NCBI GenBank assembly: GCA_965204375.1
Contig: OZ241986.1
Coordinates: forward strand, 1,312,001 to 1,376,000
Length of the DNA: 64,000 nucleotides
Source: Candidatus Latescibacterota bacterium
GTDB taxonomy: Bacteria; Latescibacterota; UBA2968
Direction of reading: 5' to 3'
The position numbers were made by a program, and so were the translations under genes. This document shows, piece after piece, positions 1 through 64,000 of the stretch; within the stretch, counting starts at the first letter, position 1; the number at the start of each line of letters is the position of its first letter. The notes below the pieces were generated by a model that saw nothing but the letters and a program-made list of their open reading frames with translations, was not told where the DNA came from and made no database searches.

Positions 1-1191
1 CAGACGGCAATGGGGATCGATGCGTATTGCAAACCGTATTTTGCACGCGCTGGCGATTATCCGATGTATTTTCAGCCCCCCGGTACGCGAGGGGGTGGCG
101 TGGGCGATTTGACGACGACGAGGACGTCGGATCAGAATTGCGATTTGATGCGCACGCTGGCGGCTCAGGCGCGCAATCCATACTGGCAGTGGTATGTGGA
201 TATGCATCCGCAGAAAGAGAAAGGGGATACGAGAGAGCGTCGGTTGGATGCCGTGGGTGCCGGTCGGTCGCTCTATATCGATTTTGTGCGGGGTGCATTG
301 CCAGAAGTATGCGGGGAAGCGCCGGTGGATTTGCCTTCTTCAAAATGTTTTCGCGGCACGGGGTTGGTGGCGATGAATTCGGATTTGACTGATGGGAAAA
401 ACAATGTGTCGGTCATTTTTAAGAGCAGTCCATTGGGATCGCAGAGTCACGGTTTTGACGCGCAAAATTCGTTTTCGCTATTTGCTCTTGGCGAGCGTTT
501 GTTGATCCACACGGGCCAGCGCGATATTCACGGCAGCGACCACCACAAGAACTGGATGCACCATACGAAGTCGGTTAATTGCATTGGGGTAAATGGCGAG
601 AGTCAGTTGCGCAATCACGCTGCGGCTATGGGCGAAATTCTGGATTTTCAAACGTCGGATGTATTTGATTATGTTGCCGGCGAAGCCGCTCCGGCCTATG
701 GGGGAATGCTGAAGAAATTTACGCGGCAGATTTTGTTTGCCAAACCCGATGTGGTGGTGATTTGCGATACGGTAGTGGCACAAGAGGCTTCGACATTTCA
801 GTATTATTTACACGCTGAAACGGAAATGGATATCGAGGGCCAGACGCTAAAAATCACAACGGGTGATGCGGGCTGTGTGGTGTCTCTGCTGCGTCCAGAA
901 AATTTGAAAATCAGTCAGACCGATCAGTTTGATCCTCCGCCGCGAGAGCGCGTTCAGCTTACGGAGTATCACGTGACGGCAGAGACGGCGATACCGCGTG
1001 AAGAGGCTACGTTTATTGCGGTATTGAGACCGCATAAGGCTGGGGATGTGCCCGAAGGCGATCCGGGTGTGGTGGATGACGGAACTATAGTGGTGCCATT
1101 ACCCAATGGCGAGTTGAAGGTCTGGATGGGAGAGACATTGCGCGCGGAGAAAAGAGATCAAAACGGTGTTGTGGTGGCAACTGTGTGTTGA
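1..1191 (+). CDS. Heparinase II/III-family (DUF4962-like) protein, 5' part outside window
   Basis: Frame open from the window edge; motifs FKSSPLGSQSHGFDAQNSF, HHTKSVNCIGVNG and FTRQILFAKPD typical of the Hepar_II_III C-terminal domain. Confidence 0.75.
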   Translation, partial: QTAMGIDAYCKPYFARAGDYPMYFQPPGTRGGGVGDLTTTRTSDQNCDLMRTLAAQARNPYWQWYVDMHPQKEKGDTRERRLDAVGAGRSLYIDFVRGALPEVCGEAPVDLPSSKCFRGTGLVAMNSDLTDGKNNVSVIFKSSPLGSQSHGFDAQNSFSLFALGERLLIHTGQRDIHGSDHHKNWMHHTKSVNCIGVNGESQLRNHAAAMGEILDFQTSDVFDYVAGEAAPAYGGMLKKFTRQILFAKPDVVVICDTVVAQEASTFQYYLHAETEMDIEGQTLKITTGDAGCVVSLLRPENLKISQTDQFDPPPRERVQLTEYHVTAETAIPREEATFIAVLRPHKAGDVPEGDPGVVDDGTIVVPLPNGELKVWMGETLRAEKRDQNGVVVATVC

Positions 1192-1212
1192 GTCTGGCTT
1201 TGCCGGAGGTGT

Positions 1213-2624
1213 TTGGAGATGGATGGCGATCAAACTGAGATGTTAGACGATATCCTGAAGATGATCCTGACGTATATCCAGTCTCAGGGTTATGACCGAG
1301 TACGGCTTTATCTCTATAACAAAGAGCGGGATGTGATGGAGGGGGCCTTCCAGGTGGGCATGGAACACGAGTTTCCGTTTTCCACCATCGTATATCCATT
1401 GAAAAGGGATCCCTACGCAAAACAGAGACTGGCCTCCAACCGCCCCTGGATCTATCGGGCCGGGAGGCCGGAATACGAGGTGGTTAGCCATCTCAATAGA
1501 GAAGCCGGTATCTTCTCCGACGCGACATCTCCTGAGCTGGAATGGGCCGAAATTCTCCTGAAGATTGTAGAGGGAGGCAGAGAAATTTTGATCGGGCAGA
1601 TCGGCCTGGACAACGAGTCCAGCAGGCGTCCTCTGGACCAGAAGCGACTGGACCGATTGATGGTGTACGCCTCCCATGCGGCCCTGGCTATCAGACATAC
1701 GCAACTCTACCATCGGATGGCTGAAGAGGTGCAGCACCGCACCTCAGAGCTAAATGAGCAAAACAGACAACAGGAGGCACTGCTGCATATCAATCAGGCC
1801 GTGCAGGAGATGAAGCGCGTCTCAGACCTTGGACAGATTGTTCGGGTCTGTTACAAGCATCTACGGGAACTGGAGTTGGATTTCCAGGCGATGGCGATCC
1901 ACCGGCTAATCGATGAAGAAACACAGACATTTGAGTCTTATGAGATCCAGCCTTCGGGAAAGTTCCACAGGCTGATGATGAAACGCGCCAACATCTACCG
2001 GATGTGGCTGGGTGGACAGACGGTTTATCGACGGGATCTGGAAGTGGACCCGGGCGGGATGACGGACGAGGCACTGACGGCGATCCACAGGCGCTACGGG
2101 ATTAGTCCCCGTTGCATCCTGGACATTCCACACACTCTGGGAACGGTCGCCCTTTTGAGTGTGCATCCGAACGCCTTTGCCGAATCCGAAAAGGCATTTC
2201 TGGAACGGGTTGCCAGCGTGTTGTCCATGGGCCTCGTGCGGGTGGCGGACTTGGAGCAGATTCGCAACTATCAGGTACAATTGCGGACTCTGGCATCTGA
2301 ATTGACGCTGGCCGAGGAGAAGGAACGGCGTCGCATAGCAAGAGATCTGCACGACGGGATCGGTCAGACTTTACTGGTTTCGAGGATGAAGCTGAGAGGA
2401 TCGAGGGCCCCGACATCTGCTCCTGAGCTTGTGAGGTCTATGGACGAAGCCCGTGAGTTTATCGATCAGGCGATTCAGAGCGTGCGATCGCTGACCTTTG
2501 AGCTCAGCCTTCCGATTCTTTACGAACTGGAGTTTGGCGCGGCGATGGAGTGGCTGGTTGAACAGATCCAGGAACAGCACGATGTTCAGATCGACTTAGA
2601 GGACGACGGGCAGTCTGAAAAAAT
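1213..2624 (+). pseudogene. GAF-domain sensor histidine kinase (HisKA_3), N-terminal part, interrupted by IS1595 element
   Basis: Two GAF-like segments and H-box EEKERRRIARDLHDGIGQ; frame breaks exactly at the TSD/TIR. Confidence 0.9.
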
Positions 2625-2648
2625 GGGGATTATGTAGAATAGTGTCCA
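2617..2648 (+). repeat. Left TSD (2617-2624) plus left TIR (2625-2648)
   Basis: gaaaaaat|ggggattatgtagaatagtgtcca read directly. Confidence 0.95.
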
Positions 2649-2661
2649 TAAGAAAAACGCC

Positions 2662-2886
2662 TTAATTGTCGCACTGTATTCCCAATTTGCTGACAATGCA
2701 GTTATAGCATTCTCGCGCTTTGAGTATGTCGTCAAAGATGAAGACTTTTTTCTCTCTCTCTGATTTGGGCGTGAAGTTGATAACAACCGATTCGCCATCC
2801 AATGTTATCTCGTCTAACTCATGAGAGTCAATGCGAAATACTTCTTCTTTTGTCTCGCTGATTTTCACACGTATCAAGTTTCCCAT
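2662..2886 (-). CDS. Small hypothetical passenger protein (74 aa)
   Basis: ATG 2886 with AGGAGA RBS; divergent from the transposase; pattern similar to the 4058-4306 product. Confidence 0.6.
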   Translation of the reverse strand: MGNLIRVKISETKEEVFRIDSHELDEITLDGESVVINFTPKSEREKKVFIFDDILKARECYNCIVSKLGIQCDN

Positions 2887-2933
2887 CGTTGTTTCTCCTG
2901 TAAAAAATACTGAACAAATGTATAGAAAATTGC

Positions 2934-2962
2934 TTGATTTCAAGGGTTTATAATGCTATCTT
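2934..2962 (+). promoter_or_regulatory. Putative sigma70 promoter of the transposase
   Basis: TTGATT-N17-TATCTT with a TGn extension, ~180 nt upstream of ATG 3145. Confidence 0.5.
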
Positions 2963-2998
2963 AATGGCAGATATAAACCCTTATTTTTGTAGGGGGAT

Positions 2999-3084
2999 AA
3001 AAAAAAGAAGGCTTGCGCTTTTGGGAGCGCAAGCCTCTAAGTGGAGAAACAGGCAAATCGTCGAACCTCCCGTATTCCTCGCAC
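2999..3084 (-). ncRNA. Putative ~85-nt antisense RNA to the transposase leader
   Basis: Minus-strand TTGTCT(3119-3114)-N17-TATCTT(3096-3091); perfect 11-bp hairpin 3009-3036 followed by a U-tract on the minus strand. Confidence 0.5.
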
Positions 3085-3144
3085 AATTCAAAGATAAGGT
3101 GTGTTGAGCCAAAAGACAACATCTTTTTTTTGTTGAGGTGTGCC

Positions 3145-4083
3145 ATGGCTACCAATGCACCAGGCATGCATTTCCGTAAGGGCATGTCTCTCATCCAGCT
3201 ATTCAAGATGTTCCCGGATGATGAGACAGCCGAGAAGTGGTTTATTCACACGCGCTGGCCGGATGGTATCGCTTGCCCGCGATGTGGATCCGTCAACGTT
3301 CAGGAAAAGGCGATACACCCAACAATGCCTCACCGATGCAGAGACTGTCGTAGATATTTCTCTGTCAAGAAAGGCACAATGATGGAATGTTCAAATGTAG
3401 GTTATCAAATATGGATAATCGCCATTTACCTCTGGACAACAAACCTGAAAGGTGTTTCGTCCATGCACCTGCACCGCGATGTAGATGTGACACAGAGAAC
3501 CGCATGGTTTCTTCTGCACCGGATCAGACACGCTATGACGCCTGAACAGGTCGAACTGTTTGACGGCACAGTAGAGGTCGATGAGACGTATGTCGGAGGG
3601 AAGGAAGGGAATAAGCACGCGAAAGACAAACTGCGCTTAGGGGGCACGGCGGGCAAAACGCCAGTCGTTGGTGCGAAGAATAGAGAAACCAAACAGGTGC
3701 AGGCAGAAGTGTTTGAGGATGTAGATGAAGATGCGATAAATCAGTTTATTGAGGATTGTGTTGAAAAAGGCGCGACCGTGTACACAGACGGGTCACACGT
3801 CTATAACGCTCTGGAGGGGTATGAACACGATAAAGTGATTCACTCACGCGGTGAATATGTGAGAGGAGATGTATCAACAAACGGGATCGAGTCTTTTTGG
3901 TCGATGATAAAACGCGCAATCATGGGGGTGTATCACAAAATCAGCAAAAAACACTTGGGGAAGTATGTCGCTGAGTTTGTGGCACGGCAAAATATGAGAC
4001 CGCGAGATACCATCGACCAAATGAAACTGATTGCGGAATGCTTTGAAGGGAAAAGGCTTAGGTATTGTGAGTTGGTTTCATAG
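3145..4083 (+). CDS. tnp: IS1595-family transposase (Zn ribbon + DDE)
   Basis: CPRCGS...CRDC zinc ribbon; VEVDETY, YTDG, NGIESFWSMIK and EFVARQN motifs; RBS GAGGTG before ATG 3145. Confidence 0.95.
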   Translation: MATNAPGMHFRKGMSLIQLFKMFPDDETAEKWFIHTRWPDGIACPRCGSVNVQEKAIHPTMPHRCRDCRRYFSVKKGTMMECSNVGYQIWIIAIYLWTTNLKGVSSMHLHRDVDVTQRTAWFLLHRIRHAMTPEQVELFDGTVEVDETYVGGKEGNKHAKDKLRLGGTAGKTPVVGAKNRETKQVQAEVFEDVDEDAINQFIEDCVEKGATVYTDGSHVYNALEGYEHDKVIHSRGEYVRGDVSTNGIESFWSMIKRAIMGVYHKISKKHLGKYVAEFVARQNMRPRDTIDQMKLIAECFEGKRLRYCELVS

Positions 4084-4306
4084 CATCAAAGTTAAAGCGA
4101 TGGGCAAGTTTCGTGAATTGGCGTTTGGCCTCTTCGAGTAAATCAAACTCAAAGTGTTCTTTTTCTCCATTTGGTGAATGAAACTCAATCTCAACAGGAA
4201 AGCCTTCCTTGTTCCAGTCTATATCAATGTGTATAGAGAACACATGATCAAGGTAAACTATCACGAATTTTCCATCTGAGTTTTCTCCGGAAATAAAATT
4301 TTCCAT
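4058..4306 (-). CDS. Small hypothetical passenger protein (82 aa)
   Basis: AGGAGG RBS; 3' end overlaps the transposase 3' end. Confidence 0.65.
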   Translation of the reverse strand: MENFISGENSDGKFVIVYLDHVFSIHIDIDWNKEGFPVEIEFHSPNGEKEHFEFDLLEEAKRQFTKLAHRFNFDAMKPTHNT

Positions 4307-4320
4307 GGCAAAAGCCTCCT

Positions 4321-4482
4321 TTAATTTATCCTTATCTCAATTTCTGGTTGTTGCACCCAATAGACCCATATTGGACTTGTAGATGCAGGGCCACCATGTC
4401 GATTTACCTGGTTAGAATTGTCTGGTTGCTTGTCCGGCGGATTTGAGTTGACGGGTATATCTAACTCTGATATTTTATTCAC
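4321..4482 (-). CDS. 53-aa Pro/Asn-rich peptide (not in ORF track)
   Basis: GTG start after AAGGAG; MNKISELDIPVNSNPPDKQPDNSNQ...; first 25 aa are 21/25 identical to the 7008-7268 product, with mostly synonymous differences. Confidence 0.6.
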   Translation of the reverse strand: MNKISELDIPVNSNPPDKQPDNSNQVNRHGGPASTSPIWVYWVQQPEIEIRIN

Positions 4483-4559
4483 GGCTTTTCTCCTTTTTTA
4501 CGGGGGAGGAAGGTGGTATTTTATTCATGAGGCCGTGTTTACCGCACGGCCTTTTTAAT

Positions 4560-4706
4560 TTACCTAAACAGGCTTGCAAGCGCAACCCCGAAAATGACGA
4601 GAAGAACACCACTCATAACAGCCATACGACGGTTGTGTATTTTCTCCTCGTGGTCCAGTTTTTGTTGCCACTGTTCTCGGTATTCTTTCCACTCCTCGTC
4701 TGTCAT
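4560..4706 (-). CDS. 48-aa charged-helix plus C-terminal TM peptide (not in ORF track)
   Basis: ATGA overlap with the protease stop; MTDEEWKEYREQWQQKLDHEEKIHNRRMAVMSGVLLVIFGVALASLFR. Confidence 0.6.
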   Translation of the reverse strand: MTDEEWKEYREQWQQKLDHEEKIHNRRMAVMSGVLLVIFGVALASLFR

Positions 4707-5653
4707 GGCGCACCGTCCACAACAATGTGTATATGCGTGTGGTCATGCACATGCTTGAAAACTGGTTGGCCGATTGCGGGCTTTGTCAATACCGGATGGG
4801 GCATCTGTGCTTTGTTGTAGTCCACTACATGTCCCAAATCGTGCAACATACCGAGCGTAACTTTGCTGATGACGCTTTGTGGGGCTACGTATGGTTGCAT
4901 TATATCCCACATCATTTCGGGATACTTCCAGTGTGTGGTCTCCATTTCCATTGGAATACGCAAATCAGGAATAGCGAAAGAAAGTTTTTCGCCCAAATGG
5001 TAAAGGACTTCTCTATACCCCTGGACGCCGTGTGCCCCACTGTAATACTTTACACTGGATACCACTTCCAAATATTCTTTGATATACACGTCAGAAAAGC
5101 CGAGTGCGTGTCCAATCTCGTGAAGGATTACTGCCCGTTTTTGTGCCTGTGTCAAAGTGTTCAGGTAGTCATACAGCCACACTTCAGCATAAAAGGGCAA
5201 CCCACCCATTGTCGGAGAACGGGCGACGGTAAGGTGCGTGGTCGCCACCGCGTTAGGATTTGTGGGCACTTTCCAAACAAACTTCACCAATAAATCATCC
5301 ACACGCGCCACTGGCGGAATGGCCGATATATGCGAATATGTAAAGGCCGGCATATCGGGCAACCCGCCTACAATCACGCCTTCCCACTGATCCCTCGCCC
5401 AAATTATGGCGTTGGATACTTCAAGCGGAAATGTACCCGGGTTGTCTAAATACACGCCAATATCAAAACGTTCTTGAGGAACAGGTACAGTCTGTGCTGA
5501 TTGCAAAGGCTCTGGCGTCTCATTCACCTGTACCTGTGTTGGCGCAGGCACTTTCGCACACGCCATGAGAACTGTGAGAATAAAACAAGTTGCCCCTAAT
5601 TGTAAAAGTGTGTAAATTGGACGCTTATTCCCGCCTGTGAGTATTGCACTCAT
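4703..5653 (-). CDS. Zinc metalloprotease, leishmanolysin (M8)-like, probable lipoprotein
   Basis: HEIGHALG, distal THW, Met-turn DIMQP, SKVTLGMLHDLG; hydrophobic signal ending LMAC. Confidence 0.75.
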   Translation of the reverse strand: MSAILTGGNKRPIYTLLQLGATCFILTVLMACAKVPAPTQVQVNETPEPLQSAQTVPVPQERFDIGVYLDNPGTFPLEVSNAIIWARDQWEGVIVGGLPDMPAFTYSHISAIPPVARVDDLLVKFVWKVPTNPNAVATTHLTVARSPTMGGLPFYAEVWLYDYLNTLTQAQKRAVILHEIGHALGFSDVYIKEYLEVVSSVKYYSGAHGVQGYREVLYHLGEKLSFAIPDLRIPMEMETTHWKYPEMMWDIMQPYVAPQSVISKVTLGMLHDLGHVVDYNKAQMPHPVLTKPAIGQPVFKHVHDHTHIHIVVDGAP

Positions 5654-5777
5654 AGAGAAACCCTCTCTGTGTGTGGTGATATTCCGGCGGATTGCCGTGT
5701 GCTGCTTCTCCCGGACTGCGACCAACAGGTAACGGGGACAGCACACGGCGCACCTTATAGGGGTGATAAAATGAAAA

Positions 5778-5984
5778 CTACTGACCGGATTCTTTTTTTA
5801 GCTCTTGAATGGCCCCAAGAACCCCATTTACCAAATCCATTGCGTCTTCCGGAGACACCCGATAGACATGAAAACCGGGAATTGTTTTTTGATCTAAGTC
5901 TTCCGATATGGCAATGTCCAGCATCTGCTTGTTGTGGACCAAATAAATCCTAAGTCCACCTTCTCCAACTGGTTCTTGTTGCAT
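5778..5984 (-). CDS. Small hypothetical protein (68 aa), first gene after RNA leader copy 1
   Basis: ATG 5984 preceded by GGAAGG; MQQEPVGEGGLRIYLVHNKQ... Confidence 0.55.
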   Translation of the reverse strand: MQQEPVGEGGLRIYLVHNKQMLDIAISEDLDQKTIPGFHVYRVSPEDAMDLVNGVLGAIQELKKESGQ

Positions 5985-6322
5985 AAAAATTATCCTTCCC
6001 CATAAAAAATTCCCGCAGTTATCTGGCGGTGGTGTTCCGCGCTCCGTTATGGAGCCGGGCAGAGATACCACCTCACGCAGACATACTGCGGGAAAAGTCC
6101 TACCTATTTGCCAAGATCGGGTAGCTAATCCGTTCTTTGTAGGTTGGCTATTCTATTCAGTAGGCTACCCGACGAAGCGGGTCTGCCGTAAGGTGGTATC
6201 AAAAAGAAAGCCCTGACGGTTCCATCAAACTGTTGATGAAGCGTCAGGGCTTCGAGTTTGTCCGTCAGGGCTAAAGCGATATTCGTAATGTAAGACAAAA
6301 TTATCAACAATCTGATGGATGC
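5985..6322 (-). ncRNA. Structured RNA leader, copy 1
   Basis: Leader 6303-6319 complementary to 6221-6237; hairpin 6209-6272 plus U-tract; closed multi-stem domain 6064-6200; G-U pairs work only on the minus strand; homologous to copy 2. Confidence 0.75.
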
Positions 6323-6326
6323 TGAT

Positions 6327-6354
6327 AATTTAACTTATCTAACCTGAGTGTCAA
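6327..6354 (-). promoter_or_regulatory. Putative sigma70 promoter, copy 1
   Basis: TTGACA-N16-TAAATT, positionally conserved with copy 2. Confidence 0.65.
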
Positions 6355-6377
6355 GATTTTTTGTATTTTATCTCCGG

Positions 6378-6397
6378 CACTATTCTACATAATCCCC
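6378..6397 (-). repeat. Internal third TIR (right-end orientation)
   Basis: cactattctacataatcccc, identical to the outer 20 bp of the right TIR. Confidence 0.9.
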
Positions 6398-6481
6398 TTC
6401 GATGGTCTGTGCAGACGCCATTGTTTTGTAAATATAGTCTTTTAATTCTTCTATTTCACGTTCAATATCGTATCTCTGCAT
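6398..6481 (-). pseudogene. 5' part of a small gene cut by the internal TIR
   Basis: MQRYDIEREIEELKDYIYKTMASAQTIE runs straight into the TIR (reads GDYVE* inside it); same position relative to RNA copy 2 as 5984 is to copy 1. Confidence 0.6.
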
Positions 6482-6838
6482 AAAAAAATCCGCAATAATC
6501 TGGTGAGTGGGTGCGACACCTTACATATTCGTGCAAGGTGTCGGGCAGAAGCACCACTTACGCAGACATACTGCGGAAACGTCCCTACTTATTCGTCCAG
6601 ACCGGGGAGCGACCCCAACCTTTTTGACAGACTATTGTATTGGGTAGGATACCCGACGAATCGGGCTGCCTAAGCGGTGCTATTTATTTTTCACACATAA
6701 AAAGCCCCGGCGGTTCCGTCAAACTGCTGATGAGGATTCAGAAAAAATCCTCACAGTTTGTCCGCCAGGGCTTTGTAAAAAAAGCGCATTCAAAATAGAG
6801 AAAAGATCAAACAAGCTTATCAGCAGTTTGACGGATGC
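6482..6838 (-). ncRNA. Structured RNA leader, copy 2
   Basis: Leader 6819-6835 perfectly complementary to 6715-6731; hairpin 6701-6774 plus U-tract; domain 6550-6681 with CCCGA-UUCG-UCGGG. Confidence 0.75.
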
Positions 6839-6842
6839 GTAT

Positions 6843-6870
6843 AATGTAACCTTTCAGAGATAGATGTCAA
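6843..6870 (-). promoter_or_regulatory. Putative sigma70 promoter, copy 2
   Basis: TTGACA-N16-TACATT. Confidence 0.65.
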
Positions 6871-7007
6871 GGTTTAATCCTCATAATACTCAAATTTTCG
6901 GTTGCCCATCACAGAGTAGTTTGGTAAATTAAAAGCCGTGCAGTGGAGAAAGCCACCACACGGCAATTGCGATTTTCACCCCAACCTTCCAAGAAAGGGG
7001 AAAAAGC

Positions 7008-7268
7008 GTGAACAAGATACCAGAACTGCATATACCAGTCAACCCAAATCCACCGGACAAACCGCCAGACAATTCTAACCAAGATGGGTATTTTTCATGT
7101 GTAAAAGAAAAGAAAGGGGGTGATCTCTCAATGAACAAAACAATACGCATCACGCTCATGATCGTGGTTGTCTTTGTCTGCACACTCTTTTGGACGAAAA
7201 CGATTGATAATCTCGAAGCAGGAGTTATCATCGGTAAATCCAAAATTGGCAAAGCTACACTGAGATAA
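7008..7268 (+). CDS. 86-aa protein: Pro/Asn-rich N-module plus TM segment; internal in-frame start at 7131 (45 aa)
   Basis: GTG after AAAGGGG; second RBS AAGGGGGTGAT before ATG 7131; hydrophobic ITLMIVVVFVCTLFW. Confidence 0.55.
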   Translation: MNKIPELHIPVNPNPPDKPPDNSNQDGYFSCVKEKKGGDLSMNKTIRITLMIVVVFVCTLFWTKTIDNLEAGVIIGKSKIGKATLR

Positions 7269-7317
7269 TCACACCCCTCTCCCCGTGTTGATCGACATTC
7301 CCGGCGTCAACACTATT

Positions 7318-7349
7318 TGGACACTATTCTACATAATCCCCGAAAAAAT
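7318..7349 (-). repeat. Right TIR (7318-7341) plus TSD (7342-7349)
   Basis: tggacactattctacataatcccc|gaaaaaat. Confidence 0.95.
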
Positions 7350-7677
7350 GGGTGAGGAGGTAACGGTGCTTCTCTTCCGCACGGTGAGGGAGTTGCTGAT
7401 CAATGTCGTCAAGCACGCCCGGGCACACAGCGTGAGGGTGTCGATCCGAAAAGATGGTAGCCGTATAAGGATTGAGGTCGAAGATGACGGGGTCGGATTT
7501 GACACTTCGCAAATCGATTTTGGCCGCACACCCGGCAAGGGGGGATTTGGTTTCTTCAGCATCCGGGAACGTCTAAATTTTTTGGGGGGAAATTTTCAAG
7601 TCGAATCCGAACCCGGCCAGGGCACCCGGGCCGTCCTGACGGCACCGCTGAAGCAGAATGGGCACCCCGGGACGTAA
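7350..7677 (+). pseudogene. Histidine kinase C-terminal HATPase_c part
   Basis: RELLINVVKHA, EDDGVGFD, GGFGFFSIRER and ESEPGQGT boxes; rejoins in frame with 1213-2624. Confidence 0.9.
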
Positions 7678-7856
7678 ACTGGCAGGAGGGAGAAGGGGCA
7701 TGCTGCAAAGGCTCATCCATTTCCCGATGTCAATTCAGGTATATGGAAGTACACTGCTGGGGTTTTACCCCATTGCGCTCTTTCTTTTGCATCCTTATTT
7801 TGACTCTACAAACGCGCGCTGTTGAAGCAGAATGGAGAATCCAAAGGAGATGTGCC

Positions 7857-8510
7857 ATGAGCATCCGGATTGTTCTGGCGGATGACCACAAGATCCTGCG
7901 TGCCGGGCTGCGTGCCATGATTGTGGAACAACCCGACATGGAGGTGGTGGGAGAGGCCGAGAACGGGCGGACGGCGGTAAATCTGACCCGTGAGCTGTCG
8001 CCCGATGTGGTCATCATGGATATCGGTATGCCCGATTTGAACGGTATTGAGGCCACCCGCCAGATCGTTGCCGAGGTCCCCAGTGTTAAGATCATAGGCC
8101 TGTCGATGTATTCCGACAGGCGGTACGTGGCGGGCCTGTTCGGCGCGGGCGCGTCTGGCTATCTGCTGAAGGATATCGAGTTCGAGGAATTGATCGAGGC
8201 CATTCAAGCCGTAGTTGAAGGCCAGGTCTATGTGAGTTCCGGGGTGACGGGCATTGTGATCGAAGACTATGTACACCGCGTATCGGGCACAAAAAATGGT
8301 GGTATTTCTGCGCTGACACCCCGGGAACGCGAGGTGCTTCAACTCCTGGTCGAAGGCCGATCCACGAAGCAGATTGCTTATGAACTTGGAGTGAGTATTA
8401 AGACCGTTGAATCACACCGTCACAGAGTGATGGAAAAACTGGATCTTCACAACATCGCCGATCTCACCAAATATGCGATCCGCGCAGGGCTGACATCCCT
8501 CGAAGTCTGA
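7857..8510 (+). CDS. NarL/LuxR-family response regulator
   Basis: LADDH, IMDIGMPDLNG, YLLK receiver motifs; LTPREREVL...KTVESHR HTH. Confidence 0.95.
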   Translation: MSIRIVLADDHKILRAGLRAMIVEQPDMEVVGEAENGRTAVNLTRELSPDVVIMDIGMPDLNGIEATRQIVAEVPSVKIIGLSMYSDRRYVAGLFGAGASGYLLKDIEFEELIEAIQAVVEGQVYVSSGVTGIVIEDYVHRVSGTKNGGISALTPREREVLQLLVEGRSTKQIAYELGVSIKTVESHRHRVMEKLDLHNIADLTKYAIRAGLTSLEV

Positions 8511-8552
8511 TCGCGCAGGGGCGCTGTGGACTTACCAGCAGGAGGTTACGCA

Positions 8553-11018
8553 ATGGGCAAGAGACGATTTGGTCTGTGTTCAACCGGGATGCTGGGAGCT
8601 TTGTTTATCCTGTCTCTCTGTTTTGCGCTGTCTGAGGCATCTGGGGCAAAGGAGGAGGTGCAGGTGCTGGAGGAGCGCATTAAGGCAGACCCAGACAGAC
8701 CGGGATTGTGGCTTGAGTTGGGGTATGCCCGCTTAAAGGCGGGAGAACTGAAGGGGGCCGAGAAGGCGTTTCTGACAGCGGAAAAAAAGGGGGAAGGTGA
8801 GATCGATGCGAGGGCTTACAACGGCCTGGGGTTGGTCTATGCGGCGAAACCAAAGCGGCTTCAGGCGGCTGTCGATTATTTTCAAAAGGCGCTGAGGAAG
8901 CAGCCGGATTACGCTGAGGCGCATTTCAACAAAGCGCAGACGTATTATCTCCACAACTGGATGTCGCATGCGATTCAGGCGGCAAAGGATGCGCTATCGG
9001 TCGATTCTACGTATGTGGCGGCACAGCAGTTGATTGACAAGTGCCGTGCAATCTCGGCGGAGGATGTGGAGAAATCAAAGAAGATGTACGAGAAATACCT
9101 GACGTCGGACCCGGAGGACTTAGAGGGCTGGTTGGAATGGGGTGGTTTGGCCGTAGCCGAAGGGAATTACGATCAGATTCTGACACGCCTGCCGGTTGTG
9201 ATTCGAACGAAGCCGGAGTGGCTGGACCTGTATCCGATTGTGGCACAGGCGTTTTGGAAGAAGAATTTGTTGGATCAGGCGTGGATCGGCTTTAGCAAGT
9301 ACGCGGAGGGACTGGAAGACGAAGAACGCGCACTGTACGAAGATGTGAGTCTGATTATGTGGGGGGATGAAGCCCGTCGGTTCCAGCGGGCGTCCGCAGA
9401 GGAAAAGCGGGCGATTGCAGCGCGTTTTTGGTCAGAACGGGATCCGGACTATAATACGCCGATCAATGAGCGGTTGTTGGAGCACTACCGCAGGGTATGG
9501 TATGCGCGGACTTATTTTTCCCGTTATAAGCAGCCGTGGGATCGCCGTGGGGAGGTCTATATCCGCTATGGAGAACCGGATCACCGAAGTCGTTCCAGGC
9601 AGCCAAGCCCGCCTCCTTCGATGTCTGTAAACGCGGTGAAGGAACGGTTTTTCAATATGCTCTACAGGGATCACTACATTTTGCTCGCCATGGGCGGTGG
9701 ATCGGAAATCCCGTACCTGGATCCCCTGGAAATAGATGAGGGGCTTCTGCCCGAGGATCAGGCGCTTTTGATGGAGACCGAGGGCGGATTGTACCAGGAG
9801 GCAACCACGATGAGGGGTGTGCAGTGGTTTGACGCGGTCACGGGCGGGCTGACCGGGTCGTTGGTGGGACCGGTATTTCCCATCCGCTCTTACGACCCCG
9901 GCGCTGTCTTCGGGCTTTATCTGCCCGTGGGAGCCAGCGATTTCAGCCTTGTGCCGTGGGAGTCGTGGACATATACGGGGGTGGCTGGGGGTATTGTGAT
10001 CGACTTTACCAGAGAGAGCGGCAAGATGGGGTTCGATTATGCGCCGATTCCAGAGTTGGGCAAGACTCCGGGGTTGCGGCATGGTACACAGGCCGGCATC
10101 GACGATATCCGGGCTATGAACGCCTTTACGCAACGGGCGCCGATATCGATTGCGCGCAGGTCGTTTGGGGCAGTGCCGGATCGGTATAAGGTTTCCGATG
10201 AGGACTTCCCCTTAGACTTCTACTTCGACGAGGCCAGGTTTCGAGGGCGGGCTGATACGGTTCGCGTAGAGGTCTATTACGGTGTGCCGATGTTCGAGGC
10301 GACTTACTCGCCAGCCGACAGCGCGACGGGACTGAGAGCGGCCTGCCGGATCGCGCTTGTCGGAAAAGCAGATGGAAAGGTTTATCGGTCCGGAAACGAA
10401 CTGGCCTATCTGGAGCCGGGAGATCGGACCGGGGGAACCGGGTTTATCCCTCAGGCGATCGCTGTGAATGTGCCTCCCGGTGAATATACCCTGGATGTGC
10501 GGATGGAGGACAGACTGAAGGGAGAGGTCGGTGCCTATCGCAAGCAGGTGATCGCAGAGCCGTATCCAGCAGGGCCGCTGAAACTGAGTGATATCCAGTT
10601 GGCCTGGAAGATATCTGCTGGGGATGAGCTGGGGCCGTTCTCCAAGAATGGACTGCAGGTGGTGCCGATGCCGACGCGGCTGTACAAAAAGGGACAGCCT
10701 GTTTTTATCTACTACGAGATCTACAATCTCAAGCGAAACGCGTTTGGGATGACCAGCTATACGGTGGAATACACGATTCGTTCGGGCAAACCGCCCGGGG
10801 TAATTTCGCGGATTTTTCGGGCGTTCAGAGACGAAGAGCCGGGCGAAAAGGTCGCGGTGGGGCAGGAGCAACTCGGCAGGCAGGAGACGCAGCACAGTTA
10901 TATCGAACTCGATTTGAATGAGGTGGTGCCCGGGGAGGTCGTACTGACGGTTTTGGTGAAAGACCTCAACGCGGACGAGACGGCTTCCAGTGAGGCGAGG
11001 TTCGAGATCAAGGAGTAA
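8553..11018 (+). CDS. TPR + GWxTD-domain protein, exported
   Basis: Signal peptide, TPRs, FWSERDPDYNTPINERLLEHYRRVWYAR and PWDRRGEVYIRYGEPD. Confidence 0.85.
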   Translation: MGKRRFGLCSTGMLGALFILSLCFALSEASGAKEEVQVLEERIKADPDRPGLWLELGYARLKAGELKGAEKAFLTAEKKGEGEIDARAYNGLGLVYAAKPKRLQAAVDYFQKALRKQPDYAEAHFNKAQTYYLHNWMSHAIQAAKDALSVDSTYVAAQQLIDKCRAISAEDVEKSKKMYEKYLTSDPEDLEGWLEWGGLAVAEGNYDQILTRLPVVIRTKPEWLDLYPIVAQAFWKKNLLDQAWIGFSKYAEGLEDEERALYEDVSLIMWGDEARRFQRASAEEKRAIAARFWSERDPDYNTPINERLLEHYRRVWYARTYFSRYKQPWDRRGEVYIRYGEPDHRSRSRQPSPPPSMSVNAVKERFFNMLYRDHYILLAMGGGSEIPYLDPLEIDEGLLPEDQALLMETEGGLYQEATTMRGVQWFDAVTGGLTGSLVGPVFPIRSYDPGAVFGLYLPVGASDFSLVPWESWTYTGVAGGIVIDFTRESGKMGFDYAPIPELGKTPGLRHGTQAGIDDIRAMNAFTQRAPISIARRSFGAVPDRYKVSDEDFPLDFYFDEARFRGRADTVRVEVYYGVPMFEATYSPADSATGLRAACRIALVGKADGKVYRSGNELAYLEPGDRTGGTGFIPQAIAVNVPPGEYTLDVRMEDRLKGEVGAYRKQVIAEPYPAGPLKLSDIQLAWKISAGDELGPFSKNGLQVVPMPTRLYKKGQPVFIYYEIYNLKRNAFGMTSYTVEYTIRSGKPPGVISRIFRAFRDEEPGEKVAVGQEQLGRQETQHSYIELDLNEVVPGEVVLTVLVKDLNADETASSEARFEIKE

Positions 11019-11038
11019 AGGGAATTTGTGTTGAGGCC

Positions 11039-11081
11039 GCGGGCTATGGATCGCGTTTTGATCTGTGCCCGCTTTTTTTTA
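11039..11081 (+). terminator. Putative intrinsic terminator between convergent genes
   Basis: gcgggc...gcccgc stem followed by a T-run. Confidence 0.55.
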
Positions 11082-13832
11082 TGGCGTTTGAAATACGCCC
11101 TGTCCGTATGTTCCGGCATATACCGTTTCGGGGCGCAAAGGGTGAATGGCCAGGGTGTAAACAAAGGTGTCTGTCAGTCCTGCGGGAATCCAGCTTCGCC
11201 CTCCATTGGTCGTTTTGTAGATACCGCCACCGGGGGTCGCGGCATAAACTGTCCGGGGGGTTGCAGGGTGGATAATAAGGAAGAGGATGCGTTTATTGGT
11301 CAGTCCTGTGTTGACGGGCGTCCAGAACATTCCCCCATCGACACTTTTGAATACACCGTCGTATGTCCCTGCGTAGAGGGTTTGTGGATGTGATGGATGG
11401 ATGGCGAGAGTTCGGACCTCTGTGTTGGTCATGCCAGCACTGGCGGGTGTCCATGATGCGCCTGCGTCGGTAGATTTGAATACGCCGTCCAGGGTTCCCG
11501 CGTAGAGGGTTTGTGGCTGTGCAGGGTGAGTAACGAGGGTTTGGACCTTTGTGTTTGTCAGGTCTGTGCTAGCCGGAGTCCATGATGCGCCTGCGTTAGC
11601 GGTTTTGAATACGCCGCCCAGGGTTCCCGCATAGAGGGTTTGTGGCTGTGCAGGGTGAGTAACGAGGGTTTGGACCTTTGTGTTTGTCAGGTCTGTGCTA
11701 GCCGGAGTCCATGATGCGCCTGCGTTAGCGGTTTTGAATACGCCGCCTGCAGTCCCGGCGTAGAGGGTGTGGGAGTTGGCAGGGTGGACAGTTAGGGAGA
11801 GAATCTTTGTATTCGCAAGTCCTTCGTCGGCTTTCCTCCATGATGCGCCTGCGTCGGTGGATTTGAATACGCCGCCCAGGGTTCCCGCATAGAGGGTCTG
11901 AAGATTTTCGAGGTCGGACACCAGGCAGATTACCCTCGCACCGCGCAGTCCTCGTTCCCGCCAGACTATCTCCTCAGTCCCGGTTTTGAAGATGCCGCCC
12001 AGGGTTCCAGCGTAAACGGTCCGAGGATTTTGGGGATCTACCGTCAGAGAGAGGGTGATCAGATGCGTCAGACCCGTGATGGTTCTTTCCCAGGTTGCTC
12101 CACCATCCGTGGTTTTGAAGATGCCTCCCCCCGTTCCGGCATAGACGGTTTGAGGGGCTTCGGGATCGATTGCCAGGGCAAAGACCCATTTCTGAGTCAG
12201 GCTGGTGCCGACGGATGCCCAGGTTTTTCCTCCGTCAATTGTTTTGAATAGTCCCTCGCCAGATGTTCCGGCATAGAGGGTCTGGGGACTTTCAGAATCG
12301 AACGCCAGGGCAAAAGTTTTCATACCCATATGTTCTATGTGGGTCCAACCCCCCTGGGAAGACATGTAAATACCTTCTGTTGTTCCTGCATAGAGGATCT
12401 GGGGATGGGCGGGGTGGACAGCCAGAGAGAGGACGCTGGTATGGGTGAGACCCATAGGTGACCATACCACGCCCCCATTTTGGGTTTTGAAGATGCCGCC
12501 AGCTGTTCCCGCATAGACTGTCTGGGGATCTGCAGAGTCGATCAACAGGGAGAGGATTTCCGTGTGGGTCAGTCCGGTATTGATCGCTGCCCAGGAACGC
12601 CCCCCACTGTCACTTTTGAAGACGCCGTTTCCAGCTGTTCCCGCATAGACTGTTTGGGGATTGATGGGATTGACCGCGAGAGCATAGACCCGGGTACCTA
12701 CCAGCACCGGTCGAGTCCAGGATGTGCCTCCGTCGATGCTTTTGAAGATGCCACCCGTTGCGCCGGCATAGACGGTCTGAGGGTCTGAGGGGACCAGTGC
12801 CAGTGCCTGGATATCCACATTTGTCAGTCCAGTATTGATATCTGTCCAGACCATTTCTCCGCTGGTGGTTTTGAAGACGCCACCTGCGGTTCCGGCATAG
12901 AGGGTCTGGGGATTTTGGAGGTCGGCTATCAGGGTATAGACGTTCAGGTCGGTCAGCCCTGCATGGTGCCAGGTCGCGCCTGCGTCGGTGGTTTTGAAGA
13001 TGCCGTGTGTGGTTCCAGCATATAGGGTGTGAAGATTTTGGGGATTGATTAGCAGAGAGAGAATTCTCGTGTGAGTCAGTCCTGAGGGAATCTCTGTCCA
13101 GGTGGTTCCCGCATCGGTGGTTTTGAAGACGCCACCTGTGGTTCCGGCGTAGAGGGTGTGGGGATTTTTGGGATCGACTGTGAGGGCATAGACGTTCAGG
13201 TCGGTCAGTCCTGCCTGGTGCCAGATCGCACCTGCATCTGTGGTTTTGAAGACGCCGTGTGTGGTTCCGGCATAGAGGGTGTGGGAATTTTTGGGATCAA
13301 CTGTGAGGGTATAGACGTTCAGGTTGGTCAGCCCTGCACGGTGCCAGGAGATTCCTGCATCTGTGGTTTTGAAGACGCCGCCTGTGGTTCCGGTGTAGAG
13401 GGTGTGAGAATTTTCGGGATCGACTGTGAGGGCATAGACGTTCAAGTTGACCAGTCCTGTGTTGATGGCCGTCCAGACAGATCCTCCACTGGTGGATTTG
13501 AAGATGCCGCCACCTTCTGTTCCCGCATAGAGGGTCTGGGAATGCGAGGGGTCAAATACAAGAGAAGAGATATTGTTATTGGTTATTCCCGCATTGACGG
13601 GCAACCAGATTGCCCCCCTGTCGGTGGTTTTGAAAATGCCACCACCTTTTGTTCCAGCGTAGAGGATCTGGGGATGCGAGGGAGTGATGACAAGAGCCGA
13701 AACTGTTCCGCCGTAAGGCCCCTTGTTCGCCCAGAGGATGTCTCCGGCGGCATTTCCGCACAGGGTAAGGCACAACAGGATTATCCCCGCTGTGTTCGCA
13801 GGAAGACAGGTACGGTCGGGTGTCATTGTCAT
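11079..13832 (-). CDS. Exported BNR/Asp-box beta-propeller repeat protein (21 repeats of ~41-44 aa)
   Basis: Repeats of TLYAGTxGGVFKTTDAGxxW counted by hand; N-terminal hydrophobic signal; ATG 13832 after AAAGGA. Confidence 0.85.
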   Translation of the reverse strand: MTMTPDRTCLPANTAGIILLCLTLCGNAAGDILWANKGPYGGTVSALVITPSHPQILYAGTKGGGIFKTTDRGAIWLPVNAGITNNNISSLVFDPSHSQTLYAGTEGGGIFKSTSGGSVWTAINTGLVNLNVYALTVDPENSHTLYTGTTGGVFKTTDAGISWHRAGLTNLNVYTLTVDPKNSHTLYAGTTHGVFKTTDAGAIWHQAGLTDLNVYALTVDPKNPHTLYAGTTGGVFKTTDAGTTWTEIPSGLTHTRILSLLINPQNLHTLYAGTTHGIFKTTDAGATWHHAGLTDLNVYTLIADLQNPQTLYAGTAGGVFKTTSGEMVWTDINTGLTNVDIQALALVPSDPQTVYAGATGGIFKSIDGGTSWTRPVLVGTRVYALAVNPINPQTVYAGTAGNGVFKSDSGGRSWAAINTGLTHTEILSLLIDSADPQTVYAGTAGGIFKTQNGGVVWSPMGLTHTSVLSLAVHPAHPQILYAGTTEGIYMSSQGGWTHIEHMGMKTFALAFDSESPQTLYAGTSGEGLFKTIDGGKTWASVGTSLTQKWVFALAIDPEAPQTVYAGTGGGIFKTTDGGATWERTITGLTHLITLSLTVDPQNPRTVYAGTLGGIFKTGTEEIVWRERGLRGARVICLVSDLENLQTLYAGTLGGVFKSTDAGASWRKADEGLANTKILSLTVHPANSHTLYAGTAGGVFKTANAGASWTPASTDLTNTKVQTLVTHPAQPQTLYAGTLGGVFKTANAGASWTPASTDLTNTKVQTLVTHPAQPQTLYAGTLDGVFKSTDAGASWTPASAGMTNTEVRTLAIHPSHPQTLYAGTYDGVFKSVDGGMFWTPVNTGLTNKRILFLIIHPATPRTVYAATPGGGIYKTTNGGRSWIPAGLTDTFVYTLAIHPLRPETVYAGTYGQGVFQTP
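11503..11747. repeat. Two identical 116-bp segments with 129-bp period inside the propeller gene
   Basis: 11503-11618 equals 11632-11747. Confidence 0.85.
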
Positions 13833-14136
13833 CCGTCCTTTACTGGATGATGTAGAGGGGCAGACATGGACGGCAATATAATGTACGGTCACCTGTAAAA
13901 TCAAGCTCTGCACAACAAATTATCCATTCCCTGATATCACTTCAGGTTTTTGGAACCGCACAATCAGGGTTTGTCCCAATTGTGCTTTTATTTTTTTGAT
14001 TGTAATTTATGCTTAGGAATTTTAGAAGTTTATCTAACCACCTAAAAGGAGGGATGAATGAAGGAAATTGCGAATACGTGGTTGTTTTGAGGGGATTTGT
14101 CATATTTCATACCTGCATGCAGGAAGGAGGATAGCT

Positions 14137-14856
14137 TTGAATAAGAAAATATGGGTTGCATTTTTAACCTGTGTGTTTCTTCTGACCGCCATCTCAATGG
14201 GGGAAGCGCAGGAAAGTGGTCGCAAATGGGGGGTGGGGACCTTTTTATCCCTTAACGCCCCAATGGGCCGCCTGGGGGACCAGTTTTCTCCGTCGAGTAA
14301 GTTTGGTATGAACTGGCAGTATATGCTCAACCAGAAACTTTATCTCGAGATGGAGTATCACCGGTCGGAGTTTAGCCACGGGAAGCTGGAGGAACAGACG
14401 TTTACCTGGTCGGTGGATGGGAAGGAATATTTGAGTCCGGAGGCATCTACGCAGATGAATTTCGACGGTGGAGCTGTAAATCTGCTGATTTTCCATCAGG
14501 GTGCGCCGTCGCTAAAGGGAGGTGCTTTCGCGTATTATTTCCAGGTGGGAGGCGGGTATTATCACTATAAGGTGGAACGCCGAAATTTCATCTTCCCGGG
14601 GCAGAAGCAAGAGCCGCTGGATCCGACGCTGGTGCTGCAGCCGCAGGTTGACTCGAAGACAGCACTAACGTTAAACGCTGGGTTCGGTATTCAGGCATTT
14701 GCGATAGACAGAATCGCGCTGGATCTGCGAGCGCGTTATAATGTTTTGATGGGCGAAGTGCGGCCGATGTGGGACTGGGGCATCGAAAACAAGACCTTCC
14801 CGATGATGCTACTGGACATCGGGGCAGGGGTGAAGTTCTACTTCTGGAAGGAATGA
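14137..14856 (+). CDS. Outer-membrane beta-barrel protein (OmpA-like barrel)
   Basis: TTG after AGGAGG; signal peptide; alternating beta pattern; C-terminal GAGVKFYF. Confidence 0.7.
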   Translation: MNKKIWVAFLTCVFLLTAISMGEAQESGRKWGVGTFLSLNAPMGRLGDQFSPSSKFGMNWQYMLNQKLYLEMEYHRSEFSHGKLEEQTFTWSVDGKEYLSPEASTQMNFDGGAVNLLIFHQGAPSLKGGAFAYYFQVGGGYYHYKVERRNFIFPGQKQEPLDPTLVLQPQVDSKTALTLNAGFGIQAFAIDRIALDLRARYNVLMGEVRPMWDWGIENKTFPMMLLDIGAGVKFYFWKE

Positions 14857-14871
14857 AGGGAGGACTAAACA

Positions 14872-17800
14872 ATGAGCAGAAGATTATATATTCTGGCAGG
14901 AATTTTTACTCTGGTCGCTGCTTTGGGCCTGACGGACGCTTTCGCGGGGTCAACGGGTAAAATCTCAGGACGAGTTGTCGATGGGAAAGGCGAACCACTG
15001 CCCGGGGCCAATGTCGTGATCAAAGACAGCAGGCAGGGTGCCACCGCCGATGCGGAAGGCCATTACGTGATCCTCGCAGTAGATCCTGGGACCTACGAGT
15101 TGGTCGCGTCCTTGATCGGGTATAACACGGTGACGAAGCAGGGCGTGCAGGTTTCGGTCGATGCTACAACGCCGCTGGATTTCGATTTGCAAGAGCGGAC
15201 GATTGAGGCTGAAGAGATAGTGGTCCAGGCGGAGGCCCCGCTGGTAGAGCGGGATAAGACTTCGACAAAATATACCGTGTCGGCAGATGAAATCCGGCAG
15301 GCGCCGATTATCAGGACGACCTCCGAGTTCATCTCTTTGTTGCCTGGTGTGGATATGGGGGGAACGTTTTCGGTGCGGGGATCGGATTACGCCCGGGCAG
15401 TACAGCCGGTTATCTGGGCGACTTCGGGCTATAACAGCGCCGATGTCTATGTGATCGTAGATGGAGTGCGCGTTCCCCGGGGCGACGGCAATAGCGCCGG
15501 CCTGTTCACGGGAGTGAACAAGAGCGCAGTACAGCAGATGTCGGTGGAGACGGGCGTGGCGCCGGCCGAGTATGGCGATGCGAAGGCGGGTTCAATCAGC
15601 ATTGTGACGCGGGACGGGGGGAAGGAGTATCACGGGTGGACGGAGATAACTTATGAACCTGCGGGGAAGAAGCACTGGGGGGCAGATATCTACGACGCCC
15701 CGGCACACAAAGACAATATGAAGTGGGACGACCCGGAGTGGGTGCGGGAGATAGACCCACAAACGGGCCGGGTTATCCACGTTAGAGAGAACTACACCGG
15801 TTACCACGGGGCTGTGCTGGAGGGCAGTCTGATGGGGCCGATTGGGTCGAAGGCGTCATTTGTGGTCTCGCAGAAGCACGAGCGACGGGCGCCTGTTTAT
15901 CCGGATGCGGAAAACCACGGTTTCTACAGCGATTCTCAGCGCGGGCGCTTTATTAATGCGCCAGACAATATCCAGGGATCTGGCAATATCACCTTCAGGC
16001 CCAGCCCAAACACGAAGCTCAAAGTCGGCCTGGTCCTGCAGCACTTTACGGCGTACAACGGCGAGGTAAACAACCGCAACTACGGTGCTCAGGGCTTTAT
16101 CCGCAGCAACAGGTCGAGCAGGGCTGGGCTCCGCAATTTGTTCTTGCCGAAGCAGTGGTCGGCGGGGGGGCGGTACAAGTTTCAGGAAGATCTGGAATAT
16201 CTGACGTTCACACACACCATTTCGCCCAGGACCTTTTACGAAATACGGATTGCCCGCAGCCAGACGAGCCAGGATACGATTGAAGCCCCCGCTTTTACAA
16301 CACAGCCCCGACTGGACCAGGATAGGTGGTTCTACATCGACCGAGATGTGGCGATGTGGATCGATTCGAAGCGGACGCGGTGGAGCGTGAAGGGTGACCT
16401 GTCCAGCCAGATTACGAAAGGCAACCTGGTGAAGACCGGCTTTGAGTTGATCCGGTGGGATGCGCGGTTTGTCCAGTACGGGTCGCGATCTGCGACGGAT
16501 CACTGGATCTCATTTTATTCGGGCGGGGATGAACCCTGGCGGAACGGCAGCCCTGCCAGTCCGATTCGGGGTGCAATCTATGTACAGGATAAGATGGAGT
16601 TCGAGGGGATTGTCGTGAATGCGGGAGTGCGCCTGGATTTCGAGAAGACGACGCACGAGGAACTGATCAGCGCGCCGTGGCTGGGGATGCCGATGTGGTA
16701 CTGGTACACCACCCGCAGCCTCGCCTATGGCGAGGGAAGTGTGCCGTCGGGCTTCGAAGCGTCGGGCAAGTTTGCACAGACACCGCCGTGGCGGTTCCAC
16801 TTAAGTCCTCGTCTGGGGATTTCGCATCCGATCACAGACCGGATGGCGATGCATTACTCGATAGGGCAATTCGTGCAGTGGATTGACCTCTTCCAGATGT
16901 ATGCGAAGGCGTACCGGAATTACGGTCTGCTGGGGACAGATGGAGATCCCAACTGGCAGGATCTGAACAAAAATGGCGTGAGAGATCCTGCTGAGGAGTG
17001 GACGAATCTGAGGCCCAACGCGAGTGGGATCGCTGGCGATCCACACGAGGCTCGCGCGGAGAAATCCATGACGTTTGAGGTAGGTGTGGACTGGAATTTT
17101 GTGTCTGATTACGCGGCTTCGATGACGGTTTTCTATCGCTCTGACACGAACCAGTATTCGTCCGATGGGTCGTCTATGTCCATCGCCGGAGGACGCGGTG
17201 GGGCGATCCGAGGTGCCGCCAACAGCTATTTGCAGTGGAACAAGGGCCTCGAGTTGGCACTGGGGAAGCGGATGAGCAACTACTTCTCCTTCCGCCTCGC
17301 CTGGTATCTGCAGTGGGGGACAAGGGGCTGGGCAGGTCGGCAGAACTCGAGCCGCTGGGAGTACCCGGACTCGAACTTTGTGGCCAGCGCGGAGTACTGG
17401 CGGTTTACCGACGTGGCGTCTGATGGATCGCGAGTACCCGTTGTTATGACGCAGTCAGATATCGAAAAATTCGGGCGCAGCCAGGAGAATATCGCACGTA
17501 GCTTCACTCGGCGATATGCAAACGACGACCTGTGGTTCTTCGGACAGATGCCCGAAGTGCAGGATATGGATGTAGTTGCGTACCGGCGCATGAACTCGCG
17601 GGGCGGTGTGCGCTACGGCCCGATGAGGAACTACGGGGCGATTGGTGCCAGTCGCACGTCGCAGGCGAACCTGCAATTTGTGGTGAATACGCCTTCGGAT
17701 GTGAAATTCGGTCCCTCTTTCCTGAGTTGGCTGGTGAGCGACCTGAATGCGAACCTGCTCTGGAGGTTGCGTTCGGGCAGTCGGGTCAACTGGACACCGC

Positions 17801-18090
17801 CTGGCTCGCCGAATCGACGGACGGACCGGGGGCCAGTGGATGCGTCAACGGACTTTTCTATGGAAAAGACCTTTAATTCCGGTGGTCGAGTGCGGCCGTC
17901 GTTCTTTATCGAGATCCGCAATGTGTTCAATGATAAGGCCGATACGGGTGGCGGGCAGAACTACATGCGGTGGGGGCTGCAAATGGCACCGCCCGATAAC
18001 AGCGACTTTATCAATTACGGCGATTTTGGCGACCGGAGCTACTTCCGTGCGCCAAGGCGGACGAATCTGGGCTTCCGGGTGGTCTTTTAA
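14872..18090 (+). CDS. TonB-dependent receptor with carboxypeptidase-regulatory-like N-domain
   Basis: GKISGRVVD..GEPLPGANV, plug PAEYGDA, YVQDKMEFEGIVVNAGVRLD, SPRLGISHPITD, terminal Phe. Confidence 0.9.
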   Translation: MSRRLYILAGIFTLVAALGLTDAFAGSTGKISGRVVDGKGEPLPGANVVIKDSRQGATADAEGHYVILAVDPGTYELVASLIGYNTVTKQGVQVSVDATTPLDFDLQERTIEAEEIVVQAEAPLVERDKTSTKYTVSADEIRQAPIIRTTSEFISLLPGVDMGGTFSVRGSDYARAVQPVIWATSGYNSADVYVIVDGVRVPRGDGNSAGLFTGVNKSAVQQMSVETGVAPAEYGDAKAGSISIVTRDGGKEYHGWTEITYEPAGKKHWGADIYDAPAHKDNMKWDDPEWVREIDPQTGRVIHVRENYTGYHGAVLEGSLMGPIGSKASFVVSQKHERRAPVYPDAENHGFYSDSQRGRFINAPDNIQGSGNITFRPSPNTKLKVGLVLQHFTAYNGEVNNRNYGAQGFIRSNRSSRAGLRNLFLPKQWSAGGRYKFQEDLEYLTFTHTISPRTFYEIRIARSQTSQDTIEAPAFTTQPRLDQDRWFYIDRDVAMWIDSKRTRWSVKGDLSSQITKGNLVKTGFELIRWDARFVQYGSRSATDHWISFYSGGDEPWRNGSPASPIRGAIYVQDKMEFEGIVVNAGVRLDFEKTTHEELISAPWLGMPMWYWYTTRSLAYGEGSVPSGFEASGKFAQTPPWRFHLSPRLGISHPITDRMAMHYSIGQFVQWIDLFQMYAKAYRNYGLLGTDGDPNWQDLNKNGVRDPAEEWTNLRPNASGIAGDPHEARAEKSMTFEVGVDWNFVSDYAASMTVFYRSDTNQYSSDGSSMSIAGGRGGAIRGAANSYLQWNKGLELALGKRMSNYFSFRLAWYLQWGTRGWAGRQNSSRWEYPDSNFVASAEYWRFTDVASDGSRVPVVMTQSDIEKFGRSQENIARSFTRRYANDDLWFFGQMPEVQDMDVVAYRRMNSRGGVRYGPMRNYGAIGASRTSQANLQFVVNTPSDVKFGPSFLSWLVSDLNANLLWRLRSGSRVNWTPPGSPNRRTDRGPVDASTDFSMEKTFNSGGRVRPSFFIEIRNVFNDKADTGGGQNYMRWGLQMAPPDNSDFINYGDFGDRSYFRAPRRTNLGFRVVF

Positions 18091-18168
18091 CCTGTGAATA
18101 AAGAGGGGGAGCGGCTTCCGGGCCGCTCCCTGCATGCGATGAACCGGAGATGGAAGGAGGAACAGACG

Positions 18169-20517
18169 ATGAGCGTACCACGATGGATAATGGCTGTTGC
18201 GATCGGTGCGGCGTTGTTCCTGTGTGCGGAGCCTCAGACCCGGGCCGAGAAGTTGCAACGGCCTATGATTCAGGTCGGGGTGACGACCATGGGCTACCAC
18301 GGTGGGTACCTGCGCACGGGGGACGAAAACTTTTTGCTATATCCCAGCAACCTCCGGCGGCCCGGAGGGTATGGCGACAACAAGCTCAAAGGCACGGCCG
18401 AGCACCTCGCCTATTACATGCGCCAGCGCGCAGGGCACGGGGTGTGGTCGTTTACATCGGACCAGGTCGTGATTTATACAGGTCCCCGCAGGGACAAGGA
18501 CGATTTGCTGATGCCGATGCAATACGATGTGAGCGCCCACCCGGAACTGTCGAAACTGGGCCGGGGGGGTGTAAATAGACCGTATATTCTCTATCGCCCC
18601 AGAGTGCAGATGGGGAACGGGGAGCCGTTTCCCGCCGGGCTTGATGAGACGAGCCTGGGCGGGAACTGGTGGCCGGGGTCGGAACTGATTGAGGAGTGGA
18701 AGCGGACCGGCGATGTGCGAGCCGTCCACATCAACAATTTCAATCTCTCTGAGTATTCCAATTTCGACGAGTGGCCCGAAGAGATGATTGTGGTGAAGTG
18801 GACGAACGCGCAGGGATTGACGTTTACAGAACGCGTATCCGGCTGGAGCCATCCCGATTTCGACGATTTTTTTCTCGATGAGTATATAATTGAAAATACA
18901 GGCGATAAGAATGGAGATGGCGAGCCAGACGGGCCGGTGCTCGATCAGAGAGATGTCTATATCGGGTTTATGGACCGATTCGCTCCCTCTGCTTCCGGGG
19001 CGCACTCGCAGTGGGGTGCCTATTGGAGGGAGGAACGGACTTTTATCATGGATGACTGGTACACCTATGATACGACTCTCAAGCTCCTCTTCTCATGGGA
19101 TGGAGACCACCCGTTGTACGGAGACTGGGATGACACGGGTGACCCATATAAGGATGCGTTTGCATTCAAGCGCCTCGGTCAGCCGGAGAATACGCTGATG
19201 AGCCCCATGCACCTGGGCGTGGGCGTGATCGCGTACACGGACGATCCCACAAGTCCTTACGGGTTCAATGCGCGTGATAGGAACCAGGGTTATATCGTCC
19301 CCCGGGGAGACCAGCCCTTTGCCGTGCGTTACTGGGAGTCGTTTTCCAACTCCGTTCAGGATGATCCCCGTGGAGAGACCACGTCGGACCCGGAGATGTA
19401 CAGCATGATTGTAGGCCCCGGCCCTCAGATCACGGAGGGAAAACCCTCACATGTTCCGAGTGGACAGTTCTCCATGCTGGTCTTCGGGCCTTACGACCTG
19501 CCTCCGGGCGGAAAGGCCAAGATCGTGCTGGCCTATGCAGGCGGACATCCCGGGCAGATGCTCGGGAATACGGATATGTGGACATGGGCGTTTAAGGGGA
19601 ACCAGGCCGAGTTGCCCAAGGGCCTGGACGCGCTCAAGCAGAATATTGAGGCTGCACAATTTGCCTACGACAATGCCTTCGATATTCCGGACGCGCCCCC
19701 GGATGTGAATTTCCGGAGTGGCAGCAGCCCGGACGCACAGATGCAACTGGAATGGTCTGCTGATATTGAGAACGCGGTGCATCCGGACTACGGTACAAAC
19801 GACATCGCCGGGTACCGGGTCTATCGTTCCACCTGGTTCGATATAGGCCCCTGGGAGTTGATCGCCGATTTCAAGGTGGGTGAGGCTCCGGATGAAACCG
19901 GCTACAAGGTAGAGCGCAACGGCGCCGATTACGTGTTCACTGACAAGAATTCCGTTGCCGGATTCTTTTATCACTACAGCGTGCGTGCCTACCAGATGCC
20001 TCACACGGGCTGGACATCGGGAAGCAGCGATCCGACGCTTCATCCGCTATCTATGGCAGATCTGCCGTCGCATATCGCCTCGCACCTGCAGGTGGGGCAA
20101 GAGGGAGGCTGGTCTGCACAGACACAGCGGATCTACGCATCCGAGTCGCCCTTTGCGGTTCCTTCCGGGGAGTCGGATGCGTCCGGGGCCCAGGTGCGGG
20201 TGGTGCCCAATCCCTATATCGGATCCGGGTTTGCCAGCGTGGTGGGCGAGGAGTCGCATTCCTATGGTGGTGCTCCCAAGATCCGATTCGTAGGTATTCC
20301 ATCGCATTGCCGGATCCGCATCTTTTCAGTATCCGGAGAACTGGTGGGCGATATTACGCATACCGATCGGGACAAAGGAGAGACCGACTACGATCAGCTT
20401 TCGTGGAACAACCTGACGGAGATCGCCACAGGGGTCTATTTTTACGTGGTGGAGAATCTGATCGATGGAGCCGATAAGGGGAAGATACAGCGAGGCACTT
20501 TCATGATCATCCGATAG
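18169..20517 (+). CDS. Exported protein with FN3-like region and T9SS type-A/FlgD-like C-terminal domain
   Basis: Signal peptide; GYRVYRS; C-terminus VRVVPNPY...IRIFSVSGELV...IATGVYFYVV...GTFMIIR. Confidence 0.8.
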   Translation: MSVPRWIMAVAIGAALFLCAEPQTRAEKLQRPMIQVGVTTMGYHGGYLRTGDENFLLYPSNLRRPGGYGDNKLKGTAEHLAYYMRQRAGHGVWSFTSDQVVIYTGPRRDKDDLLMPMQYDVSAHPELSKLGRGGVNRPYILYRPRVQMGNGEPFPAGLDETSLGGNWWPGSELIEEWKRTGDVRAVHINNFNLSEYSNFDEWPEEMIVVKWTNAQGLTFTERVSGWSHPDFDDFFLDEYIIENTGDKNGDGEPDGPVLDQRDVYIGFMDRFAPSASGAHSQWGAYWREERTFIMDDWYTYDTTLKLLFSWDGDHPLYGDWDDTGDPYKDAFAFKRLGQPENTLMSPMHLGVGVIAYTDDPTSPYGFNARDRNQGYIVPRGDQPFAVRYWESFSNSVQDDPRGETTSDPEMYSMIVGPGPQITEGKPSHVPSGQFSMLVFGPYDLPPGGKAKIVLAYAGGHPGQMLGNTDMWTWAFKGNQAELPKGLDALKQNIEAAQFAYDNAFDIPDAPPDVNFRSGSSPDAQMQLEWSADIENAVHPDYGTNDIAGYRVYRSTWFDIGPWELIADFKVGEAPDETGYKVERNGADYVFTDKNSVAGFFYHYSVRAYQMPHTGWTSGSSDPTLHPLSMADLPSHIASHLQVGQEGGWSAQTQRIYASESPFAVPSGESDASGAQVRVVPNPYIGSGFASVVGEESHSYGGAPKIRFVGIPSHCRIRIFSVSGELVGDITHTDRDKGETDYDQLSWNNLTEIATGVYFYVVENLIDGADKGKIQRGTFMIIR

Positions 20518-20535
20518 ATAAAAGGGGGTAGAACC

Positions 20536-21519
20536 GTGAGACAGTTTTGCTTGATACTCCTGCTTGCCGGAATGGGGGTGCTCCTGTCTGCACCTCCGGG
20601 CAGAGCGGATGTGCAGGAATTTATAGATTACCGCTTTGACATGCACAAGTTTTCCGGCCTGGGCGGTTTCCAGTTTCTCAAGATTGGACAGGGCGCACGA
20701 CCCGTGGCTATGGGAGATGCGTATATGGCCGTGGCCGATGACATCAACGCGATTTTCTGGAATCCAGCGGGGCTGACCGAGATCCGCCGCCTGGCCTGGA
20801 CGGCTACGTACACAAAGTGGTTGGTAGATTCTTATGTTTTTTCCGGGGCTGTGGCCTGGAACACGCGCACGGCCATGGGCGGGGTGATCGGGATGAGCGT
20901 GATCGGCTTCCAGCCCGGCGAGTTTGAAGAAACTACGATTTTCCAGCCGCTGGGCACGGGGCAGAATGTATCTGCCGGAGATATAGGTATCAGCGCGGTC
21001 TATGCGTTGAGGCTGACAGACAAGTTTTCGTTCGGTGCCAGAATATCCTGGCTGCACCAAACCCTTTATACATTTAGCATCAATCAGGTCTCCATCGATG
21101 TGGGAACGCATTTCCACACGGGCTTTAAGAGCCTGCGTCTGGGCATGGGGTTGCGGAACTTCGGTCCGGACAAAAGGGTTCTGTCGAGCACTTTTCTCAT
21201 GCCGTTGCAGTACAATGTGGCGCTGGCCGCAGAGGTTTTCGGGGAGAAGGGCGATCCGACGTATCTGACGGTGTCGGGGGAGACGCTTTATGCCACGGAT
21301 TACGACCTGCGCGCCCTATTGGGAGCCGAACTGTGGGTGCAGAATATGCTTGCACTGCGAGGTGGCTACAAGTTCGCCTACCAGACGGACAGTTACAGTC
21401 TGGGCGTGGGGCTGAAAAAGGAGATTGCCGGTGACCGAGCGTTGACCGTAGATATCGCTTACTCGAAAATGGAGTGGTTCACTGCTCCCATCCGGGTGAC
21501 GGTCGGAGGAGTGTTCTGA
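20536..21519 (+). CDS. PorV/PorQ-family outer-membrane protein
   Basis: FLKIGQGARPVAMGDAY..ADDINAIFWNPAGL; LRGGYKF; terminal Phe. Confidence 0.85.
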   Translation: MRQFCLILLLAGMGVLLSAPPGRADVQEFIDYRFDMHKFSGLGGFQFLKIGQGARPVAMGDAYMAVADDINAIFWNPAGLTEIRRLAWTATYTKWLVDSYVFSGAVAWNTRTAMGGVIGMSVIGFQPGEFEETTIFQPLGTGQNVSAGDIGISAVYALRLTDKFSFGARISWLHQTLYTFSINQVSIDVGTHFHTGFKSLRLGMGLRNFGPDKRVLSSTFLMPLQYNVALAAEVFGEKGDPTYLTVSGETLYATDYDLRALLGAELWVQNMLALRGGYKFAYQTDSYSLGVGLKKEIAGDRALTVDIAYSKMEWFTAPIRVTVGGVF

Positions 21520-21567
21520 GAAAAGGTCGATGGCTGACTGTTTTATAGACGACAAAGACAAACCGGG

Positions 21568-21670
21568 AGGGCTGTTCGGTCCGATGGGAAGCGCAATGGG
21601 CCGAATAGCCCTTGACTCTACGAACCGGCGGTTCTCTTTTTAAATAGAAGGGAACAGCCGGTTATTTTTA
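21568..21670 (+). terminator. Two intergenic hairpins, the second followed by a T-run
   Basis: gggctgttcggtcc...gggccgaatagccc and aaccggc..gttctct...agggaac.gccggtt-attttt. Confidence 0.45.
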
Positions 21671-21695
21671 TCCATACTCACAAGGAGGGCAGGGC

Positions 21696-22634
21696 GTGGA
21701 TAGGCTTCGCATCTGTTATATCGGTGCTGGCCGGTTTACGAATCGGCGCAATTTTCCGCATCTCGCAGAGCACAACGTAGATCTCGTTGCGGTCTGCGAT
21801 CTGGAGGAGGAGAAGGCGAGGAAGGCGCAGGAGGAGTACGGATTTGGAAAGGTGTACACCGATTTCCGGGAGATGTTGGAAAAAGAGAAACCGGATGCCG
21901 TTTTCTGCGTGGGACCTCACCGGATGCACTACGGCGTGGGGAAGGAGGTGCTCGAGATGGGCTTCCCGCTTTACACGCAAAAGCCGCCAGCGGCTAATGG
22001 GCAGATGGCGCAGGAGATGGCGGATATTGCGAAGCGCAAGGGCGTGACAGCGCACACCGGATTTACGTTGCGGTTTTCGAAGGCATTTCGGGATATGAAG
22101 CGCGTGATGGAAAGCGGGACATTCGGCAGGCCAACGCTGTGCATCGTGCGGTATATGGTCCGGACCGGATCGGATCTGAGGGCAGCGGCGATCGATATGA
22201 ACTCACACGCGGTAGATGCTGGTCGGTTCTTTATGGGGGATATCGAGGAACTGAAGGTCGAAGGGGGCAGGCAGGAGGGCGTTCGCAGCTATGTGGCGAC
22301 TGCGTCGTTTAAAAGTGGGGCTGTCGGGACCTTTAATTTCAGTTCGGGCATGATGGGGGGCGAGATTATGGATGTCCAGATCGTCGGTGAGGAGGGCCAT
22401 GTGTTGACTGACCGACGCTATAAGGCACCCGGAAAGCCCGAAGAGAGAATCGGAGTGCTCGAAGCGGGCCAGGGAACGCACCACGCGTCCGGAAGTTGGT
22501 GGGATGTGGAGAACTATCTGAATGCGGTACGTGGGGCGGAAGAAGATATTTCTCCCATACAAAGCGCGGCGAGAACCATGCAGGATGTGGATGTGATTAT
22601 CGCGCAGCTCGAAGAGATGGGCGCTGCGCTCTGA
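21696..22634 (+). CDS. Gfo/Idh/MocA-family oxidoreductase
   Basis: IGAGRF, VAVCD, YTDFREML, QKPPA, HAVD. Confidence 0.9.
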   Translation: MDRLRICYIGAGRFTNRRNFPHLAEHNVDLVAVCDLEEEKARKAQEEYGFGKVYTDFREMLEKEKPDAVFCVGPHRMHYGVGKEVLEMGFPLYTQKPPAANGQMAQEMADIAKRKGVTAHTGFTLRFSKAFRDMKRVMESGTFGRPTLCIVRYMVRTGSDLRAAAIDMNSHAVDAGRFFMGDIEELKVEGGRQEGVRSYVATASFKSGAVGTFNFSSGMMGGEIMDVQIVGEEGHVLTDRRYKAPGKPEERIGVLEAGQGTHHASGSWWDVENYLNAVRGAEEDISPIQSAARTMQDVDVIIAQLEEMGAAL

Positions 22635-22656
22635 TAGGTACAAAGGAGGGGTCTCG

Positions 22657-23460
22657 GTGGGGGGTAAGAAGGTATTGTATTTCACACGGCATACGGTATA
22701 TACTCTCAACGCACTTCCAGATCCTTTGAAGCCCCTGAAGGGGCCGAGTTTGTCGGATCAGGTGATGGCGGCGATTGGTGAGAAGGGAGGGTTTGCGGTG
22801 GATTGCACGCGGGACGGAGAGGTGTTCGACGGCGATCTGAGCGCGTATGGAGCGTTTGTATTCTTCTCGTCGGGATCGCTTCAGCAGTTGATGGGCCCCG
22901 AGAGCACGCAGGGTTCACCCCCGATTTCCGAACACGGTAAGGTGCAGTTTTTCCAGGCACTGGCCGAAGGTGCCGGGTTCGTGGGGCTTCGGAATGCGGT
23001 TTCGTGCTCGCAGGACATTATCGGATGTTCCTACAACGGCCATGCGCCGACGCAGGAGGGGAGGATGGTGGTGAAGTCTCCGAATTTCCCCGGGCTTGAG
23101 AAGGCCGCAGAATCGTTCGCGATTCGGGATCCGTGGTACACGTTCAAGGCGTTTAAGAAAGATACGCATGTGATTCTCGCGCAGGATACTGAGGTGGCGA
23201 AGAAGGCTGAGGTGCCACCCGAGCGGCAGGAGATGCATCAGAAGATTCTGCGTCCCCCGTATCCGGCCACCTGGGTCCGTGTGAATGGGAGGTCGCGGGT
23301 GTTCTACACGAGCATGGGCAACTTTGACGAGACGTGGACCAATCCGATCTTTCAGGAAATGATGCTGGGAGCCATCCGGTGGACGATGGGCTTAGTGGAT
23401 GCCGATGTGAGTCCGAATATCGATGAGGCTACCCCGCAGGCGAACCAGACAGAGTGGTAA
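22657..23460 (+). CDS. ThuA-domain protein
   Basis: GAGFVG, PATWVRVNGRSRVFYTSMG, GAIRW. Confidence 0.75.
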   Translation: MGGKKVLYFTRHTVYTLNALPDPLKPLKGPSLSDQVMAAIGEKGGFAVDCTRDGEVFDGDLSAYGAFVFFSSGSLQQLMGPESTQGSPPISEHGKVQFFQALAEGAGFVGLRNAVSCSQDIIGCSYNGHAPTQEGRMVVKSPNFPGLEKAAESFAIRDPWYTFKAFKKDTHVILAQDTEVAKKAEVPPERQEMHQKILRPPYPATWVRVNGRSRVFYTSMGNFDETWTNPIFQEMMLGAIRWTMGLVDADVSPNIDEATPQANQTEW

Positions 23461-23471
23461 GGAGGTTATTT

Positions 23472-24689
23472 GTGGCAAGAATTATCGTTGGTTTCGAAGG
23501 AAGCTGTCCGCAAAGCGAGGAGGGCGTCCGACAGGAGGGCAAGAACCGATTTCGCATCTTTCCATCGTGGCGTCCAGGTCCCGGGATCAGCGAAGAGGCC
23601 GTTGGCCACAGTACCCGGCTGGGTCTGAAATTGGTGAATGAATCACAGGCGGATGAGACTGTGGCGCTCCTGATAGACTGGCAGTGCGACGAAGCGCCGC
23701 CGGATATGCCCCGGGGTTTCAGCTCGAGCACGTATATGTCCTACCGCGATTTCATAGTCGTCCGAGAGCCGGAGCACGAGGTATGGCGCACGGTGATGGG
23801 AGATGTGGAAGGTTCGGTGGCAGAATTTGAGCTGAATATTTCGCCGGGTGAGACGGAAGTTCACTGGCATCCGCCATATACTTATACGCAGAGTGAAGCA
23901 TTTGTAGATTCGCTTCGGGCGCATCCGCTGGTGCAGGTTGAGCAGATCGGGAAGAGCGAGGAAGGGCGCAATCTACCGCTTTTGACAATTACAGATTCGG
24001 GGAAACGCGATAAGGCGTGCGTGCTGATCGTTTCGCGCTACCACGCGTATGAGAGCGCGTCGAGTTATGCGGTGGAGGGAATGGTTCAGTGGCTTTTGAG
24101 CGAAGATCCATGGGCGATTGCGGCGTTGCGGCGCTATGTTTTTTACATCGTTCCGATGGCCAATCCAGATGGGGTGGTGAACGGTATGGGACGGTTGACC
24201 GCCCCCCAGGGCGCAGACCTGATTATGTCATCTACAGCGCAGGACAATGCGCACCGGGTGCTCTGGGAAATGGTGGATCGGATTAAGCCTCAATTTTGTA
24301 TCGGTCTGCACAACTGGCAGAACAAACACAGCGATGGACTCCTGGGGCTGGAGCCTCATCTACGGAATCGGTTCCTGAAGTTTATGCCCGATCAGGTCGA
24401 GTTTGGGAAACAGTGGCATATCCGAGAGCCTCGGCCGGTAAGCTCCACACGACCGCAGCGCGAGTTGATGGGAGAGTATTGCCGCCGCGAGTTTGGCGCA
24501 CAAAGCGTGGGGTTGGAGTTTCCCTGGTTTGGCAGAACGCCGGATGACGTGCGGGAGACCGGACGAAAGACGGTCTGGGCATTGTTTCGGGCGCTGGATG
24601 AGCCTTCGCCGGGTGCCTGGCTTTACGATCCTCCCGAGAAGTTTACGCTGAGCAGTTACTGGGAAATGGGAGAGGACGGGACGGACTGA
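23472..24689 (+). CDS. M14-family zinc carboxypeptidase-like protein
   Basis: IGKSEEGR, RYHAYE, PMANPDGV, GLH; GTG after AGGAGG. Confidence 0.8.
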   Translation: MARIIVGFEGSCPQSEEGVRQEGKNRFRIFPSWRPGPGISEEAVGHSTRLGLKLVNESQADETVALLIDWQCDEAPPDMPRGFSSSTYMSYRDFIVVREPEHEVWRTVMGDVEGSVAEFELNISPGETEVHWHPPYTYTQSEAFVDSLRAHPLVQVEQIGKSEEGRNLPLLTITDSGKRDKACVLIVSRYHAYESASSYAVEGMVQWLLSEDPWAIAALRRYVFYIVPMANPDGVVNGMGRLTAPQGADLIMSSTAQDNAHRVLWEMVDRIKPQFCIGLHNWQNKHSDGLLGLEPHLRNRFLKFMPDQVEFGKQWHIREPRPVSSTRPQRELMGEYCRREFGAQSVGLEFPWFGRTPDDVRETGRKTVWALFRALDEPSPGAWLYDPPEKFTLSSYWEMGEDGTD

Positions 24690-24722
24690 ACACGGTGCTG
24701 CGCGATGAGAAGGAGAGATAAC

Positions 24723-25595
24723 ATGTCGTTGCCCATTATCATGCATGTGAACTACTGCGAACAGGGTCAGACAATTCCCGAGATGTGCCGCAAGGCGGTG
24801 GCCTGGGGATTTGATGGGATTGAGTTCCGGCGAGTGCGTCGGGGCGTTGACGAGACGCCGGAAGCGTATGTAGATGAAGTAGGCAGAGCAGCGGAGGATG
24901 CGGGCCTCAAGCATGTGCTGTTCGGGGGGCCGGGGGTCAATCTGGCGGCGGAGGATGCAGACGAGCGGAAGGCGCAGATTGAGGAGGGTGTGCGCTTCTA
25001 CCGGCTGGCAGCCGAACGCGTCGAGCTGACGGTGTGCAACGTGGGCGCAGGAAGCATACCGAGGAGAGATCGGAGTGCGCCATCCTGGGATTACCACGCG
25101 AGTGGATCGGGGGCGGCAACGGAGGATCACTATAAGTGGGCGGCTGAAGGCTACCGCGAACTGGGCGCGGTGGCCGAGGAATTCGGATTCAAAATGGCGT
25201 TCGAGACGCATATGGGGTGCCTGACGGACCTTCCAGAGCCGACGGCAAAGCTGCTGGATATGATCGATTCACCGGCAGTGGGAGCGAATCTGGATTACGG
25301 CAATATGGCGTATTTTGTTAAAGCACCCACGTTGAGCGAGGCGATTTCTACGCTGAGCGGACGGATTTACATGGTGCATTTGAAGAATTCCCACGCGGTC
25401 AACGCGGGCGATCACATGGTGATGGTCAAGTGCCCGCTGGGCGAGGGGATGATCAACAACCGGGAGTTCCTGCGACTGTTGCGGGAGGATGGGTTTGACG
25501 GACCGATCTGCATTGAGGGGCCCAGGCAAGGGGATCGGGAGTGGTTCGCGCAGCAGGATATCCACTATCTGAAATCGGTGCTGAGCGATGGCTGA
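24723..25595 (+). CDS. Sugar phosphate isomerase/epimerase (AP endonuclease 2 TIM barrel)
   Basis: GFDGIE, FETH, NLDYGN, VHLK, GPICIE. Confidence 0.85.
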   Translation: MSLPIIMHVNYCEQGQTIPEMCRKAVAWGFDGIEFRRVRRGVDETPEAYVDEVGRAAEDAGLKHVLFGGPGVNLAAEDADERKAQIEEGVRFYRLAAERVELTVCNVGAGSIPRRDRSAPSWDYHASGSGAATEDHYKWAAEGYRELGAVAEEFGFKMAFETHMGCLTDLPEPTAKLLDMIDSPAVGANLDYGNMAYFVKAPTLSEAISTLSGRIYMVHLKNSHAVNAGDHMVMVKCPLGEGMINNREFLRLLREDGFDGPICIEGPRQGDREWFAQQDIHYLKSVLSDG

Positions 25596-27966
25596 GGTAG
25601 AGATGAAGGCCGTTCGGGCGGAAGCGGGGGGACCGCGTCGCAGCTCGGCAGACGCCATAGCGGGATGGCTGGCCGGGATTCTCGCGATGGCGATTTGCCT
25701 TACTGGAGGCTGGGAGGGACTTGCGAAAATGAGACTGATGACTATGGATGTATCTGCTACGGAGGTGCCCGATGTGCTGGACGCCTATCTGGACCGCAAC
25801 TACTACACTACAGAGGATGTTGCCCGTCTCGCGGCCTCAGTCCATCTGGGGGCCACGAAGGCACAGACTGCCGACTTGAGGCTCTCTGTGTCTCTGACTG
25901 ATGAGGACGGCGAGGCGATCACCACACATGAACTCAGGGTCGCTACGACGAATGCGACCGCACTCATCACGGAAGAACTGCCTCCCAACGCCCATGTATC
26001 CCTTATCCACGCGAGGGAGGAATCGCAGATTGAGTTGCCCATTCGCGAACTTCCACCCGGACGCTACCGGGTACGCCTGCGACTGGGCGATGGATCTGGC
26101 GAGCCTGTGGCCGAGTTGAACCTGCCCCTGCTCAAACATCCCCCTGCTGTGGAAGGGGCGACGGAGGTCAAGGTCGATCAGGTAAACCAGGCGTTGCTCG
26201 TAGATGGGAAGCCCTTCTTCCCGATAGGAATGGTGAGCCTGGAGATGGACGAGGCTGCTTTGAAACTGTATCGAGAAGCGGGCTTTAACACTGTCATTCG
26301 CTGGTGGGGGATGGGCCGCGCCCATTCTATACCCAGCGCGCTGGAGACACTGGAGGAAGCCCGCCGCAACGGGATCTATGTGGTCGAGCAACCGCTTTCC
26401 TTTACCGCGCAGGAGCGCAAGCTGCTCTACCGCTCGCCCACCTTTCCCCAGGACTTCAGAGAGGCCGTCGGAGAGCTTCCCGAATTTATCCGCGCCGTGC
26501 GGAGCCATCCGTCGGTGATCGCCTACTATGGTCCGGACGAGCCGCACCAGCCCTGGGACAAATCGCCCGAGCTTCTCGAGGATTTCTACGACGCGGTCCA
26601 CGACCTGGACCCTCACCATCCGGTCTATATCTCCGGCTCGCGGCGGATTGACGCCGACTGGTACCGCATTGCCGATGTGCTGGGCATACACGTCTATTGG
26701 AGCCCCGTTGTCGGGGTGATTCCCGCGTACGACTATATGAACCATCGCCCCAACTACATGGCGCGATGTGCCGAGGCCGCCAGGCGGATCACGGAGCTGC
26801 GACGCCAGCCTCTGCTGATGGTTCCGCAGGGGGAACTCTACTCAGGCTCGCGGCGGCCCCACACACCTCGGGAGCGCCGTTTGAATGTCTATCTGGCGCT
26901 CATCCACGGCGCTAAGTCGGTCCTGTACTTCACGTCTCCGATTCGCCACCGAGCGACCTATGAGGACATGAAGGCGCTTTCGGCTGAACTCCACGCGATG
27001 GCACCCTCGTTGCTTATGCGTACTCCCCCGCAGCGTATCGTGGTGGAGCCTTCGCCTTCGCCACCTGAGGTATTCCCGGTTGTCCAGGTGCTGTTCAAGG
27101 ACTGCCCCGAGGGCGACGGGCTGCTCTTGGCGGCTAACAGCAGTCCACGTACCGTTGAGGTCAGATGGGATCTCTCCGCAATGGGCCTGACGGCACGGGT
27201 CTCTGACTTCCATGAAGGTCGGGAATTCAAAGTACGGGAGGGGATCTTTTCCAACCGTCTTGAGGGTTACGCGACCCGGGCATACCGGGTGGCTGGCGTT
27301 TCGAGGAAACCGGGTTCGCGCGTGGACATCCGTGTGAGGCTGTCGGGCGTGGACGCGGTACCGGACACCGTGGAAGGACCAGGACCATCGAAGAACCTCC
27401 TTGCCAACTCGAGTTTCGAAGAAGCCGCCCTGTCGGGCTGGGCGGACTGCTGGGAGCTCTCGAGGGCGGCTCTTTCGCCCACGGCGATGGTGGGGGACTC
27501 CGGGGGGCCGGGACAGGACGGCACGACCGCCCAACACGGCCGGTATTCGCTCAAGATCCTCGGCCAAAAGGATAACACGGGAAGCGCCCGTGCCACCTAT
27601 AAGCACCCGTATCCCAAAGCGAAGCGGAGGCATCCCGGGCTGCCCGTGGATCGAGGCAGAACCTATGTGCTGTCGGCCTATCTCAAGGCAGAATACCCGG
27701 GGTTGAAAGCCCGTCTGGAAGTCGCGAACTTCCATGGAGCGGGACGCTTCAAGAAAGAGATTGAGTTGAGTTCCGACTGGCAGAGGCACCAGTTGGTCTG
27801 CGCCATTCCCGAATCCGGGGAGGGGATGGACTGGTCGGCGGTGTGGATTCGGTTGGCTAACCTGGGAACGGGAGCGATATGGGTAGATGCAGTCCAGTTC
27901 GAGGCCGGAAAACGGGCGACGGCGTATGCGCCCGATGGATATCTGGCCTCACTGAGCATGGAATAG
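25588..27966 (+). CDS. Glycoside-hydrolase-like TIM barrel with C-terminal CBM4/9-like domain
   Basis: LLVDGKPFFPIG, AGFNTV, YYGPDEP, HDLDPHHPV; NLLANSSFEE...WVDAVQFE. Confidence 0.65.
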   Translation: MAEVEMKAVRAEAGGPRRSSADAIAGWLAGILAMAICLTGGWEGLAKMRLMTMDVSATEVPDVLDAYLDRNYYTTEDVARLAASVHLGATKAQTADLRLSVSLTDEDGEAITTHELRVATTNATALITEELPPNAHVSLIHAREESQIELPIRELPPGRYRVRLRLGDGSGEPVAELNLPLLKHPPAVEGATEVKVDQVNQALLVDGKPFFPIGMVSLEMDEAALKLYREAGFNTVIRWWGMGRAHSIPSALETLEEARRNGIYVVEQPLSFTAQERKLLYRSPTFPQDFREAVGELPEFIRAVRSHPSVIAYYGPDEPHQPWDKSPELLEDFYDAVHDLDPHHPVYISGSRRIDADWYRIADVLGIHVYWSPVVGVIPAYDYMNHRPNYMARCAEAARRITELRRQPLLMVPQGELYSGSRRPHTPRERRLNVYLALIHGAKSVLYFTSPIRHRATYEDMKALSAELHAMAPSLLMRTPPQRIVVEPSPSPPEVFPVVQVLFKDCPEGDGLLLAANSSPRTVEVRWDLSAMGLTARVSDFHEGREFKVREGIFSNRLEGYATRAYRVAGVSRKPGSRVDIRVRLSGVDAVPDTVEGPGPSKNLLANSSFEEAALSGWADCWELSRAALSPTAMVGDSGGPGQDGTTAQHGRYSLKILGQKDNTGSARATYKHPYPKAKRRHPGLPVDRGRTYVLSAYLKAEYPGLKARLEVANFHGAGRFKKEIELSSDWQRHQLVCAIPESGEGMDWSAVWIRLANLGTGAIWVDAVQFEAGKRATAYAPDGYLASLSME

Positions 27967-28034
27967 CGGGGAGTTATTATTCCTTTCCCCGTAGCTATTG
28001 TGACCATGTATTTTATGAACGGAGAGGTTGAGAG

Positions 28035-29210
28035 ATGGATGAAATACGCCTTGGCATTGCCGGGTTGGGCGGCCGTTCCCGACGCTGGATCAGTACCCTG
28101 CTAAAGATGCCGGGCTACCGCATCACGGCACTCTACGACTGGATTGAACCGCTGCACGAGCGGGCGCTATCCCTGATCGAGTACCGAGACGATGTCGTGG
28201 TGTTCAGCGACTACGAGGATTTTTTATCTTATGAAAATATGGATGCGGTCGGTCTGGTTGTCCGTCGGAAGGACCAGGGAGCGATGGCAGCGCAGGCTCT
28301 GGAGGCTGGGAAGCATGTGAATATGGAGGTGCCCGCTGCACATACGATGGAGGATTGCTGGCGGATCGTAACGGCGGCGGAACGCACGGGGCGGGTTTAT
28401 CAGCTTGCGGAACAGACGCGCTACTGGGGTTTTGTGGATGCCTGGCGAGACATGGTGGCTGAGGGACGGTTGGGGCGGGTGACTTATTGCGAGGGGCAGT
28501 ATATCGGCTATTACGGCACGCGCCAGTTTTTTCAGGATTATAAGACAGGCCAGCAGTATCGCGTGGAAGAGCTTTCGTCGCATCCAGATGCAGAGCCGAC
28601 CTGGCTGCACATGATGCCGCCGATTCACTATCTTCCACACGAGTTGAGTCCGATGCTGAAGGTTCTGGACGACAGGGTAGTTGAAGTTACAGCGATGAGT
28701 ACCGCATCGCCCAGCTATTCGCATCTAGAGATCGATCAACCGGATATTCAGGTCGCATTGATGAAGACGGAGAAGGACAGGTTGTTGCGGATGGCGGCCG
28801 GGTTTATGCAGAAGATCCCGAGTCGCCGGGGACATCACTGGTATCAGGTTATCGGGACGAGGGGATGCGTGGAGTGGAAGCGGTCGGAAAAGGGTCACCC
28901 CCTGATGTGGCTGGCGGATTCCCAGATGCACGATATGGCCGAAGTAGATTGGCGGTTCGAGCGCACGGACGCGCCCGCAGAAGCGCACGGCAGCGGTCAT
29001 GGGGATGCCGACTATTACGTCCACACTGCTTTTTGGAATGCCGTGGTTGGAAATAAGCCTCTGGAGTTCGATGTGTACAGAGCGATGGATACGGCGGCAC
29101 CTGCGGTGCTGGCTGCGGAGTCCATCGCCCGGGGAACCGAACTGATGAAAGTTCCCGATTTTCGTCCAAATGAGACGCGGTCTTCCGGGCAGATGCCGGG
29201 AGGAGTTTGA
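28035..29210 (+). CDS. Gfo/Idh/MocA-family oxidoreductase
   Basis: GIAGLGGR, GKHVNMEVPAA, SGHGDADY. Confidence 0.9.
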   Translation: MDEIRLGIAGLGGRSRRWISTLLKMPGYRITALYDWIEPLHERALSLIEYRDDVVVFSDYEDFLSYENMDAVGLVVRRKDQGAMAAQALEAGKHVNMEVPAAHTMEDCWRIVTAAERTGRVYQLAEQTRYWGFVDAWRDMVAEGRLGRVTYCEGQYIGYYGTRQFFQDYKTGQQYRVEELSSHPDAEPTWLHMMPPIHYLPHELSPMLKVLDDRVVEVTAMSTASPSYSHLEIDQPDIQVALMKTEKDRLLRMAAGFMQKIPSRRGHHWYQVIGTRGCVEWKRSEKGHPLMWLADSQMHDMAEVDWRFERTDAPAEAHGSGHGDADYYVHTAFWNAVVGNKPLEFDVYRAMDTAAPAVLAAESIARGTELMKVPDFRPNETRSSGQMPGGV

Positions 29211-29212
29211 GC

Positions 29213-30919
29213 ATGCGTGTCGCCATTTTATCCGATCCACCTGATCTTTCGGATTACCTTGTCGAGATGTTCAAGATGTGGGGATTGGTCCTGTACGAGG
29301 TGGTGGGATCGGACCAGATTTCAGAGATGGATCCCGAAGATACGCCAGTGGTAGTTTGTCCCGCGTCTCGAGGTAACCGTTCGCTAATCGATTTCGCGCG
29401 CCGAGGTGGGACGGTGATCTGCTTTCTGCCTGAAGGACCTCTATCTGAGGCAGCCGGGCTTGTGTATGAGGGGGAAAAGGAGGTGCCACTGCGGTTGCGC
29501 GTTACCGCGTACCCGGCCCCAGGCATGGCGGGGGAGCGGTTTCCAATTGTGGGCTGTGCAAAGAATTACAGGCAGGCACCTGAGGTTCAGGTTCTGGGCT
29601 ATCTTTCATATACAGACCGCTATGAAGGAGAAAGTGTCGGGATTACAGAGACGGTGGTCGGATGGGGGAGGATTGTGGTGTTCGCGTTCGATCTGGCTCT
29701 CTGTGTACTGTTGCTGCGGCAGGGCGACCCGAACCGCGCCGAGGTGGTTCCCAGGGGCACGGGGTGCGCCCGCCCGTCCAGCATGGCGATTGATATCGGG
29801 CCTCTGGACTCTGGCTGGATTCCCTTTGCCGACTTGCTTTCCAGGCTGCTTGTAGATACGGTACGGCGCTACCTGCCGGGGCCTGTGCCGCTTCTGTCGC
29901 ATCTGCCGGGGATGGCGCCCGGCATCCTCCTTTACTCCGGTGACGAAGATAATGCGGATGTGGCGAGCAATGATGCGGAATTCGAGTGTGTGGCAGCCGC
30001 AGGCGGGCGCATGAATCTCTATATTATTCCAAATCGGACCCAATCTACGGCGCTGGATGTGGAGCGGTACCGCGTCCAGCACGATGTGGGGCCGCATCCA
30101 AATCTTCGGCCTCTGGACGGGTATCCTGTGTCGGAACGCTTGGTAGAGTTCGAACGGCAGATCCGGATGTTTCAAGACCAGTTCGATACGCCCGCGCGAT
30201 CCCTTCGAAATCACTGCACAGCCTGGGCCGGGTATCTGGAACCGGTCGAGGTTATGGAGAAACTGGGTGTGGGGATGGATGGGAATTACTTTTCCGGCAC
30301 GTATGGATATAGCCGGGAGGATGCGCCGTATGCTGCGTTTGGAGGGGCTATGCCGATGCGTTTCTGCTGGCCAGATGGCCGGGTGCTCAATGTCTTTCAG
30401 CAGCATACGCAGCTTGCAGACGATATTATGTTCGGGACCGCAGACTATTCCTACCGACTGTCGCCGCAGGTCTTTGTCGGTGTGCTGGACCGGATTTTCA
30501 CGGATATCGAGACTCGCTTTCACACGCCTTATAGCGTGTGTATCCACCCCGGCAACTGGGTGAAATTTTCGCGCCCGCAAGGACGGGAACTGCTTCGCCA
30601 GGCGAATGAAAGACAATTCCCCATCTGGTCTTTCGACGGGTGGCTGGCGTTCTGGGAGGCGCGCGATACGTGGCGGTTCAACGGGATGACCAGGCAAGGA
30701 CGCAGGCTGCAATTCGCGCTTGAGGGTGAACGATCGCACGACGCGCTCTGCCTTGCGATTCCATTGAAAGACTCGGAGACATCTCTTGTCGAGATAGAGT
30801 TGGATGGGGAGCGTGCAGAGTGGCAGACGGTCCGGCGCTACGGTGAGGACCTCGCGCTTGTGCCTGTACCGCCCCAGAAAACGGCTATATCGGTTAGCAT
30901 TATGTATGGCAGTGTATGA
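29213..30919 (+). CDS. Hypothetical protein with polysaccharide-deacetylase-like domain
   Basis: SGDED, VGPHP, RNHC, CIHP motifs. Confidence 0.55.
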   Translation: MRVAILSDPPDLSDYLVEMFKMWGLVLYEVVGSDQISEMDPEDTPVVVCPASRGNRSLIDFARRGGTVICFLPEGPLSEAAGLVYEGEKEVPLRLRVTAYPAPGMAGERFPIVGCAKNYRQAPEVQVLGYLSYTDRYEGESVGITETVVGWGRIVVFAFDLALCVLLLRQGDPNRAEVVPRGTGCARPSSMAIDIGPLDSGWIPFADLLSRLLVDTVRRYLPGPVPLLSHLPGMAPGILLYSGDEDNADVASNDAEFECVAAAGGRMNLYIIPNRTQSTALDVERYRVQHDVGPHPNLRPLDGYPVSERLVEFERQIRMFQDQFDTPARSLRNHCTAWAGYLEPVEVMEKLGVGMDGNYFSGTYGYSREDAPYAAFGGAMPMRFCWPDGRVLNVFQQHTQLADDIMFGTADYSYRLSPQVFVGVLDRIFTDIETRFHTPYSVCIHPGNWVKFSRPQGRELLRQANERQFPIWSFDGWLAFWEARDTWRFNGMTRQGRRLQFALEGERSHDALCLAIPLKDSETSLVEIELDGERAEWQTVRRYGEDLALVPVPPQKTAISVSIMYGSV

Positions 30920-33900
30920 AGCGCGGAGTTGCTCGGATGATTCAGAGTGCATTGGGGTTGCCTTTGAAGTGGATAACAGGTGGGCGACAGATCGGCTTTT
31001 TCGGTTCTTATTGCCTGGGTGCGGCTTTATTTATTGCAGCAGTAATTCTGACGGCGCATAACTGCATTGCAGATGGTGCTCAAGATAAGGGGGAGAAGAT
31101 AGTGACAGTTCAACGTGACACCTATCTGGTCAACGCGGACCTGTCGAAGCTGGAGGGGGAGGGACTGCGTGGATGGGAGGTAGAAGGCGATTTCACGTAT
31201 GATGCGGGGCGACAGGTTGGCACGTTGAAATACGAGATATCCGCCCGTCTGGTGCAGGAGGTGAAATTGCTTCCCGGCCATTATCTGCTGCGGATAGTGG
31301 CACGCACGAATTCGAATGAGGCCAGGCTGTTTGCCGACGCGCTGGATTACGATGTAACGGATACGAACTTCATCTCACCTGCTTACGGACTTTTCCGGAT
31401 TCCGGTCGGTGTTTCGAAGGGCTTCAAGACTGTTGAGTTGCCGTTCTTCGTCGAAGACGGTGGGGAATTGGAGAGCGTGACCCTCGGTCTGCAGGCGCGA
31501 GAGGCCAGGGCCGGTCTGGAGGGACAGGACCGGAAGCCGAAGCTGATCGAGATCAAGGCGATCTCTCTCAACCGGCTTGGGGACACGGAACTGAAGCGGC
31601 GCTGGGCGCAGAATCTGCCGGTGAATCGCACCCACGGGTTGACTGGGCTGCGGGAAGCGGCCGACTTCAACCGGCCCGGATTTGCGATCTTCACCGATAC
31701 TTATACCGGGGCGGAACTCTGGCTGATTACACAGGGACGGAGGTCGCACCTGCAATACCCCGGGGTATCGTATTTCAGCGACAGCGGCAAGTACGTTTTT
31801 GTGTCCAATCCCGGCATTGTCTTGAGGACGGATGGATCTGCCCGGTTTACGGGCTACAAGCGCAAGCGCGGGGGCACGCCGTGGCTCCCCGCGTGGTTGC
31901 AGAAGCAAATGCCGCCGGGAACCGATCCCGACGACTGGGTGGAGGTGGGGACCACCTCCAAAGCCGTGACCCTGCGCAACTTGATCACGCGCGACGAAAT
32001 GCGCGTCGAGTTTCCCACGCGGGACGGCTGGACTCTGGCTTTGCTGCCCTCCGTAAAGAGCCCAATGCTGGAGCGACAGGGTGCGCCGAATGAGACGCTG
32101 GTCTGGGTCTCAAACGACAAGCGCACCATCGGTCTGTCCGATGTCAGTGGGAGAGATTTCCGCGAAGTCCCGGTGAAGACCCACTCGGCTGACCCGGAGA
32201 AGGATTACCTCAATGAGCCATTCTGGTGCAAGGGATGGGACGGCGGCTGGTACGTCGGCTACGTCCTCAACTGGCTTCCGCTGCACAATCAGATTCTCAA
32301 GACTCCGGAGAACAGCATTAATCCCGGGCAGGTCTGGGCACTGCCGATTTACAGGAACGATCTCAGGGGACCGCTATACGTGACGGGCGGATTCGAGAAA
32401 CTGCAAGGCATGAGGCTGGAAGACGGGTCGGTTGTGCAGCGGGCAGAGGCTTTAGTTGGCGGGCATAAGGCGATGGATGGATCCCTGCGCTACCGGATGG
32501 ATGCATCCAAGGTCAATACGCTGGCTGTGGAGAACATTGAGACGGGGGAGGTGACGTATATCGGCTCATACCCGTGGATGGAGCACATCGAGTGGAGCCA
32601 GAGTTGGGAGTTCGGGTCCATAAGGGGTGAACTGGCCCCGCAACCGCTTCTGTTCTTCGACCTGAAACACCGGGCGTTGTGGCCGATTGCTGTGATGAAT
32701 TTCTACGACTACGGACAGCGGTTGAAGGACTACCGCGACGGCCAGAGGCTTGGCACGGAGCGGAAGGGGTACATCTTCTGGTCCGGCCAAACGAGCAGTC
32801 CAGACGGGACCAAGGTGATCTATGCATCGGCCATGCTTGCCCACAGCATGCGCGACAAGGGAGATGTGTACATCGCGGTGGCCCGTTATCCACATCCGCC
32901 TGTCAACGTGCGGTGTGAGGGGAAGCGTCTTGTCTGGGACCGACCGCTTCGCCACAGAGAGATCCGGGGATTCAATATCTACCGGTCCGATCGCAGCGGT
33001 GTGGGATACCAAAAGCTTCATTCGGAGACGGTAGAGGGGTTGAGCTATGAACTGTCTCGGGGAGACGAAGAGGGCTTCTATGTCCTGACCTCCGTGGAAC
33101 ACTCCGGGCTGGAGAGCCGCATGTTTTCCAACGAGGTGGTCGTGGGACCCGGCCGTACTGTACGCCATTTCTATGATGCCGAGACCGCGGAGTTCGAGCA
33201 GCCTCTGACGCCGGTTTTCGATCCCGAAGGGGCCGGGAATGGCTATGCCCTGGCGATCAAGGATCCAGACCTGCTCTACCGGGACCGTCTGCGGAAAGGG
33301 TTGCGGGGAGTTGGAAAACTTCAGATTTCGATTCCTTTCTCCCATTCGTACAGGATTTTTGGCCGCGTTCGATCTCTGTCAAAAAATGCACGCGGCTGTT
33401 TCAGCATCGAAGTAAGCGGTGTAGCCGCCGGCGATTTGGACGTTGAAAAACCGGTCTGGCACTGGGTGGAACTGAAAGGCGGTGTGGCGACGCTGTCTGC
33501 CGGGAACCTGACACTGCGGTTTGTTACTTCAAATGTTGATATCGCTCTGGACAAGGTTCTGGTGACCAACGATCTTGACTTCGAGCCGAGAGGAAAGGGC
33601 AACACGCCGATGGAACCGCCTTCAACGCCGTCCGAGATTCGAGTTGAAAAGGCCGATCCGTCTGATCCTGCGTCGCCGTATGTGAAACTGGTCTGGAACG
33701 CTTCGACTGCGCCGCAGGGGATTCGTTACTACAGCATCTACCGCAGTACAGCAGTGGATGTGACACCCGCCCAGGAAAATTTGATCGGAAGTTCGCGGGA
33801 GCCGGGTTTTGTGGATGTAGGCATAACGCACCCGAAGTATTATTACTGCGTTGTGGCGGTTGATAACTGGGGCAACCGTTCCCACCCTTCCGCGAAGATA

Positions 33901-33933
33901 GTTTTGACGACACGGGATTTCACGGACAAATAA
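30916..33933 (+). CDS. Large exported protein, propeller-like core and FN3 domains
   Basis: N-terminal TM; FTDTYTGAELW, SSPDGTKVIY; GFNIYRS, YYCVVAVDNWGNRSHPS. Confidence 0.6.
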   Translation: MKRGVARMIQSALGLPLKWITGGRQIGFFGSYCLGAALFIAAVILTAHNCIADGAQDKGEKIVTVQRDTYLVNADLSKLEGEGLRGWEVEGDFTYDAGRQVGTLKYEISARLVQEVKLLPGHYLLRIVARTNSNEARLFADALDYDVTDTNFISPAYGLFRIPVGVSKGFKTVELPFFVEDGGELESVTLGLQAREARAGLEGQDRKPKLIEIKAISLNRLGDTELKRRWAQNLPVNRTHGLTGLREAADFNRPGFAIFTDTYTGAELWLITQGRRSHLQYPGVSYFSDSGKYVFVSNPGIVLRTDGSARFTGYKRKRGGTPWLPAWLQKQMPPGTDPDDWVEVGTTSKAVTLRNLITRDEMRVEFPTRDGWTLALLPSVKSPMLERQGAPNETLVWVSNDKRTIGLSDVSGRDFREVPVKTHSADPEKDYLNEPFWCKGWDGGWYVGYVLNWLPLHNQILKTPENSINPGQVWALPIYRNDLRGPLYVTGGFEKLQGMRLEDGSVVQRAEALVGGHKAMDGSLRYRMDASKVNTLAVENIETGEVTYIGSYPWMEHIEWSQSWEFGSIRGELAPQPLLFFDLKHRALWPIAVMNFYDYGQRLKDYRDGQRLGTERKGYIFWSGQTSSPDGTKVIYASAMLAHSMRDKGDVYIAVARYPHPPVNVRCEGKRLVWDRPLRHREIRGFNIYRSDRSGVGYQKLHSETVEGLSYELSRGDEEGFYVLTSVEHSGLESRMFSNEVVVGPGRTVRHFYDAETAEFEQPLTPVFDPEGAGNGYALAIKDPDLLYRDRLRKGLRGVGKLQISIPFSHSYRIFGRVRSLSKNARGCFSIEVSGVAAGDLDVEKPVWHWVELKGGVATLSAGNLTLRFVTSNVDIALDKVLVTNDLDFEPRGKGNTPMEPPSTPSEIRVEKADPSDPASPYVKLVWNASTAPQGIRYYSIYRSTAVDVTPAQENLIGSSREPGFVDVGITHPKYYYCVVAVDNWGNRSHPSAKIVLTTRDFTDK

Positions 33934-33986
33934 GAGTCCATTCTGCTTTACGTCGCTCGCAGGATTTTTTTCAGGAGGAGATTGCA

Positions 33987-35243
33987 ATGCGTTTTGGAAT
34001 TGCCTGTCGGGATATCGTTCCTCCGTTTCGCACGAGAATGTACGGGTATGGTGCGCGGATAGATCTCTACGAAGATGTCAACGACCCGTTGACGTTCACG
34101 GCCATTGTGCTGGAAGAGGGAAACCGCCGTGCGTTGTTGGGTGCTGCGGATCTGGGCACATTTCCGAGGCTCGATGAGTTGTCCGGCTTCTTAGACCAAC
34201 TCGGAGAGATCGTCGGGTGTCCAAGAGACCATATCATGCTGAACTGCTCGCACTCTCACGGAGCCGCGACAGTGTCGGATGAGCGATACAGAGAGTGGTT
34301 GTACGAAAAGGTCCGCGAAGCTGTGCAGGAGGCTTCGGAGAATGCGAATGAAGGCACGTTGTGGTACGGCGAAGGCAAGACGAGTTTGCCGTTGAACCGC
34401 CGCCCGGAGCGGGATGGTCAGGTCGTGAATGCGCCCAATCCGGGGGGTACGGTAGATGATCGCATGCGGCTCCTGGTCTTCAGGAAACCGACGGGAGAGA
34501 TCGCTGCGCTCGGGATGTCCGTGGCGTGTCATCCGGTTGCCACGGGGGCACAGCACTTGCTGACAGCGGAGTATCCCGGGGCCTGGAGGACTGCCTTCTC
34601 CAGAGCGTTTGGTCCGGATGTGACGCCGTTTTTTCTTCAGGGAGCGGGCGGAGATATACGGCCCCGACATGTAGCCGAAGGGGATCACTGGCGGGCGATG
34701 AAGCACGCCGAGCTTCCCGGCATGGGACAGGAGCTTTTGAGGGAGATGCTGAAGATCCTCTTGGAAGCGGACTTCAAACAGATCGACAATCTGACACTTA
34801 CGGGCAAGATCAATCGGGTTGAGGCGCCCTGCCAGAGGCTTTATACCACGCGAGAGGACCTCGAGTTGCTGAGGGAACGGGATGGTAGATTTGGTTCTTA
34901 TGCGGAGAAATGTCTCCAGCATCTCAATGCAGGAGAGGAAGTTCCAGCCCAGGCGGAGTTTCACGTTCAGACCCTCTGGTTGAATAGGGAATTCGCCCTG
35001 ATCGGCCTCGACGCCGAGCCGCTCCACGATCTGGGTCTGGCCATAGAGGATTCTGTTTCCCCCAGGCAGGCGTTGTTCCTGGGATATACGAACGGCTGTA
35101 TTGGCTATGCAATGGACGGAAAGGAGACAGAACGGGGGGGCGGTACGGAGATCGGTACCTATCTTTTTAGAGGGTGGTCGGGGCCTCCTGAGCCGGGCCT
35201 TGAGAAAGTCCTGGCTGACGCTGTTGTGAACGAGTCCGGATGA
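33987..35243 (+). CDS. Neutral/alkaline ceramidase-like amidohydrolase (copy 1)
   Basis: DIVPP, NCSHSHGA, NRR, CHP, FLQGAGGD, GYTNG. Confidence 0.75.
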   Translation: MRFGIACRDIVPPFRTRMYGYGARIDLYEDVNDPLTFTAIVLEEGNRRALLGAADLGTFPRLDELSGFLDQLGEIVGCPRDHIMLNCSHSHGAATVSDERYREWLYEKVREAVQEASENANEGTLWYGEGKTSLPLNRRPERDGQVVNAPNPGGTVDDRMRLLVFRKPTGEIAALGMSVACHPVATGAQHLLTAEYPGAWRTAFSRAFGPDVTPFFLQGAGGDIRPRHVAEGDHWRAMKHAELPGMGQELLREMLKILLEADFKQIDNLTLTGKINRVEAPCQRLYTTREDLELLRERDGRFGSYAEKCLQHLNAGEEVPAQAEFHVQTLWLNREFALIGLDAEPLHDLGLAIEDSVSPRQALFLGYTNGCIGYAMDGKETERGGGTEIGTYLFRGWSGPPEPGLEKVLADAVVNESG

Positions 35244-35265
35244 CAATAAACGAGGAGAAAATGCC

Positions 35266-36561
35266 ATGCGTTTCGGTATTGGCCGCAGAGATATTACCCC
35301 GCCGCTTTACACTTATATGCACGGGTACGCGGCAAGGCGGGATACGAATGATGGGGTGAACGATCCCTTGACGTTTACAGCGATTGTGATGGAAGAGGGG
35401 GGGCAGCGCGCACTATTGGGTGCTGCGGACATCTGCACATTTCCGAATGACGGGAGTATGCCGGGCTTTCTGGAGCAGGTTGGGAAGGCGATTGGATGTC
35501 CGGCGGACAGTGTGATGCTCAATGCCTCGCACACCCACGGGGGACCGAGGATGCCGAGTTCTTCTCTGTACTGGAGGGGCTTTTCTTCGCGAACGGTAGA
35601 GGAGTACAGGGACCAACTCTACGCGCAGGTGCTGGAGGCTGCCCGTGAGGCTGCGGACAATCTGGTGGAAGGGAGCCTCTGGTATGGGGAGGGGAAGACA
35701 CGACTGCCAATGAACCGACGTCCGGAGCGGGATGGCCGGGTTGTAAACGCGCCGAATCCGGACGGGCCAGTAGATGATCGGATGCAACTTCTGCTTTTCA
35801 GAAAGGCCACGGGGGAAGCGGCGGCGGTGGGAGTCAAAGTATCGTGCCATCCAGTTGCCACAGGTGCGCAACATTTGATCACGGCAGATTGGCCGGGGGC
35901 ATGGCGCGCGGCATTTTCCAGTGTGTTTGGCCCCGATGTGATACCGTTTTTCCTGCAAGGAGCGGGCGCGGATGCACGCCCCCGACATGTGGCCGAGGGA
36001 GACCACTGGCGAGTGATGAAGCACGCTGAACTCGCCGAGATTGGCGATGAACTGCTGGCGGAGACTCTGGCGATCCTCACGGGGATAAATCTCCGTCCGG
36101 TAGATAATCTGACGCTGGAAGGGAAGATTAACGTTGTACAGGCTCCCTGTGAGAGGCAATATACCACCCGGGAACAGCTCGAATCCTTAAAGGGCGAAGG
36201 CGGGCTCCTGCAGCAATATGCGGAAGCAGGGCTGGAGCGCATGGATAAGGGAGAAGAGATCCCCGATCAGGTGGCGTTTCGGGTTCAGACCCTGTGGTTG
36301 AATCGGGATATGGCTCTGATCGGTCTGGATGTGGAGCCACTTTGTGGCCTGGCGAAGACAGTTGAGGCGGCGGTTGCGCCAGCACAGGCGGTTCTTCTGG
36401 GATATACGAATGGCTGTATTGGCTATACCCCCGATACGGAGGAGATGAAGCGCGGGGGGTACGAAACCGGTAGCTATCTGCCCAATGTGTGGTCTGGACC
36501 ATTGATGTCGGGGCTTGAAGATCTGTTTGCGAGTGCTGTCGTTCTTCATGCGGGAAGTTAG
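35266..36561 (+). CDS. Neutral/alkaline ceramidase-like amidohydrolase (copy 2)
   Basis: DITPP, NASHTHGGP, NRR, CHP, FLQGAGAD, GGYE. Confidence 0.75.
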   Translation: MRFGIGRRDITPPLYTYMHGYAARRDTNDGVNDPLTFTAIVMEEGGQRALLGAADICTFPNDGSMPGFLEQVGKAIGCPADSVMLNASHTHGGPRMPSSSLYWRGFSSRTVEEYRDQLYAQVLEAAREAADNLVEGSLWYGEGKTRLPMNRRPERDGRVVNAPNPDGPVDDRMQLLLFRKATGEAAAVGVKVSCHPVATGAQHLITADWPGAWRAAFSSVFGPDVIPFFLQGAGADARPRHVAEGDHWRVMKHAELAEIGDELLAETLAILTGINLRPVDNLTLEGKINVVQAPCERQYTTREQLESLKGEGGLLQQYAEAGLERMDKGEEIPDQVAFRVQTLWLNRDMALIGLDVEPLCGLAKTVEAAVAPAQAVLLGYTNGCIGYTPDTEEMKRGGYETGSYLPNVWSGPLMSGLEDLFASAVVLHAGS

Positions 36562-36590
36562 AAACCCCTGTCAGATAGGAGAATTGATTG

Positions 36591-37757
36591 ATGAAGATCA
36601 CTGAAGTGGAACCCATCCTGCTCACGGTTGATATGCCGGAAGAGCATCCTTTGCGGTGGTCGGGAGGAGAAGCTGCCAGTGTGAATTGCGCGTTGGTGAG
36701 GGTGCATACCGACGAAGGCATCACCGGTCTGGGAGATTGCTACGGGTCCGGGTTTGTCGCGGGTGAGGCCACGGCCGAGTTGTTTCGCCTGTTCGGGCAG
36801 TTTCTCCAGGGCAAAGACCCACGAGATGTGGCCGGGTGTTACGAGATGATGTACCGCCGCATCCTGTACTGGGGGCGGTCCGGGCTGGCGGTAGCAGCGG
36901 CCAGTGCGTTGGAGAACGCCTTGTGGGATATTGCGGGGAAAGCGGCCAGCGTGCCGGCATATCGCCTGCTGGGCGGGTTGTGCCACGAGAAGCTGCCAAT
37001 TTATGCCAGCGGCGGTCTGGAGCAGCCTCTGGAGGATCTGAAAGCAGAGATGAGGGCGCACTTGAAGGCGGGATTTCGGGCTGTGAAGATGCGTATTGGC
37101 GTGAATCGGGAACACGATCTGGAACGGGTAGCCGCATGCCGAGAGGTGCTGGGACCGGAGGTGAAGCTGATGGCGGACGCGGTGATGGGACACAATCCGG
37201 ATCCGTGGACAGCGGCGGAAGCGGTGCGGGTAGCGAAGGCTTTAGAGCCTTACGATCTGTTCTGGCTGGAGGAGCCTTGTTTTGCTGCGGACTACGAGGG
37301 CTATGCCCACGTCCGCCGAAATACCTGTATTCCCATTTCGGGCGGCGAGAGTTCGTGTATGCGGTATGAGTTCAAACATTTTTTTGAGCGTCAGGCACTG
37401 GATGTGGCCCAGCCGGATGCGTGCCAGGCAGGGGGTATCTTAGAGTGTATAAAGATAGCTGCGATGGCCGATGCGTGTGGTGTAAAAGTGGCACCCCATG
37501 CCTGGGGGACTTCGATTACGGTCGCTGCCAACCTGGCCTGGGCGTTTGTCACGCCCAATACCGTGCTTGCCGAGTATCCGACCTGGCATTTTCCGCTCAC
37601 AGACGCGCTATTTGTGGAAAAACCGCGGATTGAAGATGGGATGGTTTATCCTCCAACAACGCCTGGACTGGGAGTGGAACTTCCGAAAGAGTTGGAGGAA
37701 AAATACCGGTACCGACCAGAGGCTTCCAGGCTGGATATGCGGAGAGAAAGAAAATGA
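36591..37757 (+). CDS. Mandelate racemase/muconate lactonizing enzyme family
   Basis: ALWDIAGK, KMR, MADA, WLEEP, GE, QPD, PH, PGLGVE. Confidence 0.9.
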   Translation: MKITEVEPILLTVDMPEEHPLRWSGGEAASVNCALVRVHTDEGITGLGDCYGSGFVAGEATAELFRLFGQFLQGKDPRDVAGCYEMMYRRILYWGRSGLAVAAASALENALWDIAGKAASVPAYRLLGGLCHEKLPIYASGGLEQPLEDLKAEMRAHLKAGFRAVKMRIGVNREHDLERVAACREVLGPEVKLMADAVMGHNPDPWTAAEAVRVAKALEPYDLFWLEEPCFAADYEGYAHVRRNTCIPISGGESSCMRYEFKHFFERQALDVAQPDACQAGGILECIKIAAMADACGVKVAPHAWGTSITVAANLAWAFVTPNTVLAEYPTWHFPLTDALFVEKPRIEDGMVYPPTTPGLGVELPKELEEKYRYRPEASRLDMRRERK

Positions 37758-40700
37758 AATTTGGTGCTGTAACCCACGCTGTTGGGCATCTATGCGCGTT
37801 GTTAGGGGTGATGCTTGTGTGGGCGTGTTCTGGTCAGGTGAAGGAGGTGCTGGAGATGGTGCAACCCAATGTGGTTCCCAATGGGGGATTTGAGGCCGAT
37901 ACCGACGGTATGCCCGAGGGATGGGAACTGGATGTGGATTCAGACGATTTTTTGCTTACAGGTAAATTATCTACCAACTCCCATTCAGGTCGGTACAGTT
38001 TTTGCATTGAGAAGGGCATGGGCCGACGGGGCACAGACCTGCGTTCTCCACACTTTGATCTCAAGCCGGATGCCGCGTATGAGATAAGTGTCTGGCTGAG
38101 GATGGACAGTCGGTTTCCAAAGGATACAGTTCGCATGCAGGTGCGCGCCAACACCCACAGCGAGTTATTCGATTTGAGCGTGGGGAGGAGTTGGCGGAAA
38201 TCTGCGGTTATATTCCGCACAGAGTCCGGGACCACTTCGGGACGCATTCAGTTTGATCAACTCGGCGGGCTGGCCGAGCGGCTCTACATAGATGATGTGG
38301 AGGTTAGGGAGACAGAAGCCGAAGATGACAGGCCTCCTATTCAGAAAACAGATCTTTCTGAGTTTGTGTTTCCCAGTGACCGTCCGCGTTTGGAGCATAG
38401 TGCGGAAGAGATTGAGGAGATCAAACGGTCTATGCAAGGGCGTGATATTCGCGAGCACGCGTGGGTGAAAAATGCAGACCCGTGGCTGGAGAAACAGCTA
38501 CATTTTTTCGAGGAAGGGTACGATTTCCAAAAATACTGGACAATCGGGCGCCATTGTCCGGTAGATGTGAGGCTTCTCGAGCCGATTATACATCCCGATG
38601 GGACGACCGAGATGCAATGCCCGGTGTGTGATCGTATCTATCGGAACGAGGAACACAGGGCGTGTGCGCGTGCGATGTACAACGAACAGATGGCGCGCGG
38701 TGCAGGCTGGCTGGGTAAGGCTTATGCGCTCACCGGCGATGTGCGGTATGCCCGCCGGGCTGCGGAGATTCTGGTGGGGTTTGCCGGGCGCTACAAACAA
38801 TGGGGTGGGGGTGGTCACGCGGTGCTCTATATGCTGCGGGAGTCTAATGGGTTTCTCATTCCCTGCACAACGGCGTACGATTATATCTATGACAGCGGTG
38901 TTTTATCAGCGGAAGACCACCGGAAGATCGAAGAAGATTTCTTCCGAGTGGCCGGTGAGTATTATTCAAACCACGCCGATACAAATGGTCGGATGAACAA
39001 CCGGGGGGCGATCCACAATCGGAATGTAATGGCTATTGGGTCAGCCATAAACGACAGGGGATTTGTAGATCAAGCGCTCAATAGCACGCATTCGGGATTT
39101 CACACACTGGCGGCGCGCATATTCGATCCGGACGGCCTGGCGTGGGAGGGATTCGGTTACCATACCTACACACTGGTCGGCCTTTCTCCCATTGCTGAGA
39201 TGGCGTACCGGATCGGGATCAATGTCTATGATGATCCCGCGTACCGCAAGGTGTTTGAGGCGCCGCTGCAGGTGTTTTTCCCCGGAGAGGTAGATCCGGA
39301 ATCTCGTCATAGCCTGTTGGACGTGTATGAGATTGCTTGTCGAAGGTTTTCCGAATTGGGGAAGGCGATAGAGTTTCCGTTCGACAAGGAGGATAGGGTT
39401 AAGGTCATTCCCTCCTCATCGTTCAATTTCAAGCATTTTGGGTATGGGGTGCTGCGGTCGGGAGAGGGAGAGGATCAGATCTATCTCTCGATGAGCTATG
39501 GCAAAGAGGCGATGTTTATGGGGCATGCTCCCGCGCTGAAGTTCGCGTTGGTACTCTATGCGAACCGCCGGTTGCTGACCCCAAGGGGGATGCCTTCAGG
39601 TTATGGGCATCCGTTGACCGGGGGATGGTCCCGCAATCCTCTGGCGCACAATTCCATCACGGCCGATGACACGGATCAGTGGGGCCGCACGGAAGGCAAG
39701 TTGATCGCCTTTGAAGCGGCTCCCCGCGTGAAGCTGATGCGGGCAGTGGATAACGGCGCCTATGGGGATATCGCCCTGGATAGGACGCTGTTTCTCACAG
39801 ACGGGTACGCGGTGGACCTTTCGGGCGCATATGCCGAGAGCGAACGGCACCGGTATGACCTGTGCTACCGGAGCTTCGGGGAGTTGAGTTGCCCACTGCC
39901 GTTCGAGGGCCGAGAGGAGCCTCTGGGCGTGGGGTACGGATATCAGTACCTGACGGATGTACGGAGCAAGCGTACCGATGAGACGTGGTCCGCAGATTGG
40001 CGTCAGGCCGAGGACAGCGCAGTCAGACTTACCGTTGTAGGCGGGTCTGAGACGGAGGTGATCGCCTGCACCTCCCCGAGCAATACGGACCGGGACGACG
40101 ATGTGAATGCCCTAATTGCCCGTCGGTCAGCGCAAAGGACAGTGTTCACCGCGGTGTGGGAGCCTTATCGGGAAAAGCCATTTCTGTCGCGGATCGTGTC
40201 CTTGCCGGTGAAAGATAAGGGAAATGGGTCGGATCAGGTCGGAGGCGTTGGAGTCGAGGTGATCGGGAATGGTTCAGAGGCCACCGAGTGTTTTCTGGCT
40301 TCTTACACTCCTGGGGTAAAGAGGTACGGTGATATTGAACTTGACGGAAAGGTGGCTGCCGGCCGATGGGGAGATAGTGGGGAAGAGCCGGCTTATGTTT
40401 ATCTGGTGAACGGCGTTTTGCTCAGGCGGAACTCGCATTCGGTAGAGGCCAGCGCGCCAGCTTCAATTTACGTCGAGCGATTGGCCGGGGATCGGCTTCT
40501 GGTGAAAACCGGGGACAATGGCGCTGGCAGGATAGCGATTGAAGGCAGGCTGTCGGATGAAGTTAAAGTAGAGTGGGATGGCGAGGAGGTGGAGACAGAG
40601 GTCGGGGATGCGGTCGTTTTTGAGGTGGCGGCGCAGACGTCCTACGAACTTTCTGGCGTGGAAGAATGGAAGCGCGTAAGGCTGGCGTGTGACGCTCAGG

Positions 40701-41335
40701 TAGCAGGAGTGGAAGCGGTAGAGGATGCGCTCGAAAGTGGGATGGAAATGCCCCCAGCAGAGGATGGTTCGCTTGCGGGAAATAACAAGATTGCCAATGC
40801 GGGATTTGAGGTCAACTACAAGACGCACGCAGAAGCAGAAGACCCCTGGGAGTGCTGGAATTCATACTACTGGGCAAAGTTTCGTCCTGCATATCATTAC
40901 GATAGTGAGGGGGTGCATAGCGGAACGTATTCGCTCAAGATCCCGCGGGAAAACTGGGCAAATGAAGCGACGCGAGACGGGTGGATCGAGCAGAAGGTTT
41001 CCAGTTCTGGAGCGAACAAGACATATACGCTTTCCGCCTGGGTTAAGTCGAGTCTGAATCCGACGCGTGTGAGGCTGTGCATCTACGGCTGGGACCCGAT
41101 GTGGGGGAGGGATTTCGATGGCGGCGTGTCGCCCCGGTTTGAGGTGGGTACAGAGTGGCAGCGCATCAGTTGGACGCGGAGCTTTGGTCCGGAGATCGCA
41201 GATGTGTATGTGATGGTGAAGCGAGAGCATCAGGTGCTGGGTGGAGATGTGTGGATTGACGATGTGCAATTGGAAGAGGGTGGTAAGGCGACGGCGTTTG
41301 TCCCGGATGCGTGGACAGAGGCGGCGCAGAGGTAG
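37754..41335 (+). CDS. Alginate-lyase/heparinase II/III-family protein with two CBM-like domains
   Basis: AYALTGDVRYA, WEGFGYH, GYGVLR, AHNSI; NGGFE/NAGFE...IDDV domains; lipoprotein-like VWAC. Confidence 0.75.
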   Translation: MKFGAVTHAVGHLCALLGVMLVWACSGQVKEVLEMVQPNVVPNGGFEADTDGMPEGWELDVDSDDFLLTGKLSTNSHSGRYSFCIEKGMGRRGTDLRSPHFDLKPDAAYEISVWLRMDSRFPKDTVRMQVRANTHSELFDLSVGRSWRKSAVIFRTESGTTSGRIQFDQLGGLAERLYIDDVEVRETEAEDDRPPIQKTDLSEFVFPSDRPRLEHSAEEIEEIKRSMQGRDIREHAWVKNADPWLEKQLHFFEEGYDFQKYWTIGRHCPVDVRLLEPIIHPDGTTEMQCPVCDRIYRNEEHRACARAMYNEQMARGAGWLGKAYALTGDVRYARRAAEILVGFAGRYKQWGGGGHAVLYMLRESNGFLIPCTTAYDYIYDSGVLSAEDHRKIEEDFFRVAGEYYSNHADTNGRMNNRGAIHNRNVMAIGSAINDRGFVDQALNSTHSGFHTLAARIFDPDGLAWEGFGYHTYTLVGLSPIAEMAYRIGINVYDDPAYRKVFEAPLQVFFPGEVDPESRHSLLDVYEIACRRFSELGKAIEFPFDKEDRVKVIPSSSFNFKHFGYGVLRSGEGEDQIYLSMSYGKEAMFMGHAPALKFALVLYANRRLLTPRGMPSGYGHPLTGGWSRNPLAHNSITADDTDQWGRTEGKLIAFEAAPRVKLMRAVDNGAYGDIALDRTLFLTDGYAVDLSGAYAESERHRYDLCYRSFGELSCPLPFEGREEPLGVGYGYQYLTDVRSKRTDETWSADWRQAEDSAVRLTVVGGSETEVIACTSPSNTDRDDDVNALIARRSAQRTVFTAVWEPYREKPFLSRIVSLPVKDKGNGSDQVGGVGVEVIGNGSEATECFLASYTPGVKRYGDIELDGKVAAGRWGDSGEEPAYVYLVNGVLLRRNSHSVEASAPASIYVERLAGDRLLVKTGDNGAGRIAIEGRLSDEVKVEWDGEEVETEVGDAVVFEVAAQTSYELSGVEEWKRVRLACDAQVAGVEAVEDALESGMEMPPAEDGSLAGNNKIANAGFEVNYKTHAEAEDPWECWNSYYWAKFRPAYHYDSEGVHSGTYSLKIPRENWANEATRDGWIEQKVSSSGANKTYTLSAWVKSSLNPTRVRLCIYGWDPMWGRDFDGGVSPRFEVGTEWQRISWTRSFGPEIADVYVMVKREHQVLGGDVWIDDVQLEEGGKATAFVPDAWTEAAQR

Positions 41336-41396
41336 ATCCCGGGTGGACCGAGATTGTGGCTGAATACTGATCGTACAACGGCCGGAGAGATAATCT

Positions 41397-41939
41397 GTGG
41401 ATGAAGGACGTGTGATCAAAAAGTGGAACAGCGGCGGTGGAGAATACGCGATGCGCACAGCACGTTGGAGCGATCTGGCATCCTATGGAGCGATGCACCG
41501 CGAGTTGTATCAAGAGCGGGTAATGGCGAGTCCGAGGGACGCCGATACCCGGGTTGCAGGAGAAGAACTCGGCAGGAGACTTACGGACATGGCCTGCGGC
41601 ACAGGTGTGCTACTGGTCGTGGAGACGGATGAGCGGATCGTGGGAGAGGGAACGCTTCAGCGCTCCAACGGAGACGGTTCGATTACTCTGGGGCTGCTGA
41701 TTCTCAAGGATTTTCGCGATAAGGGAATCGGACGGCGGTTGATGGGTGCGCTGGAAGACGAGGCGCGCCGGCTCGGCAAACAGCGGATTGATCTGACGGT
41801 CTGGAGTGTCAACGCGCGCGGCTATCACCTTTACACCAGCATGGGCTACCGGGAAATCGGACGGTTTCCGGATTGGATTCGCTCGGATCTCGCGCTGGGC
41901 GGGACATCCGACCTGGTGTGGATGTTGAAGGACTTGTAG
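41397..41939 (+). CDS. GNAT acetyltransferase
   Basis: FRDKGIGRRLM, NARGYHLYTSMGY. Confidence 0.85.
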   Translation: MDEGRVIKKWNSGGGEYAMRTARWSDLASYGAMHRELYQERVMASPRDADTRVAGEELGRRLTDMACGTGVLLVVETDERIVGEGTLQRSNGDGSITLGLLILKDFRDKGIGRRLMGALEDEARRLGKQRIDLTVWSVNARGYHLYTSMGYREIGRFPDWIRSDLALGGTSDLVWMLKDL

Positions 41940-41979
41940 GTTTGGAGGAAGATAAAAGGCTCTATATAAGGGAGATAGT

Positions 41980-42855
41980 ATGAAAAAGGGCATCGTCATT
42001 CGCGCATTTTCCGGGAATCCGGACTTTCTGGGAGACGTCGGTTTTCTGAGTGGTGCAGGCGATTTTTCGCGCTGCTTTGACCGGGCCGTAGAGGCGGGTT
42101 TCGAAGCTGTGCAGCTCTACGCCGACCACGAGGGCTATTTTTCGCTGGCCTCCGATCTAAAGGTAGCCGATGAGATCGCGAAGCGGGCGGAGAAGGCCGG
42201 TGTGGCACTCGCCAGTCTGGAGATCGCCCCGTTTTCCTACCTCTTCACCGATCCTAACCCGGAAGTCAGAGAAAAAGCAGAGCGGACCGTCCGCCGTGCG
42301 CTGGAGATCGCATCGGCAATGGGTATGCCGGGTGTGCTGGTCATCCCGGGCTATGTGGGGTTGCCCTGGGATCCTTCTGCGGAACTGGTCCCCTACGAAG
42401 AGGCGTACGACCGCACGAAGGCCGGTCTGCTCGCCGTTGCATCCGACGCCGAGCGTCTGGAGACACATGTGCTGGTTGAGAATGTCTGGAACAGAATGCT
42501 TATGACGCCCCTCGAAATGCGTAGCTTGATTGACGATATAGGCAGCGATTACGTAAATGTGCTCTTAGATACGGGCAATGTGGTGCTTTTCGGGTATCCC
42601 GAACAGTGGATTCGCTTGCTGGGCGAACGGGTGAAGGAGGTGCATTTTAAGGATTTCAGAGCAAATGTCGGGACCATTGATGGGTTTGTACAGCTTCTGG
42701 AAGGGGATGTGAACTGGCCGGAGGTGATGGCTGCTTTGAATGAGGTGGGATTTGATGGCTTTGTGACGGCTGAAATGTTTCCCTACAAGTATCACGGCGA
42801 TGTGGTCCTCAGTCATACGTCGGCGGGTATGGACGCCATTCTGGAGAGAGTTTGA
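41980..42855 (+). CDS. Sugar phosphate isomerase/epimerase (hexulose/ribulose-phosphate epimerase-like)
   Basis: ENVWN, DTGNV, HFKDF, LLEGDVNW. Confidence 0.85.
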   Translation: MKKGIVIRAFSGNPDFLGDVGFLSGAGDFSRCFDRAVEAGFEAVQLYADHEGYFSLASDLKVADEIAKRAEKAGVALASLEIAPFSYLFTDPNPEVREKAERTVRRALEIASAMGMPGVLVIPGYVGLPWDPSAELVPYEEAYDRTKAGLLAVASDAERLETHVLVENVWNRMLMTPLEMRSLIDDIGSDYVNVLLDTGNVVLFGYPEQWIRLLGERVKEVHFKDFRANVGTIDGFVQLLEGDVNWPEVMAALNEVGFDGFVTAEMFPYKYHGDVVLSHTSAGMDAILERV

Positions 42856-42905
42856 ACTGTGAGCGAAAAAGTCAAAATCGGACTGATAAAGATAAGGAGT
42901 AATCG

Positions 42906-43295
42906 ATGGATATCAGAGCGGGGCTTAAACGCCCAAAAGTCGACGTTCACTGCCATGTATCTACCCAACCGAATTCGGATGCTTCTGCAGATTCTCTCAT
43001 CGCCAGCGGAGATCCCGTCGGCGTCACAGAATACTGGTGTTCTCGCCCTATTGGTGGCGGCCGCATAGCCTCTGTAGATGAAGTCCGCAACTGCAACGAC
43101 GGCGTCCTGCGCGCTGCTGAATACCGCCCGCACCACATCCGGGGCCTGTGTTACGTCATTCCAGGTTACGGAAACGAGGCCGTTGCCGAAATCGAACGCT
43201 GTCTGGCCGCTGGCATGGTCGGTATCAAGCTCTACAACCAGTACAAACTCTGGGACCCCGCTGTCTGGCCCGTGCTCCAACTCGCGGCGGAATGA
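42906..43295 (+). pseudogene. Truncated amidohydrolase_2 (N-terminal part only)
   Basis: DVHCH and GMVGIKL present; stops (TGA TGA) before the second metal-binding His strand. Confidence 0.65.
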
Positions 43296-43316
43296 TGAAT
43301 GAAAAAAGGAGGGTTG

Positions 43317-44186
43317 ATGTCGAAGAAAGGTTATCGAGTGGATTGTCACACACATCTCTGGCGCTATCCGGGTGAGTTGACCGATGAATTGGCGCGCGAG
43401 ACTTTTATTATGCGCAATCAAGAGGTGGATCTGGATATCACACCCGATATGCACGTGGCTGCCGTGGCAGAGGTGGATTGCGCTATCGTGTTCGGGCTGC
43501 GGGCGCCGCTGACCGGGTTTCTGACTGTCAACGATACGGTTGCAGATTACGTACACACCCATCCGGAGAAGCTAATCGGTTTTGCTTCGATCTGTCCGAC
43601 GGAGGACAACGCGCTTGAGGAGGTGGAGCGCGCGGTCAAAGAGCTGGGGTTGCGGGGTCTGAAGATGAGCCCGATCTACGGTGGATGGGACCCGCTGGAT
43701 GCAGGTGCGCTGGCTATTTTTGCCAGGGCAGAGGAGTACGGGCTGCCCATTATGTTCCATCAGGGAGCGACTTTTCCGCGCAGGGCACCGCTGAAGTATG
43801 CGAATCCCGTTCTGCTGGAGGATATCGCGCTCCGGTTTCCAGATTTGAAGATGATAATCGCCCATCTGGGGCATCCCTGGGAGGCGGAGACCATTGTCCT
43901 GATTCGGAAGCAGCCGAATGTGTTTTCGGATATTTCGGGTCTGTTCTACCGGCCCTGGCAGTTTTACAACTCGCTGCGGCTGGCGGTTGAGTACGGGGTT
44001 GTAGATAAACTACTATTTGGAACAGATTATCCTGTAGCCACTTTTGAGGAAACAGTGGAAGGATTGCACCATGTGGTCCGGCTTTCCCAGGAGATGCGAC
44101 TGCCTCCGCTGCCGGAAGATCTGCCGGACCAGATTCTGTACCGCGATACTCTGAGTCTGCTGGGGCTTTCTGATACTGCGCCCTGA
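43317..44186 (+). CDS. Amidohydrolase_2 family protein
   Basis: DCHTH, GLKM, MFHQG, AHLGHP, FGTDYP. Confidence 0.9.
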   Translation: MSKKGYRVDCHTHLWRYPGELTDELARETFIMRNQEVDLDITPDMHVAAVAEVDCAIVFGLRAPLTGFLTVNDTVADYVHTHPEKLIGFASICPTEDNALEEVERAVKELGLRGLKMSPIYGGWDPLDAGALAIFARAEEYGLPIMFHQGATFPRRAPLKYANPVLLEDIALRFPDLKMIIAHLGHPWEAETIVLIRKQPNVFSDISGLFYRPWQFYNSLRLAVEYGVVDKLLFGTDYPVATFEETVEGLHHVVRLSQEMRLPPLPEDLPDQILYRDTLSLLGLSDTAP

Positions 44187-44222
44187 TGAAAGAACGGTAT
44201 TCAATTCTGTGGAGGATGTGAA

Positions 44223-46247
44223 ATGGCTGATATTATGCTTGCAAAAATCGATCTTTCGGGCTGTCCGGAGGGGAAGGTATTCGACTGGCCAGAACTGGAT
44301 TGGACCATTGAGGACCGTCACTTCCCCGACTGGGAGTGTCCTCTGGCCAGAATACGGGATCAAGGACGCGGCCCAAATAGATCCAGTACTTTTCGAGTAC
44401 TGGATGAGGATGGCAGGCAGGTGCTGGACCATGTCGATATGACCGACCGGCCGCTGGTTGTGGGCGATTTTCTGTGGAGAGACTATGCGGTGGAGGCATA
44501 TGTCCGCCATATGTCCGCTACCAGTGAGCCGAACTCGGACGATCCGTACTGCTTTGTGGGTCGGAGCGGGTTGATGTTCAGGTACCGGACGCTGAGGCAG
44601 TACTATTTCTTTTGCATCGAGGGCTACGACCGGCTGGTGCTCTACCGCCGTGAGCACGCGCACTGGCATGTGCTGGGCGAGGTGGCCGTGCCAGTGGACC
44701 GATCGCGTTATCACCATATGAAGGCCGAGTGCCGTGGGGACCGGATCGTTTGCAGTTTCAATGGGCGGCAGTGTCTGGTGGCGAACGACAATGTCTATCA
44801 GACCGGGCGGGCGGGCATTCGCACCTGCACGCGGGCGAGGTTCTACGATGTCAGGGTGACGGCTACGGCCTCACAGAATGCCGCGTTTGTCGATACGCGG
44901 AGCCGCTATGAAAAGGAGGTAGCGGCAGAGCGGGAGAAGTATCCGAAGCCCGTTTTGTGGAATGAAATCGATCCCAGGGCCTTTGGCGGAGGGGTGCCCA
45001 TATTCGGGGATATCAGGGGCCAGAAGGAACTGCTGTTGTTCCAGGATCCCTCAAATGGAGAAGACGCTCCGCGGATCCGGTCGGTGAGCCTGGAGGGAGA
45101 ACAGGTGTGGGAGATGGAATACCCAAACCTGAAGACCGTCTCTCCAAAGCGGACGGTGATACAGGACATCGATGGGGACGGCGTAAACGAACTGGTGTCG
45201 GCCGGCGGGAACCGTCTGTCGATCGTAAATGCGATGACGGGAGAATTGAAGGCGGAGGCACCACTGCCCGAACCCGGACCGTTTCTGGTGCCCCGCGGAC
45301 AGCCCCTGACAGATGAATATCTCCATGTGCAGCGGGCGATCATCCCCTGCAACCTGCGGGGAAATTCCAGCCCACGGGACTTCATCCTCAGGGATGGCGT
45401 ATCGGGGGGAAGCGGATGGACGATCTGGGCCTACGACGAGCGGCTCAACCTGTTGTGGCAGCAGCGCGCGGATGCGCCCTGGTACGGGCATTCCATCTAC
45501 TTTTACGATGTAGATGGGGACGGTCGGGACGAGGCGCTGTCCGGATATCATCTCTACGACGACGACGGAAGCCTGATCTGGCGGGTGGAGGGTGCCGAGT
45601 ATTTCGAGATGAACGACCATGTCGATAATGTCGTTTTTGGAGAGATCGACGGAGACGAAGGGAATGGGCCTAAGATCGGCATTGCCGGTAGCAGCGAGGG
45701 GTTCCTTCTGGTCGATGCGCGCGACGGTCGGGTGCTTCGGCAGCACCAGATGGGACACACCCAGGATGTGTATGCGGGCAATTTCAGGCCGGACCTGCCC
45801 GGGCTGGAAATGTGGGTGGGCGACCGGTGGGACGCCTATGGACTTCTGGTGCAGTTCAGCAGGACGGGAGATCCGCTTCTCTCCCTGGAACCCGACAACG
45901 TCAGTCAGTCCGGGCCTGCGGTGAACTGGGGTGGAGATGGGCAGGAACTGTTGTTGTTGAGCACATCGGTGCGGGCACTGGGAATGTACGATGGGTACGG
46001 GCGGAAAGTCGTGGAATTTCCGGGAGATAAGCCGGCGGTTCCTCCGGGGAAGCCGTTCTGGCGTTCCTGGATCACGGCGCAGCAGATGGACCTGACGGGG
46101 GACGTCCGGGATGAGGTCGTATTGACCCGAGATGAGGTCATGTATATCTATACGCAGGACACGCCCTATCCCATAGGTGAGAAGATCTATGCGCCGATCC
46201 GGATGGGGCATCTCTCCTCCCCAAACTGGCAGGTCCATAAAGAATAA
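44223..46247 (+). CDS. DUF1080-like lectin domain plus FG-GAP propeller (rhamnogalacturonan-lyase-like)
   Basis: WRDYAVE...GRAGI; repeated DIDGDG/DVDGDGRDE; GNFRPDLPGLE. Confidence 0.6.
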   Translation: MADIMLAKIDLSGCPEGKVFDWPELDWTIEDRHFPDWECPLARIRDQGRGPNRSSTFRVLDEDGRQVLDHVDMTDRPLVVGDFLWRDYAVEAYVRHMSATSEPNSDDPYCFVGRSGLMFRYRTLRQYYFFCIEGYDRLVLYRREHAHWHVLGEVAVPVDRSRYHHMKAECRGDRIVCSFNGRQCLVANDNVYQTGRAGIRTCTRARFYDVRVTATASQNAAFVDTRSRYEKEVAAEREKYPKPVLWNEIDPRAFGGGVPIFGDIRGQKELLLFQDPSNGEDAPRIRSVSLEGEQVWEMEYPNLKTVSPKRTVIQDIDGDGVNELVSAGGNRLSIVNAMTGELKAEAPLPEPGPFLVPRGQPLTDEYLHVQRAIIPCNLRGNSSPRDFILRDGVSGGSGWTIWAYDERLNLLWQQRADAPWYGHSIYFYDVDGDGRDEALSGYHLYDDDGSLIWRVEGAEYFEMNDHVDNVVFGEIDGDEGNGPKIGIAGSSEGFLLVDARDGRVLRQHQMGHTQDVYAGNFRPDLPGLEMWVGDRWDAYGLLVQFSRTGDPLLSLEPDNVSQSGPAVNWGGDGQELLLLSTSVRALGMYDGYGRKVVEFPGDKPAVPPGKPFWRSWITAQQMDLTGDVRDEVVLTRDEVMYIYTQDTPYPIGEKIYAPIRMGHLSSPNWQVHKE

Positions 46248-46261
46248 CAAAGGAGATATTG

Positions 46262-47539
46262 ATGGGAAAGCTGGCATTGATGGGCGGTCCGAAGGCGGTA
46301 ACGCTCGACAGAAGGAAGTTCGCGGTTCCCCCTGTGAGCGAGGAGGCGATTGCGGCGGTGGTGGAACTGATGCGCAGGGGCGAGACCTCCACTTCACCAT
46401 TGGTCGCCGAATTCGAGCGAGAGTTCGCCGATTACGTCGGCTGTGAATACGGGCTGGCGCTTACCAGCGGTACGGCGGCGCTTCACACGGCCCTGTTCGC
46501 GGCGGGCGTGGGTCCCGGCGATGAGGTGATTGTTCCCTCCTATACATTTATTAGTACAGCGACGACGGTGCCGGCTCTGGGGGGTATCACCGTCTTCGCC
46601 GATGTAGATCGCGATACGATGAATCTGGATCCCGCCGACATCGAGCGGAAGATTACGGGGCGGACCCGCGCGATCGTGGTCTGTCACGTCTGGGGTAATC
46701 CTGCGGATATGGAACCGATTTTGAAACTGGCGCGCTCACAGGGGATCGCCGTGATCGAGGACTGTTCGCACGCCCACGGGGCCACCTGGCAGGAGAAAAA
46801 GGTCGGTTCGGTAGGCGCTGTCGGCTGTTTCAGTTGCCAGGGCTCCAAGCTAATTGCGGCGGGGGAGGGCGGTGTGCTCACGACGAACGACCGCGACATG
46901 TACGAGCGGGCTATCGTGCTGGGCCGCCCGGAAAAGCGCGCTGAAATCCGCGAGGAGTCCTGGACGAAGCGTTTCGCCTTCACCGGGGTGGGCTTCAAAT
47001 ACCGGCCCCACCCGCTGGGCATTGCAATCGCCCGCGAGCAACTTCACCACCTGGATGAGATGAATGAAATCCGCGACCAAAACGGTGCGGTCCTGGACGC
47101 TGGCCTGGCAGATGTGGCTGATGTGGTGCCCCAACGGGTACTGCCGGGTTGCCGGCGCGTGTATCCTTACCACTACATGCGGTATGATCCGGACAAGCTC
47201 GGAGGTGTCTCGATGGAGACCTTCCTGCGGGCGCTCGCGGCGGAGGGTGTGGGCACCGGCCAAATCAGGTACGGACATTTGCACGGGAACCCGCTTTTCA
47301 CGGAGGGATTTCCCTATGGTACGAAGCGTACGGCATCGAGCGTGCTGGGGCAGGAGACACCGGAGTTTGCCAATGGTCCGCTTCCGATGACAGAACATCT
47401 TAGGGAATATTCCTTCCGCGCGGCTCCCCGGCTCGAAACAGAGTGCAGGGAACTAATCAACCAGTATCTGGATGCCTACCACAAGGTGGCTTCGGCCGCC
47501 GATGAACTCCTGACTTACGAGAGAGAGCACCACCCTTGA
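46262..47539 (+). CDS. DegT/DnrJ/EryC1/StrS PLP aminotransferase
   Basis: SGTAALH, IEDCSHAHGA, FSCQGSK, GEGG. Confidence 0.9.
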   Translation: MGKLALMGGPKAVTLDRRKFAVPPVSEEAIAAVVELMRRGETSTSPLVAEFEREFADYVGCEYGLALTSGTAALHTALFAAGVGPGDEVIVPSYTFISTATTVPALGGITVFADVDRDTMNLDPADIERKITGRTRAIVVCHVWGNPADMEPILKLARSQGIAVIEDCSHAHGATWQEKKVGSVGAVGCFSCQGSKLIAAGEGGVLTTNDRDMYERAIVLGRPEKRAEIREESWTKRFAFTGVGFKYRPHPLGIAIAREQLHHLDEMNEIRDQNGAVLDAGLADVADVVPQRVLPGCRRVYPYHYMRYDPDKLGGVSMETFLRALAAEGVGTGQIRYGHLHGNPLFTEGFPYGTKRTASSVLGQETPEFANGPLPMTEHLREYSFRAAPRLETECRELINQYLDAYHKVASAADELLTYEREHHP

Positions 47540-47599
47540 AGTGAATCCCGGAACAGTGTTCAATGGCAGAAAAACCGCAATCCGATTCCGGAGCGTTCT

Positions 47600-48532
47600 A
47601 TGTCCAATATCCAGACCCATATCTCTCCAGACGATGTCCAGCAGATGGGGGACGCCGATTTGAAGCTGATCGATAGCCACCAGCACGTTTTTTGGCACGG
47701 GCGCGATGACGCCGGACTAATCGCCGATATGGACCAGTACTGTATTGAGAAGGCCTGGGTGTTGACTTCGGAGCGGCCGGCTTCTATCGCGAAGAGCCTG
47801 GCACCGTATGATCCCCGCTGGAAAGGTGGTGATGACAATGCGCCCACGCTCCCGCTGGACGGCGTGATCGAGGCCTGCCGTCGGTATCCAGATCGATTGA
47901 TTCCGGGGTACTGCCCCAATCCACTGGATCCGAGGGCGATTCAGAAGCTATCGGGAGCGATCGACATCTTTGGGATTCGGGTGCTGGGGGAGTGGAAGTT
48001 CCAGACATTGTTCGATGACCCTCGCTGTATTGAGATGTTTCGATTCGCAGGCAGCAAGGGCCTTCCCGTGGTTCTCCACCTCGATATCCCGTATGTTCCG
48101 CCCAAAGGTGGAACATACGATCCGAATTGGATAGGCGGAACGATTCACAATCTCGAGCGGGCACTGGTCGCCTGCCCGGATACGATATTTATTGGGCACG
48201 CACCGGGGTTCTGGCGGGAGTTGAGTGCCGATGCCGACGAGTATCCCCAGGTGAGTTTCCGCGACCCGCTGGTGCGTGGTGGCAGACTGCCGGATATGTT
48301 TGACCAGTATGCGAATCTGCGTGCCGACCTTTCGGCTGGCAGTGGATTAAGAGCGCTCACGGCCGATCCAGAATTCTCCCGAGAGGTGCTGATTGCGTAC
48401 GCTGATCGGTTCTTGTTCGGCCGGGACTACTATGGCGGCGAGTTACTCGCGTTTCTGGGCAGTCTGGATCTTCCTGAGGATGTGTGGCGAAAGATCGGGC
48501 GAGAGAATGCAGAGGGGCTTGTTTCTGTTTAG
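47600..48532 (+). CDS. Amidohydrolase family protein
   Basis: DSHQH, GEWK, VLH, GHAPGFW, FGRDY. Confidence 0.8.
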   Translation: MSNIQTHISPDDVQQMGDADLKLIDSHQHVFWHGRDDAGLIADMDQYCIEKAWVLTSERPASIAKSLAPYDPRWKGGDDNAPTLPLDGVIEACRRYPDRLIPGYCPNPLDPRAIQKLSGAIDIFGIRVLGEWKFQTLFDDPRCIEMFRFAGSKGLPVVLHLDIPYVPPKGGTYDPNWIGGTIHNLERALVACPDTIFIGHAPGFWRELSADADEYPQVSFRDPLVRGGRLPDMFDQYANLRADLSAGSGLRALTADPEFSREVLIAYADRFLFGRDYYGGELLAFLGSLDLPEDVWRKIGRENAEGLVSV

Positions 48533-48592
48533 TCCGATTTCATCCCGCGCGACCATATTTTTATCAGGCAGGATTTTCAGGATTGATCAGCA

Positions 48593-50614
48593 ATGACCAT
48601 GCAAGAACCTCTCGGGCAACTTGACTCTCCCGAAAGAACCAGACCCATGACGCGCGCCGTGCTTTTCGGCCTCGGTCTGGTCGTCGGTATCGATGTGCTG
48701 GCTATCCATGTGAAATACTTGCTCCCCCGCGGCCCAATGATGGCTTATAGCCATGTGCCAATGGTCGTGCTAATCGGTTTTGTCCTGATGCTCCTGGTCG
48801 GAGCAGTTGTTGCGCGTAGAACGAGGCAGCCACTGTCGCCCTCGGAATGGCATACGATTCTGGCGATGGGAATAGTCGGAGCAGCGGTCCTGTTCTACGG
48901 GTATTCCGGCTACCTCATTTCCTACATGGGCGCGCCGCACTACTTCGCCACGGGTGAAAACGAATGGGCCAATTATCTGCATCCCTACATTTCAGAGTGG
49001 CTGTTTCCCGAGAATGAAGAGCAAGCGGTGACCTGGTTCTGGGAGGGACTACCCAGAGGCGCACAATTGCCCTGGGGGAAGTGGATCTTACCCCTGTTCT
49101 GGTGGGGCGGATTGACCGTTGCTGCTTTTGTCCTCTATGCCTGCGTCACCACCATCTTCCGCAAACAGTGGATACACCACGAAAAAGTGGCCTTTCCGGC
49201 TATGGCTCCGCTGGTCGAAATGGCCTCCAACCCGGGAGATGGAAAGGGATTTCTCCCGGCATTCACGCGGAATACCCTCTTCTGGATTGGCTTCTGGATC
49301 GTCTTCGGGATGATCGCTTGGAACTGTGTCAATTACTTCATCCCTACCTTTCCCCAATTCCCCATCTACGCGCAAGGCAGTGCGGCACACCAGGGAGGGC
49401 GATGGATCTGGATCGATCGAAATTTTCCGCCTATCTACGGCATCCTCGATATTTTTACCATCTGCTTTTCCTATTTCGCAACTGTGGAAGTTCTGTTCAG
49501 CATCTGGTTTTTCGATTTACTCTTTATTCTCGAAGGGGGCCTGCTCAACCGGATCGGATTTGTGGCTACTTCGCCCTATTACTACTCGGGGGTCTGCTCA
49601 TGGCAGACGAAGGGAGCCTTCTTCTTTCTGGTGCTTTCTACCATCTGGGCGGCGCGTTCGCAGATCCGGGATGTGTTTTGGAAGGCACTTGACTCCCAGG
49701 CCCCGGTTGACGATAGGGACGAACCGCTCTCCTACCGCACGGCTGTTGCAGGGTTGGCTATCAGCCTGATCTACATCTGGGTCTGGTTGGTCCGGATCGG
49801 ATTCGATCCTTTCCAGGCAGTACTGCTGATCTTTGGGGCGATCTTCACCTATTTGGGACTGGCGAGAATCCTGTCTGATACGGGGTTGCCTTATGTCAAC
49901 GCCCCCGTTTGGGGAGGGTGGGGACTGGTAAGCCCCTTTCTGGATGGGGAATCCATCCACGCGAGCACCCGGGTGGCCGCACGGACCTCGGGCGTCCTGT
50001 TGTCCAATTTTAAGGGATCCTTCTTACCCGCTCTCAGTCAGGTCGGACGGGTGGCTGAGGGTGTGCAGGTGGAAAGCCGGCGACAGCTCACAGGCGCGAT
50101 TTTTCTGGCTTTTGTGACGAGTGTGGTCACATGCGTGTTGGTGACACTTTATCTGGGTTATCGACACGGCGCACTGAACTTCACAGGTTGGGTAGCTATC
50201 AGATCCGGCAATCCGCACTACGATCGCACCGCGAAATCCGTCAGATCCTTTCTGATGCAGGATACCGATGCACCGATCTTCATAGAACATCCCGACCAGT
50301 TCGCCTTTTTTGTGCTCGGCGCGCTGGCTACTGCATTGCTCTTCCTGCTCAGGCGTCGGTTCCCGTGGTGGCCTCTTCATCCGGTGGGTCTCACCATTTC
50401 GGGATCCTTCCTGGCTCGACGGACGAGCTTGACGATTCTCGTAGCCTGGCTGATCAGATGGATTGCCGTAAAGGTAGGGGGCGCATCCTCGTACCAGAAA
50501 TCCCGACCCCTATTTCTGGGCTTGCTCGTCGGCTATGTCCTGGGTGTCGTGTTATCGCTCTTCATTGACCTGATCTGGTTTCCCGAGCAGGGCCACATGG
50601 TCCACCGGCTTTAG
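48593..50614 (+). CDS. Multi-pass membrane protein (DUF6785/DUF6784, putative transporter)
   Basis: Many TM helices; RKQWIHHEKVAFP and FPWWPLHPVG motifs. Confidence 0.7.
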   Translation: MTMQEPLGQLDSPERTRPMTRAVLFGLGLVVGIDVLAIHVKYLLPRGPMMAYSHVPMVVLIGFVLMLLVGAVVARRTRQPLSPSEWHTILAMGIVGAAVLFYGYSGYLISYMGAPHYFATGENEWANYLHPYISEWLFPENEEQAVTWFWEGLPRGAQLPWGKWILPLFWWGGLTVAAFVLYACVTTIFRKQWIHHEKVAFPAMAPLVEMASNPGDGKGFLPAFTRNTLFWIGFWIVFGMIAWNCVNYFIPTFPQFPIYAQGSAAHQGGRWIWIDRNFPPIYGILDIFTICFSYFATVEVLFSIWFFDLLFILEGGLLNRIGFVATSPYYYSGVCSWQTKGAFFFLVLSTIWAARSQIRDVFWKALDSQAPVDDRDEPLSYRTAVAGLAISLIYIWVWLVRIGFDPFQAVLLIFGAIFTYLGLARILSDTGLPYVNAPVWGGWGLVSPFLDGESIHASTRVAARTSGVLLSNFKGSFLPALSQVGRVAEGVQVESRRQLTGAIFLAFVTSVVTCVLVTLYLGYRHGALNFTGWVAIRSGNPHYDRTAKSVRSFLMQDTDAPIFIEHPDQFAFFVLGALATALLFLLRRRFPWWPLHPVGLTISGSFLARRTSLTILVAWLIRWIAVKVGGASSYQKSRPLFLGLLVGYVLGVVLSLFIDLIWFPEQGHMVHRL

Positions 50615-50653
50615 GTCTCGCGTTTTCCAACGCGAGTATCAGATGCATACAGC

Positions 50654-52381
50654 CTAATCCAGCGTCCTCCGTATAGGCATGATTTCTCCTTCTTTGATCA
50701 CCAGTATTTTGTTGGAAGATATTTCTTCGATTCGATCCACTCTTCCCGATGGCCATCGGACCTCTACGAGGTCTATCCGTTTCCGCTTTCCCAATCCAAA
50801 GTGCAACCGCAGGTCGTTGGCCGATTGGTAGCTGGCCGCGCTGTGTAACTCCTTTACCTGCCGCAGATCGCCGGATATCACGGTTACCCGTGCCCCAATT
50901 CCGTCCCGATTGGAAAGGTTAGCGTTTTTTGTTACTTCCGGAACACTTCCTCCTCCAATTAGTCTCACCATCAGCCAGTTGTTCCGGTTGCCTCCTTCAT
51001 TCCGCAGCAGATCTGGTCGGTCGGCGACATTGGCCACCAGCAGATCGATATCGCCGTCGTTGTCGATATCCCCCGCAGCGGTTCCACGGCTCGATTTGAA
51101 GGTACTCAAACCAGGGCCAAAGCGTGCCGAAGCATCCGCGAATTGCCCGTTGCCCGTATTTTCGAAGAGCTTATTGCGCTGTTTGTAGGGAGACTCATCA
51201 GAGATAAGCTCGATGTTGTCCAGGACATGCCCGTTCGCGGCAAAGGCATCGGCATCTCCATCGTTGTCCGCGTCTAAGAAGACCAGCCCAAATGTCAGAT
51301 CATTCAGTGTTGAGGCCAGGCCTGCTGTCTTCGTCGCATCCGTAAATGTTTCATCTCCGTTGTTCAGGTAGAGGGTATTCGTTTCCGTTGATAGGTGTCC
51401 AATCAGGATATCCGAATAGCCGTTCCCATCTACGTCTGCAATATCTACTCCCATTCCCGCTTCGGCATGGCCCATCTCGTTGAATGACACGCCGGACAGC
51501 AGGGCGATTTCTTCAAATGTTCCGTCTCCCAGATTGGCAAAGAGGTAGTTCTCCATCGAATCGTTGGCCACATATATGTCCAGGTCCCCGTCGTTGTCGT
51601 AGTCGGTGCCCACCACGCCCAGTCCTCTCGCTCCCGGTCGGTAGATGCCGGACTCGCGGGTTACATCTGTAAAGGTTCCATCTCCTTCGTTCCGGTAGAG
51701 TACGTCCGGAACTCCCGGGTAGATATCCGGGTGGCAATAGCCCAGCGTAGTTGTCCCGGGTATTCTGCAGTCTCTATCGTTTTCCAGAGTACAATCGATG
51801 TAGTTGAGCAGATAGAGGTCCAGGTCTCCATCCCGGTCATAGTCGAGAAACATGGCGGTACTACCCCAGCGCTCATCTCCCACTCCGGCCCGGGTGGTCA
51901 CATCCGCAAAGGTTCCGTTGCCCTCATTGCGGTAAAGCACGTTGGGGCCGAAGTTGGTCACATAAAGATCCAGGTCTCCGTCGTTATTGTAATCTCCCAC
52001 CGCACATCCCAGACCGTAGCCCGGATTGCCCGTTGCTGATACTGCCGTCACATCCGTGAACCGCCATTCTCCGTCGTTTCTGTAAAGCCGGTTGGTCGGC
52101 GTCACCGTTGTCTGATAGCCCGGCAGCGGTGCGCCATTGATCAGGTAGATGTCCAGATATCCGTCGCCATCGTAATCGAATAGCCCACAGCCAGGGCCCA
52201 TTGTCTCTACTTCGTACTTCCTTCCACTGGCTCCGTTGACGTGGACGAAGTCAATGCCCGCCTGGGCAGATACCTCCACAAATTGCACCTCCTGGCACCA
52301 GACATCGAAGCCCCAGAAGAATAGAACGATTACGGTGCAAAGTTTCATCTTTTTGTATTTATCGAAGGCGTTCGGTTTCAT
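50654..52381 (-). CDS. CRTAC1-family FG-GAP/ASPIC-UnbV protein
   Basis: Repeated DYDNDGDLD; NRDGIGARV, SYQS, RLHFGLG, VRWPSG. Confidence 0.9.
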   Translation of the reverse strand: MKPNAFDKYKKMKLCTVIVLFFWGFDVWCQEVQFVEVSAQAGIDFVHVNGASGRKYEVETMGPGCGLFDYDGDGYLDIYLINGAPLPGYQTTVTPTNRLYRNDGEWRFTDVTAVSATGNPGYGLGCAVGDYNNDGDLDLYVTNFGPNVLYRNEGNGTFADVTTRAGVGDERWGSTAMFLDYDRDGDLDLYLLNYIDCTLENDRDCRIPGTTTLGYCHPDIYPGVPDVLYRNEGDGTFTDVTRESGIYRPGARGLGVVGTDYDNDGDLDIYVANDSMENYLFANLGDGTFEEIALLSGVSFNEMGHAEAGMGVDIADVDGNGYSDILIGHLSTETNTLYLNNGDETFTDATKTAGLASTLNDLTFGLVFLDADNDGDADAFAANGHVLDNIELISDESPYKQRNKLFENTGNGQFADASARFGPGLSTFKSSRGTAAGDIDNDGDIDLLVANVADRPDLLRNEGGNRNNWLMVRLIGGGSVPEVTKNANLSNRDGIGARVTVISGDLRQVKELHSAASYQSANDLRLHFGLGKRKRIDLVEVRWPSGRVDRIEEISSNKILVIKEGEIMPIRRTLD

Positions 52382-52468
52382 AAAGCGGTTGCCTTTAGGC
52401 CAAATAACAGATAGAATGAATAAAATAAATTTAGATTACAAATATATGCAAATCAAGTTTTCAATAGG
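52350..52468 (-). repeat. Promoter/5'-end cassette, copy 1 (41-bp identical core 52428-52468)
   Basis: aatttagattacaaatatatgcaaatcaagttttcaatagg recurs at 55826-55866; minus-strand TTGATT-N17-TAAATT. Confidence 0.85.
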
Positions 52469-52554
52469 TTTGCATCGGGTATGTATTGCGAGGCTCAAAC
52501 AAATGCTCGAGTGTTCCGATCAGTTTTTCACCTGAAGAAACACGGAGGTGTGAT

Positions 52555-53835
52555 ATGATGCTCAAAGAGAAAACAAATTCCGTTCCGGCATTGACGGACG
52601 AGACATTTGAGGCGTTGTTCGAAGCCTGCCGTCCCCAAAGGGAACGGTGGACAGATATCCCCTGGATCGGGGAACTCTGGGAGGGGCGGCAGAAGGCGGC
52701 GCGCGAGGAGAAACCACTGTTTATCTGGGCGATGAACGGCCATCCCCTGGGGTGTACGTGAAATAACGGGGTTACGGGCCGTGCGCTCGTTTTTTCAGAT
52801 CCGTGCGTGATCGAATTTTTGAACGAACGGTTTATCCCGGTGGCTGTGAACAATACCCGATTGCAGCGGCAAGCCGATGATGAGGGCCAGTTTTTGCGTT
52901 TGATCTCTTGGCAGGGAAGGTACGGGTATTCTTTTGACGAAGCGCAGGCCAGATTGGAGGATATCGATCACGGGCTGAACCATCAGGGTTTATATGTGGT
53001 GACGACAGAGGGAGAGGTGTTGGGCAGCCGCAACAGGCTGTTTCCGGGTGGCAAGCTCCCTGTACATGGTGTGGGTAGCGATCCAGACCAGTTCTTGTGG
53101 ATGTTGAGACGGGCGCTGGCGAATTGGGAGAATCGCAAGACCCAGCGCGAGGCATTGAAAATCGAAGATCTGACATATCGAGATCCCACATTTAGCTGGA
53201 CGGAGTATCCGGAAGACGGATTGGTTTTACACCTGGGCGTTCGGGACCTGCCCCGGCAGGTGGATACGCGGCCTTCGGGAATGAAGCGAGAGGCACATAA
53301 TCAGGATTACGTCTGGTTTCGACGGGAAGAGGTGCTGGCTATGGTTCCCCTCGATGCGGATGTGGGCGATGTCGTTTCCTTGTCCGAGGGGCTGGTCAGA
53401 CGGCTGGTGCGTTATCACCTGGCGGATTATGTCCGGGGGGAAACGTCTTCGTGGTCGTCTGAGGCGATCCGAGATGCGGCTATGGTATTGACGGTGACTG
53501 AGGAGACACCGGAATGGGTGAATCTGAGGCTTTCCGGGTCCGCGCAGTTGTTCGAGGAGGGGAGTTGGTACGAGGGCGCGTGTCGGGAGCGAGGGCTGGA
53601 TGCATCACTGTTGGGGTATCTGCGTTTTGATCGGCGAGTGGAACGGTTTGCGAGGTTCGATGTTGTGGCGGTGGGATCGCGGTGGGGCGGTACTGAGTAC
53701 AATGTACGACAGGACGATTTGGAGCCTGCGCCAATCGGGATTGCGATGACGATTGCCGGGCAAGAGGCGAGAGATCGCACAGCTCCGCATGCGTGCCAGA
53801 GTCGAGGTGGTCTGGAAAGGTATTTTAATGCGTGA
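52555..53835 (+). CDS. Probable selenoprotein, thioredoxin-like (SelN-like) fold, in-frame UGA at 52759-52761 (426 aa)
   Basis: Two track ORFs share one frame separated by a single TGA: WAMNGHPLGCT-U-NNGVTGRALVFSDPCVIEFLNERFIPV; RBS only at 52555; hairpin right after the TGA. Confidence 0.75.
52762..52791 (+). promoter_or_regulatory. Putative bacterial SECIS element
   Basis: aacggg/ctcgtt and g(t)tacg/cgtgc stems with a bulged U; G-led apical loop 16 nt after the UGA. Confidence 0.6.
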
Positions 53836-53877
53836 TTTGATAGTTGGGATATGTTTTGTCGCATTTTTGGAGAGACG

Positions 53878-54804
53878 ATGATACGGTGCGAGCGCAGAGC
53901 GGAACTCGAGATCGAAACACCGCATCTTTGTGCGGCGGTGCGGACCGAAGGTTATGTGAGTGGGATCAAGAGCAGATCGTTTGTAGATAAACGGACGGGC
54001 GCGACCGATCTGGGTTCGGGCCTGCACATTATGGACTTTTTGCTCGTGCCGGGGTGGGGAGATGCAGAACAAAATCGGATCTACGACGGGAATCTGCCCA
54101 AGCGCGTCGTGGAAGGTCCCCAGATCTGTACGCGGGCACGGCAGTTGGACTATGAGATTATCCAGGGTGAGGCGTTTCTGGCTGTGCGGCAGTGGTTTAC
54201 GTTTACAAGCGTGGTTGAAGGTTTCCAGGCCGGGTCGCGGTGGGAGCAGACGTTGCTATTTCTTCCGGATACGCGGTACGTGCTTTCGTGTGAGCGGATT
54301 TCTTGCGTCAATAGTGCAGATTGTTTGTTCTACCGGATCGACATGCCCGGCCACTTGCACCACAAGGATGGAGATTCTTTTACGCGGATTTATCTGAGCT
54401 ACCACGGGTATATAGAGCCTTCAGAGTTCATGACGGATTTCCCCCTGGACGAAGGATTCCTCTATCAGCGAAAAGAGGACGATATTCCCGATCGGATCAT
54501 CCGGGCATACGAACAACGGAAATCGGATGGCACATCCGTGTGGCTGGCGGGTATGACGCTGGATCCGGCGGATGTGTACGAGGCATGGTGCCATCAGCGG
54601 GGTTATGTCTGCTTTATCCAGGAACTGCACGGTCGGAAGGTAGCAGCAGGGGACGCGATCGGGGCCGCATACGTGGTGGGATATTTCGATTCGGTGGATG
54701 AGATGAATGCGGTTTACGACCAGTATCGGGGAGTGCGCTCAATTGCGGTAGATGATAACGGATACACTTTGCTGGACGAGGTGGAGAAAGCCGATGGGAT
54801 TTAG
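53878..54804 (+). CDS. Conserved hypothetical protein
   Basis: Long ORF with RBS and protein-like composition; motifs GYVSGI, LPKRVVEGPQIC, WCHQRGYVCFIQE; family not recognised. Confidence 0.7.
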   Translation: MIRCERRAELEIETPHLCAAVRTEGYVSGIKSRSFVDKRTGATDLGSGLHIMDFLLVPGWGDAEQNRIYDGNLPKRVVEGPQICTRARQLDYEIIQGEAFLAVRQWFTFTSVVEGFQAGSRWEQTLLFLPDTRYVLSCERISCVNSADCLFYRIDMPGHLHHKDGDSFTRIYLSYHGYIEPSEFMTDFPLDEGFLYQRKEDDIPDRIIRAYEQRKSDGTSVWLAGMTLDPADVYEAWCHQRGYVCFIQELHGRKVAAGDAIGAAYVVGYFDSVDEMNAVYDQYRGVRSIAVDDNGYTLLDEVEKADGI

Positions 54805-54815
54805 TGCCCATCGGC

Positions 54816-54911
54816 TCAACCGCCCACAATAAACTCCCCACCTATATCCGCAGCAATCTGCGTCCAGATTTCGTCCCTGGAAGGGCCGAAAACAGATCTG
54901 AGAATACCCAT
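54816..54911 (-). pseudogene. 5' remnant of a DUF3137-like gene
   Basis: GGAGG RBS plus MGILRSVFGPSRDEIWTQIAADIGGEFIVGG*, ending at the convergent gene's 3' end; family assignment from memory. Confidence 0.5.
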
Positions 54912-54970
54912 CTTTCCTCCGTAGTTGTAATGCTTGATAATCCTGATAAATAGCCAACCGATTCTGCGAT

Positions 54971-55780
54971 TTACTTCAATTGTTCCTCTATCCAATCCAT
55001 CCACTTTACAAGCTGTGAAAGGTATCTTGATACCCTTTTGTTTGATGATGGTGTCAGGTGAATATACAATTCCTGGGTTTCATTGAGAAAGTCGGTCCAC
55101 TGTGGATATGACGCCTTTAGCACCGGTATTGTGTCAATGCCTTTAGGCGAACAAAAGCGTCCTTGTACCATCAAGAGGCAAGCCCCGCCTAATACGCCAA
55201 GCCGCGCTAACTTGCGGAGTTTTTGTCGTGTATCTTCAGGTAGAGAAAAGTCAGTTGTATTTTCCTTTTTTAATCCCGCTGCATATCGAATGAGATCCAA
55301 AACTGGCTGAAAATATTCTCGCACCCAAGATGGGGTGAGAGTCGGCAATTCGAACTCTCCTGTAAGATCACGTCCCCAAACAAGTGTGGCATCATAATGT
55401 AAACGAAATCCAAATGCTTGATGCCGTGACCGCAGGTCTTTATTCGCCCCCGGTTGTCCGCCCTGCAAGACATCATCGATTGAACGTGGTGGGGAAAGTC
55501 CATGCGCACGAGGAAACTCGCGATCAAGTCTTTCCTGCGTTTCTCTACACCATTGGTGGTCAGTCTTTCGTAATGGACCCCTGATGAAGGGGTGCAAGTC
55601 AAGATCGGAAACGCCCTGAATAGCTTCATTTCTGTGAACACTGCCCCATACGTAGATTGAAATTAGTCTCGCTGCAAAGTGCGCGTGGTACTCCAAAATA
55701 TGGCGCTGAATAAGTTGAACGAAATATTGATCGTCAAATAGATTCAGATTTTTGTATTTCTCGGAAGTATTCAGTTTCAT
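54971..55780 (-). CDS. Nucleotidyltransferase-domain protein
   Basis: YVWGSVHRNEA..VSDLDLH (GS...DxD) motif. Confidence 0.7.
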   Translation of the reverse strand: MKLNTSEKYKNLNLFDDQYFVQLIQRHILEYHAHFAARLISIYVWGSVHRNEAIQGVSDLDLHPFIRGPLRKTDHQWCRETQERLDREFPRAHGLSPPRSIDDVLQGGQPGANKDLRSRHQAFGFRLHYDATLVWGRDLTGEFELPTLTPSWVREYFQPVLDLIRYAAGLKKENTTDFSLPEDTRQKLRKLARLGVLGGACLLMVQGRFCSPKGIDTIPVLKASYPQWTDFLNETQELYIHLTPSSNKRVSRYLSQLVKWMDWIEEQLK

Positions 55781-55866
55781 GACGTGGCTGCCTTGAGGTC
55801 CAATAAAAGATAGAGTGGGTGAAACAATTTAGATTACAAATATATGCAAATCAAGTTTTCAATAGG
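55749..55866 (-). repeat. Promoter/5'-end cassette, copy 2 (41-bp identical core 55826-55866)
   Basis: Direct repeat of 52350-52468, offset ~3.4 kb. Confidence 0.85.
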
Positions 55867-55950
55867 GATGAGGGAACGCCTGATCAGAGATACATGTCTA
55901 ATAATTCAGGACCGCGGATAGACAAAAAATGACCAGTAGGAGGTTATCCC

Positions 55951-57180
55951 ATGAGGATTGTCGGGCTTGTGATTATCGCGTGCTTGTTGTGCGCTTTGAA
56001 AGCGAATGCCTACAGTGCGGATTTGGATCCAGATACCTTATCCGTAGAGGCTGGCTATGGTCGAATAGTGCTTCCGGGGACACAGGTTCAACTCAACGCC
56101 ACGCTTACCAATGGTCCGAGTGCCCGTGTTGTGTGGCGACAAGTGCAGGGGACGGCGGCGACGATCAGTTCAGCCAACGCGCTCCAGGCGACTGTTAGCG
56201 TTCCTGCCAATGTCAGTAGCGCGGAGACATTGTTATTTGAAGTGCGTGCCGAGATGGAATCTGGTCAACAAGCATCGGATACGGTTTGGATCGAGGTGTA
56301 TGTACCTGACCAGAATCCCGCCGACCTGACGCTTATGGCAGATTTTTCGCCGAAAGTTGGTTGGGAGTGCAACCAGGATCCAGTAGAGGTGCCAGAGGTT
56401 CAGACCCGCGTTCTGGAAAACACCATCGAATACACGACCAATGGCATTCCCGCCCATGCGACGGGAATGTTTCCCAATCGAGGAAATCCGAACATGATTT
56501 GGTCGGTACCTCAAACCTGGCACATTCCCCGCAATCCCGAAAAGACGGATACACCTACCGAAATGGCTGTATTTGGCATCACGCTCGAGGGCATCAAACT
56601 CGAACGCGACACTGCTGAGAGTTATCGCAACCAGCGGCAGTGGAATTACGAGGCGCTGACCCCGGGTATGGCGCGCCGGTTGAGCGGCAATGCGCGGTTT
56701 GAATGGCTGGGTACAGATTGCAATAACGCGCACGTTCAGCCGACGGGTATTTATCACTATCACGGCGTGCCGCACAGCTTGATAAATGAACTCACGAGTG
56801 GGATGGAGAGCGAGGAAATGGTATTGGTCGGGTATGCTGCCGACGGTTTTCCAGTCTATGTCGTCAGTGGACCCAATGCTCCTGAGGGGAGTTGGGAATT
56901 GCGCCAGGGTACGCGAGAAAGCGGACCCGGGGGAGAGTACGACGGCACGTTTCGGGAAGATTGGCAATTTGTCGAGGGTTCGGGCGATCTCGACCTATGC
57001 AATGGGCGGTTTGGGATTACGCCCGAGTTTCCGGAAGGGATATACCATTACTATCTTACCGATGACTACCCGTACATGCCCCGCTGTGTATGGGGGACGC
57101 CAGATCCTTCGTTCAGGCAACGTCGGGCTGGTGGCCCAGGCGGTCCAGGTTTTAGAAGGCGTCCACCACGTCGTTACTGA
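55951..57180 (+). CDS. YHYH-domain protein with PKD-like N-domain
   Basis: DCNNAHVQPTGIYHYHG, GYAADGFPVY, GDLDLCNGR, YHYY; signal peptide. Confidence 0.9.
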   Translation: MRIVGLVIIACLLCALKANAYSADLDPDTLSVEAGYGRIVLPGTQVQLNATLTNGPSARVVWRQVQGTAATISSANALQATVSVPANVSSAETLLFEVRAEMESGQQASDTVWIEVYVPDQNPADLTLMADFSPKVGWECNQDPVEVPEVQTRVLENTIEYTTNGIPAHATGMFPNRGNPNMIWSVPQTWHIPRNPEKTDTPTEMAVFGITLEGIKLERDTAESYRNQRQWNYEALTPGMARRLSGNARFEWLGTDCNNAHVQPTGIYHYHGVPHSLINELTSGMESEEMVLVGYAADGFPVYVVSGPNAPEGSWELRQGTRESGPGGEYDGTFREDWQFVEGSGDLDLCNGRFGITPEFPEGIYHYYLTDDYPYMPRCVWGTPDPSFRQRRAGGPGGPGFRRRPPRRY

Positions 57181-57253
57181 TCTGGTATTCATAGATTGAA
57201 CAATATTCGCATATAACTTGAGCGGGTATATCCGTGCGGAGGAGACAGACATC

Positions 57254-58411
57254 ATGTTCTCAAAATTATTGAAATCAAAATGGGCTTTGGGTGCGGTCCT
57301 CGCTTTATTCTGTATTTTTAGCCCAATCACTTTGAAAGCATCACTACCCGATTTTGATGGCGATGGCAAAGTCGATTTTGCCGATTTTATACTTTTTGTA
57401 GCTGTATTTGGGCAATCGGCAGTTGGGCAAAATGCAATTTACGATCTGGACGCAAGTGGAACTGTAGATTTTGGAGATTTTTTAATTTTTGTCAGTGCAT
57501 TTGGGCAACCCACCTCTGATACAGTTCGCGGTGTTAGCACGCAGGGTTTTGCAACGCAAACAATTTCCAATCTGCTCGATTGTCCCGGGGGGCGTATAAG
57601 TCGTGTGGGGACAATTACATCTGACGATGGCAATGTGTGGATTATGCCTGCCGAGACGCAATACACAACCGCAAGACATGCATCGGATATGTATAACCAA
57701 TGCACAGGTGTTTTCACTTCTAATAGCAATGCTCTCAATTTGTCGGCTGTGCCAGTCGTAGAGATTGATCAAGATGGTGAGACGATTACGGGATATATCT
57801 TTGCCGACAATTACTTTGAATTGTATGTCAACGGTACCTTGATCGCTGTTGATGCAGTTCCTTTCACACCGTTTAATTCGAGCATGGTTCGGTTTAAGAT
57901 TAAGCGACCATTTACGATTGCAATGAAGTTGGTCGATTGGGAAGAGAATTTGGGGCTTGGTACAGAAGCCAATCGCAATTTTTTACATCATCCTGGAGAT
58001 GGTGGTCTAGTAGCGAGTTTTCACGATGCCAATAGAAATCCTGTTGCAATTACAAATGGCCAATGGAAAGCACAGACTTTCTATATTGCACCGATTAGAG
58101 ATTTGAGCTGTATTGTCGAGAAGGAAACCGAGCATTTGTCCGGTGACTGTGACACGCGTGATACAAATGATGGTAGTCAATTTTACGCAATGCACTATCC
58201 CGTCCCATCTAACTGGTACGATAGCGACTTTGATGATTCGACCTGGCCACAGGCATATACTTATACAAATGCGACAGTTGGTGTGAACAACAAACCCGCA
58301 TATACAAATTTTACAGATCTATTTGATGATCCAGAACACGATGCACAATTTATATGGTCATCAAATCTCATTTTGGACAATGAAGTGATTGTGCGATATA
58401 CCGTGAAGTAG
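57254..58411 (+). CDS. Exported protein with dockerin-like twin EF-hand module and lectin-like domain
   Basis: PDFDGDGKVDFADF...DLDASGTVDFGDF; ADNYFELYVNG; DFDDSTWPQA. Confidence 0.7.
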   Translation: MFSKLLKSKWALGAVLALFCIFSPITLKASLPDFDGDGKVDFADFILFVAVFGQSAVGQNAIYDLDASGTVDFGDFLIFVSAFGQPTSDTVRGVSTQGFATQTISNLLDCPGGRISRVGTITSDDGNVWIMPAETQYTTARHASDMYNQCTGVFTSNSNALNLSAVPVVEIDQDGETITGYIFADNYFELYVNGTLIAVDAVPFTPFNSSMVRFKIKRPFTIAMKLVDWEENLGLGTEANRNFLHHPGDGGLVASFHDANRNPVAITNGQWKAQTFYIAPIRDLSCIVEKETEHLSGDCDTRDTNDGSQFYAMHYPVPSNWYDSDFDDSTWPQAYTYTNATVGVNNKPAYTNFTDLFDDPEHDAQFIWSSNLILDNEVIVRYTVK

Positions 58412-58437
58412 TGTTCTGCTATGGAGGAATTGGACCA

Positions 58438-58494
58438 ATGAAGCGCAGAGAGTTTCTCGGTGTAGTTGGGCCTGGTGTATGTGGGATGCTTTAG
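58438..58494 (+). pseudogene. Orphan Tat signal-peptide remnant (18 aa)
   Basis: GGAGG RBS plus MKRREFLGVVGPGVCGML*, abutting the convergent ggt stop. Confidence 0.5.
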
Positions 58495-58496
58495 AT

Positions 58497-60113
58497 TCAT
58501 GAATCACTTCCTGCGGACCATGTATTGCCACCTGCCCGGACGGTTCCTTCTGCTTTTAGAAACTCCGCGCAGTGGATCCCGCCGCCCAGACTGTTGACAG
58601 ATGTGATTTCGTGGCCCATTTCGATTAATCCGTTCACGATATCATCGGGCAGGGCACGGGTCACACTTACCGGCTCGTGGGTTTGTACATGCATTCTCGG
58701 TCCGCTGACCGTCTCGAAGGCTGTTGCGTTGTAATCGACGATTTTTTGTGCCGCACGAGCGTTCACAGAGATGATGCGCCTGCCGCCTGGCATTCCGATT
58801 GCGACATCCCGGTCTGGAAGCTGAATGATGAGCGGAACGGTGTTGTTCAGCGGTCGCTTGAGCGAAGCCACGGAATTTTTGCGACCGGGGCTGGGATCTA
58901 ATCTGCACATTCCATGGCCCAGAATGATGCCTGTATCCGGCACCGTGACAAGGGAACCGAAACCACCGCCTTGAGAAATTGTTACGGCCGCTACATTTCC
59001 TTCGGCATCTGCGGAAGAAACGTGGAGCGTGCCATCATTTGAATCACCCATTGGGGGTGGCACAAGCTGATCTACTGCATTGGGAAACTGGCGCAGTGTT
59101 TCCACTCGGCCAGCTGCATAATCTTTGCTCAGCAGTCGCTCGATCGGTACATCCACATGGTTTGGATCTGCGAGATGGAGAAGGCGATCTCGCCAGACCA
59201 GCTTGAGAAGCTCGGCGAATTGGTGCCAGTACTCGACCGTGTCTTCCGGCAGGGGATCGAAGCACTCCCACATGTTGAGCAGTTGCAAGCTGGACAATCC
59301 GCCGTTGGGCAAAATTGCACCATGCACGGATGCCTCGCGGTAGGTCGTGGTATATGGTTCGGTCACGCGAGGTTTGAAGGCAGCCATATCTTCCATTGTC
59401 AAAATACCTCCAGTGGCCTGAATGTGATCCACTATTTTGTGGCCGATTTCCCCCGTGTAGAAATCCCGCCATCCAGCTTCTGAAACTCTTGCAAGGGTTT
59501 TTTCCATATCGCGGCGGTGCCAGATGTCATCTGCTGTCGGGATGCGTCCTTCGGGCATCAGGTGTTTTTCTGTTGCTTCAAATTTGCGGATCACGTTCTG
59601 GAGATTTTTGATCGCCCCTGCAGTAGAACCAAAGGGGAAGCCATCTTCGAGTAGCTTCAGCGATGGTGCTACCACATCGGACCATTTGAGTTTTCCCCAC
59701 TTTTCCCAAATGGTGCCCATGCCTGCCATCATGCCCGGGGGACCAATGGCGAGAGGTCCATGGACGTTGGCATTGTCCTTTACGCTGCAGTTGTATTCCT
59801 TTTCATTGATGCCTCCGCGGGTACGCGTTGGCAGGATGGTGTACATGTGTTCGTGAGCCGCTTTGGGCGAAATTGAATTGGCGTCTATTGACCAGACTTT
59901 GCCTGTGGCGCCTTCCAGAATCACGGCACACAGTACATAACCACCCACACCCGTAGATTGTGGCTGTAACATGCAGCATGCCATACTGGTCGCCACTGCT
60001 GCATCAAAGGCGTTGCCGCCCTGTTCGAGTATTCTCGCACCGACTCGTGCCGCCTCTGGAGGTCCGGCTGCCACTGCTCCTGTTGTGCTGGTAACTTCTT
60101 GTCCCTCAGTCAT
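58497..60113 (-). CDS. ggt: Gamma-glutamyltransferase family protein
   Basis: GGNAFDAAVA, TGVGG, FYTGEI, catalytic Thr in GTLHVS, GMPGG. Confidence 0.85.
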   Translation of the reverse strand: MTEGQEVTSTTGAVAAGPPEAARVGARILEQGGNAFDAAVATSMACCMLQPQSTGVGGYVLCAVILEGATGKVWSIDANSISPKAAHEHMYTILPTRTRGGINEKEYNCSVKDNANVHGPLAIGPPGMMAGMGTIWEKWGKLKWSDVVAPSLKLLEDGFPFGSTAGAIKNLQNVIRKFEATEKHLMPEGRIPTADDIWHRRDMEKTLARVSEAGWRDFYTGEIGHKIVDHIQATGGILTMEDMAAFKPRVTEPYTTTYREASVHGAILPNGGLSSLQLLNMWECFDPLPEDTVEYWHQFAELLKLVWRDRLLHLADPNHVDVPIERLLSKDYAAGRVETLRQFPNAVDQLVPPPMGDSNDGTLHVSSADAEGNVAAVTISQGGGFGSLVTVPDTGIILGHGMCRLDPSPGRKNSVASLKRPLNNTVPLIIQLPDRDVAIGMPGGRRIISVNARAAQKIVDYNATAFETVSGPRMHVQTHEPVSVTRALPDDIVNGLIEMGHEITSVNSLGGGIHCAEFLKAEGTVRAGGNTWSAGSDS

Positions 60114-60130
60114 ATTCAATTTTCCCTGTA

Positions 60131-60892
60131 TTATTTCGCTGCATATTGATTTGCGCCAACATTGCTTGGCGTCCGTTGATTGGCGCACATAAGGTGGCAT
60201 ACTAAGTCAGAAGGGTTTTCTAACTCTGCCAGTTGGCCGCGCATATCTTCTTGTGGGATGAACCAGGGGCGCATATACATGCCGAGGAGAACAGATCGAA
60301 TTTCATCGGTTTGGTTTGGGCGAGCTGTATGCCAGCAGGCACCGTGCATGACAATGGCGCTTCCGCGTTTGCCTGTGAGGATTTTACCGCCGTCAATCCA
60401 TTGGCTTTTTAGTTCGGGCGGTGGCGGTTCGCCTTTGAGGTGGCTTTGGGGCAGCATGGCGGTTGCGCCGTTTTCTTCGGTGAGATCGTTCAGGAGCCAG
60501 ATGGTTTGACCTGCGAGACGGCCGGGTGGCCAGGGCGGTTGCACAGACCAATAAGGGTAGTCTGAATGCCAGCCAAAACTGTCTGCGCCCGGATAAACTG
60601 TATTGCCAGACCAGGTGGAGCAGACCATGTCGTCACCGAGGTATTTGCGCCACAGGGTTACGATGGTCGGGTGGGACATGAGTTCGAGAAAGATGGGGTG
60701 CTTGACGGCGATGCGCCCTACGCGCTGCGTTTTGGCTGCAAGCGATTGCTCGGTGGCTTCGTCTTTGAGGAGTTGCTCAAGAATACCTCGTGCTTCATCG
60801 GCTTTTTTTTCTGGGATGACTGAGGGAATGATGTGGAAACCCACTTCATCAAGATCGGTCATGATTTTTTTATAGTCGAGATTTGTTGGCAT
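60131..60892 (-). CDS. Phytanoyl-CoA dioxygenase (PhyH) family
   Basis: WHSD, TEENGAT..PQSH, WH, R. Confidence 0.9.
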   Translation of the reverse strand: MPTNLDYKKIMTDLDEVGFHIIPSVIPEKKADEARGILEQLLKDEATEQSLAAKTQRVGRIAVKHPIFLELMSHPTIVTLWRKYLGDDMVCSTWSGNTVYPGADSFGWHSDYPYWSVQPPWPPGRLAGQTIWLLNDLTEENGATAMLPQSHLKGEPPPPELKSQWIDGGKILTGKRGSAIVMHGACWHTARPNQTDEIRSVLLGMYMRPWFIPQEDMRGQLAELENPSDLVCHLMCANQRTPSNVGANQYAAK

Positions 60893-60905
60893 TTTTGCTC
60901 CTGTT

Positions 60906-62072
60906 TTATTTCACTGCGTACTGCGTCAATTTTTCTTCGTCGATTTCAATGCCCAGTCCCGGGCGGTCGGGTAGTTCGAGATAGCTGCCGTTTCGGGTGA
61001 GGGCGTGTTTGAGGATCTGGTCGCTTTTTAGCTGGAAGCTCTGGTCGAAGTGTTCCATGATGACGAAGTTGAGAATGCCTGCCGAGAGCTGAAGTTGCGC
61101 GGCGGTAGAAAGGACATTGCCCGCGCCGACGGCTGGGGCGAGTGGAATGTCGAAGGTTTCGGCGAGGTGGGCGATGCGCTGGCTGCCCGTGATGCCTGTT
61201 CGCGCGAGGTCGGGCAGGAGAATGTCGGCGGCATGTGCTTCCAGAACAGCGCGGAATTGATAGGCGTTGTAATATTCCTGACCGATGCAGATGGGCAGGG
61301 TGAGGTCGCGCGGTACTTCGGCATGGCGGCGGAGGTCTTCACTTGGCACGGGCGATTCGAGCCAGAAGACGTCGAATTTTTCGAGCTCTTTGCCGAGGGC
61401 AATTGCACCGGGTACGTCGTAATGCCAGGTGAGATCGACGAGAATATCGACGTCGGGGCCAACGGCTTCGCGTGTGGCTTCTACGACGGCAACGGCATTT
61501 TTTAGAGGGCGGTTGAGGTGATATTTGACCGCGTCGTATCCCATTTCAACGGCTTTGAGGGCTTGCTCAACACCGATTTCGGGCGTGGGACCATGGATGT
61601 TGTTGTAGATACGCACTTTGTCGCGGTAGGGTCCACCGAGGAGGACGTAGCAGGGTACGTCGAGGGCTTTGCCCGATAGATCCCAGAGGGCGTTGTTGAT
61701 GCCCGCAAGGGCAGCCGCGAGATAACCCGCGCGGTAGCCTCGACCGCGCATGGTGCCGTAGGTCATGTCGTAGAGCTTTTCGCGGGCGAGTGGATTTTCG
61801 CCGATGAGAATGGGGGCAAACAGGCGATCTACCACTGCTTTGGTGGCTTCGGGCACGAGCAAGGATTGGCCTTCACCCCATCCGACAAGGCCATTGTCGG
61901 CGGTGATTTTGACAAAGAGCGCTTCGGCATAACGCGCAGCGGCCATGTCGTCGATGGGAGGCACTGTGTCGTAGGAGAGCGATTTGCGAGGACGCGCATA
62001 ATCGGGAATGTTTTCAGCGATATTGGGACGGGGTAATTTGACGACGTAGGCGTCGATTTGTTCTATTCGCAT
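60906..62072 (-). CDS. Mandelate racemase/muconate lactonizing enzyme family
   Basis: GWGE, ALWDLSGK, WLESP, PGLGIEID. Confidence 0.85.
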   Translation of the reverse strand: MRIEQIDAYVVKLPRPNIAENIPDYARPRKSLSYDTVPPIDDMAAARYAEALFVKITADNGLVGWGEGQSLLVPEATKAVVDRLFAPILIGENPLAREKLYDMTYGTMRGRGYRAGYLAAALAGINNALWDLSGKALDVPCYVLLGGPYRDKVRIYNNIHGPTPEIGVEQALKAVEMGYDAVKYHLNRPLKNAVAVVEATREAVGPDVDILVDLTWHYDVPGAIALGKELEKFDVFWLESPVPSEDLRRHAEVPRDLTLPICIGQEYYNAYQFRAVLEAHAADILLPDLARTGITGSQRIAHLAETFDIPLAPAVGAGNVLSTAAQLQLSAGILNFVIMEHFDQSFQLKSDQILKHALTRNGSYLELPDRPGLGIEIDEEKLTQYAVK

Positions 62073-62099
62073 TTGTGATTCCTTTCTTCCATTTGTCAA

Positions 62100-63530
62100 T
62101 TATGCGACGCCCCAGCCAGGATACTTATCCGGATCAGCGAATTCCTGTCCCAATTCCAAGAAGCCGCGGGGACCACGCCTACCGTATTCAAATGGGTCTT
62201 TTGTACCTTCCATCCAACGATGCAATCTCTCTTCCATTTCTTGAAGTGCTGGCCGCGCTTCAGCAGAATTCGCCAAGTTAACCATCTCGAGCGGATCTTC
62301 CTGCCGGTCAAACAGCCAGGGGCCTCGCTCATTCGCAAACCAACGCGCATACGTATAGCGTTCGGTGCGCACACCGCGCCAGCGCCCAACCCAACCGTCG
62401 CGATTGGGCCAACCGTGTGCCATATTCTGTAAATAGACAGACTCCGATCCGCCAGGAGTTAACTCCGTATCCGCAGGTGCTTCGCCGCCCCGCCACACGC
62501 TCGAAATATCTCGCCCTTGCAGACCTTCTGGTAGCGGCACGCCACAAGCACCAAGCAATGTGGGTACAATATCAATCGCACCAAAGAAAGCATCCGTTCG
62601 TGTACCAGCTTCAATAGCATCAGGCCAGCGCACCACAAACGGCACATGGCAAGATTCTTCATAAGGTGTTGCTTTTGAAGCCCGCATTGACTCGTCCAAC
62701 CAGCGACTGCTGGGTTTGCCATACCCATGGCTTGAGAGGTGATCTCCATGATCTGACGTATAACAGACAATAGTATTGTCCTTGACCCCCAGGCGATCCA
62801 GAGCTTCCAACAATCGCCCCATCTCTGCATCAAGTCCTGTACAACACCCGTAATAGTCTGCGAGTTCCTCATGTGCCCAGGCTTTCATCTCGTCTGGTAC
62901 ATTGCCCGGCACATCCATGTCCGCAGGATCGTAAATATTATATTCGTCGGGATACTGCTTATATGGCCAGTGAGGAGGTCGCCAGGACACAAAGACGGCA
63001 AATGGATCGTCTGTTCGAGCATTCAGGTGTTTTTCAATAAATTGAATAGCCAAATCCGTTTCGTTCGTTGGTGCCCAGCCTCCGTAAAAATTCGGGCCTT
63101 CATCGTTTTCGTAATAGGTTCTATCGAAGTAGGCACCCCGCCCTCTCCCGCCTGCCAGTGCCGCGAGATAATCCAGCCCGTACCGATTGTCGTCGCCGTA
63201 CGGCCCTTTACCCAGATGCCAGGTCCCCACGTGCGCAGTGCCATACCCATGCTCGCGCAAAGTGCCAGGTAAGGTCGGGATATCTCGTCGCGGACTGTAC
63301 TCATTATCAATTACCAAATTTTGCCAACCATACCGACCGGTTAACAAAATCGCTCGATATGGCGAACACAGCGGGTGGTTGGAAAACATATTGTCACACA
63401 CCATTCCTTCAGTTGCCATCGCATCTAAAACAGGCGTTTGGATTATGTCATTGCCATTCGCACCCAGTGCGCTATAACGCTGCTGATCAGAAAATACGAA
63501 CAGAATATTTGGGCGTTTCTCATTACTCAT
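62100..63530 (-). CDS. Sulfatase (S1, Cys-type), no signal peptide
   Basis: RPNILFVFSDQ, CSPYRAILLTG, SDHG. Confidence 0.9.
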   Translation of the reverse strand: MSNEKRPNILFVFSDQQRYSALGANGNDIIQTPVLDAMATEGMVCDNMFSNHPLCSPYRAILLTGRYGWQNLVIDNEYSPRRDIPTLPGTLREHGYGTAHVGTWHLGKGPYGDDNRYGLDYLAALAGGRGRGAYFDRTYYENDEGPNFYGGWAPTNETDLAIQFIEKHLNARTDDPFAVFVSWRPPHWPYKQYPDEYNIYDPADMDVPGNVPDEMKAWAHEELADYYGCCTGLDAEMGRLLEALDRLGVKDNTIVCYTSDHGDHLSSHGYGKPSSRWLDESMRASKATPYEESCHVPFVVRWPDAIEAGTRTDAFFGAIDIVPTLLGACGVPLPEGLQGRDISSVWRGGEAPADTELTPGGSESVYLQNMAHGWPNRDGWVGRWRGVRTERYTYARWFANERGPWLFDRQEDPLEMVNLANSAEARPALQEMEERLHRWMEGTKDPFEYGRRGPRGFLELGQEFADPDKYPGWGVA

Positions 63531-63549
63531 GGGAATTCCTTTCATCTGG

Positions 63550-64000
63550 TTACAGAAGGGTTTTGAGCAGGTTGCTCAGTAAACGATCCGCTACTGGATC
63601 AGTGCCCAGGTTTTCGACAATGCGATGTGTGCACAGGACATATTTGCCATTGCCGTGGGTGATTTGTGTGAGGTCAGCGCCGTGAAAGGCTTCGGTGACG
63701 CCGATGTAGTTCTGTTTGTGTTTGAGGCCCGCATACCAGTCGTAGGTGATGTTGCCGCCGATCCAGTCTGTTTTTGGTTCTACAATGGACCATTGGGAGG
63801 AGATGTTTTGATATTCTTGCCCCATCAGGCAATTTGAGGGCAAGCCATCGTAGAAGGGGTGGTTTTTGACAACATGACTACAGGGCGTCCATAATCCCTT
63901 GCCGGAGTAGAGTGATAGTGGAAATGGGAAAAAGGTGTCTTTGTCGATGTGGCGATGCATGCGGCTTTTTCCCGGCTCCATTTTGAGAAGGTGCATGGCT
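63550..64000 (-). CDS. C-terminus of a probable GH2-family protein (5' part outside window)
   Basis: HPFYDGLP and DPVADRLLSNLL resemble GH2-associated C-terminal domains; catalytic domain not visible. Confidence 0.45.
   Translation of the reverse strand, partial: AMHLLKMEPGKSRMHRHIDKDTFFPFPLSLYSGKGLWTPCSHVVKNHPFYDGLPSNCLMGQEYQNISSQWSIVEPKTDWIGGNITYDWYAGLKHKQNYIGVTEAFHGADLTQITHGNGKYVLCTHRIVENLGTDPVADRLLSNLLKTLL

Follow-up and report, generated by a model that had tools for sequence, protein, structure and literature searches.

A family of structured 5'-leader RNAs associated with cargo genes of IS1595-family transposons

In the 64,000-nucleotide stretch of a Candidatus Latescibacterota contig analysed here (the window), an IS1595-family transposon carries two structured leaders ahead of small cargo genes, which raises the question of what such RNAs control and whether they are peculiar to this element. 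We found that the second unit of each leader is a member of a large uncatalogued family of 5'-leader RNAs. The overall reading that we consider probable, with moderate confidence, is that cargo leaders of IS1595-family elements have been joined here, that they contain two serial regulatory units, and that unit 2 is a riboswitch-like ON switch and unit 1 an attenuator.

The host transposon and its two leaders

The transposon spans 2625-7341 (4717 bp) and its target was a histidine-kinase gene, which is now split, with HisKA_3 in 1213-2634 and HATPase_c in 7285-7674 (Pfam) and a reading frame that continues across the target duplication. The left terminal inverted repeat (2625..2648, plus strand) comprises 24 nt that are 100% complementary to the right one (7318..7341, minus strand), and the element is flanked by two copies of the 8-bp sequence GAAAAAAT, read from the sequence at 2617..2624 (left, no strand assigned) and 7342-7349 (right); 8 bp is the usual length of target duplications in the IS1595 family. 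The transposase gene (3148..4083, plus strand) has profile matches to DDE_Tnp_IS1595 (PF12762, E 1.1e-38) and Zn_ribbon_IS1595 (PF12760, E 7.6e-6) in Pfam and to NF033547 in NCBIfam (E 1.3e-54, 185.4 bits against a cut-off of 75). A DDE transposase with a zinc ribbon, terminal inverted repeats and a flanking target duplication, the hallmarks of the IS1595 family, are all present, which upholds the carrier named in the original prediction.

The cargo genes lie on the minus strand. The gene at 4703..5653 is zinc metalloprotease-like, with a HEIGH motif, an N-terminal hydrophobic segment, a cysteine, and a match to Peptidase_M8 whose E-value of 8.7e-6 is barely over the cut-off. The first cargo ORF past module A (5778..5984, 68 amino acids) is preceded by the ribosome-binding site GGAAGGA and matched no Pfam and no NCBIfam family. 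Past module B, the ORF listing gives a frame of 33 codons (6380..6481) without a Pfam family; its final codons and stop lie inside an internal inverted repeat, and it is therefore taken as a truncated cargo gene.

The modules had been predicted to be two diverged minus-strand copies at 5985-6354 (A) and 6482-6870 (B), and this was borne out: they align over 446 columns with a mean column identity of 79% and share direct repeats D1 (67 nt, 73%), D2 (34 nt, 85%) and D5 (18 nt, 94%). The idea of a duplication held in that two related copies exist, but not as a simple tandem event, because an extra right inverted repeat, which marks the end of an inner element (6378..6397, minus strand; 20 nt identical to 7322-7341), stands between them. 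Similarity to contigs from four other metagenome runs stops at 6397-6399. Modules A and B resemble cargo leaders from the right ends of two related elements that became joined; we propose that two IS1595-family elements became joined and would then have moved as one 4717-bp unit, making leaders A and B paralogous.

Both leaders, all of whose features are on the minus strand, follow the same order, with a promoter, box 1 and a long terminator hairpin (T) in the first part and a three-way-junction domain of about 137 nt and a hairpin in the second. The promoters TTGACA-16-TAAATT of module A (6327..6354) and TTGACA-16-TACATT of module B (6843..6870) each match 10 of 12 consensus positions and are the highest-scoring sites in our promoter scan. 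Box 1 of module A (6302..6320) can form 17 contiguous pairs with T on its inner 3' arm, and that of module B (6817..6836) comprises 20 nt, 95% complementary to 6715-6734. Hairpin T lies at 6201..6272 in module A, with its 5' arm in two copies and a U-tract at 6206-6201, and at 6697..6771, U-tract included, in module B (90.7 and 84.2 bits, respectively, with covariance model R2). The domain occupies 6064..6200 in A (model R1, 123.9 bits, E 2.9e-33) and 6547..6683 in B (140.3 bits, E 3.3e-38); in A it consists of a long closing helix P1 (arms 6064-6077 and 6187-6200), a hairpin P2 and an arm P3, which carries both an internal loop and an apical hairpin. The sequence of the closing helix differs between A and B, yet its pairing is kept. 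Hairpin P5, past a conserved tail, was located by folding at 6037..6058 in A and lies at 6514..6543 in B (CGACACC...GGUGUCG, where a G-to-A change in the 5' arm is compensated in the 3' arm). The switch box follows, at 6001..6035 in A together with a U-run (6009-6004) and a conserved ATG (6003-6001), and at 6482..6513 in B together with a U-run (6488-6482). The folds of the whole modules have z-scores of -6.14 (A) and -8.32 (B). The parts listed at the outset, namely promoter, long hairpin with U-tract, closed domain, short hairpin and complementary box, were thus found in both copies, with a U-run before the ATG, and the picture of a structured, strand-specific RNA module ahead of cargo genes, built in two tiers that each end in a terminator-type hairpin, is supported.

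A leader RNA family and its genomic setting

Model R1 detected eight copies in this genome and also matched 50 of the 101 related genomes; a pattern derived from the domain recovered at least 120 stretches in species genomes and 116 in metagenomes. The matching records are titled as at least nine phylum-level groups, a count that binning errors in metagenome-assembled genomes (MAGs) may inflate; a shortened variant is present in a record that bears the title of a Ruegeria atlantica strain and is not a MAG. Rfam 15 gave no match in the 64-kb window at gathering thresholds, only six chance-level matches for positions 5700-7100 with E up to 10 (the best being MicC, 19.2 bits against a threshold of 90), and three tRNA matches and nothing else in 16 diverse family loci (114,202 bases), so that the lack of an Rfam assignment noted originally holds for the window and for these 16 loci. 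None of 2.9 million viral contigs matched the domain pattern, the plasmid collection yielded no match to an alphaproteobacterial family member, and the literature searched, outside most subscription journals, contains no account of this RNA or of a structured leader before IS1595 passenger genes.

The helices of the domain are supported by covariation. In a cross-phylum set, 89.4% of the cells were paired, against 67.6% after shuffling and 35-47% in slid controls, 28 of the 30 pairs changed on both sides and all 12 pairs of P1 covaried; in a set picked without the pattern, 90.5% were paired against 71.6% after shuffling, 25 of the 30 pairs changed on both sides, and slid controls over both sets reached 31-47%, all these values coming from alignments fitted to the model, and the A4 set having been picked with a pattern in which several conserved nucleotides are fixed. 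Covariation-supported helices, as expected of a riboswitch, are thus present in these model-fitted alignments. A covariance model and a metagenome search, as suggested with the original prediction, found the family widely, with about 90% of cells paired against 68-72% in shuffled ones, and the compensatory changes claimed there are visible in the closing helix, in this covariation and in the box 1 duplexes described below. Plus-strand A-C mismatches had been read as minus-strand G-U pairs; on the modelled strand, G-U cells indeed exceed A-C cells (256:97 and 124:40, about 2.6-3 to 1), and this excess supports an RNA of minus-strand sequence.

Conservation outside the helices extends to about half of the positions, both strands of the internal loop included. 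P1 comprises 12 modelled pairs plus an inner extension, a length that speaks against a switch. The conserved tail of unit 2, A-C-(U/G)-GCC-CGGCACC, lies between the domain and P5, and a fold-based count places a hairpin at the P5 position in 107 of 112 family members. An earlier count with a fixed 7-mer (29 of 106 with a fully complementary arm, 5 in the control) was set aside, since the pattern also matched the tail (CAACGGC, 22 cases). The extension of P2 past CCCG:CGGG shows no covariation (63/149 and 55/149 paired). A long-range pairing proposed by RNAalifold, GUCGGG-CCCGCA, was rejected from the core because most proteobacterial members lack CCCGCA. A pseudoknot between the invariant GUCGGGU and the invariant tail segment GCCCGGC (7-8 pairs, G-U included) is for now an idea only, on which covariation is uninformative either way because both segments scarcely vary; its 5-nt linker seems too short once P1 has formed.

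A sigma-70-type promoter with at least 9 of 12 consensus matches lies within 55 nt of 43 of the 112 copies, against 7 of 560 control windows, and the -10 box ends 5-6 nt ahead of P1 in 39 of these 43 promoter-bearing copies; the family RNA starts at the predicted transcription start. A search of sequencing runs returned no RNA run that contains the stretch, which has no bearing on whether it is expressed. In 62 distinct cases a downstream ORF with a Shine-Dalgarno (SD) sequence is no more than 160 nt away, and the RNA thus has the 5' leader position and gene-sense orientation of riboswitches. An N-terminal hydrophobic segment is found in 46 of the 62 downstream proteins (63 of 539 control ORFs) and a lipobox-like motif in 15 (10 of 539). 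The RNA precedes varied genes whose products are exported or belong to the envelope. The Pfam families of these 62 proteins are mixed (Peptidase_M8 in three, LRR, CsgG and OMP barrel in two each, RTX, ankyrin and others). Export signals are common and most of the proteins have no Pfam family, and the regulated genes do not point to a single ligand or pathway. Such a lack of a shared pathway is unusual for metabolite riboswitches and speaks against that class.

The only recurrent neighbour of the domain is an IS1595 transposase, present in the same short locus for 58 of 212 distinct copies, with 42 downstream and convergent, 14 upstream on the same strand and 2 in other arrangements. Across five whole genomes a transposase lies within 3 kb of 16 of the 44 copies, and none within that distance of 28. 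The domain is always directed towards the cargo gene, in every orientation of the transposase. At six other loci examined for inverted repeats, a clean pair was found at one only (L071). As to habitat, 15 record-name prefixes occur among the 80 metagenome matches listed, and close relatives of module A were placed only on sponge and coral metagenome contigs. Names of the type SB06xx_bin are listed under Entoporibacteria in one paper (PMC7883664), and a second contains passages on sponges and a public source of sponge MAGs (PMC10469786), which gives a weak hint as to habitat.

Among 220 distinct sequences, the apical loop of P3 reads UAGCU in 106, UCGCU in 26, GUAGCUAC in 15, GUCAUGAC in 7, and UGGCCA and UGAUCA in 5 each, with UAAUUA and UUGCAA as further self-complementary forms. 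Self-complementarity in many independent variants is what a kissing-loop dimer would produce, and it favours an alternative in which the domain is a cis leader that senses a macromolecule or RNA (a host or transposon protein, a trans RNA, or a second leader through the P3 loop) and so sets cargo expression. The mixed target genes, the long P1, the transposase as sole recurrent neighbour and a small hairpin RNA of the L003 element that matches box 1 of module B (see below) fit the same idea. The second commonest loop, UCGCU, is however not self-complementary, 28 of the 44 whole-genome copies have no transposase within 3 kb, and the cross-phylum spread points rather to a self-contained sensor, which leaves sensing of a macromolecule an unlikely explanation.

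Candidate regulation by the two units

The riboswitch-like reading draws on alternative folds. In the minimum-energy fold of each module, the switch box is paired with the 3' part of its domain. For module A this fold has -77.7 kcal/mol and the domain fold plus the rest -75.8; for module B the values are -76.7 kcal/mol and, with the domain folded, -70.3. The two folds lie within 2-6 kcal/mol of each other in A, B and the family members c662 and c4304. Runs of U6-U8 follow the alternative helix in A, B and G016, and 9-10-nt perfect complements of the domain span the SD sequence and AUG in c660 and c4304. Mutually exclusive pairings are clear in A, B, G016, c662 and c4304; in c660 and G016 switching is not obvious, because there the fold of lowest energy is the domain fold itself. 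Family-wide, duplex energies of the domain's 3' part with the downstream leader had a median z of -0.89, only 18 of 63 falling below -2, and the 5' control part scored about equally (median -26.1 vs -27.8 kcal/mol); this test being weak, our claim of a switch helix is confined to copies that show it directly, in the window's own class.

We infer a switch, its direction and the existence of a ligand: the unit 2 domain most likely acts as a riboswitch-like ON switch. A putative ligand or factor would hold the domain and P1 folded, leaving the downstream box free and allowing transcription or translation to proceed. When the signal is absent, the 3' part of the domain would pair with the downstream box, in a helix that in A and B ends in a U-run and would serve as a terminator, and that in other copies would cover the ribosome-binding site and AUG.

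Alternatively, the domain may be no switch at all. It could be a constitutive 5' structure that acts as a stabiliser or aids translation, or it could serve the transposon itself as an RNA or DNA feature, and would travel with cargo genes for this reason. A long helix exactly at the predicted 5' end of the transcript is indeed typical of 5' stabilisers, but conservation reaching about half of the positions outside helices exceeds what a stabiliser needs, and the weak family-wide switch-helix test, which suits this explanation, is countered by the nearly iso-energetic alternative folds that end in U-runs or cover the SD sequence and AUG. Likewise, the location in the IS1595 cargo region in two fixed arrangements would agree with a service to the transposon, whereas the domain faces the cargo gene in every transposase orientation and the G-U excess speaks against a role at the DNA level. 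On balance we judge a non-switching element decidedly unlikely.

A bolder form of the riboswitch-like reading, which we put forward tentatively and regard as doubtful, is that of a new IS1595-borne riboswitch class through which bacteria of many phyla, sharing the animal-associated habitat of sponge and coral microbiomes, would answer a single common signal, possibly host-derived, by switching on surface and secreted proteins (among them ankyrin, leucine-rich-repeat, RTX and leishmanolysin-like proteins), with an RNA that may dimerise via its apical loop.

Unit 1 has the features of an attenuator. In both modules a GC-rich hairpin followed by a U-tract lies between promoter and gene, and T has minimum free energies of -38.6 (A) and -54.4 kcal/mol (B), with z-scores of -5.56 and -5.50 and none of 200 shuffles equalling it. 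The competing helix, formed by box 1 with the inner 3' arm, is kept through sequence changes, in a small evidence base of four variants whose cognate duplexes reach -24.6 (A), -32.5 (B), -31.5 and -17.2 kcal/mol, against shuffled means of -8.8 to -13.1 (-10.5 for A, -13.1 for B). We propose that unit 1 would work as a promoter-proximal attenuator in which the strong terminator T is opposed by this pairing of 17-20 bp; T may form even with box 1 paired. At 70 bits or more, R2 finds tier 1 only in three genomes of the source genus (this genome, G016 and G012), and its many weaker matches are terminator hairpins past the domain, distinct from tier 1. A BLAST search in the 101 related genomes returned tier 1 from this genome only, plus one marginal match of 27 nt, and a search for a conserved ORF encoding a leader peptide in tier 1 found none. 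In the L003 element, a small hairpin RNA shows a match of 14 out of 14 positions to box 1 of module B; its place is downstream of the gene on the opposite strand, behind a promoter-like site, and it could be a separate small RNA.

The original prediction likened the leaders to the phage c4 and CI RNAs, that is, an antisense RNA cut from the leader that pairs with upstream and downstream sites and so silences a toxic downstream gene in an element-specific manner. One tier-1 leader does hold repeated short complementary boxes (box 1, a*, a', b, b'), and the L003 hairpin, given its strand and position, would be a candidate for the separate small RNA. The kinship itself is not supported: C4, c4-a1b1 and their kin have no Rfam match up to E 10, the domain pattern is absent from the viral contigs, and box 1 sits at the 5' end, away from the ribosome-binding site. 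Nor is there support for the domain, put at about 135 nt, as an element-specific antisense RNA: it is a 137-nt representative of a widely distributed family of 5' leaders, mostly found with a promoter of their own and no tier 1, ahead of varied exported proteins with no recognisable toxin. Element-specific cross-talk between A and B likewise finds no support, since box 1 of B binds the terminator arm of A with -29.5 kcal/mol and so beats A's own -24.6, the boxes of A and B pairing across as well as with their own partners; orthogonal box 1 pairing was seen in the G016 variant only. Taken together, a c4/CI-like mechanism is very improbable.

Significance and relation to known systems

To our knowledge, few new orphan riboswitch candidates now emerge that have hundreds of members and covary strongly. 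The anatomy of the present family is clean, its regulon of exported proteins is clear if unusual, and its physical link to a transposon family provides a direct route for a regulatory RNA and its cargo between phyla, the leader and cargo together forming a passenger-gene expression cassette portable across hosts. Its occurrence in few record sets and on sponge and coral contigs makes it a candidate handle on habitat sensing by symbionts, and the two-tier form in the window offers a natural case of two serial attenuators. Bench tests are feasible because a shortened variant is present in the Ruegeria atlantica strain record.

Among known systems, the closest likeness is to riboswitches with terminator or SD-sequestering platforms, and in the flavour of the regulon to c-di-GMP-I (GEMM-I), whose leaders precede genes for surface and secreted proteins. 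Both have a conserved structured domain at the mRNA 5' end and conserved unpaired junction and loop nucleotides. In those copies of the present family where the switch helix is seen, they also share an alternative downstream partner for the 3' strand of the closing helix, and a predicted terminator form occurs on the same domain as a form that would cover the ribosome-binding site and AUG. The leader described here differs in having no Rfam match, a much longer P1 and targets that share export but no pathway, and in being transposon-borne and found in few sampled habitats. Kissing-loop dimerising RNAs such as the HIV-1 DIS hairpin and the guanidine-II riboswitch hairpins resemble it in the self-complementary central 4-8 nt of the apical loop, kept through sequence change, which would suit dimerisation; the UCGCU loops (26/220) do not fit.

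P1 c4 and P4 CI are alike in having several short complementary boxes per leader and a hairpin RNA that possibly acts on a 5' box, but the present leaders share no sequence or structure match with them, are not phage-borne, oppose box 1 to a terminator stem in cis, and precede no known anti-repressor or toxin. Insertion sequences also carry RNAs, namely IS10 RNA-OUT, the IS200 5'UTR and art200, the omega RNA of IS605-type TnpB and the IS110 bridge RNA, which control or guide the transposase. The family RNA likewise is a structured non-coding RNA travelling as part of an element; unlike them, it faces the cargo gene in either transposase orientation, and 28 of 44 copies lie away from a transposase. 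Finally, IS1595-family elements with passenger genes form the 'plus' subgroups of ISfinder, and the element in the window shares with them a zinc-ribbon DDE transposase, short inverted repeats at the termini, a target duplication of 8 bp and additional genes lodged between one end and the transposase gene; as far as the literature searched shows, what sets it apart is the conserved structured leader before its passenger genes.

The host transposon and its two leaders

Modules A (6354-5985) and B (6870-6482), both on the minus strand, are diverged copies of one leader, with a mean column identity of 79% over the 446 columns of their alignment and direct repeats of up to 67 nt. Each opens with a near-consensus promoter scoring 10/12, namely TTGACA-16-TAAATT at 6354 (minus strand) in A and TTGACA-16-TACATT at 6870 (minus strand) in B, the best-scoring sites of the promoter scan. 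The order that follows is the same in both modules: a long hairpin with a U-tract, a closed domain of ~137 nt, a short hairpin, a box pairing with the domain, a U-run and an ATG. Whole-module folding gave z-scores of -6.14 and -8.32 against shuffled sequences. The duplicated structured leader of the original prediction is real, and its description was accurate, since promoter, hairpin, domain, short hairpin, box and ATG were all located in both copies.

The transposon is bounded by perfect terminal inverted repeats of 24 nt each (2625-2648 and 7341-7318), with GAAAAAAT present outside both ends as a target duplication. The insertion site is one histidine-kinase gene, whose HisKA_3 half lies on one flank and HATPase_c half on the other. 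The transposase belongs to the IS1595 family (PF12762, 1.1e-38; NF033547, 1.3e-54), and the opposite strand carries the cargo, in which an ORF of 68 aa and small ORFs accompany a metalloprotease that resembles leishmanolysin and bears an export signal. The right inverted repeat occurs a third time at 6397-6378, between modules A and B, where it cuts a 33-codon ORF (6380-6481) located 3' of module B. In four other metagenome runs, contigs share 90-99% similarity with module A, and every one of them stops matching at 6397-6399; the inner repeat is therefore a true element end. Modules A and B would thus be the cargo leaders of two related, later joined elements. Since it is the outer ends that carry the target duplication, the composite moved as a single unit; we infer an element with two right ends, mobilised by its outer repeats into the histidine-kinase gene.

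A second repeated unit is present in the transposon in inverted orientation, at 7042-6935 (minus strand) and 4448-4560 (plus strand), with 91 nt at 81% and 35 nt at 71% identity. Each copy combines a promoter-like extended-TG site (TTGACT-17-TATCTT; TTGACG-17-TATTTT) with a hairpin and an intrinsic terminator, and its sequence suggests a gene for a small RNA of ~75 nt.

A widespread family of structured leader RNAs

At the core of the finding, which is larger than the window sequence alone reveals, stands a new family of leader RNAs that is widespread and borne by transposons. BLAST located the ~137-nt domain elsewhere in this genome without tier 1 (promoter, box 1 and terminator hairpin T), each copy being preceded by its own promoter. 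A covariance model of the domain (R1), built from the unambiguous helices alone of five copies, matched 8 copies in this genome. Among 101 related genomes, 50 gave matches, spread over 9 of 29 genera and numbering at most 13 per genome. A conserved-core pattern retrieved at least 120 stretches from a one-genome-per-species collection and 116 among 241 million metagenome records; viral contigs gave zero matches to this pattern, and a plasmid search with one alphaproteobacterial family member gave no match. Counted by the groups named in record titles, the 80 species records among the matches listed, nearly all MAGs with some binning error possible and several of them single-chromosome assemblies, comprise Alphaproteobacteria (25), Latescibacterota (15), Gammaproteobacteria (11), Binatia (10), Gemmatimonadota (8), Acidobacteriota (5), Candidatus Multivorans (2), Nitrospirales, Rhodothermales and Opitutales (1 each) and one title without a group name. 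The 80 metagenome matches listed carry just 15 record-name prefixes, one of which supplies 28. Close relatives of module A occur in sponge metagenomes (three runs, two studies) and a coral metagenome (one run), and one domain subtype is common to the window's same-genus relatives and records titled Latescibacterota, a phylum to which the source organism probably belongs. As originally stated, no Rfam family could be assigned: none in Rfam 15 matches the window or 16 diverse family members.

Three elements meet in the domain, which forms a three-way junction: P1, which is long, the short hairpin P2 (149 of 209 copies have CCCG...CGGG) and the arm P3. In P3, a conserved internal loop with two facing GAAUA strands is followed by an inner helix and then the apical hairpin. 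Both covariation alignments were fitted to R1 and are thereby biased toward its structure: in 83 pattern-chosen sequences of a cross-phylum set, 89.4% of cells are paired (shuffled 67.6%, slid 35-47%), with both-side changes in 28 of 30 pairs, and in 38 sequences from whole genomes of the class, not pattern-chosen, 90.5% (shuffled 71.6%, slid 31-43%), with such changes in 25 of 30. In the cross-phylum set, all 12 pairs of P1 covary. The compensatory changes claimed earlier are thus borne out in these R1-fitted alignments. A-C cells are outnumbered by G-U cells (G-U to A-C 256:97 and 124:40), which assigns the structure to RNA of the modelled (minus) strand. P1 is followed 3' by a conserved tail, A-C-(U/G)-GCC-CGGCACC, after which 107 of the 112 distinct members have a hairpin. 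One shortened variant (44.8 bits) lacks the P3 inner helix and apical hairpin; it lies at 5969-6101 of a locus whose record title names a Ruegeria atlantica strain rather than a MAG, and is a possible handle for bench work.

Of 220 distinct sequences, 106 have UAGCU as the P3 apical loop and 26 have UCGCU; the less common loops are mostly palindromes of 6-8 nt that differ in sequence (GUAGCUAC 15, GUCAUGAC 7, UGGCCA 5, UGAUCA 5, and also UAAUUA and UUGCAA). Self-complementarity preserved despite a changing sequence suggests that the domain RNAs may form loop-loop dimers, although the UCGCU loop, non-palindromic and present in module B (6608-6596, minus strand; 6126-6112 for the loop in A), does not fit.

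Genomic context of the family

A sigma-70-type promoter (at least 9/12) lies within 55 nt upstream of 43 of 112 distinct members, compared with 7 of 560 control windows, and its -10 box ends 5-6 nt 5' of P1 in 39 of the 43, a fixed distance indicating that the RNA starts with P1. Downstream proteins frequently bear export signals: an N-terminal hydrophobic segment is found in 46 of 62 distinct proteins versus 63 of the 539 remaining long ORFs in these loci, and a lipobox-like motif in 15 of 62 versus 10 of 539, the control ORFs including non-genes and related sequences being non-independent. Their Pfam families are mixed (Peptidase_M8 3, LRR 2, CsgG 2, OMP barrel 2; RTX, ankyrin, DUF7424, DUF1232, MCP and others once), and most of the proteins have none.

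Of 212 distinct domain cores, 58 have an IS1595 transposase within the same short locus. Its gene is downstream and convergent, the window's arrangement, in 42 of them, upstream in the same orientation in 14 and placed otherwise in 2. Across five whole genomes, a transposase gene is no further than 3 kb from 16 of the 44 domain copies (3/8, 0/7, 3/9, 6/7 and 4/13), and locus L071 holds a complete element bounded by clean 34-nt inverted repeats. From this proximity, the two main arrangements and the whole element, we conclude that leader and cargo are a passenger cassette of the IS1595 transposon family and that this cassette also persists alone.

Between inverted repeat and leader promoter, L071 contains a ~190-nt region (5384-5571) with a 16-nt closing stem and several inner hairpins, bearing no sequence relation to tier 1. 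In genome G058, which has 43 transposase matches, the cargo gene is replaced at one locus (L038, C2 ~4.593 Mb) by the N-terminal portion of a gene for an IS1595 transposase, 181 nt after the domain on the same strand.

Two probable regulatory tiers

Each module's T hairpin is a strong terminator (z -5.56 in A, -5.50 in B). Box 1, a stretch of 17-20 nt close to the 5' end, is complementary to the inner 3' arm of T, with duplex energies of -24.6 kcal/mol in A, -32.5 in B, -31.5 in the related genome G016 and -17.2 at locus L003, where the hairpin is on the other strand, 3' of the gene; shuffled means for the four variants are -8.8 to -13.1 kcal/mol. This complementarity is retained across differing box sequences, and a link of 2-4 nt to the outer T arm makes simultaneous pairings unlikely, hence our reading of box 1 as a putative antiterminator. 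A and B are not orthogonal in box 1 pairing, which speaks against the element-specific cross-talk once proposed.

With a covariance model of T (R2), matches of at least 70 bits occur among 101 genomes only in the window's genome (4 copies), G016 and G012, the G012 copy being a remnant with a truncated domain. T looks like a reusable module, as locus L307 has a weaker-scoring T-like terminator 3' of the domain (~1506-1560), with the tier-1 arm sequences AGCCCUGGCGG...CGUCAGGGCU and a U-run. On a coral-metagenome contig (run X6, record 15), an A-like tier 1 (6369-6255) is followed by 65 other letters and a B-like domain (6689-6482), indicating that the tiers recombine as modules. Weaker R2 matches in L310, L317, L325 and L326 are also positioned 3' of the domain, by R2 score and position alone. 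L003 (2771-6165; window's genome, C1 ~3.52 Mb; identical copy L004) is a second IS1595-family transposon, with 23-nt inverted repeats (96%). Its tier-1 leader lies immediately 5' of a 151-aa membrane-protein gene, a terminator-type hairpin follows the gene on the opposite strand, and a 17-nt perfect complement connects the 5' leader with the region 3' of the gene.

Anatomy and context guide our reading of the function of the leader RNA family. In A, B and two other domain copies (c662, c4304), the minimum-energy fold joins the 3' part of the domain to the downstream box, the domain fold being only 2-6 kcal/mol away. U6-U8 follows the alternative helix immediately 5' of the gene in A, B and G016, and in copies c660 and c4304 the SD/AUG is covered by 9-10 nt perfectly complementary to the domain. 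Tier 2 would thus follow ON-riboswitch logic with transcriptional and translational platforms, and probably works as such a switch, despite a weak family-wide duplex test, an unusually long P1 and target genes that indicate no ligand. The analogy first drawn with c4/CI antisense RNAs finds no support for the tier-2 domain, given the lack of an Rfam match and of viral-contig matches to its pattern; the likeness between these RNAs and the leader is loose and confined to tier 1.

Follow-up and report, generated by a model that had tools for sequence, protein, structure and literature searches.

Several attenuators, among them trp-type leaders, riboswitch expression platforms and the B. subtilis pyrG leader, carry an intrinsic terminator in the 5′ leader, which can also take a second fold of about the same stability that draws on some of the terminator's bases. 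In pyrG, it is the very start of the transcript that pairs with the terminator. A counter-transcript drives the attenuation of plasmid rep genes (pT181, pIP501, pAMbeta1), and an upstream "preemptor" segment keeps the terminator from forming.

Leaders complementary to downstream RNA are also found in mobile elements. In P4 immunity (CI RNA; seqA, seqB, seqC) and in P1/P7 c4, a leader segment is complementary to part of a downstream structured RNA, and CI-type pairing in P4 is linked to premature termination (PMC4825925). A further example is IsrK, an RNA borne by prophage Gifsy-1 that has its own terminator, past which a fraction of transcripts reads downstream; its short and long isoforms share sequence able to interact, and IsrK acts on translation of the read-through mRNA (PMC4825925).

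Here we analyse two tandem copies of a leader/terminator module on the minus strand of a 64,000-nucleotide window (the whole stretch of DNA analysed) from an uncultured sponge-associated bacterium of the phylum Latescibacterota. Both lie within an IS1595-family transposon of 4717 bp, which interrupts a histidine kinase gene. No Rfam family matches the module. It shares with the attenuators above the 5′-leader terminator and the base-sharing alternative, and with pyrG the predicted use of the very 5′ end of the RNA as the competing segment. It differs from textbook attenuators in that we found in it neither a leader peptide nor a tRNA, a metabolite pocket or a reiterative-transcription signal, and in where its competitor binds, which is the bulge and inner 3′ strand of the hairpin rather than the U-tract-side arm, so that the two folds exclude each other only through the inner stem and through topology. 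A mobile-element leader with an upstream "preemptor" segment recalls the pT181 type; however, a consensus scan found no promoter antisense to the leader, no rep gene follows, and the preemptor pairs with the inner 3′ strand of the terminator, whereas that of pT181-type systems pairs with the 5′ arm. With P4, P1 and P7 immunity, the module has in common a mobile-element setting, an untranslated leader complementary to a downstream structured RNA and a predicted link to termination. Unlike P4 CI and c4, it has one complementary site instead of two and a structured RNA that doubles as the terminator, its fold energies favour pairing in cis, the host is an IS1595 transposon and not a phage, and no covariance model matches. 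Rfam gave no IsrK match here either, and nothing in the module points to isoforms.

Leader and terminator pairing in two tandem modules

Each copy begins at a candidate sigma-70-type promoter with 10 of 12 consensus matches, TTGACA-16-TAAATT in copy 1 (6327..6354, minus strand) and TTGACA-16-TACATT in copy 2 (6843..6870, minus strand). The −35 hexamer of promoter 1 lies 23 nt inward of the inverted repeat at 6397; directly upstream of promoter 2 is an ordinary intrinsic terminator (6935..6964, minus strand). The leaders, which start 7 nt past the −10 hexamer, are UCCAUCAGAUUGUUGAU (6319-6303, minus strand) and UCCGUCAAACUGCUGAU (6835-6819, minus strand). Leader 1 pairs with target 1, AUCAACAGUUUGAUGGA (6237-6221, minus strand), through 15 Watson-Crick and 2 G-U pairs, and leader 2 pairs perfectly with target 2, AUCAGCAGUUUGACGGA (6731-6715, minus strand), a pairing also returned by a repeat search as an inverted repeat with 20-nt arms (95%). 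The duplexes have energies of −24.6 kcal/mol in copy 1 and −31.2 kcal/mol in copy 2, and for each copy no pairing as good arose in 1000 dinucleotide shuffles of the leader or among 1000 random genomic 22-mers.

In both copies a GC-rich hairpin with a U-tract directly 3′ contains the target, which comprises the 3′ strand of the inner stem together with the 3′-side bulges. The 5′ side of terminator 1 (6255..6272, minus strand) consists of the 5′ arm (6272-6262) and the 5′ strand of the inner stem (6260-6255), which mimics the core of leader 1; the 3′ side (6201..6219, minus strand) consists of the 3′ arm (6219-6209) and the U-tract (6208-6201). Terminator 2 is built likewise, from a 5′ side at 6754..6772 (minus strand; 5′ arm 6772-6762, inner-stem 5′ strand 6760-6754) and a 3′ side at 6698..6713 (minus strand; 3′ arm 6713-6703, U-tract 6702-6698). 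Both are absent from a simple terminator scan because its loop limit is 3-8 nt. Inverted-repeat search and folding revealed a second copy of the 5′ arm in copy 1 (6238..6252, minus strand), which can pair with the same 3′ arm to give a shorter terminator, the version adopted in the unconstrained minimum-energy fold.

Between copy 1 and copy 2, leader positions 4 and 13 carry two-sided changes from A-U to G-C, and two other pair positions are G-U in copy 1 and Watson-Crick in copy 2. A preliminary description of this DNA had noted these two swaps, the 17-nt pairings and the overlap of the target with the inner stem and bulges of the hairpin; all are borne out by the letters at the above coordinates, in both copies.

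The transcript start, 3′ ends and read-through considered below are predictions from sequence. In a consensus scan, plus-strand promoter-like sites at 6301-6329 and 6817-6845 face away from the leader, and no further plus-strand site was seen over the modules. One RNA-library run yielded the same contigs as the DNA run from that sample and thus gives no evidence of expression; the leader/terminator region of copy 2 (6698-6950) has no cover in four public runs.

The module family and its alternative folds

Ten modules, representing only about five independent sequence lineages, occur in 7 of 61 related genomes, all from one Latescibacterota genus. The leader starts 6-7 nt past a sigma-70 −10 hexamer and the target ends 1-3 nt ahead of the terminator 3′ arm in every one of them, and nine have a strong leader/target pairing. 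Five of these pairings are long (−24.2 to −31.2 kcal/mol; 0-1 of 1000 shuffles as good). The other four are bipartite, with 9+9 bp (−15.8 to −25.1 kcal/mol; 0-5 of 1000 shuffles as good); their 9-bp pairings taken singly are no better than random genomic 22-mers (79-228 of 1000 as good). In the remaining module, L070, the pairing is lost: it reaches −5.0 kcal/mol, and 982 of 1000 shuffles do as well.

In an alignment fitted to the structure, to which the following counts are tied, the leader/target helix is 94.3% paired, 12 of its 17 pairs show two-sided changes, and none of 500 shuffles reaches four of the five covariation measures. The outer stem of the terminator is 95.5% paired across the ten modules, and the hairpin tip differs between lineages. 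Downstream, a gene or RNA follows the terminator without room for a promoter, namely the structured RNA in the window and ORFs in two relatives that start 26 nt (L084) and 30 nt (L081) past the terminator stem. Beyond the genus, a phylum-wide model search returned a single match (G075, 38 bits), a plain terminator without a leader, and a metagenome pattern scan returned two, both within repeat-protein coding sequence and therefore attributed to chance.

For nascent RNA ending immediately upstream of the 3′ arm, the minimum-energy structure held the leader/target helix in all nine modules tested. When the RNA was lengthened stepwise, the flip to the terminator came only after emergence of the 3′ arm; in full-length RNA the terminator and the alternative fold differ by 0.4-9.3 kcal/mol, and segments of the spacer swap partners between the two. 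The alternative fold shares bases with the inner stem only, and the fold energies score no pseudoknots. The earlier proposal that the two folds are mutually exclusive thus holds for the inner stem, whose bases are shared; for the outer stem exclusion would be topological only, since the leader/target helix and this stem together would make a pseudoknot. This joint structure looks sterically possible, so pairing may not prevent termination.

A candidate attenuator in cis and competing explanations

We think it somewhat probable that each module forms a self-contained unit in which a promoter is combined with a bistable transcription attenuator acting in cis. Transcription would start at the sigma-70-type promoter, which would make the leader the extreme 5′ end of the RNA. 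Downstream would form a long intrinsic terminator with a GC-rich 11-bp outer stem at the U-tract and, beyond a 3′-side bulge, a short inner stem topped by a variable tip. The leader would act as an extended copy of the inner-stem 5′ strand, and could therefore gain a toehold in the bulge and open up the inner stem, giving a leader/target helix of 9-20 bp that ends 1-3 nt before the terminator 3′ arm. If this helix formed before the 3′ arm emerged, the 5′ arm would be trapped in the enclosed loop, closure of the terminator would be slowed or blocked, and RNA polymerase would read through; if the local hairpin won, transcription would stop. We infer both that pairing would favour read-through and that the choice between the folds would be the regulated step. 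Candidate triggers are the speed of the polymerase, a protein and an RNA. Under such control in the window would be a structured RNA, a small ORF and a metalloprotease; in the relatives it would be an ORF directly.

Three further forms of control were considered and set aside. A leader peptide was rejected, as the 61-codon ORF at 6125-6310 is not kept in frame in copy 2. Discrimination against transcripts reading in from outside, by an upstream complement that sequesters the leader, was not supported: with 15-100 nt added upstream the helix was kept in 8 of 9 modules, and in the minimum-energy folds of these nine the leader never paired with the added sequence. Feedback by the downstream RNA found no support, pairing between it and the leader being matched by 429, 324 and 493 of 500 shuffles.

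Should the attenuator reading hold, the module would be a compact, sensor-less RNA switch that, together with its promoter, forms a portable "regulated promoter" cassette, carried by transposons and adjoining defence genes, in a phylum not known to have a cultured member or a described regulatory RNA. Our literature search found no such leader in IS1595 elements and, in titles and the beginnings of abstracts, no regulatory RNA of Latescibacterota. The use of its own 5′ end as competitor, a terminator bulge as toehold and a possible pseudoknot topology would set it apart from textbook attenuators, and these features would make it a clean model for the kinetic control of termination.

One alternative is that there is no switch, and that the unit from promoter to terminator makes a stable small RNA, or a 5′ element that stabilises the read-through mRNA, with a terminator that leaks at a fixed rate. 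The 5′ end would then sit in a helix stacked on the terminator stem, as a pseudoknot, and be hidden from end-dependent decay. The geometry suits this idea, as the pairing always takes the first transcribed bases and abuts the 3′ arm, like a coaxial nicked helix; the downstream structured RNA has the same swapped-order topology in its P0 and P1 helices; and the modules revealed neither a sensor or ligand pocket nor a leader peptide or counter-transcript promoter. We nonetheless consider it unlikely. The leader mimics the inner-stem 5′ strand, as is typical of switches, so one of the two must be displaced; moreover, spacer segments exchange partners between the folds, and the folds are nearly isoenergetic.

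The preliminary description had suggested either an attenuator in cis or a released hairpin RNA acting in trans on the leader, as P4 CI does. The first half is supported by the architecture of the ten modules, the covariation, the nascent folds and the position of the modules. The second would have the terminated hairpin RNA accumulate and pair, via its bulged target, with nascent leaders of the same or sister copies, in the manner of P4 CI or Gifsy-1 IsrK, both precedents (PMC4825925). Leaders would be fixed in the terminating fold, or their fate changed, providing copy-number or immunity control of the transposon cargo. Location in a mobile element is as expected for such an RNA, and in the hairpin the bulge leaves bases free to serve as a toehold. 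A related insertion sequence of 3395 bp, evidently active and occurring in two copies that are 100% identical, has a leader without a target in cis and, on the opposite strand, a homologous hairpin with a U-tract and, by eye, a promoter-like sequence; this hairpin pairs with the orphan leader at −15.7 kcal/mol (6 of 1000 shuffles as good). Pairing between the window copies is also strong when crossed (−20.2 and −27.1 kcal/mol), but this same observation speaks against the trans reading: being only about 4 kcal/mol weaker than cognate pairing, it rules out orthogonal specificities of copies 1 and 2, and the compensatory changes therefore do not define separate specificities. Within 2625-7341, the sense-strand partners of either target are the two leaders only, the next best site reaching −16.6 kcal/mol or weaker, so that the second site of P4 CI has no counterpart. 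The released RNA would moreover carry its own leader, which is energetically favoured on the target in cis and would therefore neutralise it, and the hairpin tip is not conserved across lineages. Finally, no C4, IsrK, SeqA or other Rfam family matches the modules: covariance-model scans of 4000-9000 (E ≤1), of 5990-6850 (E ≤10) and of 16 related loci gave sub-threshold noise, bar one weak sRNA-Xcc1 match. Weighing these points, we regard trans action as improbable.

Decidedly improbable, in our view, is the broader form of this proposal, in which the module supplies the cis half of an RNA-based immunity circuit of the transposon whose terminated hairpin RNAs act in trans on sister leaders, so that an IS1595-family transposon senses its dosage and shuts off cargo or movement. 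The related insertion sequence, with its orphan leader and its hairpin in separate orientation, would then be a "split" form of the circuit, and this would be the first described RNA-based immunity for a DDE insertion sequence of this IS1595 family, in an uncultured phylum.

That the arms form a DNA-level inverted repeat (an operator pair, a recombination site or decayed miniature-element ends) instead of an RNA helix is very unlikely: arms read by one protein would also co-vary, a further inverted repeat (6331-6320 and 6309-6298) brackets the start site and promoter-like hexamers lie on the opposite strand, but the arm mismatches are mostly G-U on the transcribed strand (12 pairs), 7 of 9 modules form the stronger duplex on the sense strand, protein binding hardly explains either the three-way relation of leader, inner-stem strand and bulged target or the fixed distances to the −10 box and terminator arm, and the repeat has no flanking target duplication and no sequence relation to the transposon's own inverted repeats. 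An integron attC-like hairpin or miniature-element ends, brought to mind by the bulges and the sRNA-Xcc1 link, were set aside by inspection for the same lack of a flanking duplication and for want of likeness to the typical core sites.

Downstream RNAs, transposon and cargo

Each window module precedes a structured RNA of about 190 nt that resembles sRNA-Xcc1 and has its own terminator, which places the module in tandem with a second candidate switch. RNA 1 (6004..6200, minus strand) has a 14-bp closing helix, P0, around its core; P0 begins directly after the U-tract of terminator 1, and the 3′ extension of the RNA forms a second terminator with a U-tract, in competition with both P0 and an internal hairpin. 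In RNA 2 (6482..6681, minus strand), P0 has 11 bp and a U-tract terminator is again present.

sRNA-Xcc1 (RF02221) is associated with integrons and transposons. The downstream RNAs, also carried by mobile elements, appear to keep the same order of elements: a long-range helix, then an inner helix whose loops are AAUACAAUA / GAAUA, then a small distal stem. They are about twice as long as sRNA-Xcc1 and, unlike it, have the additional closing helix of 11-14 bp and the competing terminator. RF02221 gave no match in the window and one among the 16 related loci (28.9 bits, E 0.54), below the gathering threshold of 53 bits. In a consensus of 19 downstream-RNA sequences, RNAalifold recovered helices matching those of sRNA-Xcc1, with 20 pairs, 7 of them showing compensatory changes.

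The transposon is bounded by the left terminal inverted repeat (2625..2644, plus strand) and the outer inverted repeat (7322..7341, minus strand), flanked by an 8-bp target-site duplication, GAAAAAAT (left 2617..2624; right 7342-7349). Three exact 20-nt copies of the inverted repeat are present in the window (0 expected by chance). The transposase gene (3013..4083, plus strand) encodes a Pfam DDE_Tnp_IS1595 domain (1.5e-38) with an N-terminal Zn-ribbon domain, and NCBIfam transpos_IS1595 matches at 184.8 bits against a cut-off of 75. Transposase and zinc ribbon, terminal inverted repeats and the 8-bp duplication together place the element in the IS1595 family.

The modules sit at inward-facing candidate promoters and probably gate transcription into the transposon cargo. 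The first ORF after RNA 1 has 68 codons, a Shine-Dalgarno sequence and no family match (5781..5984, minus strand). Next comes a gene (4703..5746, minus strand) whose product, a putative zinc metalloprotease that would be secreted or a lipoprotein, has an HEIGHALGF motif; its weak matches (Peptidase_M8, Zincin_1, metallo_LGF) all fall under the curated cut-offs; searches of the cargo proteins against PADLOC, NCBIfam and Pfam gave nothing else. A 33-codon ORF follows RNA 2 (6380..6481, minus strand); it enters the internal inverted repeat, the third exact copy (6378..6397, minus strand), stops inside it and, from this layout, is probably a truncated cargo gene. This internal repeat is the end of an inner element carrying module 1: contigs from four other runs, two of them from one sample, lose their match at 6397/6398 and continue into three different flanks.

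Leader and terminator pairing in the window

Both modules lie on the minus strand and open with a promoter-like sequence matching at 10/12 positions, TTGACA-16-TAAATT in module 1 (6354-6327) and TTGACA-16-TACATT in module 2 (6870-6843). In each, the leader begins 7 nt past the -10 hexamer, a spacing at which the transcript would be expected to begin with the leader. The 17-nt pairing claimed in the preliminary description was confirmed in both copies: leader 1 (6319-6303) pairs with its target at 6237-6221 through 15 Watson-Crick and two G-U pairs, and leader 2 (6835-6819) pairs with 6731-6715 at every position. A repeat search also recovered the copy 2 pair as an inverted repeat with 20-nt arms (95%). 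The duplex energies (-24.6 kcal/mol in copy 1, -31.2 kcal/mol in copy 2) were matched by none of 1,000 dinucleotide-shuffled leaders and none of 1,000 random genomic 22-mers. The window sequence likewise bears out the claim that two pairs differ on both sides between the copies; two other pairs, both wobbles (G-U) in copy 1, are of Watson-Crick type in copy 2. At 6310, the contigs of all four other public runs have a base that gives C-G in place of the U-G wobble of leader position 10; L009, a related locus, has it too, and this population variant is consistent with the pairing.

As described earlier, each target lies within a long hairpin and is made up of the inner stem's 3' strand and the bulges on the 3' side; the hairpin's GC-rich outer stem of 11 bp is followed by a U-tract, and a single base separates the target from the 3' arm. 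The 5' strand of the inner stem repeats the leader core, so that the two compete for one target, and the bulge bases are an unpaired toehold for the leader. Copy 1 carries an extra copy of the 5' arm (6252-6238), with which a shorter terminator could form on the same 3' arm and which its unconstrained fold uses. Around the presumed start site of module 1 lie the two arms of a 12-nt inverted repeat (6298-6331); similar brackets were seen by eye in five close relatives, and promoter-like hexamers on the opposite strand overlie both leaders (6301-6329 and 6817-6845). These features could represent an operator or a divergent promoter.

Distribution, covariation and mobile context

We searched the window's genome, 61 relatives (by BLAST and covariance model), a public collection with one genome per species (by pattern), a metagenome collection and 151 genomes of the phylum. 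Ten complete modules were obtained from seven genomes of one genus, in about five sequence lineages (copy 1 with L009; copy 2; L010; L084; and L064, L070, L073, L074 and L081). Two metagenome matches and the sole match outside the genus, from the 151-genome search, were rejected on inspection as false positives. In all ten modules the leader starts 6-7 nt past the -10 box and the target ends 1-3 nt ahead of the 3' arm. Five modules have long pairings (-24.2 to -31.2 kcal/mol; equalled by 0-1 of 1,000 shuffles), and four have bipartite 9+9-bp pairings (-15.8 to -25.1 kcal/mol; equalled by 0-5 of 1,000), of which two stand out against random genomic 30-mers. L010 combines a different leader with a different, matching target, and in L084 leader, inner-stem strand and target are all altered jointly. 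The pairing is lost in L070 because leader and target come from different types, the leader from the close-relative group and the target resembling that of copy 1; from its sequence, L070 looks like a recombinant or decayed copy. Hairpins sharing the conserved 5' arm also occur at five loci (L063, L068, L069, L071 and L072) as terminators 3' of a structured RNA, the reverse of the order in the window; no leader pairing is evident there.

In an alignment fitted to the pairing by the covariance model, and thus leaning towards the structure, the leader/target helix is 94.3% paired, 12 of its 17 pairs are altered on both sides, and none of 500 shuffles attains the observed values for four of five covariation measures. 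The terminator outer stem is 95.5% paired, with compensatory changes in two pairs. Read on the transcribed strand, most leader/target pairs that are not Watson-Crick are G-U (12 in number), and in 7/9 modules this strand gives the stronger duplex; both results point to a helix in RNA rather than to a repeat in DNA.

The window modules sit in a 4717-bp insertion (2617-7349 with duplications) that encodes an IS1595-family transposase and splits a histidine kinase gene into a HisKA_3 part, up to 2637, and a HATPase part beyond 7341. It is bounded by 20-nt inverted repeats (2625-2644 and 7322-7341) and flanked by an 8-bp target duplication, GAAAAAAT. An inner element ends at a third, identical repeat (6378-6397), and module 1 starts 23 nt inside that end; module 2 occupies part of the additional 944 bp that separate the inner from the outer repeat. 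In contigs of the four other public runs, two of which are one sample with a common flank, the match ends at 6397/6398, beyond which three different flanks follow; this end is therefore a genuine terminus of a mobile element. Since no duplication borders the inner element itself, the 4717-bp unit moved as one piece via the outer end. The transposon also contains a 91-nt inverted repeat (4409-4499 and 6991-7081, 81% identity) that overlaps two small ORFs with similar peptide starts (MNKI.EL.IPVN...) and a promoter-like site at 7042-7014.

The same genome holds two 100% identical copies of a related 3395-bp insertion sequence (L002, 4398607-4402001; L003, 3520770-3524164), each with a separate 8-bp duplication. 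Here the module's promoter, leader and 5' arm lead straight into an ORF of 151 codons that encodes a single membrane segment. Past the ORF lies a homologous hairpin, reversed in orientation, and the opposite strand there bears a U-tract and a promoter-like sequence. An 18-bp 5'-3' helix between the 5' arm and the far arm could also close the mRNA. No such transposon element was found within the sequence examined in five close relatives. The module occurs in a single genus of an uncultured phylum, carried by transposons and by neighbourhoods of defence genes: at L079 and L081 it diverges from an AbiEi antitoxin gene ~170 nt away, with an AbiEii toxin gene behind it at L081. A neighbouring ORF at L078 and L080 appears PIN-like by eye and has no Pfam match; the large downstream ORFs of L078, L080 and L081 (440-493 codons) had no Pfam, NCBIfam or PADLOC match.

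A candidate attenuator and its rivals

The nine modules with intact pairing were folded. Just short of the 3' arm, the minimum-energy fold of the nascent RNA holds the leader/target helix in all nine; in the full-length RNA, 0.4-9.3 kcal/mol separate the fold forced into the terminator from the one forced into the leader/target helix, in either direction. When the two window copies were folded by increasing length, the leader paired with the end of the 5' arm, moved to the target after it emerged, and gave way to the terminator only once the 3' arm was complete; spacer segments also swap partners between folds. As modelled, the energies of these folds are those expected of a kinetic switch. 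The earlier claim that the folds are mutually exclusive holds for the inner stem, where alone the leader/target helix and the terminator use common bases; with the outer stem the helix would be exclusive only by topology. By geometric reasoning, beyond what the folding tools score, the helix and the outer stem may coexist as a pseudoknot; an uninterrupted 3' strand would then pair, in swapped order, with two segments upstream of it.

We favour, with moderate confidence, a promoter followed by a bistable attenuator. The 5'-terminal leader would capture the target before the 3' arm emerges, slowing terminator closure so that polymerase reads on; without capture, the local hairpin would form and transcription would stop. 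Anatomy, covariation, energetics and position rest on observation and partly support the cis attenuator of the preliminary description, whose start site, direction of effect and regulated choice we infer. An ORF preceded by a ribosome-binding site begins 26 nt (L084) or 30 nt (L081) past the terminator stem, which leaves the promoter upstream of the terminator as the only one in view. No leader peptide was found at the modules, no counter-transcript promoter in the promoter scan, no complement to the leader in the downstream RNA and no third complementary site within 2625-7341; upstream read-in had no effect on the equilibrium fold.

A trans-acting immunity RNA like P4 CI (mechanism in PMC4825925), the alternative offered earlier, or like IsrK suits the mobile context, the toehold in the bulge and the split leader/hairpin arrangement of the related insertion sequence, but we consider it unlikely: the module matches no curated RNA family, a second complementary site is missing from the element, the two copies are not orthogonal and the released RNA would carry its own leader, which would neutralise its target. 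Similarly doubtful is a non-switching pseudoknotted small RNA or 5' stabiliser, which would fit the end-to-arm geometry and leaves both the strand mimicry and the partner exchange unexplained. A DNA-level repeat is very improbable given the G-U bias and the fixed distances.

The candidate attenuator would work much as terminator/antiterminator attenuators do. Its nearest likeness is to pT181-type leaders and pyrG, in which an upstream "preemptor" or the transcript 5' end competes with the terminator. The family is new as a conserved, covarying RNA, with a mechanism of known type. The literature searched yielded no regulatory leader in IS1595 elements, and titles and abstract openings yielded nothing relevant on Latescibacterota riboswitches.

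Structured RNAs downstream of the modules

Directly after each window terminator lies a structured RNA of roughly 190 nt (RNA 1, 6004-6200; RNA 2, 6482-6681; minus strand). At BLAST level it is present in 32/61 related genomes, counting matches that cover the RNA core; a tally of 34 adds two genomes that match the transposon end only. It was seen at the related loci L004, L005 and L010-L035. The RNA usually has its own promoter and is followed by a terminator or a ribosome-binding site; RNA 1 precedes a 68-codon ORF and then a putative secreted zinc metalloprotease gene. Its closing helix spans 11-14 bp in 19/19 sequences (-16.7 to -27.2 kcal/mol), with many compensatory changes. A 3' extension copies the 5' strand of this helix and forms a second U-tract terminator that also claims the 3' strand. 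Because this terminator competes with the closing helix, the RNA looks like an undescribed riboswitch-type element or a protein-binding leader of its own. It belongs to no Rfam family; its helices follow the same order as those of sRNA-Xcc1, with an sRNA-Xcc1-like core, but only one related locus scores against that family (28.9 bits) and the window has no match.

An invariant segment, CUGCCCGG, may take part in a pseudoknot or alternative pairings. In another genome (loci L098 and L099), the structured RNA lies in a 2767-bp repeat, 100% identical in the two copies compared; the IS1595-type end motif is absent from this repeat, so the same RNA is carried here by a mobile element of another kind.

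Follow-up and report, generated by a model that had tools for sequence, protein, structure and literature searches.

Two RNAs within an IS1595-family transposon are probable copies of a new family of structured 5' leaders in Latescibacterota

Introduction

The pbuE/ydhL adenine riboswitch (RF00167) is a transcriptional ON switch in which the aptamer's 3' portion, P1 3' strand included, supplies one side of the terminator stem, the 5' strand, and its purine aptamer relative add masks the Shine-Dalgarno sequence in place of termination. In the ZTP, SAM-II/V, preQ1 and fluoride riboswitches, a 3'-tail pseudoknot is formed by a strand immediately 3' of the closing helix that base-pairs with the core. 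The c-di-GMP-I/II (GEMM) and c-di-AMP (ydaO) riboswitches are found in several copies per genome with heterogeneous genes, many of which encode secreted, surface or cell wall proteins. Leaders may also be read by proteins, as in the ribosomal-protein leaders and the PyrR/TRAP-type systems. Self-cleaving and processing elements are typically multicopy and associated with mobile elements and have no consistent gene partner. Passenger-carrying transposons of the IS1595 family have family features that include an 8-bp target duplication, as given in ISfinder-type descriptions.

Latescibacterota (WS3) are abundant in sediments and sponges and, to our knowledge, include no cultured, genetically tractable members; the titles and abstracts found in a literature search reported no structured regulatory RNA from the phylum. 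Here we describe two ~150-nt RNAs, A and B, on the minus strand of a 64,000-nt stretch of a Candidatus Latescibacterota genome (the window; contig OZ241986.1, positions 1,312,001 to 1,376,000). The best reading of their sequences is that they are copies of a new, strongly conserved family of structured leaders of Latescibacterota. The logic proposed for them is like that of pbuE/ydhL in that a stabilized aptamer would prevent termination and that relatives have Shine-Dalgarno platforms, whereas neither their fold (P1/P1b, a 3'-tail pseudoknot and a P3-P4 arm whose internal loops are long and conserved) nor their sequence is related to that riboswitch, their regulon lacks a purine theme and there is no Rfam match. 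As with GEMM and ydaO, the leader RNA is multicopy, precedes heterogeneous genes and has both terminator and Shine-Dalgarno platforms, but it matched neither model in sequence or structure in the Rfam search. The return pairing of NRCCCGRC with GUCGGGUN resembles the tails of the ZTP, SAM-II/V, preQ1 and fluoride riboswitches and couples core folding to the beginning of the platform; the differences are that the pseudoknot partner here competes with a local CCCG:CGGG stem and the next hairpin, and that size and junction topology are not the same.

Results

A covariance model (CM) search of 151 Latescibacterota genomes returned 206 matches at an E value of ≤1e-4, distributed over 63 genomes with up to 13 per genome; the source genome has eight, all with E values of ≤1.5e-26. 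By lineage, 18 of 19 g1 genomes and all 15 g10 genomes had a match, compared with none of 8 in g24 and none of 13 in f10. At gathering thresholds, none of the 4227 models of Rfam 15 matched anywhere in the window. An 18-base core pattern matched 62 stretches in contigs representing one genome per species. Fifteen of these, all titled as other phyla, lacked the rest of the motif and were discarded as chance matches. By record title the remaining 47, four of them truncated copies, were from Latescibacterota/Latescibacteria (40), Gemmatimonadota/Gemmatimonadetes (6) and an "uncultured bacterium" (1). All 31 metagenome stretches chosen by core pattern also matched the CM, and viral contigs gave no exact match to a core pattern of the leader RNA.

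The core structure was recovered by RNAalifold from 47 homologues as P1, P2, P3, P4 and a CGCA/UGCG hairpin, with double compensatory changes in 16 of 27 pairs. When 63 distinct homologues were compared, 97.1% of the cells formed pairs against 79.9 ± 0.6% in shuffles (0 of 500 shuffles reached this) and 33 to 37% in slid controls, the covariation score was 0.55 against 0.21 in shuffles and ≤0.06 in slid controls, and both sides had changed in 23 of 31 pairs. Covariation was heavy in P1, P1b, P3 and P4, and no double changes were found in P2 (CCCG:CGGG). The P3-P4 arm carries the invariant internal loops GAAUACAAYAG and RAAUAR. These data confirmed the observation of a structured RNA at both sites, beyond chance. 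The first-pass annotation had listed P1, GCAG/CUGC, CCCG..CGGG, CCUAC/GUAGG and a distal arm, GCCAA/UUGGC versus GUCUG/UGGAC, as well as alternative downstream partners for both copies, and all of these are present exactly where it placed them (Table 1). Its description of a riboswitch-like aptamer also fits: as in riboswitches as a kind, there is a conserved, covarying multihelix core at the predicted 5' end of transcripts, parts of which can pair instead with control signals further downstream.

Table 1. Positions in the window of the transposon, its genes and the two leader RNAs
Feature	Position	Strand	Evidence or remark
Left target site duplication, GAAAAAAT	2617-2624	+	
Left inverted repeat, GGGGATTATGTAGAATAGTG	2625-2644	+	
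IS1595-family transposase	3013-4083	+	Pfam DDE_Tnp_IS1595 and Zn_ribbon_IS1595, 132.6 and 26.2 bits
Second cargo gene, exported zinc metallopeptidase-like protein	4703-5746	-	HEIGHALGF motif
First cargo gene, 68-aa protein (MQQEPVGEGG...)	5778-5984	-	Shine-Dalgarno AAGGA, 5997-5993
Copy B promoter-like site and leader	6201-6354	-	Promoter scan; TTGACA 6354-6349, TAAATT 6332-6327
Copy B unit leader, early 17-bp helix	6319-6303 with ~6238-6222	-	
Copy B unit leader, GC-rich terminator-like stem	6271-6210	-	U-run 6209-6201
Copy B leader RNA, aptamer-like core	6051-6200	-	CM R1 127.3 bits, E 1.9e-33; covariation
Copy B P1, GAUACCACCUUAC with GUGAGGUGGUAUC	6200-6188 / 6076-6064	-	
Copy B GUCGGGUA	6173-6166	-	
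Copy B P1b GCAG/CUGC, P3 CCUAC/GUAGG, P4 GCCAA/UUGGC		-	
Copy B segment g, CCGCAGUAUGUCUGCG	6092-6077	-	
Copy B pseudoknot partner, UGCCCGGC	6061-6054	-	
Copy B expression platform	6004-6050	-	Fold and sequence
Copy B platform, small hairpin GCUCC..GGAGC	6055-6041	-	
Copy B mimic of P1 5' strand, ACACCACC	6035-6028	-	
Copy B complement of g, CAGAUAACUGCGGGAA	6025-6010	-	
Copy B U-run	6009-6004	-	
Internal (third) inverted repeat	6378-6397	-	Between A unit and B unit
Copy A promoter-like site and leader	6699-6870	-	Promoter scan; TTGACA 6870-6865, TACATT 6848-6843
Copy A unit leader/terminator, stem	6771-6704	-	U-run 6703-6699
Copy A leader RNA	6537-6681	-	CM 125 bits, E 8.7e-33
Copy A P1, AGCACCGCUUA with UAAGUGGUGCU	6681-6671 / 6560-6550	-	
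Copy A GUCGGGUA	6657-6650	-	
Copy A segment g, CCGCAGUAUGUCUGCG	6576-6561	-	
Copy A pseudoknot partner, UGCCCGAC	6547-6540	-	
Copy A expression platform, hairpin CGACACCUU..AAGGUGUCG	6482-6536	-	
Copy A mimic of P1 5' strand, GCACCCACU	6514-6506	-	
Copy A complement of g, CAGAUUAUUGCGGA	6502-6489	-	
Copy A U-run	6488-6482	-	
Right inverted repeat	7341-7322	-	
Right target site duplication, GAAAAAAT	7342-7349	+	

Two of the helices, P1b (GCAG:CUGC) and P5 (the CGCA:UGCG hairpin), are alternatives that use the same 3' strand, CUGCG. Compensatory changes were observed in both, from G-C to A-U and from A-U to G-C or U-A in P1b, and, in P5, eight times from C-G to U-A and five times from G-C to A-U. 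Covariation of both competing helices is a switch signature and, at the level of the alignment, suggests that both are under selection.

An 8-bp pseudoknot-type helix that was absent from the model used to align the sequences joins GUCGGGUN to NRCCCGRC, the latter located 2 to 4 nt 3' of P1. Among 62 distinct sequences, this helix was canonical in 491 of 496 cells and showed compensatory changes, the first pair being G-C (56) or A-U (3) and the last A-U (25), C-G (20), U-G (11), G-C (2) or U-A (2). It was found again in 21 further metagenome sequences, 20 with all eight pairs and one with seven of eight.

Segment g, which consists of UUCCCGCA plus a variable loop and together with CUGCG and the P1 3' strand makes up the 3' half of the core, is complementary to its own downstream sequence, where the complement of g comes after a mimic of the P1 5' strand. 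The strand CCGCAGUAUGUCUGCG, called invariant in the first-pass annotation, is conserved family-wide at (U)UCCCGCA and CUGCG alone, with a variable loop between them. The complementarity follows this loop over 22 sequence classes, with a summed g:downstream duplex energy of -358.7 kcal/mol compared with -304.0 ± 12.5 kcal/mol for permuted pairings (0 of 20000), the exceptions being classes L028, L030 and L034, in which cognate complementarity was not seen (ranks 19 to 21 of 22). Loss of the complementarity in homologues had been named as the observation that would count against the idea, and it was instead retained. In copies A and B, as in several other classes, the complement would supply the 3' side of a putative intrinsic terminator, and several classes have a U-run terminator-like site ~70 to 90 nt past the core; in many other members the complement coincides with the Shine-Dalgarno sequence or start codon. 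Pairing of aptamer and platform is mutually exclusive, with differing platform types on one aptamer, as in riboswitches.

In copies A and B, the complement of g is followed by 6 to 7 U and then an ATG that has no Shine-Dalgarno sequence. In copy B this ATG (6003-6001) does not share the frame of the cargo open reading frame (ORF), which likely starts at the ATG at 5984-5982, behind AAGGA at 5997-5993. Past the platform of copy A there is a 33-codon ORF lacking a Shine-Dalgarno sequence and entering the internal inverted repeat. The minimum free energy (MFE) fold of copy B (5995-6200; -77.2 kcal/mol, z of -4.4) pairs 6092-6064 with 6035-6010, abutting the U-run, unlike its centroid, which is the P1-closed fold. 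The MFE fold of copy A (-76.1 kcal/mol) lacks P1 and joins 14 nt of g to downstream sequence. The MFE stems end at 6489 (A) and 6010 (B), abutting U7 and U6, and enclose ~40 to 60 nt of inner structure. Being limited to loops of 3 to 8 nt, a consensus terminator scan passed over the sites at 6010-6004 and 6489-6482. In these fold models, the platforms of both copies resemble a terminator and not a translational box. Control of translation of the first cargo gene, as first annotated, is doubtful for A and B because of the U-run behind the complement and the terminator-like MFE hairpin, and translational masking is seen in other members.

The extended terminator hairpin was the MFE structure for classes A, B, D and E, lying 5 to 8 kcal/mol below the aptamer plus tail. 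With an automatically chosen 3' end, P1 was retained over the alternative fold in 16 of 22 classes, this end being too early in E, L034 and L086, where it cut at a U-run inside the hairpin loop. Six sequences were refolded with hand-set ends; class E then gave the terminator conformer, and both representatives of genus g10 retained P1. Since P1 is retained in the MFE fold of most classes, neither the default state nor the direction of regulation follows from thermodynamics alone.

A promoter-like motif (TTGNNN-16..18-TANNNT) ended 3 to 12 nt ahead of P1 in 51 of 63 loci and in none of 63 control windows, placing the RNA, by sequence-based prediction, in the 5' untranslated leader. In most loci an ORF with a Shine-Dalgarno sequence starts shortly past the core; in genus g10, 400 to 700 nt often pass before the next ORF. 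Positions 5700-7000 of the window are contained in three sequencing runs, all stored as contigs and from a single study, with no RNA run among them. The downstream genes are varied and encode an S8 protease, dockerin-like and M8-like proteins (the latter a peptidase), an oxidoreductase, a dynamin-like GTPase, an outer membrane protein (OMP), a WD40 protein and unknowns. Hydrophobic N termini were counted in 31 of 57 downstream proteins by a crude ORF/Shine-Dalgarno caller, some calls of which are wrong ORFs. The only common thread of these genes appears to be export, and they indicate no metabolite.

The transposon that carries both copies interrupts a gene for a sensor kinase with HisKA_3 and HATPase_c domains (1213-2637 and 7285-7677), the reading frame of which resumes across the outer repeats. 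Its transposase with an N-terminal Zn ribbon, its inverted repeats and its target site duplication place it in the IS1595 family. Like other passenger-carrying IS1595 transposons, it has an 8-bp duplication and passenger genes; unlike them, it has three inverted repeats (19 to 20 nt; 0.01 copies expected by chance) and a promoter, leader-terminator and riboswitch-like RNA before the passengers, an arrangement not reported in the titles and abstracts found in a literature search. In the leader of the copy B unit, the early 17-bp helix may compete with the GC-rich terminator-like stem. The 68-aa cargo protein matched no Pfam family, and the second cargo protein gave a weak leishmanolysin (Peptidase_M8) match (24.7 bits against a cutoff of 21). 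Control by a countertranscript was considered and dropped, since the plus-strand promoter-like sites at 6301-6329 and 6817-6845 would fire away from the first helix of the leader.

Discussion

We consider it probable from these sequence features that both RNAs are ~150-nt structured 5' leaders of a new family that act in cis as riboswitch-type switches. In the proposed mechanism, the 3' half of the core (g, CUGCG and the P1 3' strand) would re-pair with the downstream mimic of P1-5' and the complement of g. When the core is stabilized, most likely by a ligand, the extended hairpin would be blocked and the gene transcribed or translated (an ON switch); when the ligand is absent, the extended hairpin would terminate transcription or mask the ribosome site. 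Ligand binding, this sign of regulation and the ending of transcripts at the U-runs are what we infer. Copy B, situated behind the transposon's own promoter and leader-terminator, would gate the 68-aa protein and the exported M8-like metallopeptidase, and copy A would be a remnant unit cut off by the third inverted repeat.

It seems unlikely, though less so than any other alternative, that a protein or other trans-acting factor, such as an antiterminator or a translational repressor, reads the leader and stabilizes one of the two folds. The heterogeneous regulon of mostly exported proteins with no metabolic theme and the confinement of the family to one phylum, as searched, would be consistent with such a factor, and the structural evidence suits a protein ligand equally well. 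The large core with its many invariant unpaired nucleotides and its pseudoknot is more like a metabolite aptamer, and no conserved neighboring regulator gene was present at the loci read, although neither point is decisive.

That the element is an independent trans-acting small RNA gene, its downstream complementarity being merely its own terminator, we regard as improbable. A promoter-like motif directly ahead of P1, the U-run terminators of several classes and the distance to the next ORF in g10 would suit such a gene, but runs of at least five T ahead of the start codon were present in only 17 of the 57 called loci, and in members with no U-run an ORF with a Shine-Dalgarno sequence begins 35 to 60 nt past the core, with the complement overlapping the Shine-Dalgarno sequence or AUG. 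The mimic of the P1 5' strand, moreover, has no role in a plain small RNA.

A self-cleaving ribozyme or other processing element is more improbable still. Its multiple copies, varied neighbors, association with IS1595 and pseudoknotted, highly conserved core are features that a ribozyme might share. Against this, no Rfam ribozyme matched at an E value of ≤10 in the region of both cores, where the only overlap of any kind was an alignment to MicC, spurious at 19.2 bits against 90, that covered the leader terminator, and a search of 12 other loci at ≤0.5 gave no match overlapping the element; the fixed position after a promoter and the covarying pairing with terminator or Shine-Dalgarno sequence are traits of switches, not of known ribozymes. 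The earlier suggestions of a ribozyme and of a processed antisense RNA found no support.

The leader RNA is enriched near IS1595 elements yet is not IS1595 specific. The least probable explanation, an IS1595-specific RNA serving transposition as a transposase regulator or guide-like RNA, would account for the three of eight source-genome copies that lie ≤3.6 kb from an IS1595-like transposase gene, of which tblastn found only 9 matches in 6.34 Mb, and for the IS1595 link at several other loci, but it was rejected because the remaining five copies have no such gene within 95 kb and 36 of 40 f4/f8 loci had no transposase gene in the 2.5 kb read; the RNA, furthermore, always faces a passenger or ordinary gene and not the transposase, which in the window lies 2 kb off in convergent orientation. 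The first-pass description of an IS1595 junction RNA captured a real link but was too narrow, most homologues being located behind their own promoter-like motif, and the CM search that it proposed for contexts outside IS1595 found them in those five distant copies.

Beyond the cis-acting switch itself, we tentatively raise the possibility that the family is a new riboswitch class sensing an envelope-tied signal or global second messenger and controlling a phylum-wide regulon of exported proteins, mobilized by IS1595-family transposons as a "promoter-switch-gene" cassette. If so, the transposon would be spreading ligand-controlled gene expression. The identity of the ligand would reveal the signal that governs dozens of exported proteins of Latescibacterota, among them proteases, lipoproteins and unknowns. 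The family is suited to follow-up through its deep covarying alignment, its pseudoknot, its two competing helices and its combination of transcriptional and translational platforms on one core. To judge from the repeated placement of the family in IS1595-type transposons, regulatory RNAs can apparently move together with passenger genes, which bears on how regulons are assembled. A Peptidase_M8-like gene was also observed behind family member L140 in another genome, and the transposon-end leader of the A and B units is also present at other IS1595-type ends.

Structure and covariation of the RNA core

The pairings listed for this RNA in the first-pass annotation were all found in place on the minus strand, and where the two window copies, A and B, differ in P1 or the distal arm, the changes were compensatory. 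RNAalifold returned the helices P1 (11 bp), P2 (CCCG:CGGG), P3 (CCUAC:GUAGG), P4 (GCCN:NGGC), and P5 (CGCA:UGCG). The structure comprising P1, P1b, P3, P4, and a new 8-bp helix was tested for covariation on 63 distinct sequences and had 97.1% of its cells paired, compared with 79.9 ± 0.6% in shuffles (0/500). Double changes were observed in 23 of the 31 pairs, and the covariation score was 0.55 versus 0.21 in shuffles and ≤0.06 in slid controls.

The extra helix, which the first reading had missed, joins GUCGGGUN, the P2 3' strand with its flanks, to NRCCCGRC located 2 to 4 nt 3' of P1. The model used to make the alignment was built without it. This helix was canonical in 491 of 496 cells; its closing pair was A-U in 25 sequences, C-G in 20, U-G in 11, G-C in 2, and U-A in 2, and its first pair was G-C in 56 and A-U in 3. 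It was kept in 21 additional metagenome sequences (8/8 pairs in 20 and 7/8 in 1). P2 exhibited zero double changes in the covariation analysis, and CGGG may therefore take either partner. The CUGCG strand can likewise choose between two partners, forming P1b with a GCAG close to the 5' end or P5 with CGCA just upstream. There were compensatory changes in both P1b and P5, which we read as selection on two alternative conformers.

Expression platforms and folding

The core is followed by a small hairpin, a strand closely resembling the 5' strand of P1, and then a sequence that complements segment g (UUCCCGCA together with a variable loop). This complementary stretch precedes a U-run in copies A, B, D, E, and G and in genus g10, and overlaps the Shine-Dalgarno sequence or AUG in the C-type copies, L012, L014, L027, L047, L087, L155, and many other loci. 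Loss of complementarity to the downstream box in other homologues had been set beforehand in the first-pass annotation as the observation that would count against it, and this was tested by comparing cognate with permuted duplex energies over 22 sequence classes. The cognate energies summed to −358.7 kcal/mol versus −304.0 ± 12.5 kcal/mol for permuted partners (0/20000), showing that the complementarity was retained across homologues; three of the 22 classes (L028, L030, and L034) were exceptions.

The 206-nt fold of copy B had a minimum free energy (MFE) of −77.2 kcal/mol (z = −4.4) with a long hairpin abutting the U-run, while its centroid fold was the P1-closed core. Folding favored the extended hairpin by 5 to 8 kcal/mol in copies A, B, D, and E; P1 was retained in the fold of two g10 members. 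Automatic folding of the 22 classes, with ill-chosen sequence ends for E, L034, and L086, gave the alternative fold as the MFE in 6 and retained P1 in 16.

In the pbuE adenine switch, the 3' half of the aptamer is taken up by the terminator. The new RNA resembles it in that its terminator would likewise draw on, and use up, the 3' half of the core, and by this analogy we infer an ON switch.

A tiny conserved ORF was observed ~75 to 100 nt past the core in five C-type copies (L003, L037, L039, L040, and L098), following the Shine-Dalgarno sequence with which the core loop pairs. The peptides were MFKNTFA, MFMFKNTFT, MFKNVFT, and MFCFKNAFT, and the ORF may encode a leader peptide.

Promoter-like motif and interpretation

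A TTGNNN-16..18-TANNNT motif ending 3 to 12 nt 5' of P1 was present at 51 of 63 loci and in none of 63 control windows taken 60 nt farther upstream, and therefore the RNA would normally be the start of its transcript. Copies A and B were among the 12 loci lacking the motif right before P1; they are predicted to be fed by the transposon's own promoter and leader-terminator.

As judged from sequence, the RNA has the set of features typical of a riboswitch-type regulator, namely, a deep, covarying core, a pseudoknot tying core to platform, two competing helices that both appear to be under selection, one core linked to terminators at some loci and to ribosome-site masks at others, and a predicted location at the 5' end of the transcript. 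That the leader is instead read by a protein is unlikely, that it acts as a stand-alone sRNA is very doubtful, and that it is a ribozyme is more doubtful still. Rfam 15 gave no match in the window, in the RNA region at E ≤ 10, or in 12 homologous loci, and in full-text literature searches on riboswitches or structured RNA in Latescibacteria, and on riboswitches in connection with IS1595, no relevant item appeared in the excerpts available. We consider the RNA an orphan riboswitch candidate without an Rfam family.

Distribution and downstream genes

In the window's own genome (6.34 Mb), BLAST found six copies and a covariance model trained on 47 sequences found eight. The model gave 206 matches in 63 of 151 genomes from the phylum Latescibacterota (families f1, f2, f4, f8, and f9; ≤13 per genome). 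The core pattern matched 36 of 168 phylum genomes (reversed-pattern control, 0), and all 31 metagenome stretches carrying a core pattern were also matched by the model. The rest of the motif was absent from the 15 core-pattern matches in other-phylum records, and the core-pattern search of viral contigs gave no match.

Five of the eight copies lie at least 95 kb from every IS1595-like transposase gene, with exported-protein or lipoprotein genes downstream. Given this distribution, "junction RNA" is too narrow a description, and an IS-specific RNA is scarcely credible. Copies A and B and, independently, copy G do adjoin IS1595-like elements, copy G beginning ~100 nt past a divergent transposase gene; since tblastn gave just nine transposase hits in the genome, chance neighbors were estimated at ~0.07. 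An IS1595-like transposase gene was within the DNA read at 4 of 40 f4/f8 loci and in several f1-f3 classes.

First ORFs downstream were heterogeneous. Matches in a Pfam scan of ten included Peptidase_S8+TIG, Dockerin_1, Peptidase_M8 (a further occurrence of this family, besides the one behind copy B), GFO_IDH_MocA, Dynamin_N, BtrH_N, OMP_b-brl, and WD40; two had no match. A crude test found a strongly hydrophobic N-terminal segment in 31 of 57 first ORFs, and most metagenome examples, judged by eye, had signal-peptide or lipobox-like starts.

Six records titled Gemmatimonadota/Gemmatimonadetes carried the RNA (L045, L051, L054, L079, L085, and L093). At least some are sequence-identical to genomes in the window's phylum (e.g., L051 and L016), and thus their titles conflict with the GTDB placement. 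Family members also occur in pairs 0.5 to 2 kb apart, divergent in L063 (1218-1383, minus; 1913-2087, plus) and tandem in the window's genome (660413-660566 and 662503-662656, minus). Insertions truncate some copies (L035, L029, and L011): unrelated sequence cuts off the RNA past the P3-P4 region in L035/L088/L095, L029/L070, and L011/L053, and in L035 an IS1595-like transposase gene adjoins the truncation point.

The transposon carrying copies A and B

Both window copies lie in a single IS1595-family transposon that interrupts a sensor kinase gene, whose reading frame picks up exactly beyond it. Its right end contains two tandem units (77% mutual identity), each with a promoter-like site, a leader that includes a GC-rich terminator-like stem plus a U-run, and a family RNA copy, in that order. 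Downstream of copy B are a 68-aa ORF and a gene for a leishmanolysin-like metallopeptidase; copy A leads into the internal inverted repeat and looks like a remnant.

Coordinates of the transposon and other window features
Feature	Position	Strand	Remark
IS1595-family transposon	7341-2625	minus	
Transposase	3013-4083		Pfam domains DDE_Tnp_IS1595 and Zn-ribbon
Inverted repeat, 19-20 nt, three copies	2625-2644; 6397-6378; 7341-7322	plus; minus; minus	chance expectation 0.01
8-bp duplication GAAAAAAT	2617-2624 and 7342-7349		
Promoter-like TTGACA, copy A unit	6870	minus	
Promoter-like TTGACA, copy B unit	6354	minus	
Transposon-end module	6201-6354 and 6699-6870	minus	inverted repeat, TTGACA promoter, leader
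RNA copy A	6681-6537	minus	
RNA copy B	6200-6051	minus	
Long hairpin, copy B	6092-6064 with 6035-6010		
Split kinase gene	interrupted by 2617-7349		GAF/HisKA_3/HATPase_c
LuxR-type response regulator gene	7743-8510		adjoins kinase gene
944-aa ORF	11079-13913	minus	about 21 repeats, period 123-132 nt
Perfect 41-nt direct repeat	52428-52468 and 55826-55866		3.4 kb apart

Beyond the window units, this leader was found at further IS1595-type ends, both in the window's genome and in three congeners. The conserved transposon-end module recurs in the genome at C1:4398606-4399360 and about 3520770-3521520. In its leader, a 17-bp helix of AUCCAUCAGAUUGUUGAU with AUCAACAGUUUGAUGGA would compete with the GC-rich terminator-like stem, and in two other IS1595-type copies a whole small passenger gene sits between the two halves of that stem; the module looks like an attenuator or cassette boundary.

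Elsewhere in the window, the 944-aa ORF (…TLYAGT.GGVFKTTDAG.SW…) is a BNR/Asp-box-like beta-propeller repeat protein. At the L172 locus, models of group II intron domain 5 matched 1574-1649 (plus) weakly and below their thresholds, with 28.2 bits versus 40 and 27.1 bits versus 61.

Follow-up and report, generated by a model that had tools for sequence, protein, structure and literature searches.

The window, that is, the whole stretch of 64,000 nucleotides that was analysed, contains two adjacent open reading frames (ORFs; 52486–52761 and 52807–53835) that a direct read of the DNA places in the same frame, with a single TGA at 52759–52761 and a gap of 45 nt, or 15 sense codons, between that TGA and GTG 52807. 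Read from ATG 52555, this TGA is the sole internal stop, and the frame closes at a terminal TGA stop (53833–53835). The read-through product has 426 residues, with KPLFIW, a strand-forming stretch, at residues 53–58 and Cys67-Thr68-Sec69 beyond it; the sequence around the site runs ...KPLFIWAMNGHPLGC-T-U-NNGVTGR..., with the motif PLGC-T-U-NNG. No ribosome-binding motif such as GGAGG occurs in the 26 bases 5' of GTG 52807. A preliminary description of the locus had noted each of these points, namely two ORFs in one frame separated by one TGA and 15 sense codons, a TGA placed after the KPLFIW strand and two residues past a Cys, and a second ORF without a ribosome-binding site, and the layout agrees with it in all of them. 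The features discussed below are as follows:

52544 to 52548, forward strand: GGAGG, Shine-Dalgarno-like, 6 bases 5' of ATG 52555, read directly
52555 to 53835, forward strand: whole gene of the predicted selenoprotein, 426 codons plus a terminal TGA stop, translated with TGA as U
52636 to 53142, forward strand: predicted thioredoxin-fold domain, residues ~28–196, of Thioredoxin_7/DsbD-C/DsbH type, from the model and structure matches
52759 to 52761, forward strand: in-frame TGA, codon 69, in the motif G-C-T-U-N-N-G, from column conservation, Cys homologues and the CxxC alignment
52774 to 52790, forward strand: SECIS-type hairpin, arms 52774–52779 and 52785–52790, loop 52780–52784 (CGUGC)
53143 to 53832, forward strand: predicted C-terminal domain, residues 197–426, mostly long antiparallel beta strands, from the model

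The in-frame TGA was conserved wherever the gene could be followed across its column. A six-frame search of 41 related genomes detected the gene in 30, and exactly one TGA was present in 31 of the 33 match rows, down to 40% identity; the remaining two rows were partial copies (residues 198–426 and 368–413) that fall short of the TGA column. All 19 loci cut out from relatives carried the TGA at the identical motif column. We also scanned species-representative genomes, one per species, with the peptide immediately 5' of the TGA as seed, which gave 274 pattern matches and 267 confirmed loci, of which the best 80 were kept. The TGA was at the same column in 80/80 of these, a count that favours loci of close N-terminal likeness because the seed lies just upstream of the TGA, and a Cys stood two residues before it (U-2) in 77 of the same best 80 of 267. 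The scan records were labelled Latescibacterota, Gemmatimonadota, Poribacteria, Planctomycetota (mostly Pirellulaceae), Chloroflexota, Armatimonadota and, in one case, Bacillota. Frame and column were kept in all 99 loci examined (19 and 80), and further stops, frameshifts or N were absent from 41/41 genes checked. The single-TGA pattern in the relatives is far beyond chance.

A hairpin of the SECIS type lies in the coding sequence just after the TGA, its stem beginning 12 nt and its loop 18 nt after the UGA. An ungapped alignment of 76 distinct sequences, each covering 66 nt around the TGA, gave as its RNAalifold consensus a 6-bp helix with a 5-nt loop and compensatory changes at five of the six pairs. 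When the helix was extended to seven pairs, 87.4% of cells were paired as against 79.0 ± 0.9% in shuffles (0/500 reached 87.4%), and 59 cells showed double changes as against 23.9 in shuffles (0/500), though the sequences are related and the changes fall within coding sequence, so that these shuffle counts overstate the significance; slid controls of the same helix had 25–53% of cells paired. The loop was CGUGC in 39 of the 76 rows, CGUGA in 21 and other in 16. Codon usage at the hairpin was likewise skewed: the Arg codon at U+7, which lies in the loop, was CGT in 35 of 42 genes compared with 196 of 1437 Arg codons (13.6%) elsewhere in the same genes, and the Gly codon at U+6, which closes the stem, was GGC in 31/31 compared with 480 of 1241 Gly codons (38.7%) elsewhere in the same genes. 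This synonymous-codon bias is evidence independent of the protein sequence, and the conserved hairpin is under RNA-level constraint.

The bSECIS model, as set out in section 5 of a 2026 review (PMC13188914), has a loop of 3–9 nt, a stem of 4–16 bp, a spacing of 16–37 nt, a G in the first two loop positions followed by U, and a minimum free energy (MFE) of at most −7.5 kcal/mol. The conserved hairpin has this geometry, with a 5-nt loop, a stem of 6–7 bp, a G at loop position 2 followed by U, and a spacing of 18 nt. Its energy is borderline, at −7.0 kcal/mol for the isolated hairpin, slightly weaker than the model limit of −7.5; the median over the 76 sequences is −7.5 kcal/mol, and a 45-nt fold forced to retain the conserved hairpin reaches −10.5 kcal/mol. 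The MFE structure of the same 45 nt in the window (−13.6 kcal/mol) is a different one, the conserved helix lies within the sequence's own MFE structure in just 32 of the 76 rows, and the folding energy of 60 nt in the window is unremarkable against shuffles (z = 0.07). A longer bulged MFE hairpin, which starts at the UGA and has the loop GGC, was considered as the SECIS and set aside: it is not the conserved structure. Of the bulged hairpin with a G-led loop that had been proposed to follow the UGA, the hairpin itself stands, but the bulge does not, since the conserved form is a simple stem of 6–7 bp, and the G is found at position 2 of its 5-nt loop. An Rfam search of 52400–53100 at E up to 10 returned no curated RNA family, its sole matches being two snoRNA-like ones that lie well under threshold and are put down to chance.

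The genome encodes the machinery for selenocysteine (Sec), and selA, selB, selC and selD, on whose presence the preliminary reading depended, were all four found. We detected selA (E 7e-150; 580 bits against TIGR00474) with selB adjoining it, selD (E 5e-110), which itself contains one in-frame TGA, and a tRNA-SeC with the anticodon tca ~100 bases downstream of selD. Among the relatives, selA was present in 40/41, including all 30 with the gene, and a gene found in nearly all relatives does not discriminate. TGA terminates 1253 of 3000 ORFs of at least 300 codons; the genome thus uses the standard code, with TGA as a normal stop.

Structure prediction places the TGA at the catalytic position of a familiar fold. 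The AlphaFold model, built from a 53-sequence alignment, is of one two-domain protein (pLDDT 92.8, pTM 0.91), in which the TGA codon falls inside the thioredoxin domain: a strand (55–60) is followed by a loop with C67-T68-U69 and by a helix (70–77) that begins just after the site. The best structural match of this domain was 3f9u (Z 12.7, rmsd 3.0 over 125 residues), followed by 2lst (Z 11.2), AGR3 (3ph9, Z 10.9) and DsbH (2ju5, Z 10.1), with 3ira (Z 9.9) and 7tkv (Z 9.6) lower. UAS-type domains, which have been linked to SelN, were also among the fold matches (2dlx, Z 8.8; 2ec4, Z 8.6). Foldseek, run on the whole model, likewise gave 3f9u (E 3e-4) and no convincing match outside the thioredoxin domain. 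A sequence-profile search of the PDB returned just 3f9u (E 0.021) and 3ira (E 0.049), both with weak E-values; these are the same entries that top the fold searches. In these alignments the CxxC motifs are CVNC (3f9u) and CHWC (3ira); Sec69 falls on their first Cys, which puts Sec at the attacking position, and Gly72 falls on their second. The site contains none of the arrangements C-x-x-C, U-x-x-C or C-x-x-U; it reads C67-T68-U69-N-N-G72, and Cys67 is the sole thiol near Sec69.

The C-terminal domain was also predicted to fold alone (pLDDT 90.0, pTM 0.85). Compared with solved structures by VIA-align, its best matches were outer-membrane beta-barrels and designed barrels at Z 6.6, a value that the tool itself counts as background; no fold is assigned, and a new fold is not thereby demonstrated. 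Pfam gave no match for this domain.

Homologues that lack the TGA provide a second view of the same column. We examined 28 homologues that had been called as intact ORFs, 22 of which align across the Sec column. Eight of these 22 have Cys there (P0140, P0261, P0127, P0136, P0194, P0246, P0161 and P0201), four of them as C-x-C, and the other 14 have a non-redox residue (D, S, A, R, G or N), which indicates that the scaffold also works without a redox centre. The TGA or Cys that the preliminary description hoped to see at this column in relatives was thus present, as TGA in all 19 and all 80 loci and as Cys in eight of the 22 intact homologues.

Public protein records reflect how such genes are called. 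Among the 120 homologues listed, query coverage reaches 83% at most; 119 of them have 246–368 residues, and 'hypothetical protein' is the only name they bear. At E up to 0.001, 1785 representatives match, and at least 45 of the 150 matches listed start at query residue 73–92. Almost every public record of the family is an N-terminally truncated 'hypothetical protein' without the catalytic residue. Selenoproteins are systematically missed by annotation because UGA is read as a stop.

Three other explanations of the TGA can be weighed against these data. Near-cognate decoding or a local recoding signal might insert an ordinary amino acid such as Trp or Cys at the TGA, and the hairpin could conceivably promote read-through of that other kind. 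This is very improbable, however, given that the hairpin has bSECIS geometry including the loop G-U, that the genome holds a complete Sec pathway, that the residue replacing the TGA in the 22 intact homologues is Cys in eight and never Trp, and that the position is the catalytic one of a thioredoxin fold. The TGA might instead be a true stop between two genes, one for a peptide of 68–91 residues and one for a protein of 342 residues with GTG 52807 as its start. Gene callers handle the locus in this way, at least 45 of the 150 matches listed start past the TGA, and the 120 homologues listed reach at most the query coverage given above; the gene's own terminal stop is also a TGA. Yet the 15 codons from the TGA to the GTG (NNGV.GR) are among the best conserved in the protein, the GTG has no ribosome-binding motif before it, the predicted thioredoxin fold requires residues before and after the TGA, homologues with intact ORFs continue across the column, where they have Cys or some other residue, and frame and column hold in every one of the 99 loci, all of which makes two separate genes very improbable. 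A pseudogene, or a TGA introduced by sequencing or assembly, would be compatible with a single window, and one relative, G010, has just the partial copy covering residues 198–426. For practical purposes this explanation is refuted by TGA conservation in the relatives and scan loci, since separately assembled genomes of several phyla have the same TGA. None of the 41 genes checked has a further stop or frameshift, and purifying selection is visible on both sides of the TGA.

We are therefore highly confident that the two adjacent ORFs are one gene, whose UGA at 52759–52761 is decoded as selenocysteine in a thioredoxin-like active site, because a column-conserved TGA, a SECIS-type hairpin, the Sec machinery, Cys homologues and a predicted thioredoxin fold spanning the TGA all point the same way. 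Actual insertion of selenium would then take place at UGA codon 69. Every test run supported the earlier proposal of a 426-aa C-x-U selenoprotein from a poorly described bacterial family, split in two by gene callers.

We suggest the following mechanism for the selenoprotein. During translation, UGA 52759–52761 would be read as selenocysteine, with the coding-sequence hairpin at 52774–52790 recruiting SelB that carries Sec-tRNA(Sec), and with selA, selB, selD and tRNA-Sec supplied by the genome. In the folded protein, Sec69 would occupy the attacking (first) cysteine position of a CxxC site and Gly72 the place of the second cysteine. Cys67, two residues upstream, is the likely resolving partner, and the redox couple would be a Cys67–Sec69 selenenylsulfide. 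The 230-residue C-terminal beta domain probably holds the substrate or a partner. The putative activity is most likely thiol/selenol-based oxidoreduction, and redox function through the Cys67–Sec69 couple is the most likely mechanism, one that we put forward with moderate confidence; a Cys at U-2 is missing in three of the 80 Sec forms (best 80 of 267 confirmed), so the couple is not obligatory throughout the family.

Among known families, the closest in fold are those of the Thioredoxin_7/DsbD-C/DsbH type (3f9u, 2ju5, 3ira and 7tkv, with AGR3 3ph9). These share the fold of the N-terminal domain, an active-site residue at the start of the first helix, and a stretch of the type R...F.D..V...LNE.F[IV] after the site. 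They differ in having C-x-x-C where the window's protein has C-x-U-x-x-G, with Sec at the first Cys position, Gly at the second and an extra Cys upstream, and in the window's protein an unrelated beta domain of 230 residues follows. No Pfam model of those families matched even at E 1; across Pfam as a whole, the window's protein stayed unmatched with a threshold of E 1, and all 53 members did so with a threshold of E 0.01. A comparison with Thioredoxin_7 had been suggested earlier, and the likeness holds at the level of fold, with 3f9u as the leading match, but not at the level of sequence models.

SelN had been proposed as a second point of comparison, from a context resembling SCUGSGRTLR...LNESFI. 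The two share a Sec in a thioredoxin-like domain near a Cys, a likeness of general fold type only. SelN, in the description given in PMC12839072, is an ER membrane protein with an EF-hand and with SCUG, in which Cys is adjacent to Sec, near its C-terminus. The window's protein differs in having C-x-U (GC[TV]U in the family) near its N-terminus, no membrane segment, no EF-hand and a different second domain. No SelN-named protein occurred among the 120 homologues listed or among the nine from a thioredoxin-domain search, though that search gave nine close relatives only and is silent on distant kin such as SelN. We considered membership in SelN and found it unsupported: SCUG is absent, the motif being C-[TV]-U-N-N-G, the architecture is different, and the likeness lies at the level of a Thioredoxin_7/DsbH/UAS-type fold.

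The sole NCBIfam model touched by the family was NF041383, matched by four of the 53 members at E up to 0.01. The window's protein scored 20.5 bits against it (cut-off 275; E 3e-4), with residues 34–103 aligned to profile positions 4–69. The model describes a VPGUxxT family thioredoxin-like (seleno)protein, type 2, listed as 'hypothetical protein OS_HP5' in Table 1 of PMC13188914. Like the window's protein, it is a bacterial selenoprotein of thioredoxin-like type that carries its Sec close to the N-terminus of a longer chain, but its motif is VPGU whereas the window's family has LGC[TV]U, and the match covers only ~65 of 287 profile positions. That table gives 119 prokaryotic selenoprotein families with model identifiers, and by those identifiers none of its models was matched, NF041383 being below its cut-off. 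The listed models with the same Cys–Sec spacing were matched neither by the window's protein nor by any of the 53 members. The family does not appear in passages of the GOS and BSepDB papers, and we found no description of it in literature on selenoproteins of Latescibacterota, Planctomycetes, Poribacteria, sponge symbionts and groundwater metagenome-assembled genomes (MAGs).

The family thus belongs to a known kind, the thioredoxin-fold bacterial selenoproteins, and has an unusual C-x-U-x-x-G site. It is large, apparently uncatalogued and systematically mis-annotated. Several of the intact homologues are fusions: five sit C-terminal to Ser/Thr kinase domains and one behind an ECF sigma factor, and in another a PQQ-type beta-propeller lies behind the family region. 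In a quick unrooted tree of 53 members, the long-branched non-Sec forms are nested within two groups that carry Sec, and the starred branches force at least two changes of state, for which we claim no direction. Our broader reading is of an uncatalogued selenoprotein family of two-domain proteins that occurs in six or more bacterial phyla. In this reading Sec forms are the norm, the site is C-x-U-x-x-G, the C-terminal domain has no clear solved relative, and Ser/Thr kinases and the ECF sigma-factor fusion may have taken up paralogues without a redox residue as C-terminal modules that probably face outward; taken jointly, we judge the chances for and against this reading, its account of the paralogues included, to be about equal. 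If it is true, the scaffold would serve both as an enzyme and as a module that senses ligands or redox state.

Members occur in sponge, coral, marine and soil bacteria of several phyla, with 267 confirmed loci in species-representative genomes. With a profile for the family, many records could be corrected, and the prokaryotic selenoproteome, which stands at 119 families in Table 1 of PMC13188914, would gain one more. The members also form a natural series on one scaffold (Sec, Cys and redox-dead; cytoplasmic and exported; free-standing and kinase-fused) in which the role of Sec at the attacking position can be approached.

Members appear to differ in cellular location. The window's clade, labelled Latescibacterota or Gemmatimonadota, has no hydrophobic N-terminus, and the protein of this organism, which lacks a signal peptide, probably acts in the cytoplasm. 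Clear signal peptides were detected in planctomycete, many poribacterial and several other members, which suggests that the planctomycete and some poribacterial proteins are exported.

Flanking genes recur within the genus only; they are a DUF6785/DUF6784 membrane protein, an FG-GAP/UnbV protein, a 317-aa ORF, a 269-aa ORF and a YHYH protein. Clustering of 900 flanking ORFs from the 80 loci gave no neighbour conserved beyond the genus. The most recurrent neighbour was a short-chain dehydrogenase, present at 18 of the 80 loci, 12 of which belong to one clade; we considered it as a partner and rejected it, the remaining cases varying in position and orientation and the dehydrogenase family being very common.

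Near-identical DNA was detected in sponge and coral metagenomes. Metatranscriptome contigs from three libraries of two studies, 90–95% alike, bridge the TGA:

52614 to 52979: RNA-library contig X11
52535 to 52887: RNA-library contig X22
52525 to 53835: RNA-library contig X23

These contigs showed no difference at 52759–52761 among the 40 differences listed (there are 139 more). They are suggestive of expression, though DNA may be present in RNA libraries, so the contigs are no proof of transcription, strand or level. Among the DNA contigs, one of run X4 skips from 52790 to 53722 (side 30, depth 10.6) and probably comes from another organism or a relative.

Genes of the selenocysteine (Sec) insertion machinery were detected in the organism's own genome (G000), where selA and selB adjoin each other at about 2586847-2589722, and selD lies outside the window (G000:C1:5302781-5303906) with a tRNA-SeC approximately 100 bases downstream of it. 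The selD gene itself contains one in-frame TGA, and the selenophosphate synthetase of this genome is therefore a Sec-containing protein.

Within the genus, two genomes (G006 and G020) carry a second copy of the selenoprotein gene that is 67-68% identical to the first, lies about 20 kb from it, and has its TGA at the same column. In the two relatives' loci L043 and L044, the second copy is followed by a homologue of the DUF6785 protein, a family also represented among the neighbors of the selenoprotein gene in the window:

48593-50614, + strand, DUF6785/DUF6784 membrane protein
50654-52381, - strand, FG-GAP repeat/ASPIC-UnbV protein
53851-54804, same frame as the selenoprotein gene, 317-aa ORF, no family in the Pfam search
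55951-57180, + strand, YHYH-domain protein with a PKD-like domain

Comparison of loci revealed no linkage of the DUF6785/DUF6784, FG-GAP/ASPIC-UnbV, or YHYH genes to the selenoprotein gene outside the genus. Another same-genus genome encodes the C-terminal half alone (L022, G010:C1:4609604-4610290; residues 198-426, 86% identical), and this partial gene looks like a truncated remnant.

The 317-aa ORF is separated from the selenoprotein gene by just the terminal TGA and five codons. The ORF was found again only in five loci, all of the same genus, and in one of them (L040) its offset from the selenoprotein gene is not a multiple of three. We read the shared frame as coincidence rather than as a sign of a second read-through, from the selenoprotein gene into this ORF.

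Whole-length homologues of the selenoprotein were also found within seven larger proteins (P0124, P0140, P0145, P0178, P0261, P0260, and P0138), whose fusion partners include Ser/Thr protein kinases and an ECF sigma factor, with the homologue forming the C-terminal part; in one of the seven, a PQQ-type beta-propeller lies C-terminal to the homologue. The redox residue (Sec or Cys at the Sec69 column) is gone from most of them, which, together with the kinase and sigma factor partners, suggests that the scaffold doubles as a sensor module.

Public metagenome runs from sponges and corals, produced in several studies, contain DNA that is near-identical or 90-95% similar to window positions 52400-54000, as do three metatranscriptome libraries. 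There appears to be an association of the organism or its close kin with sponges and corals.
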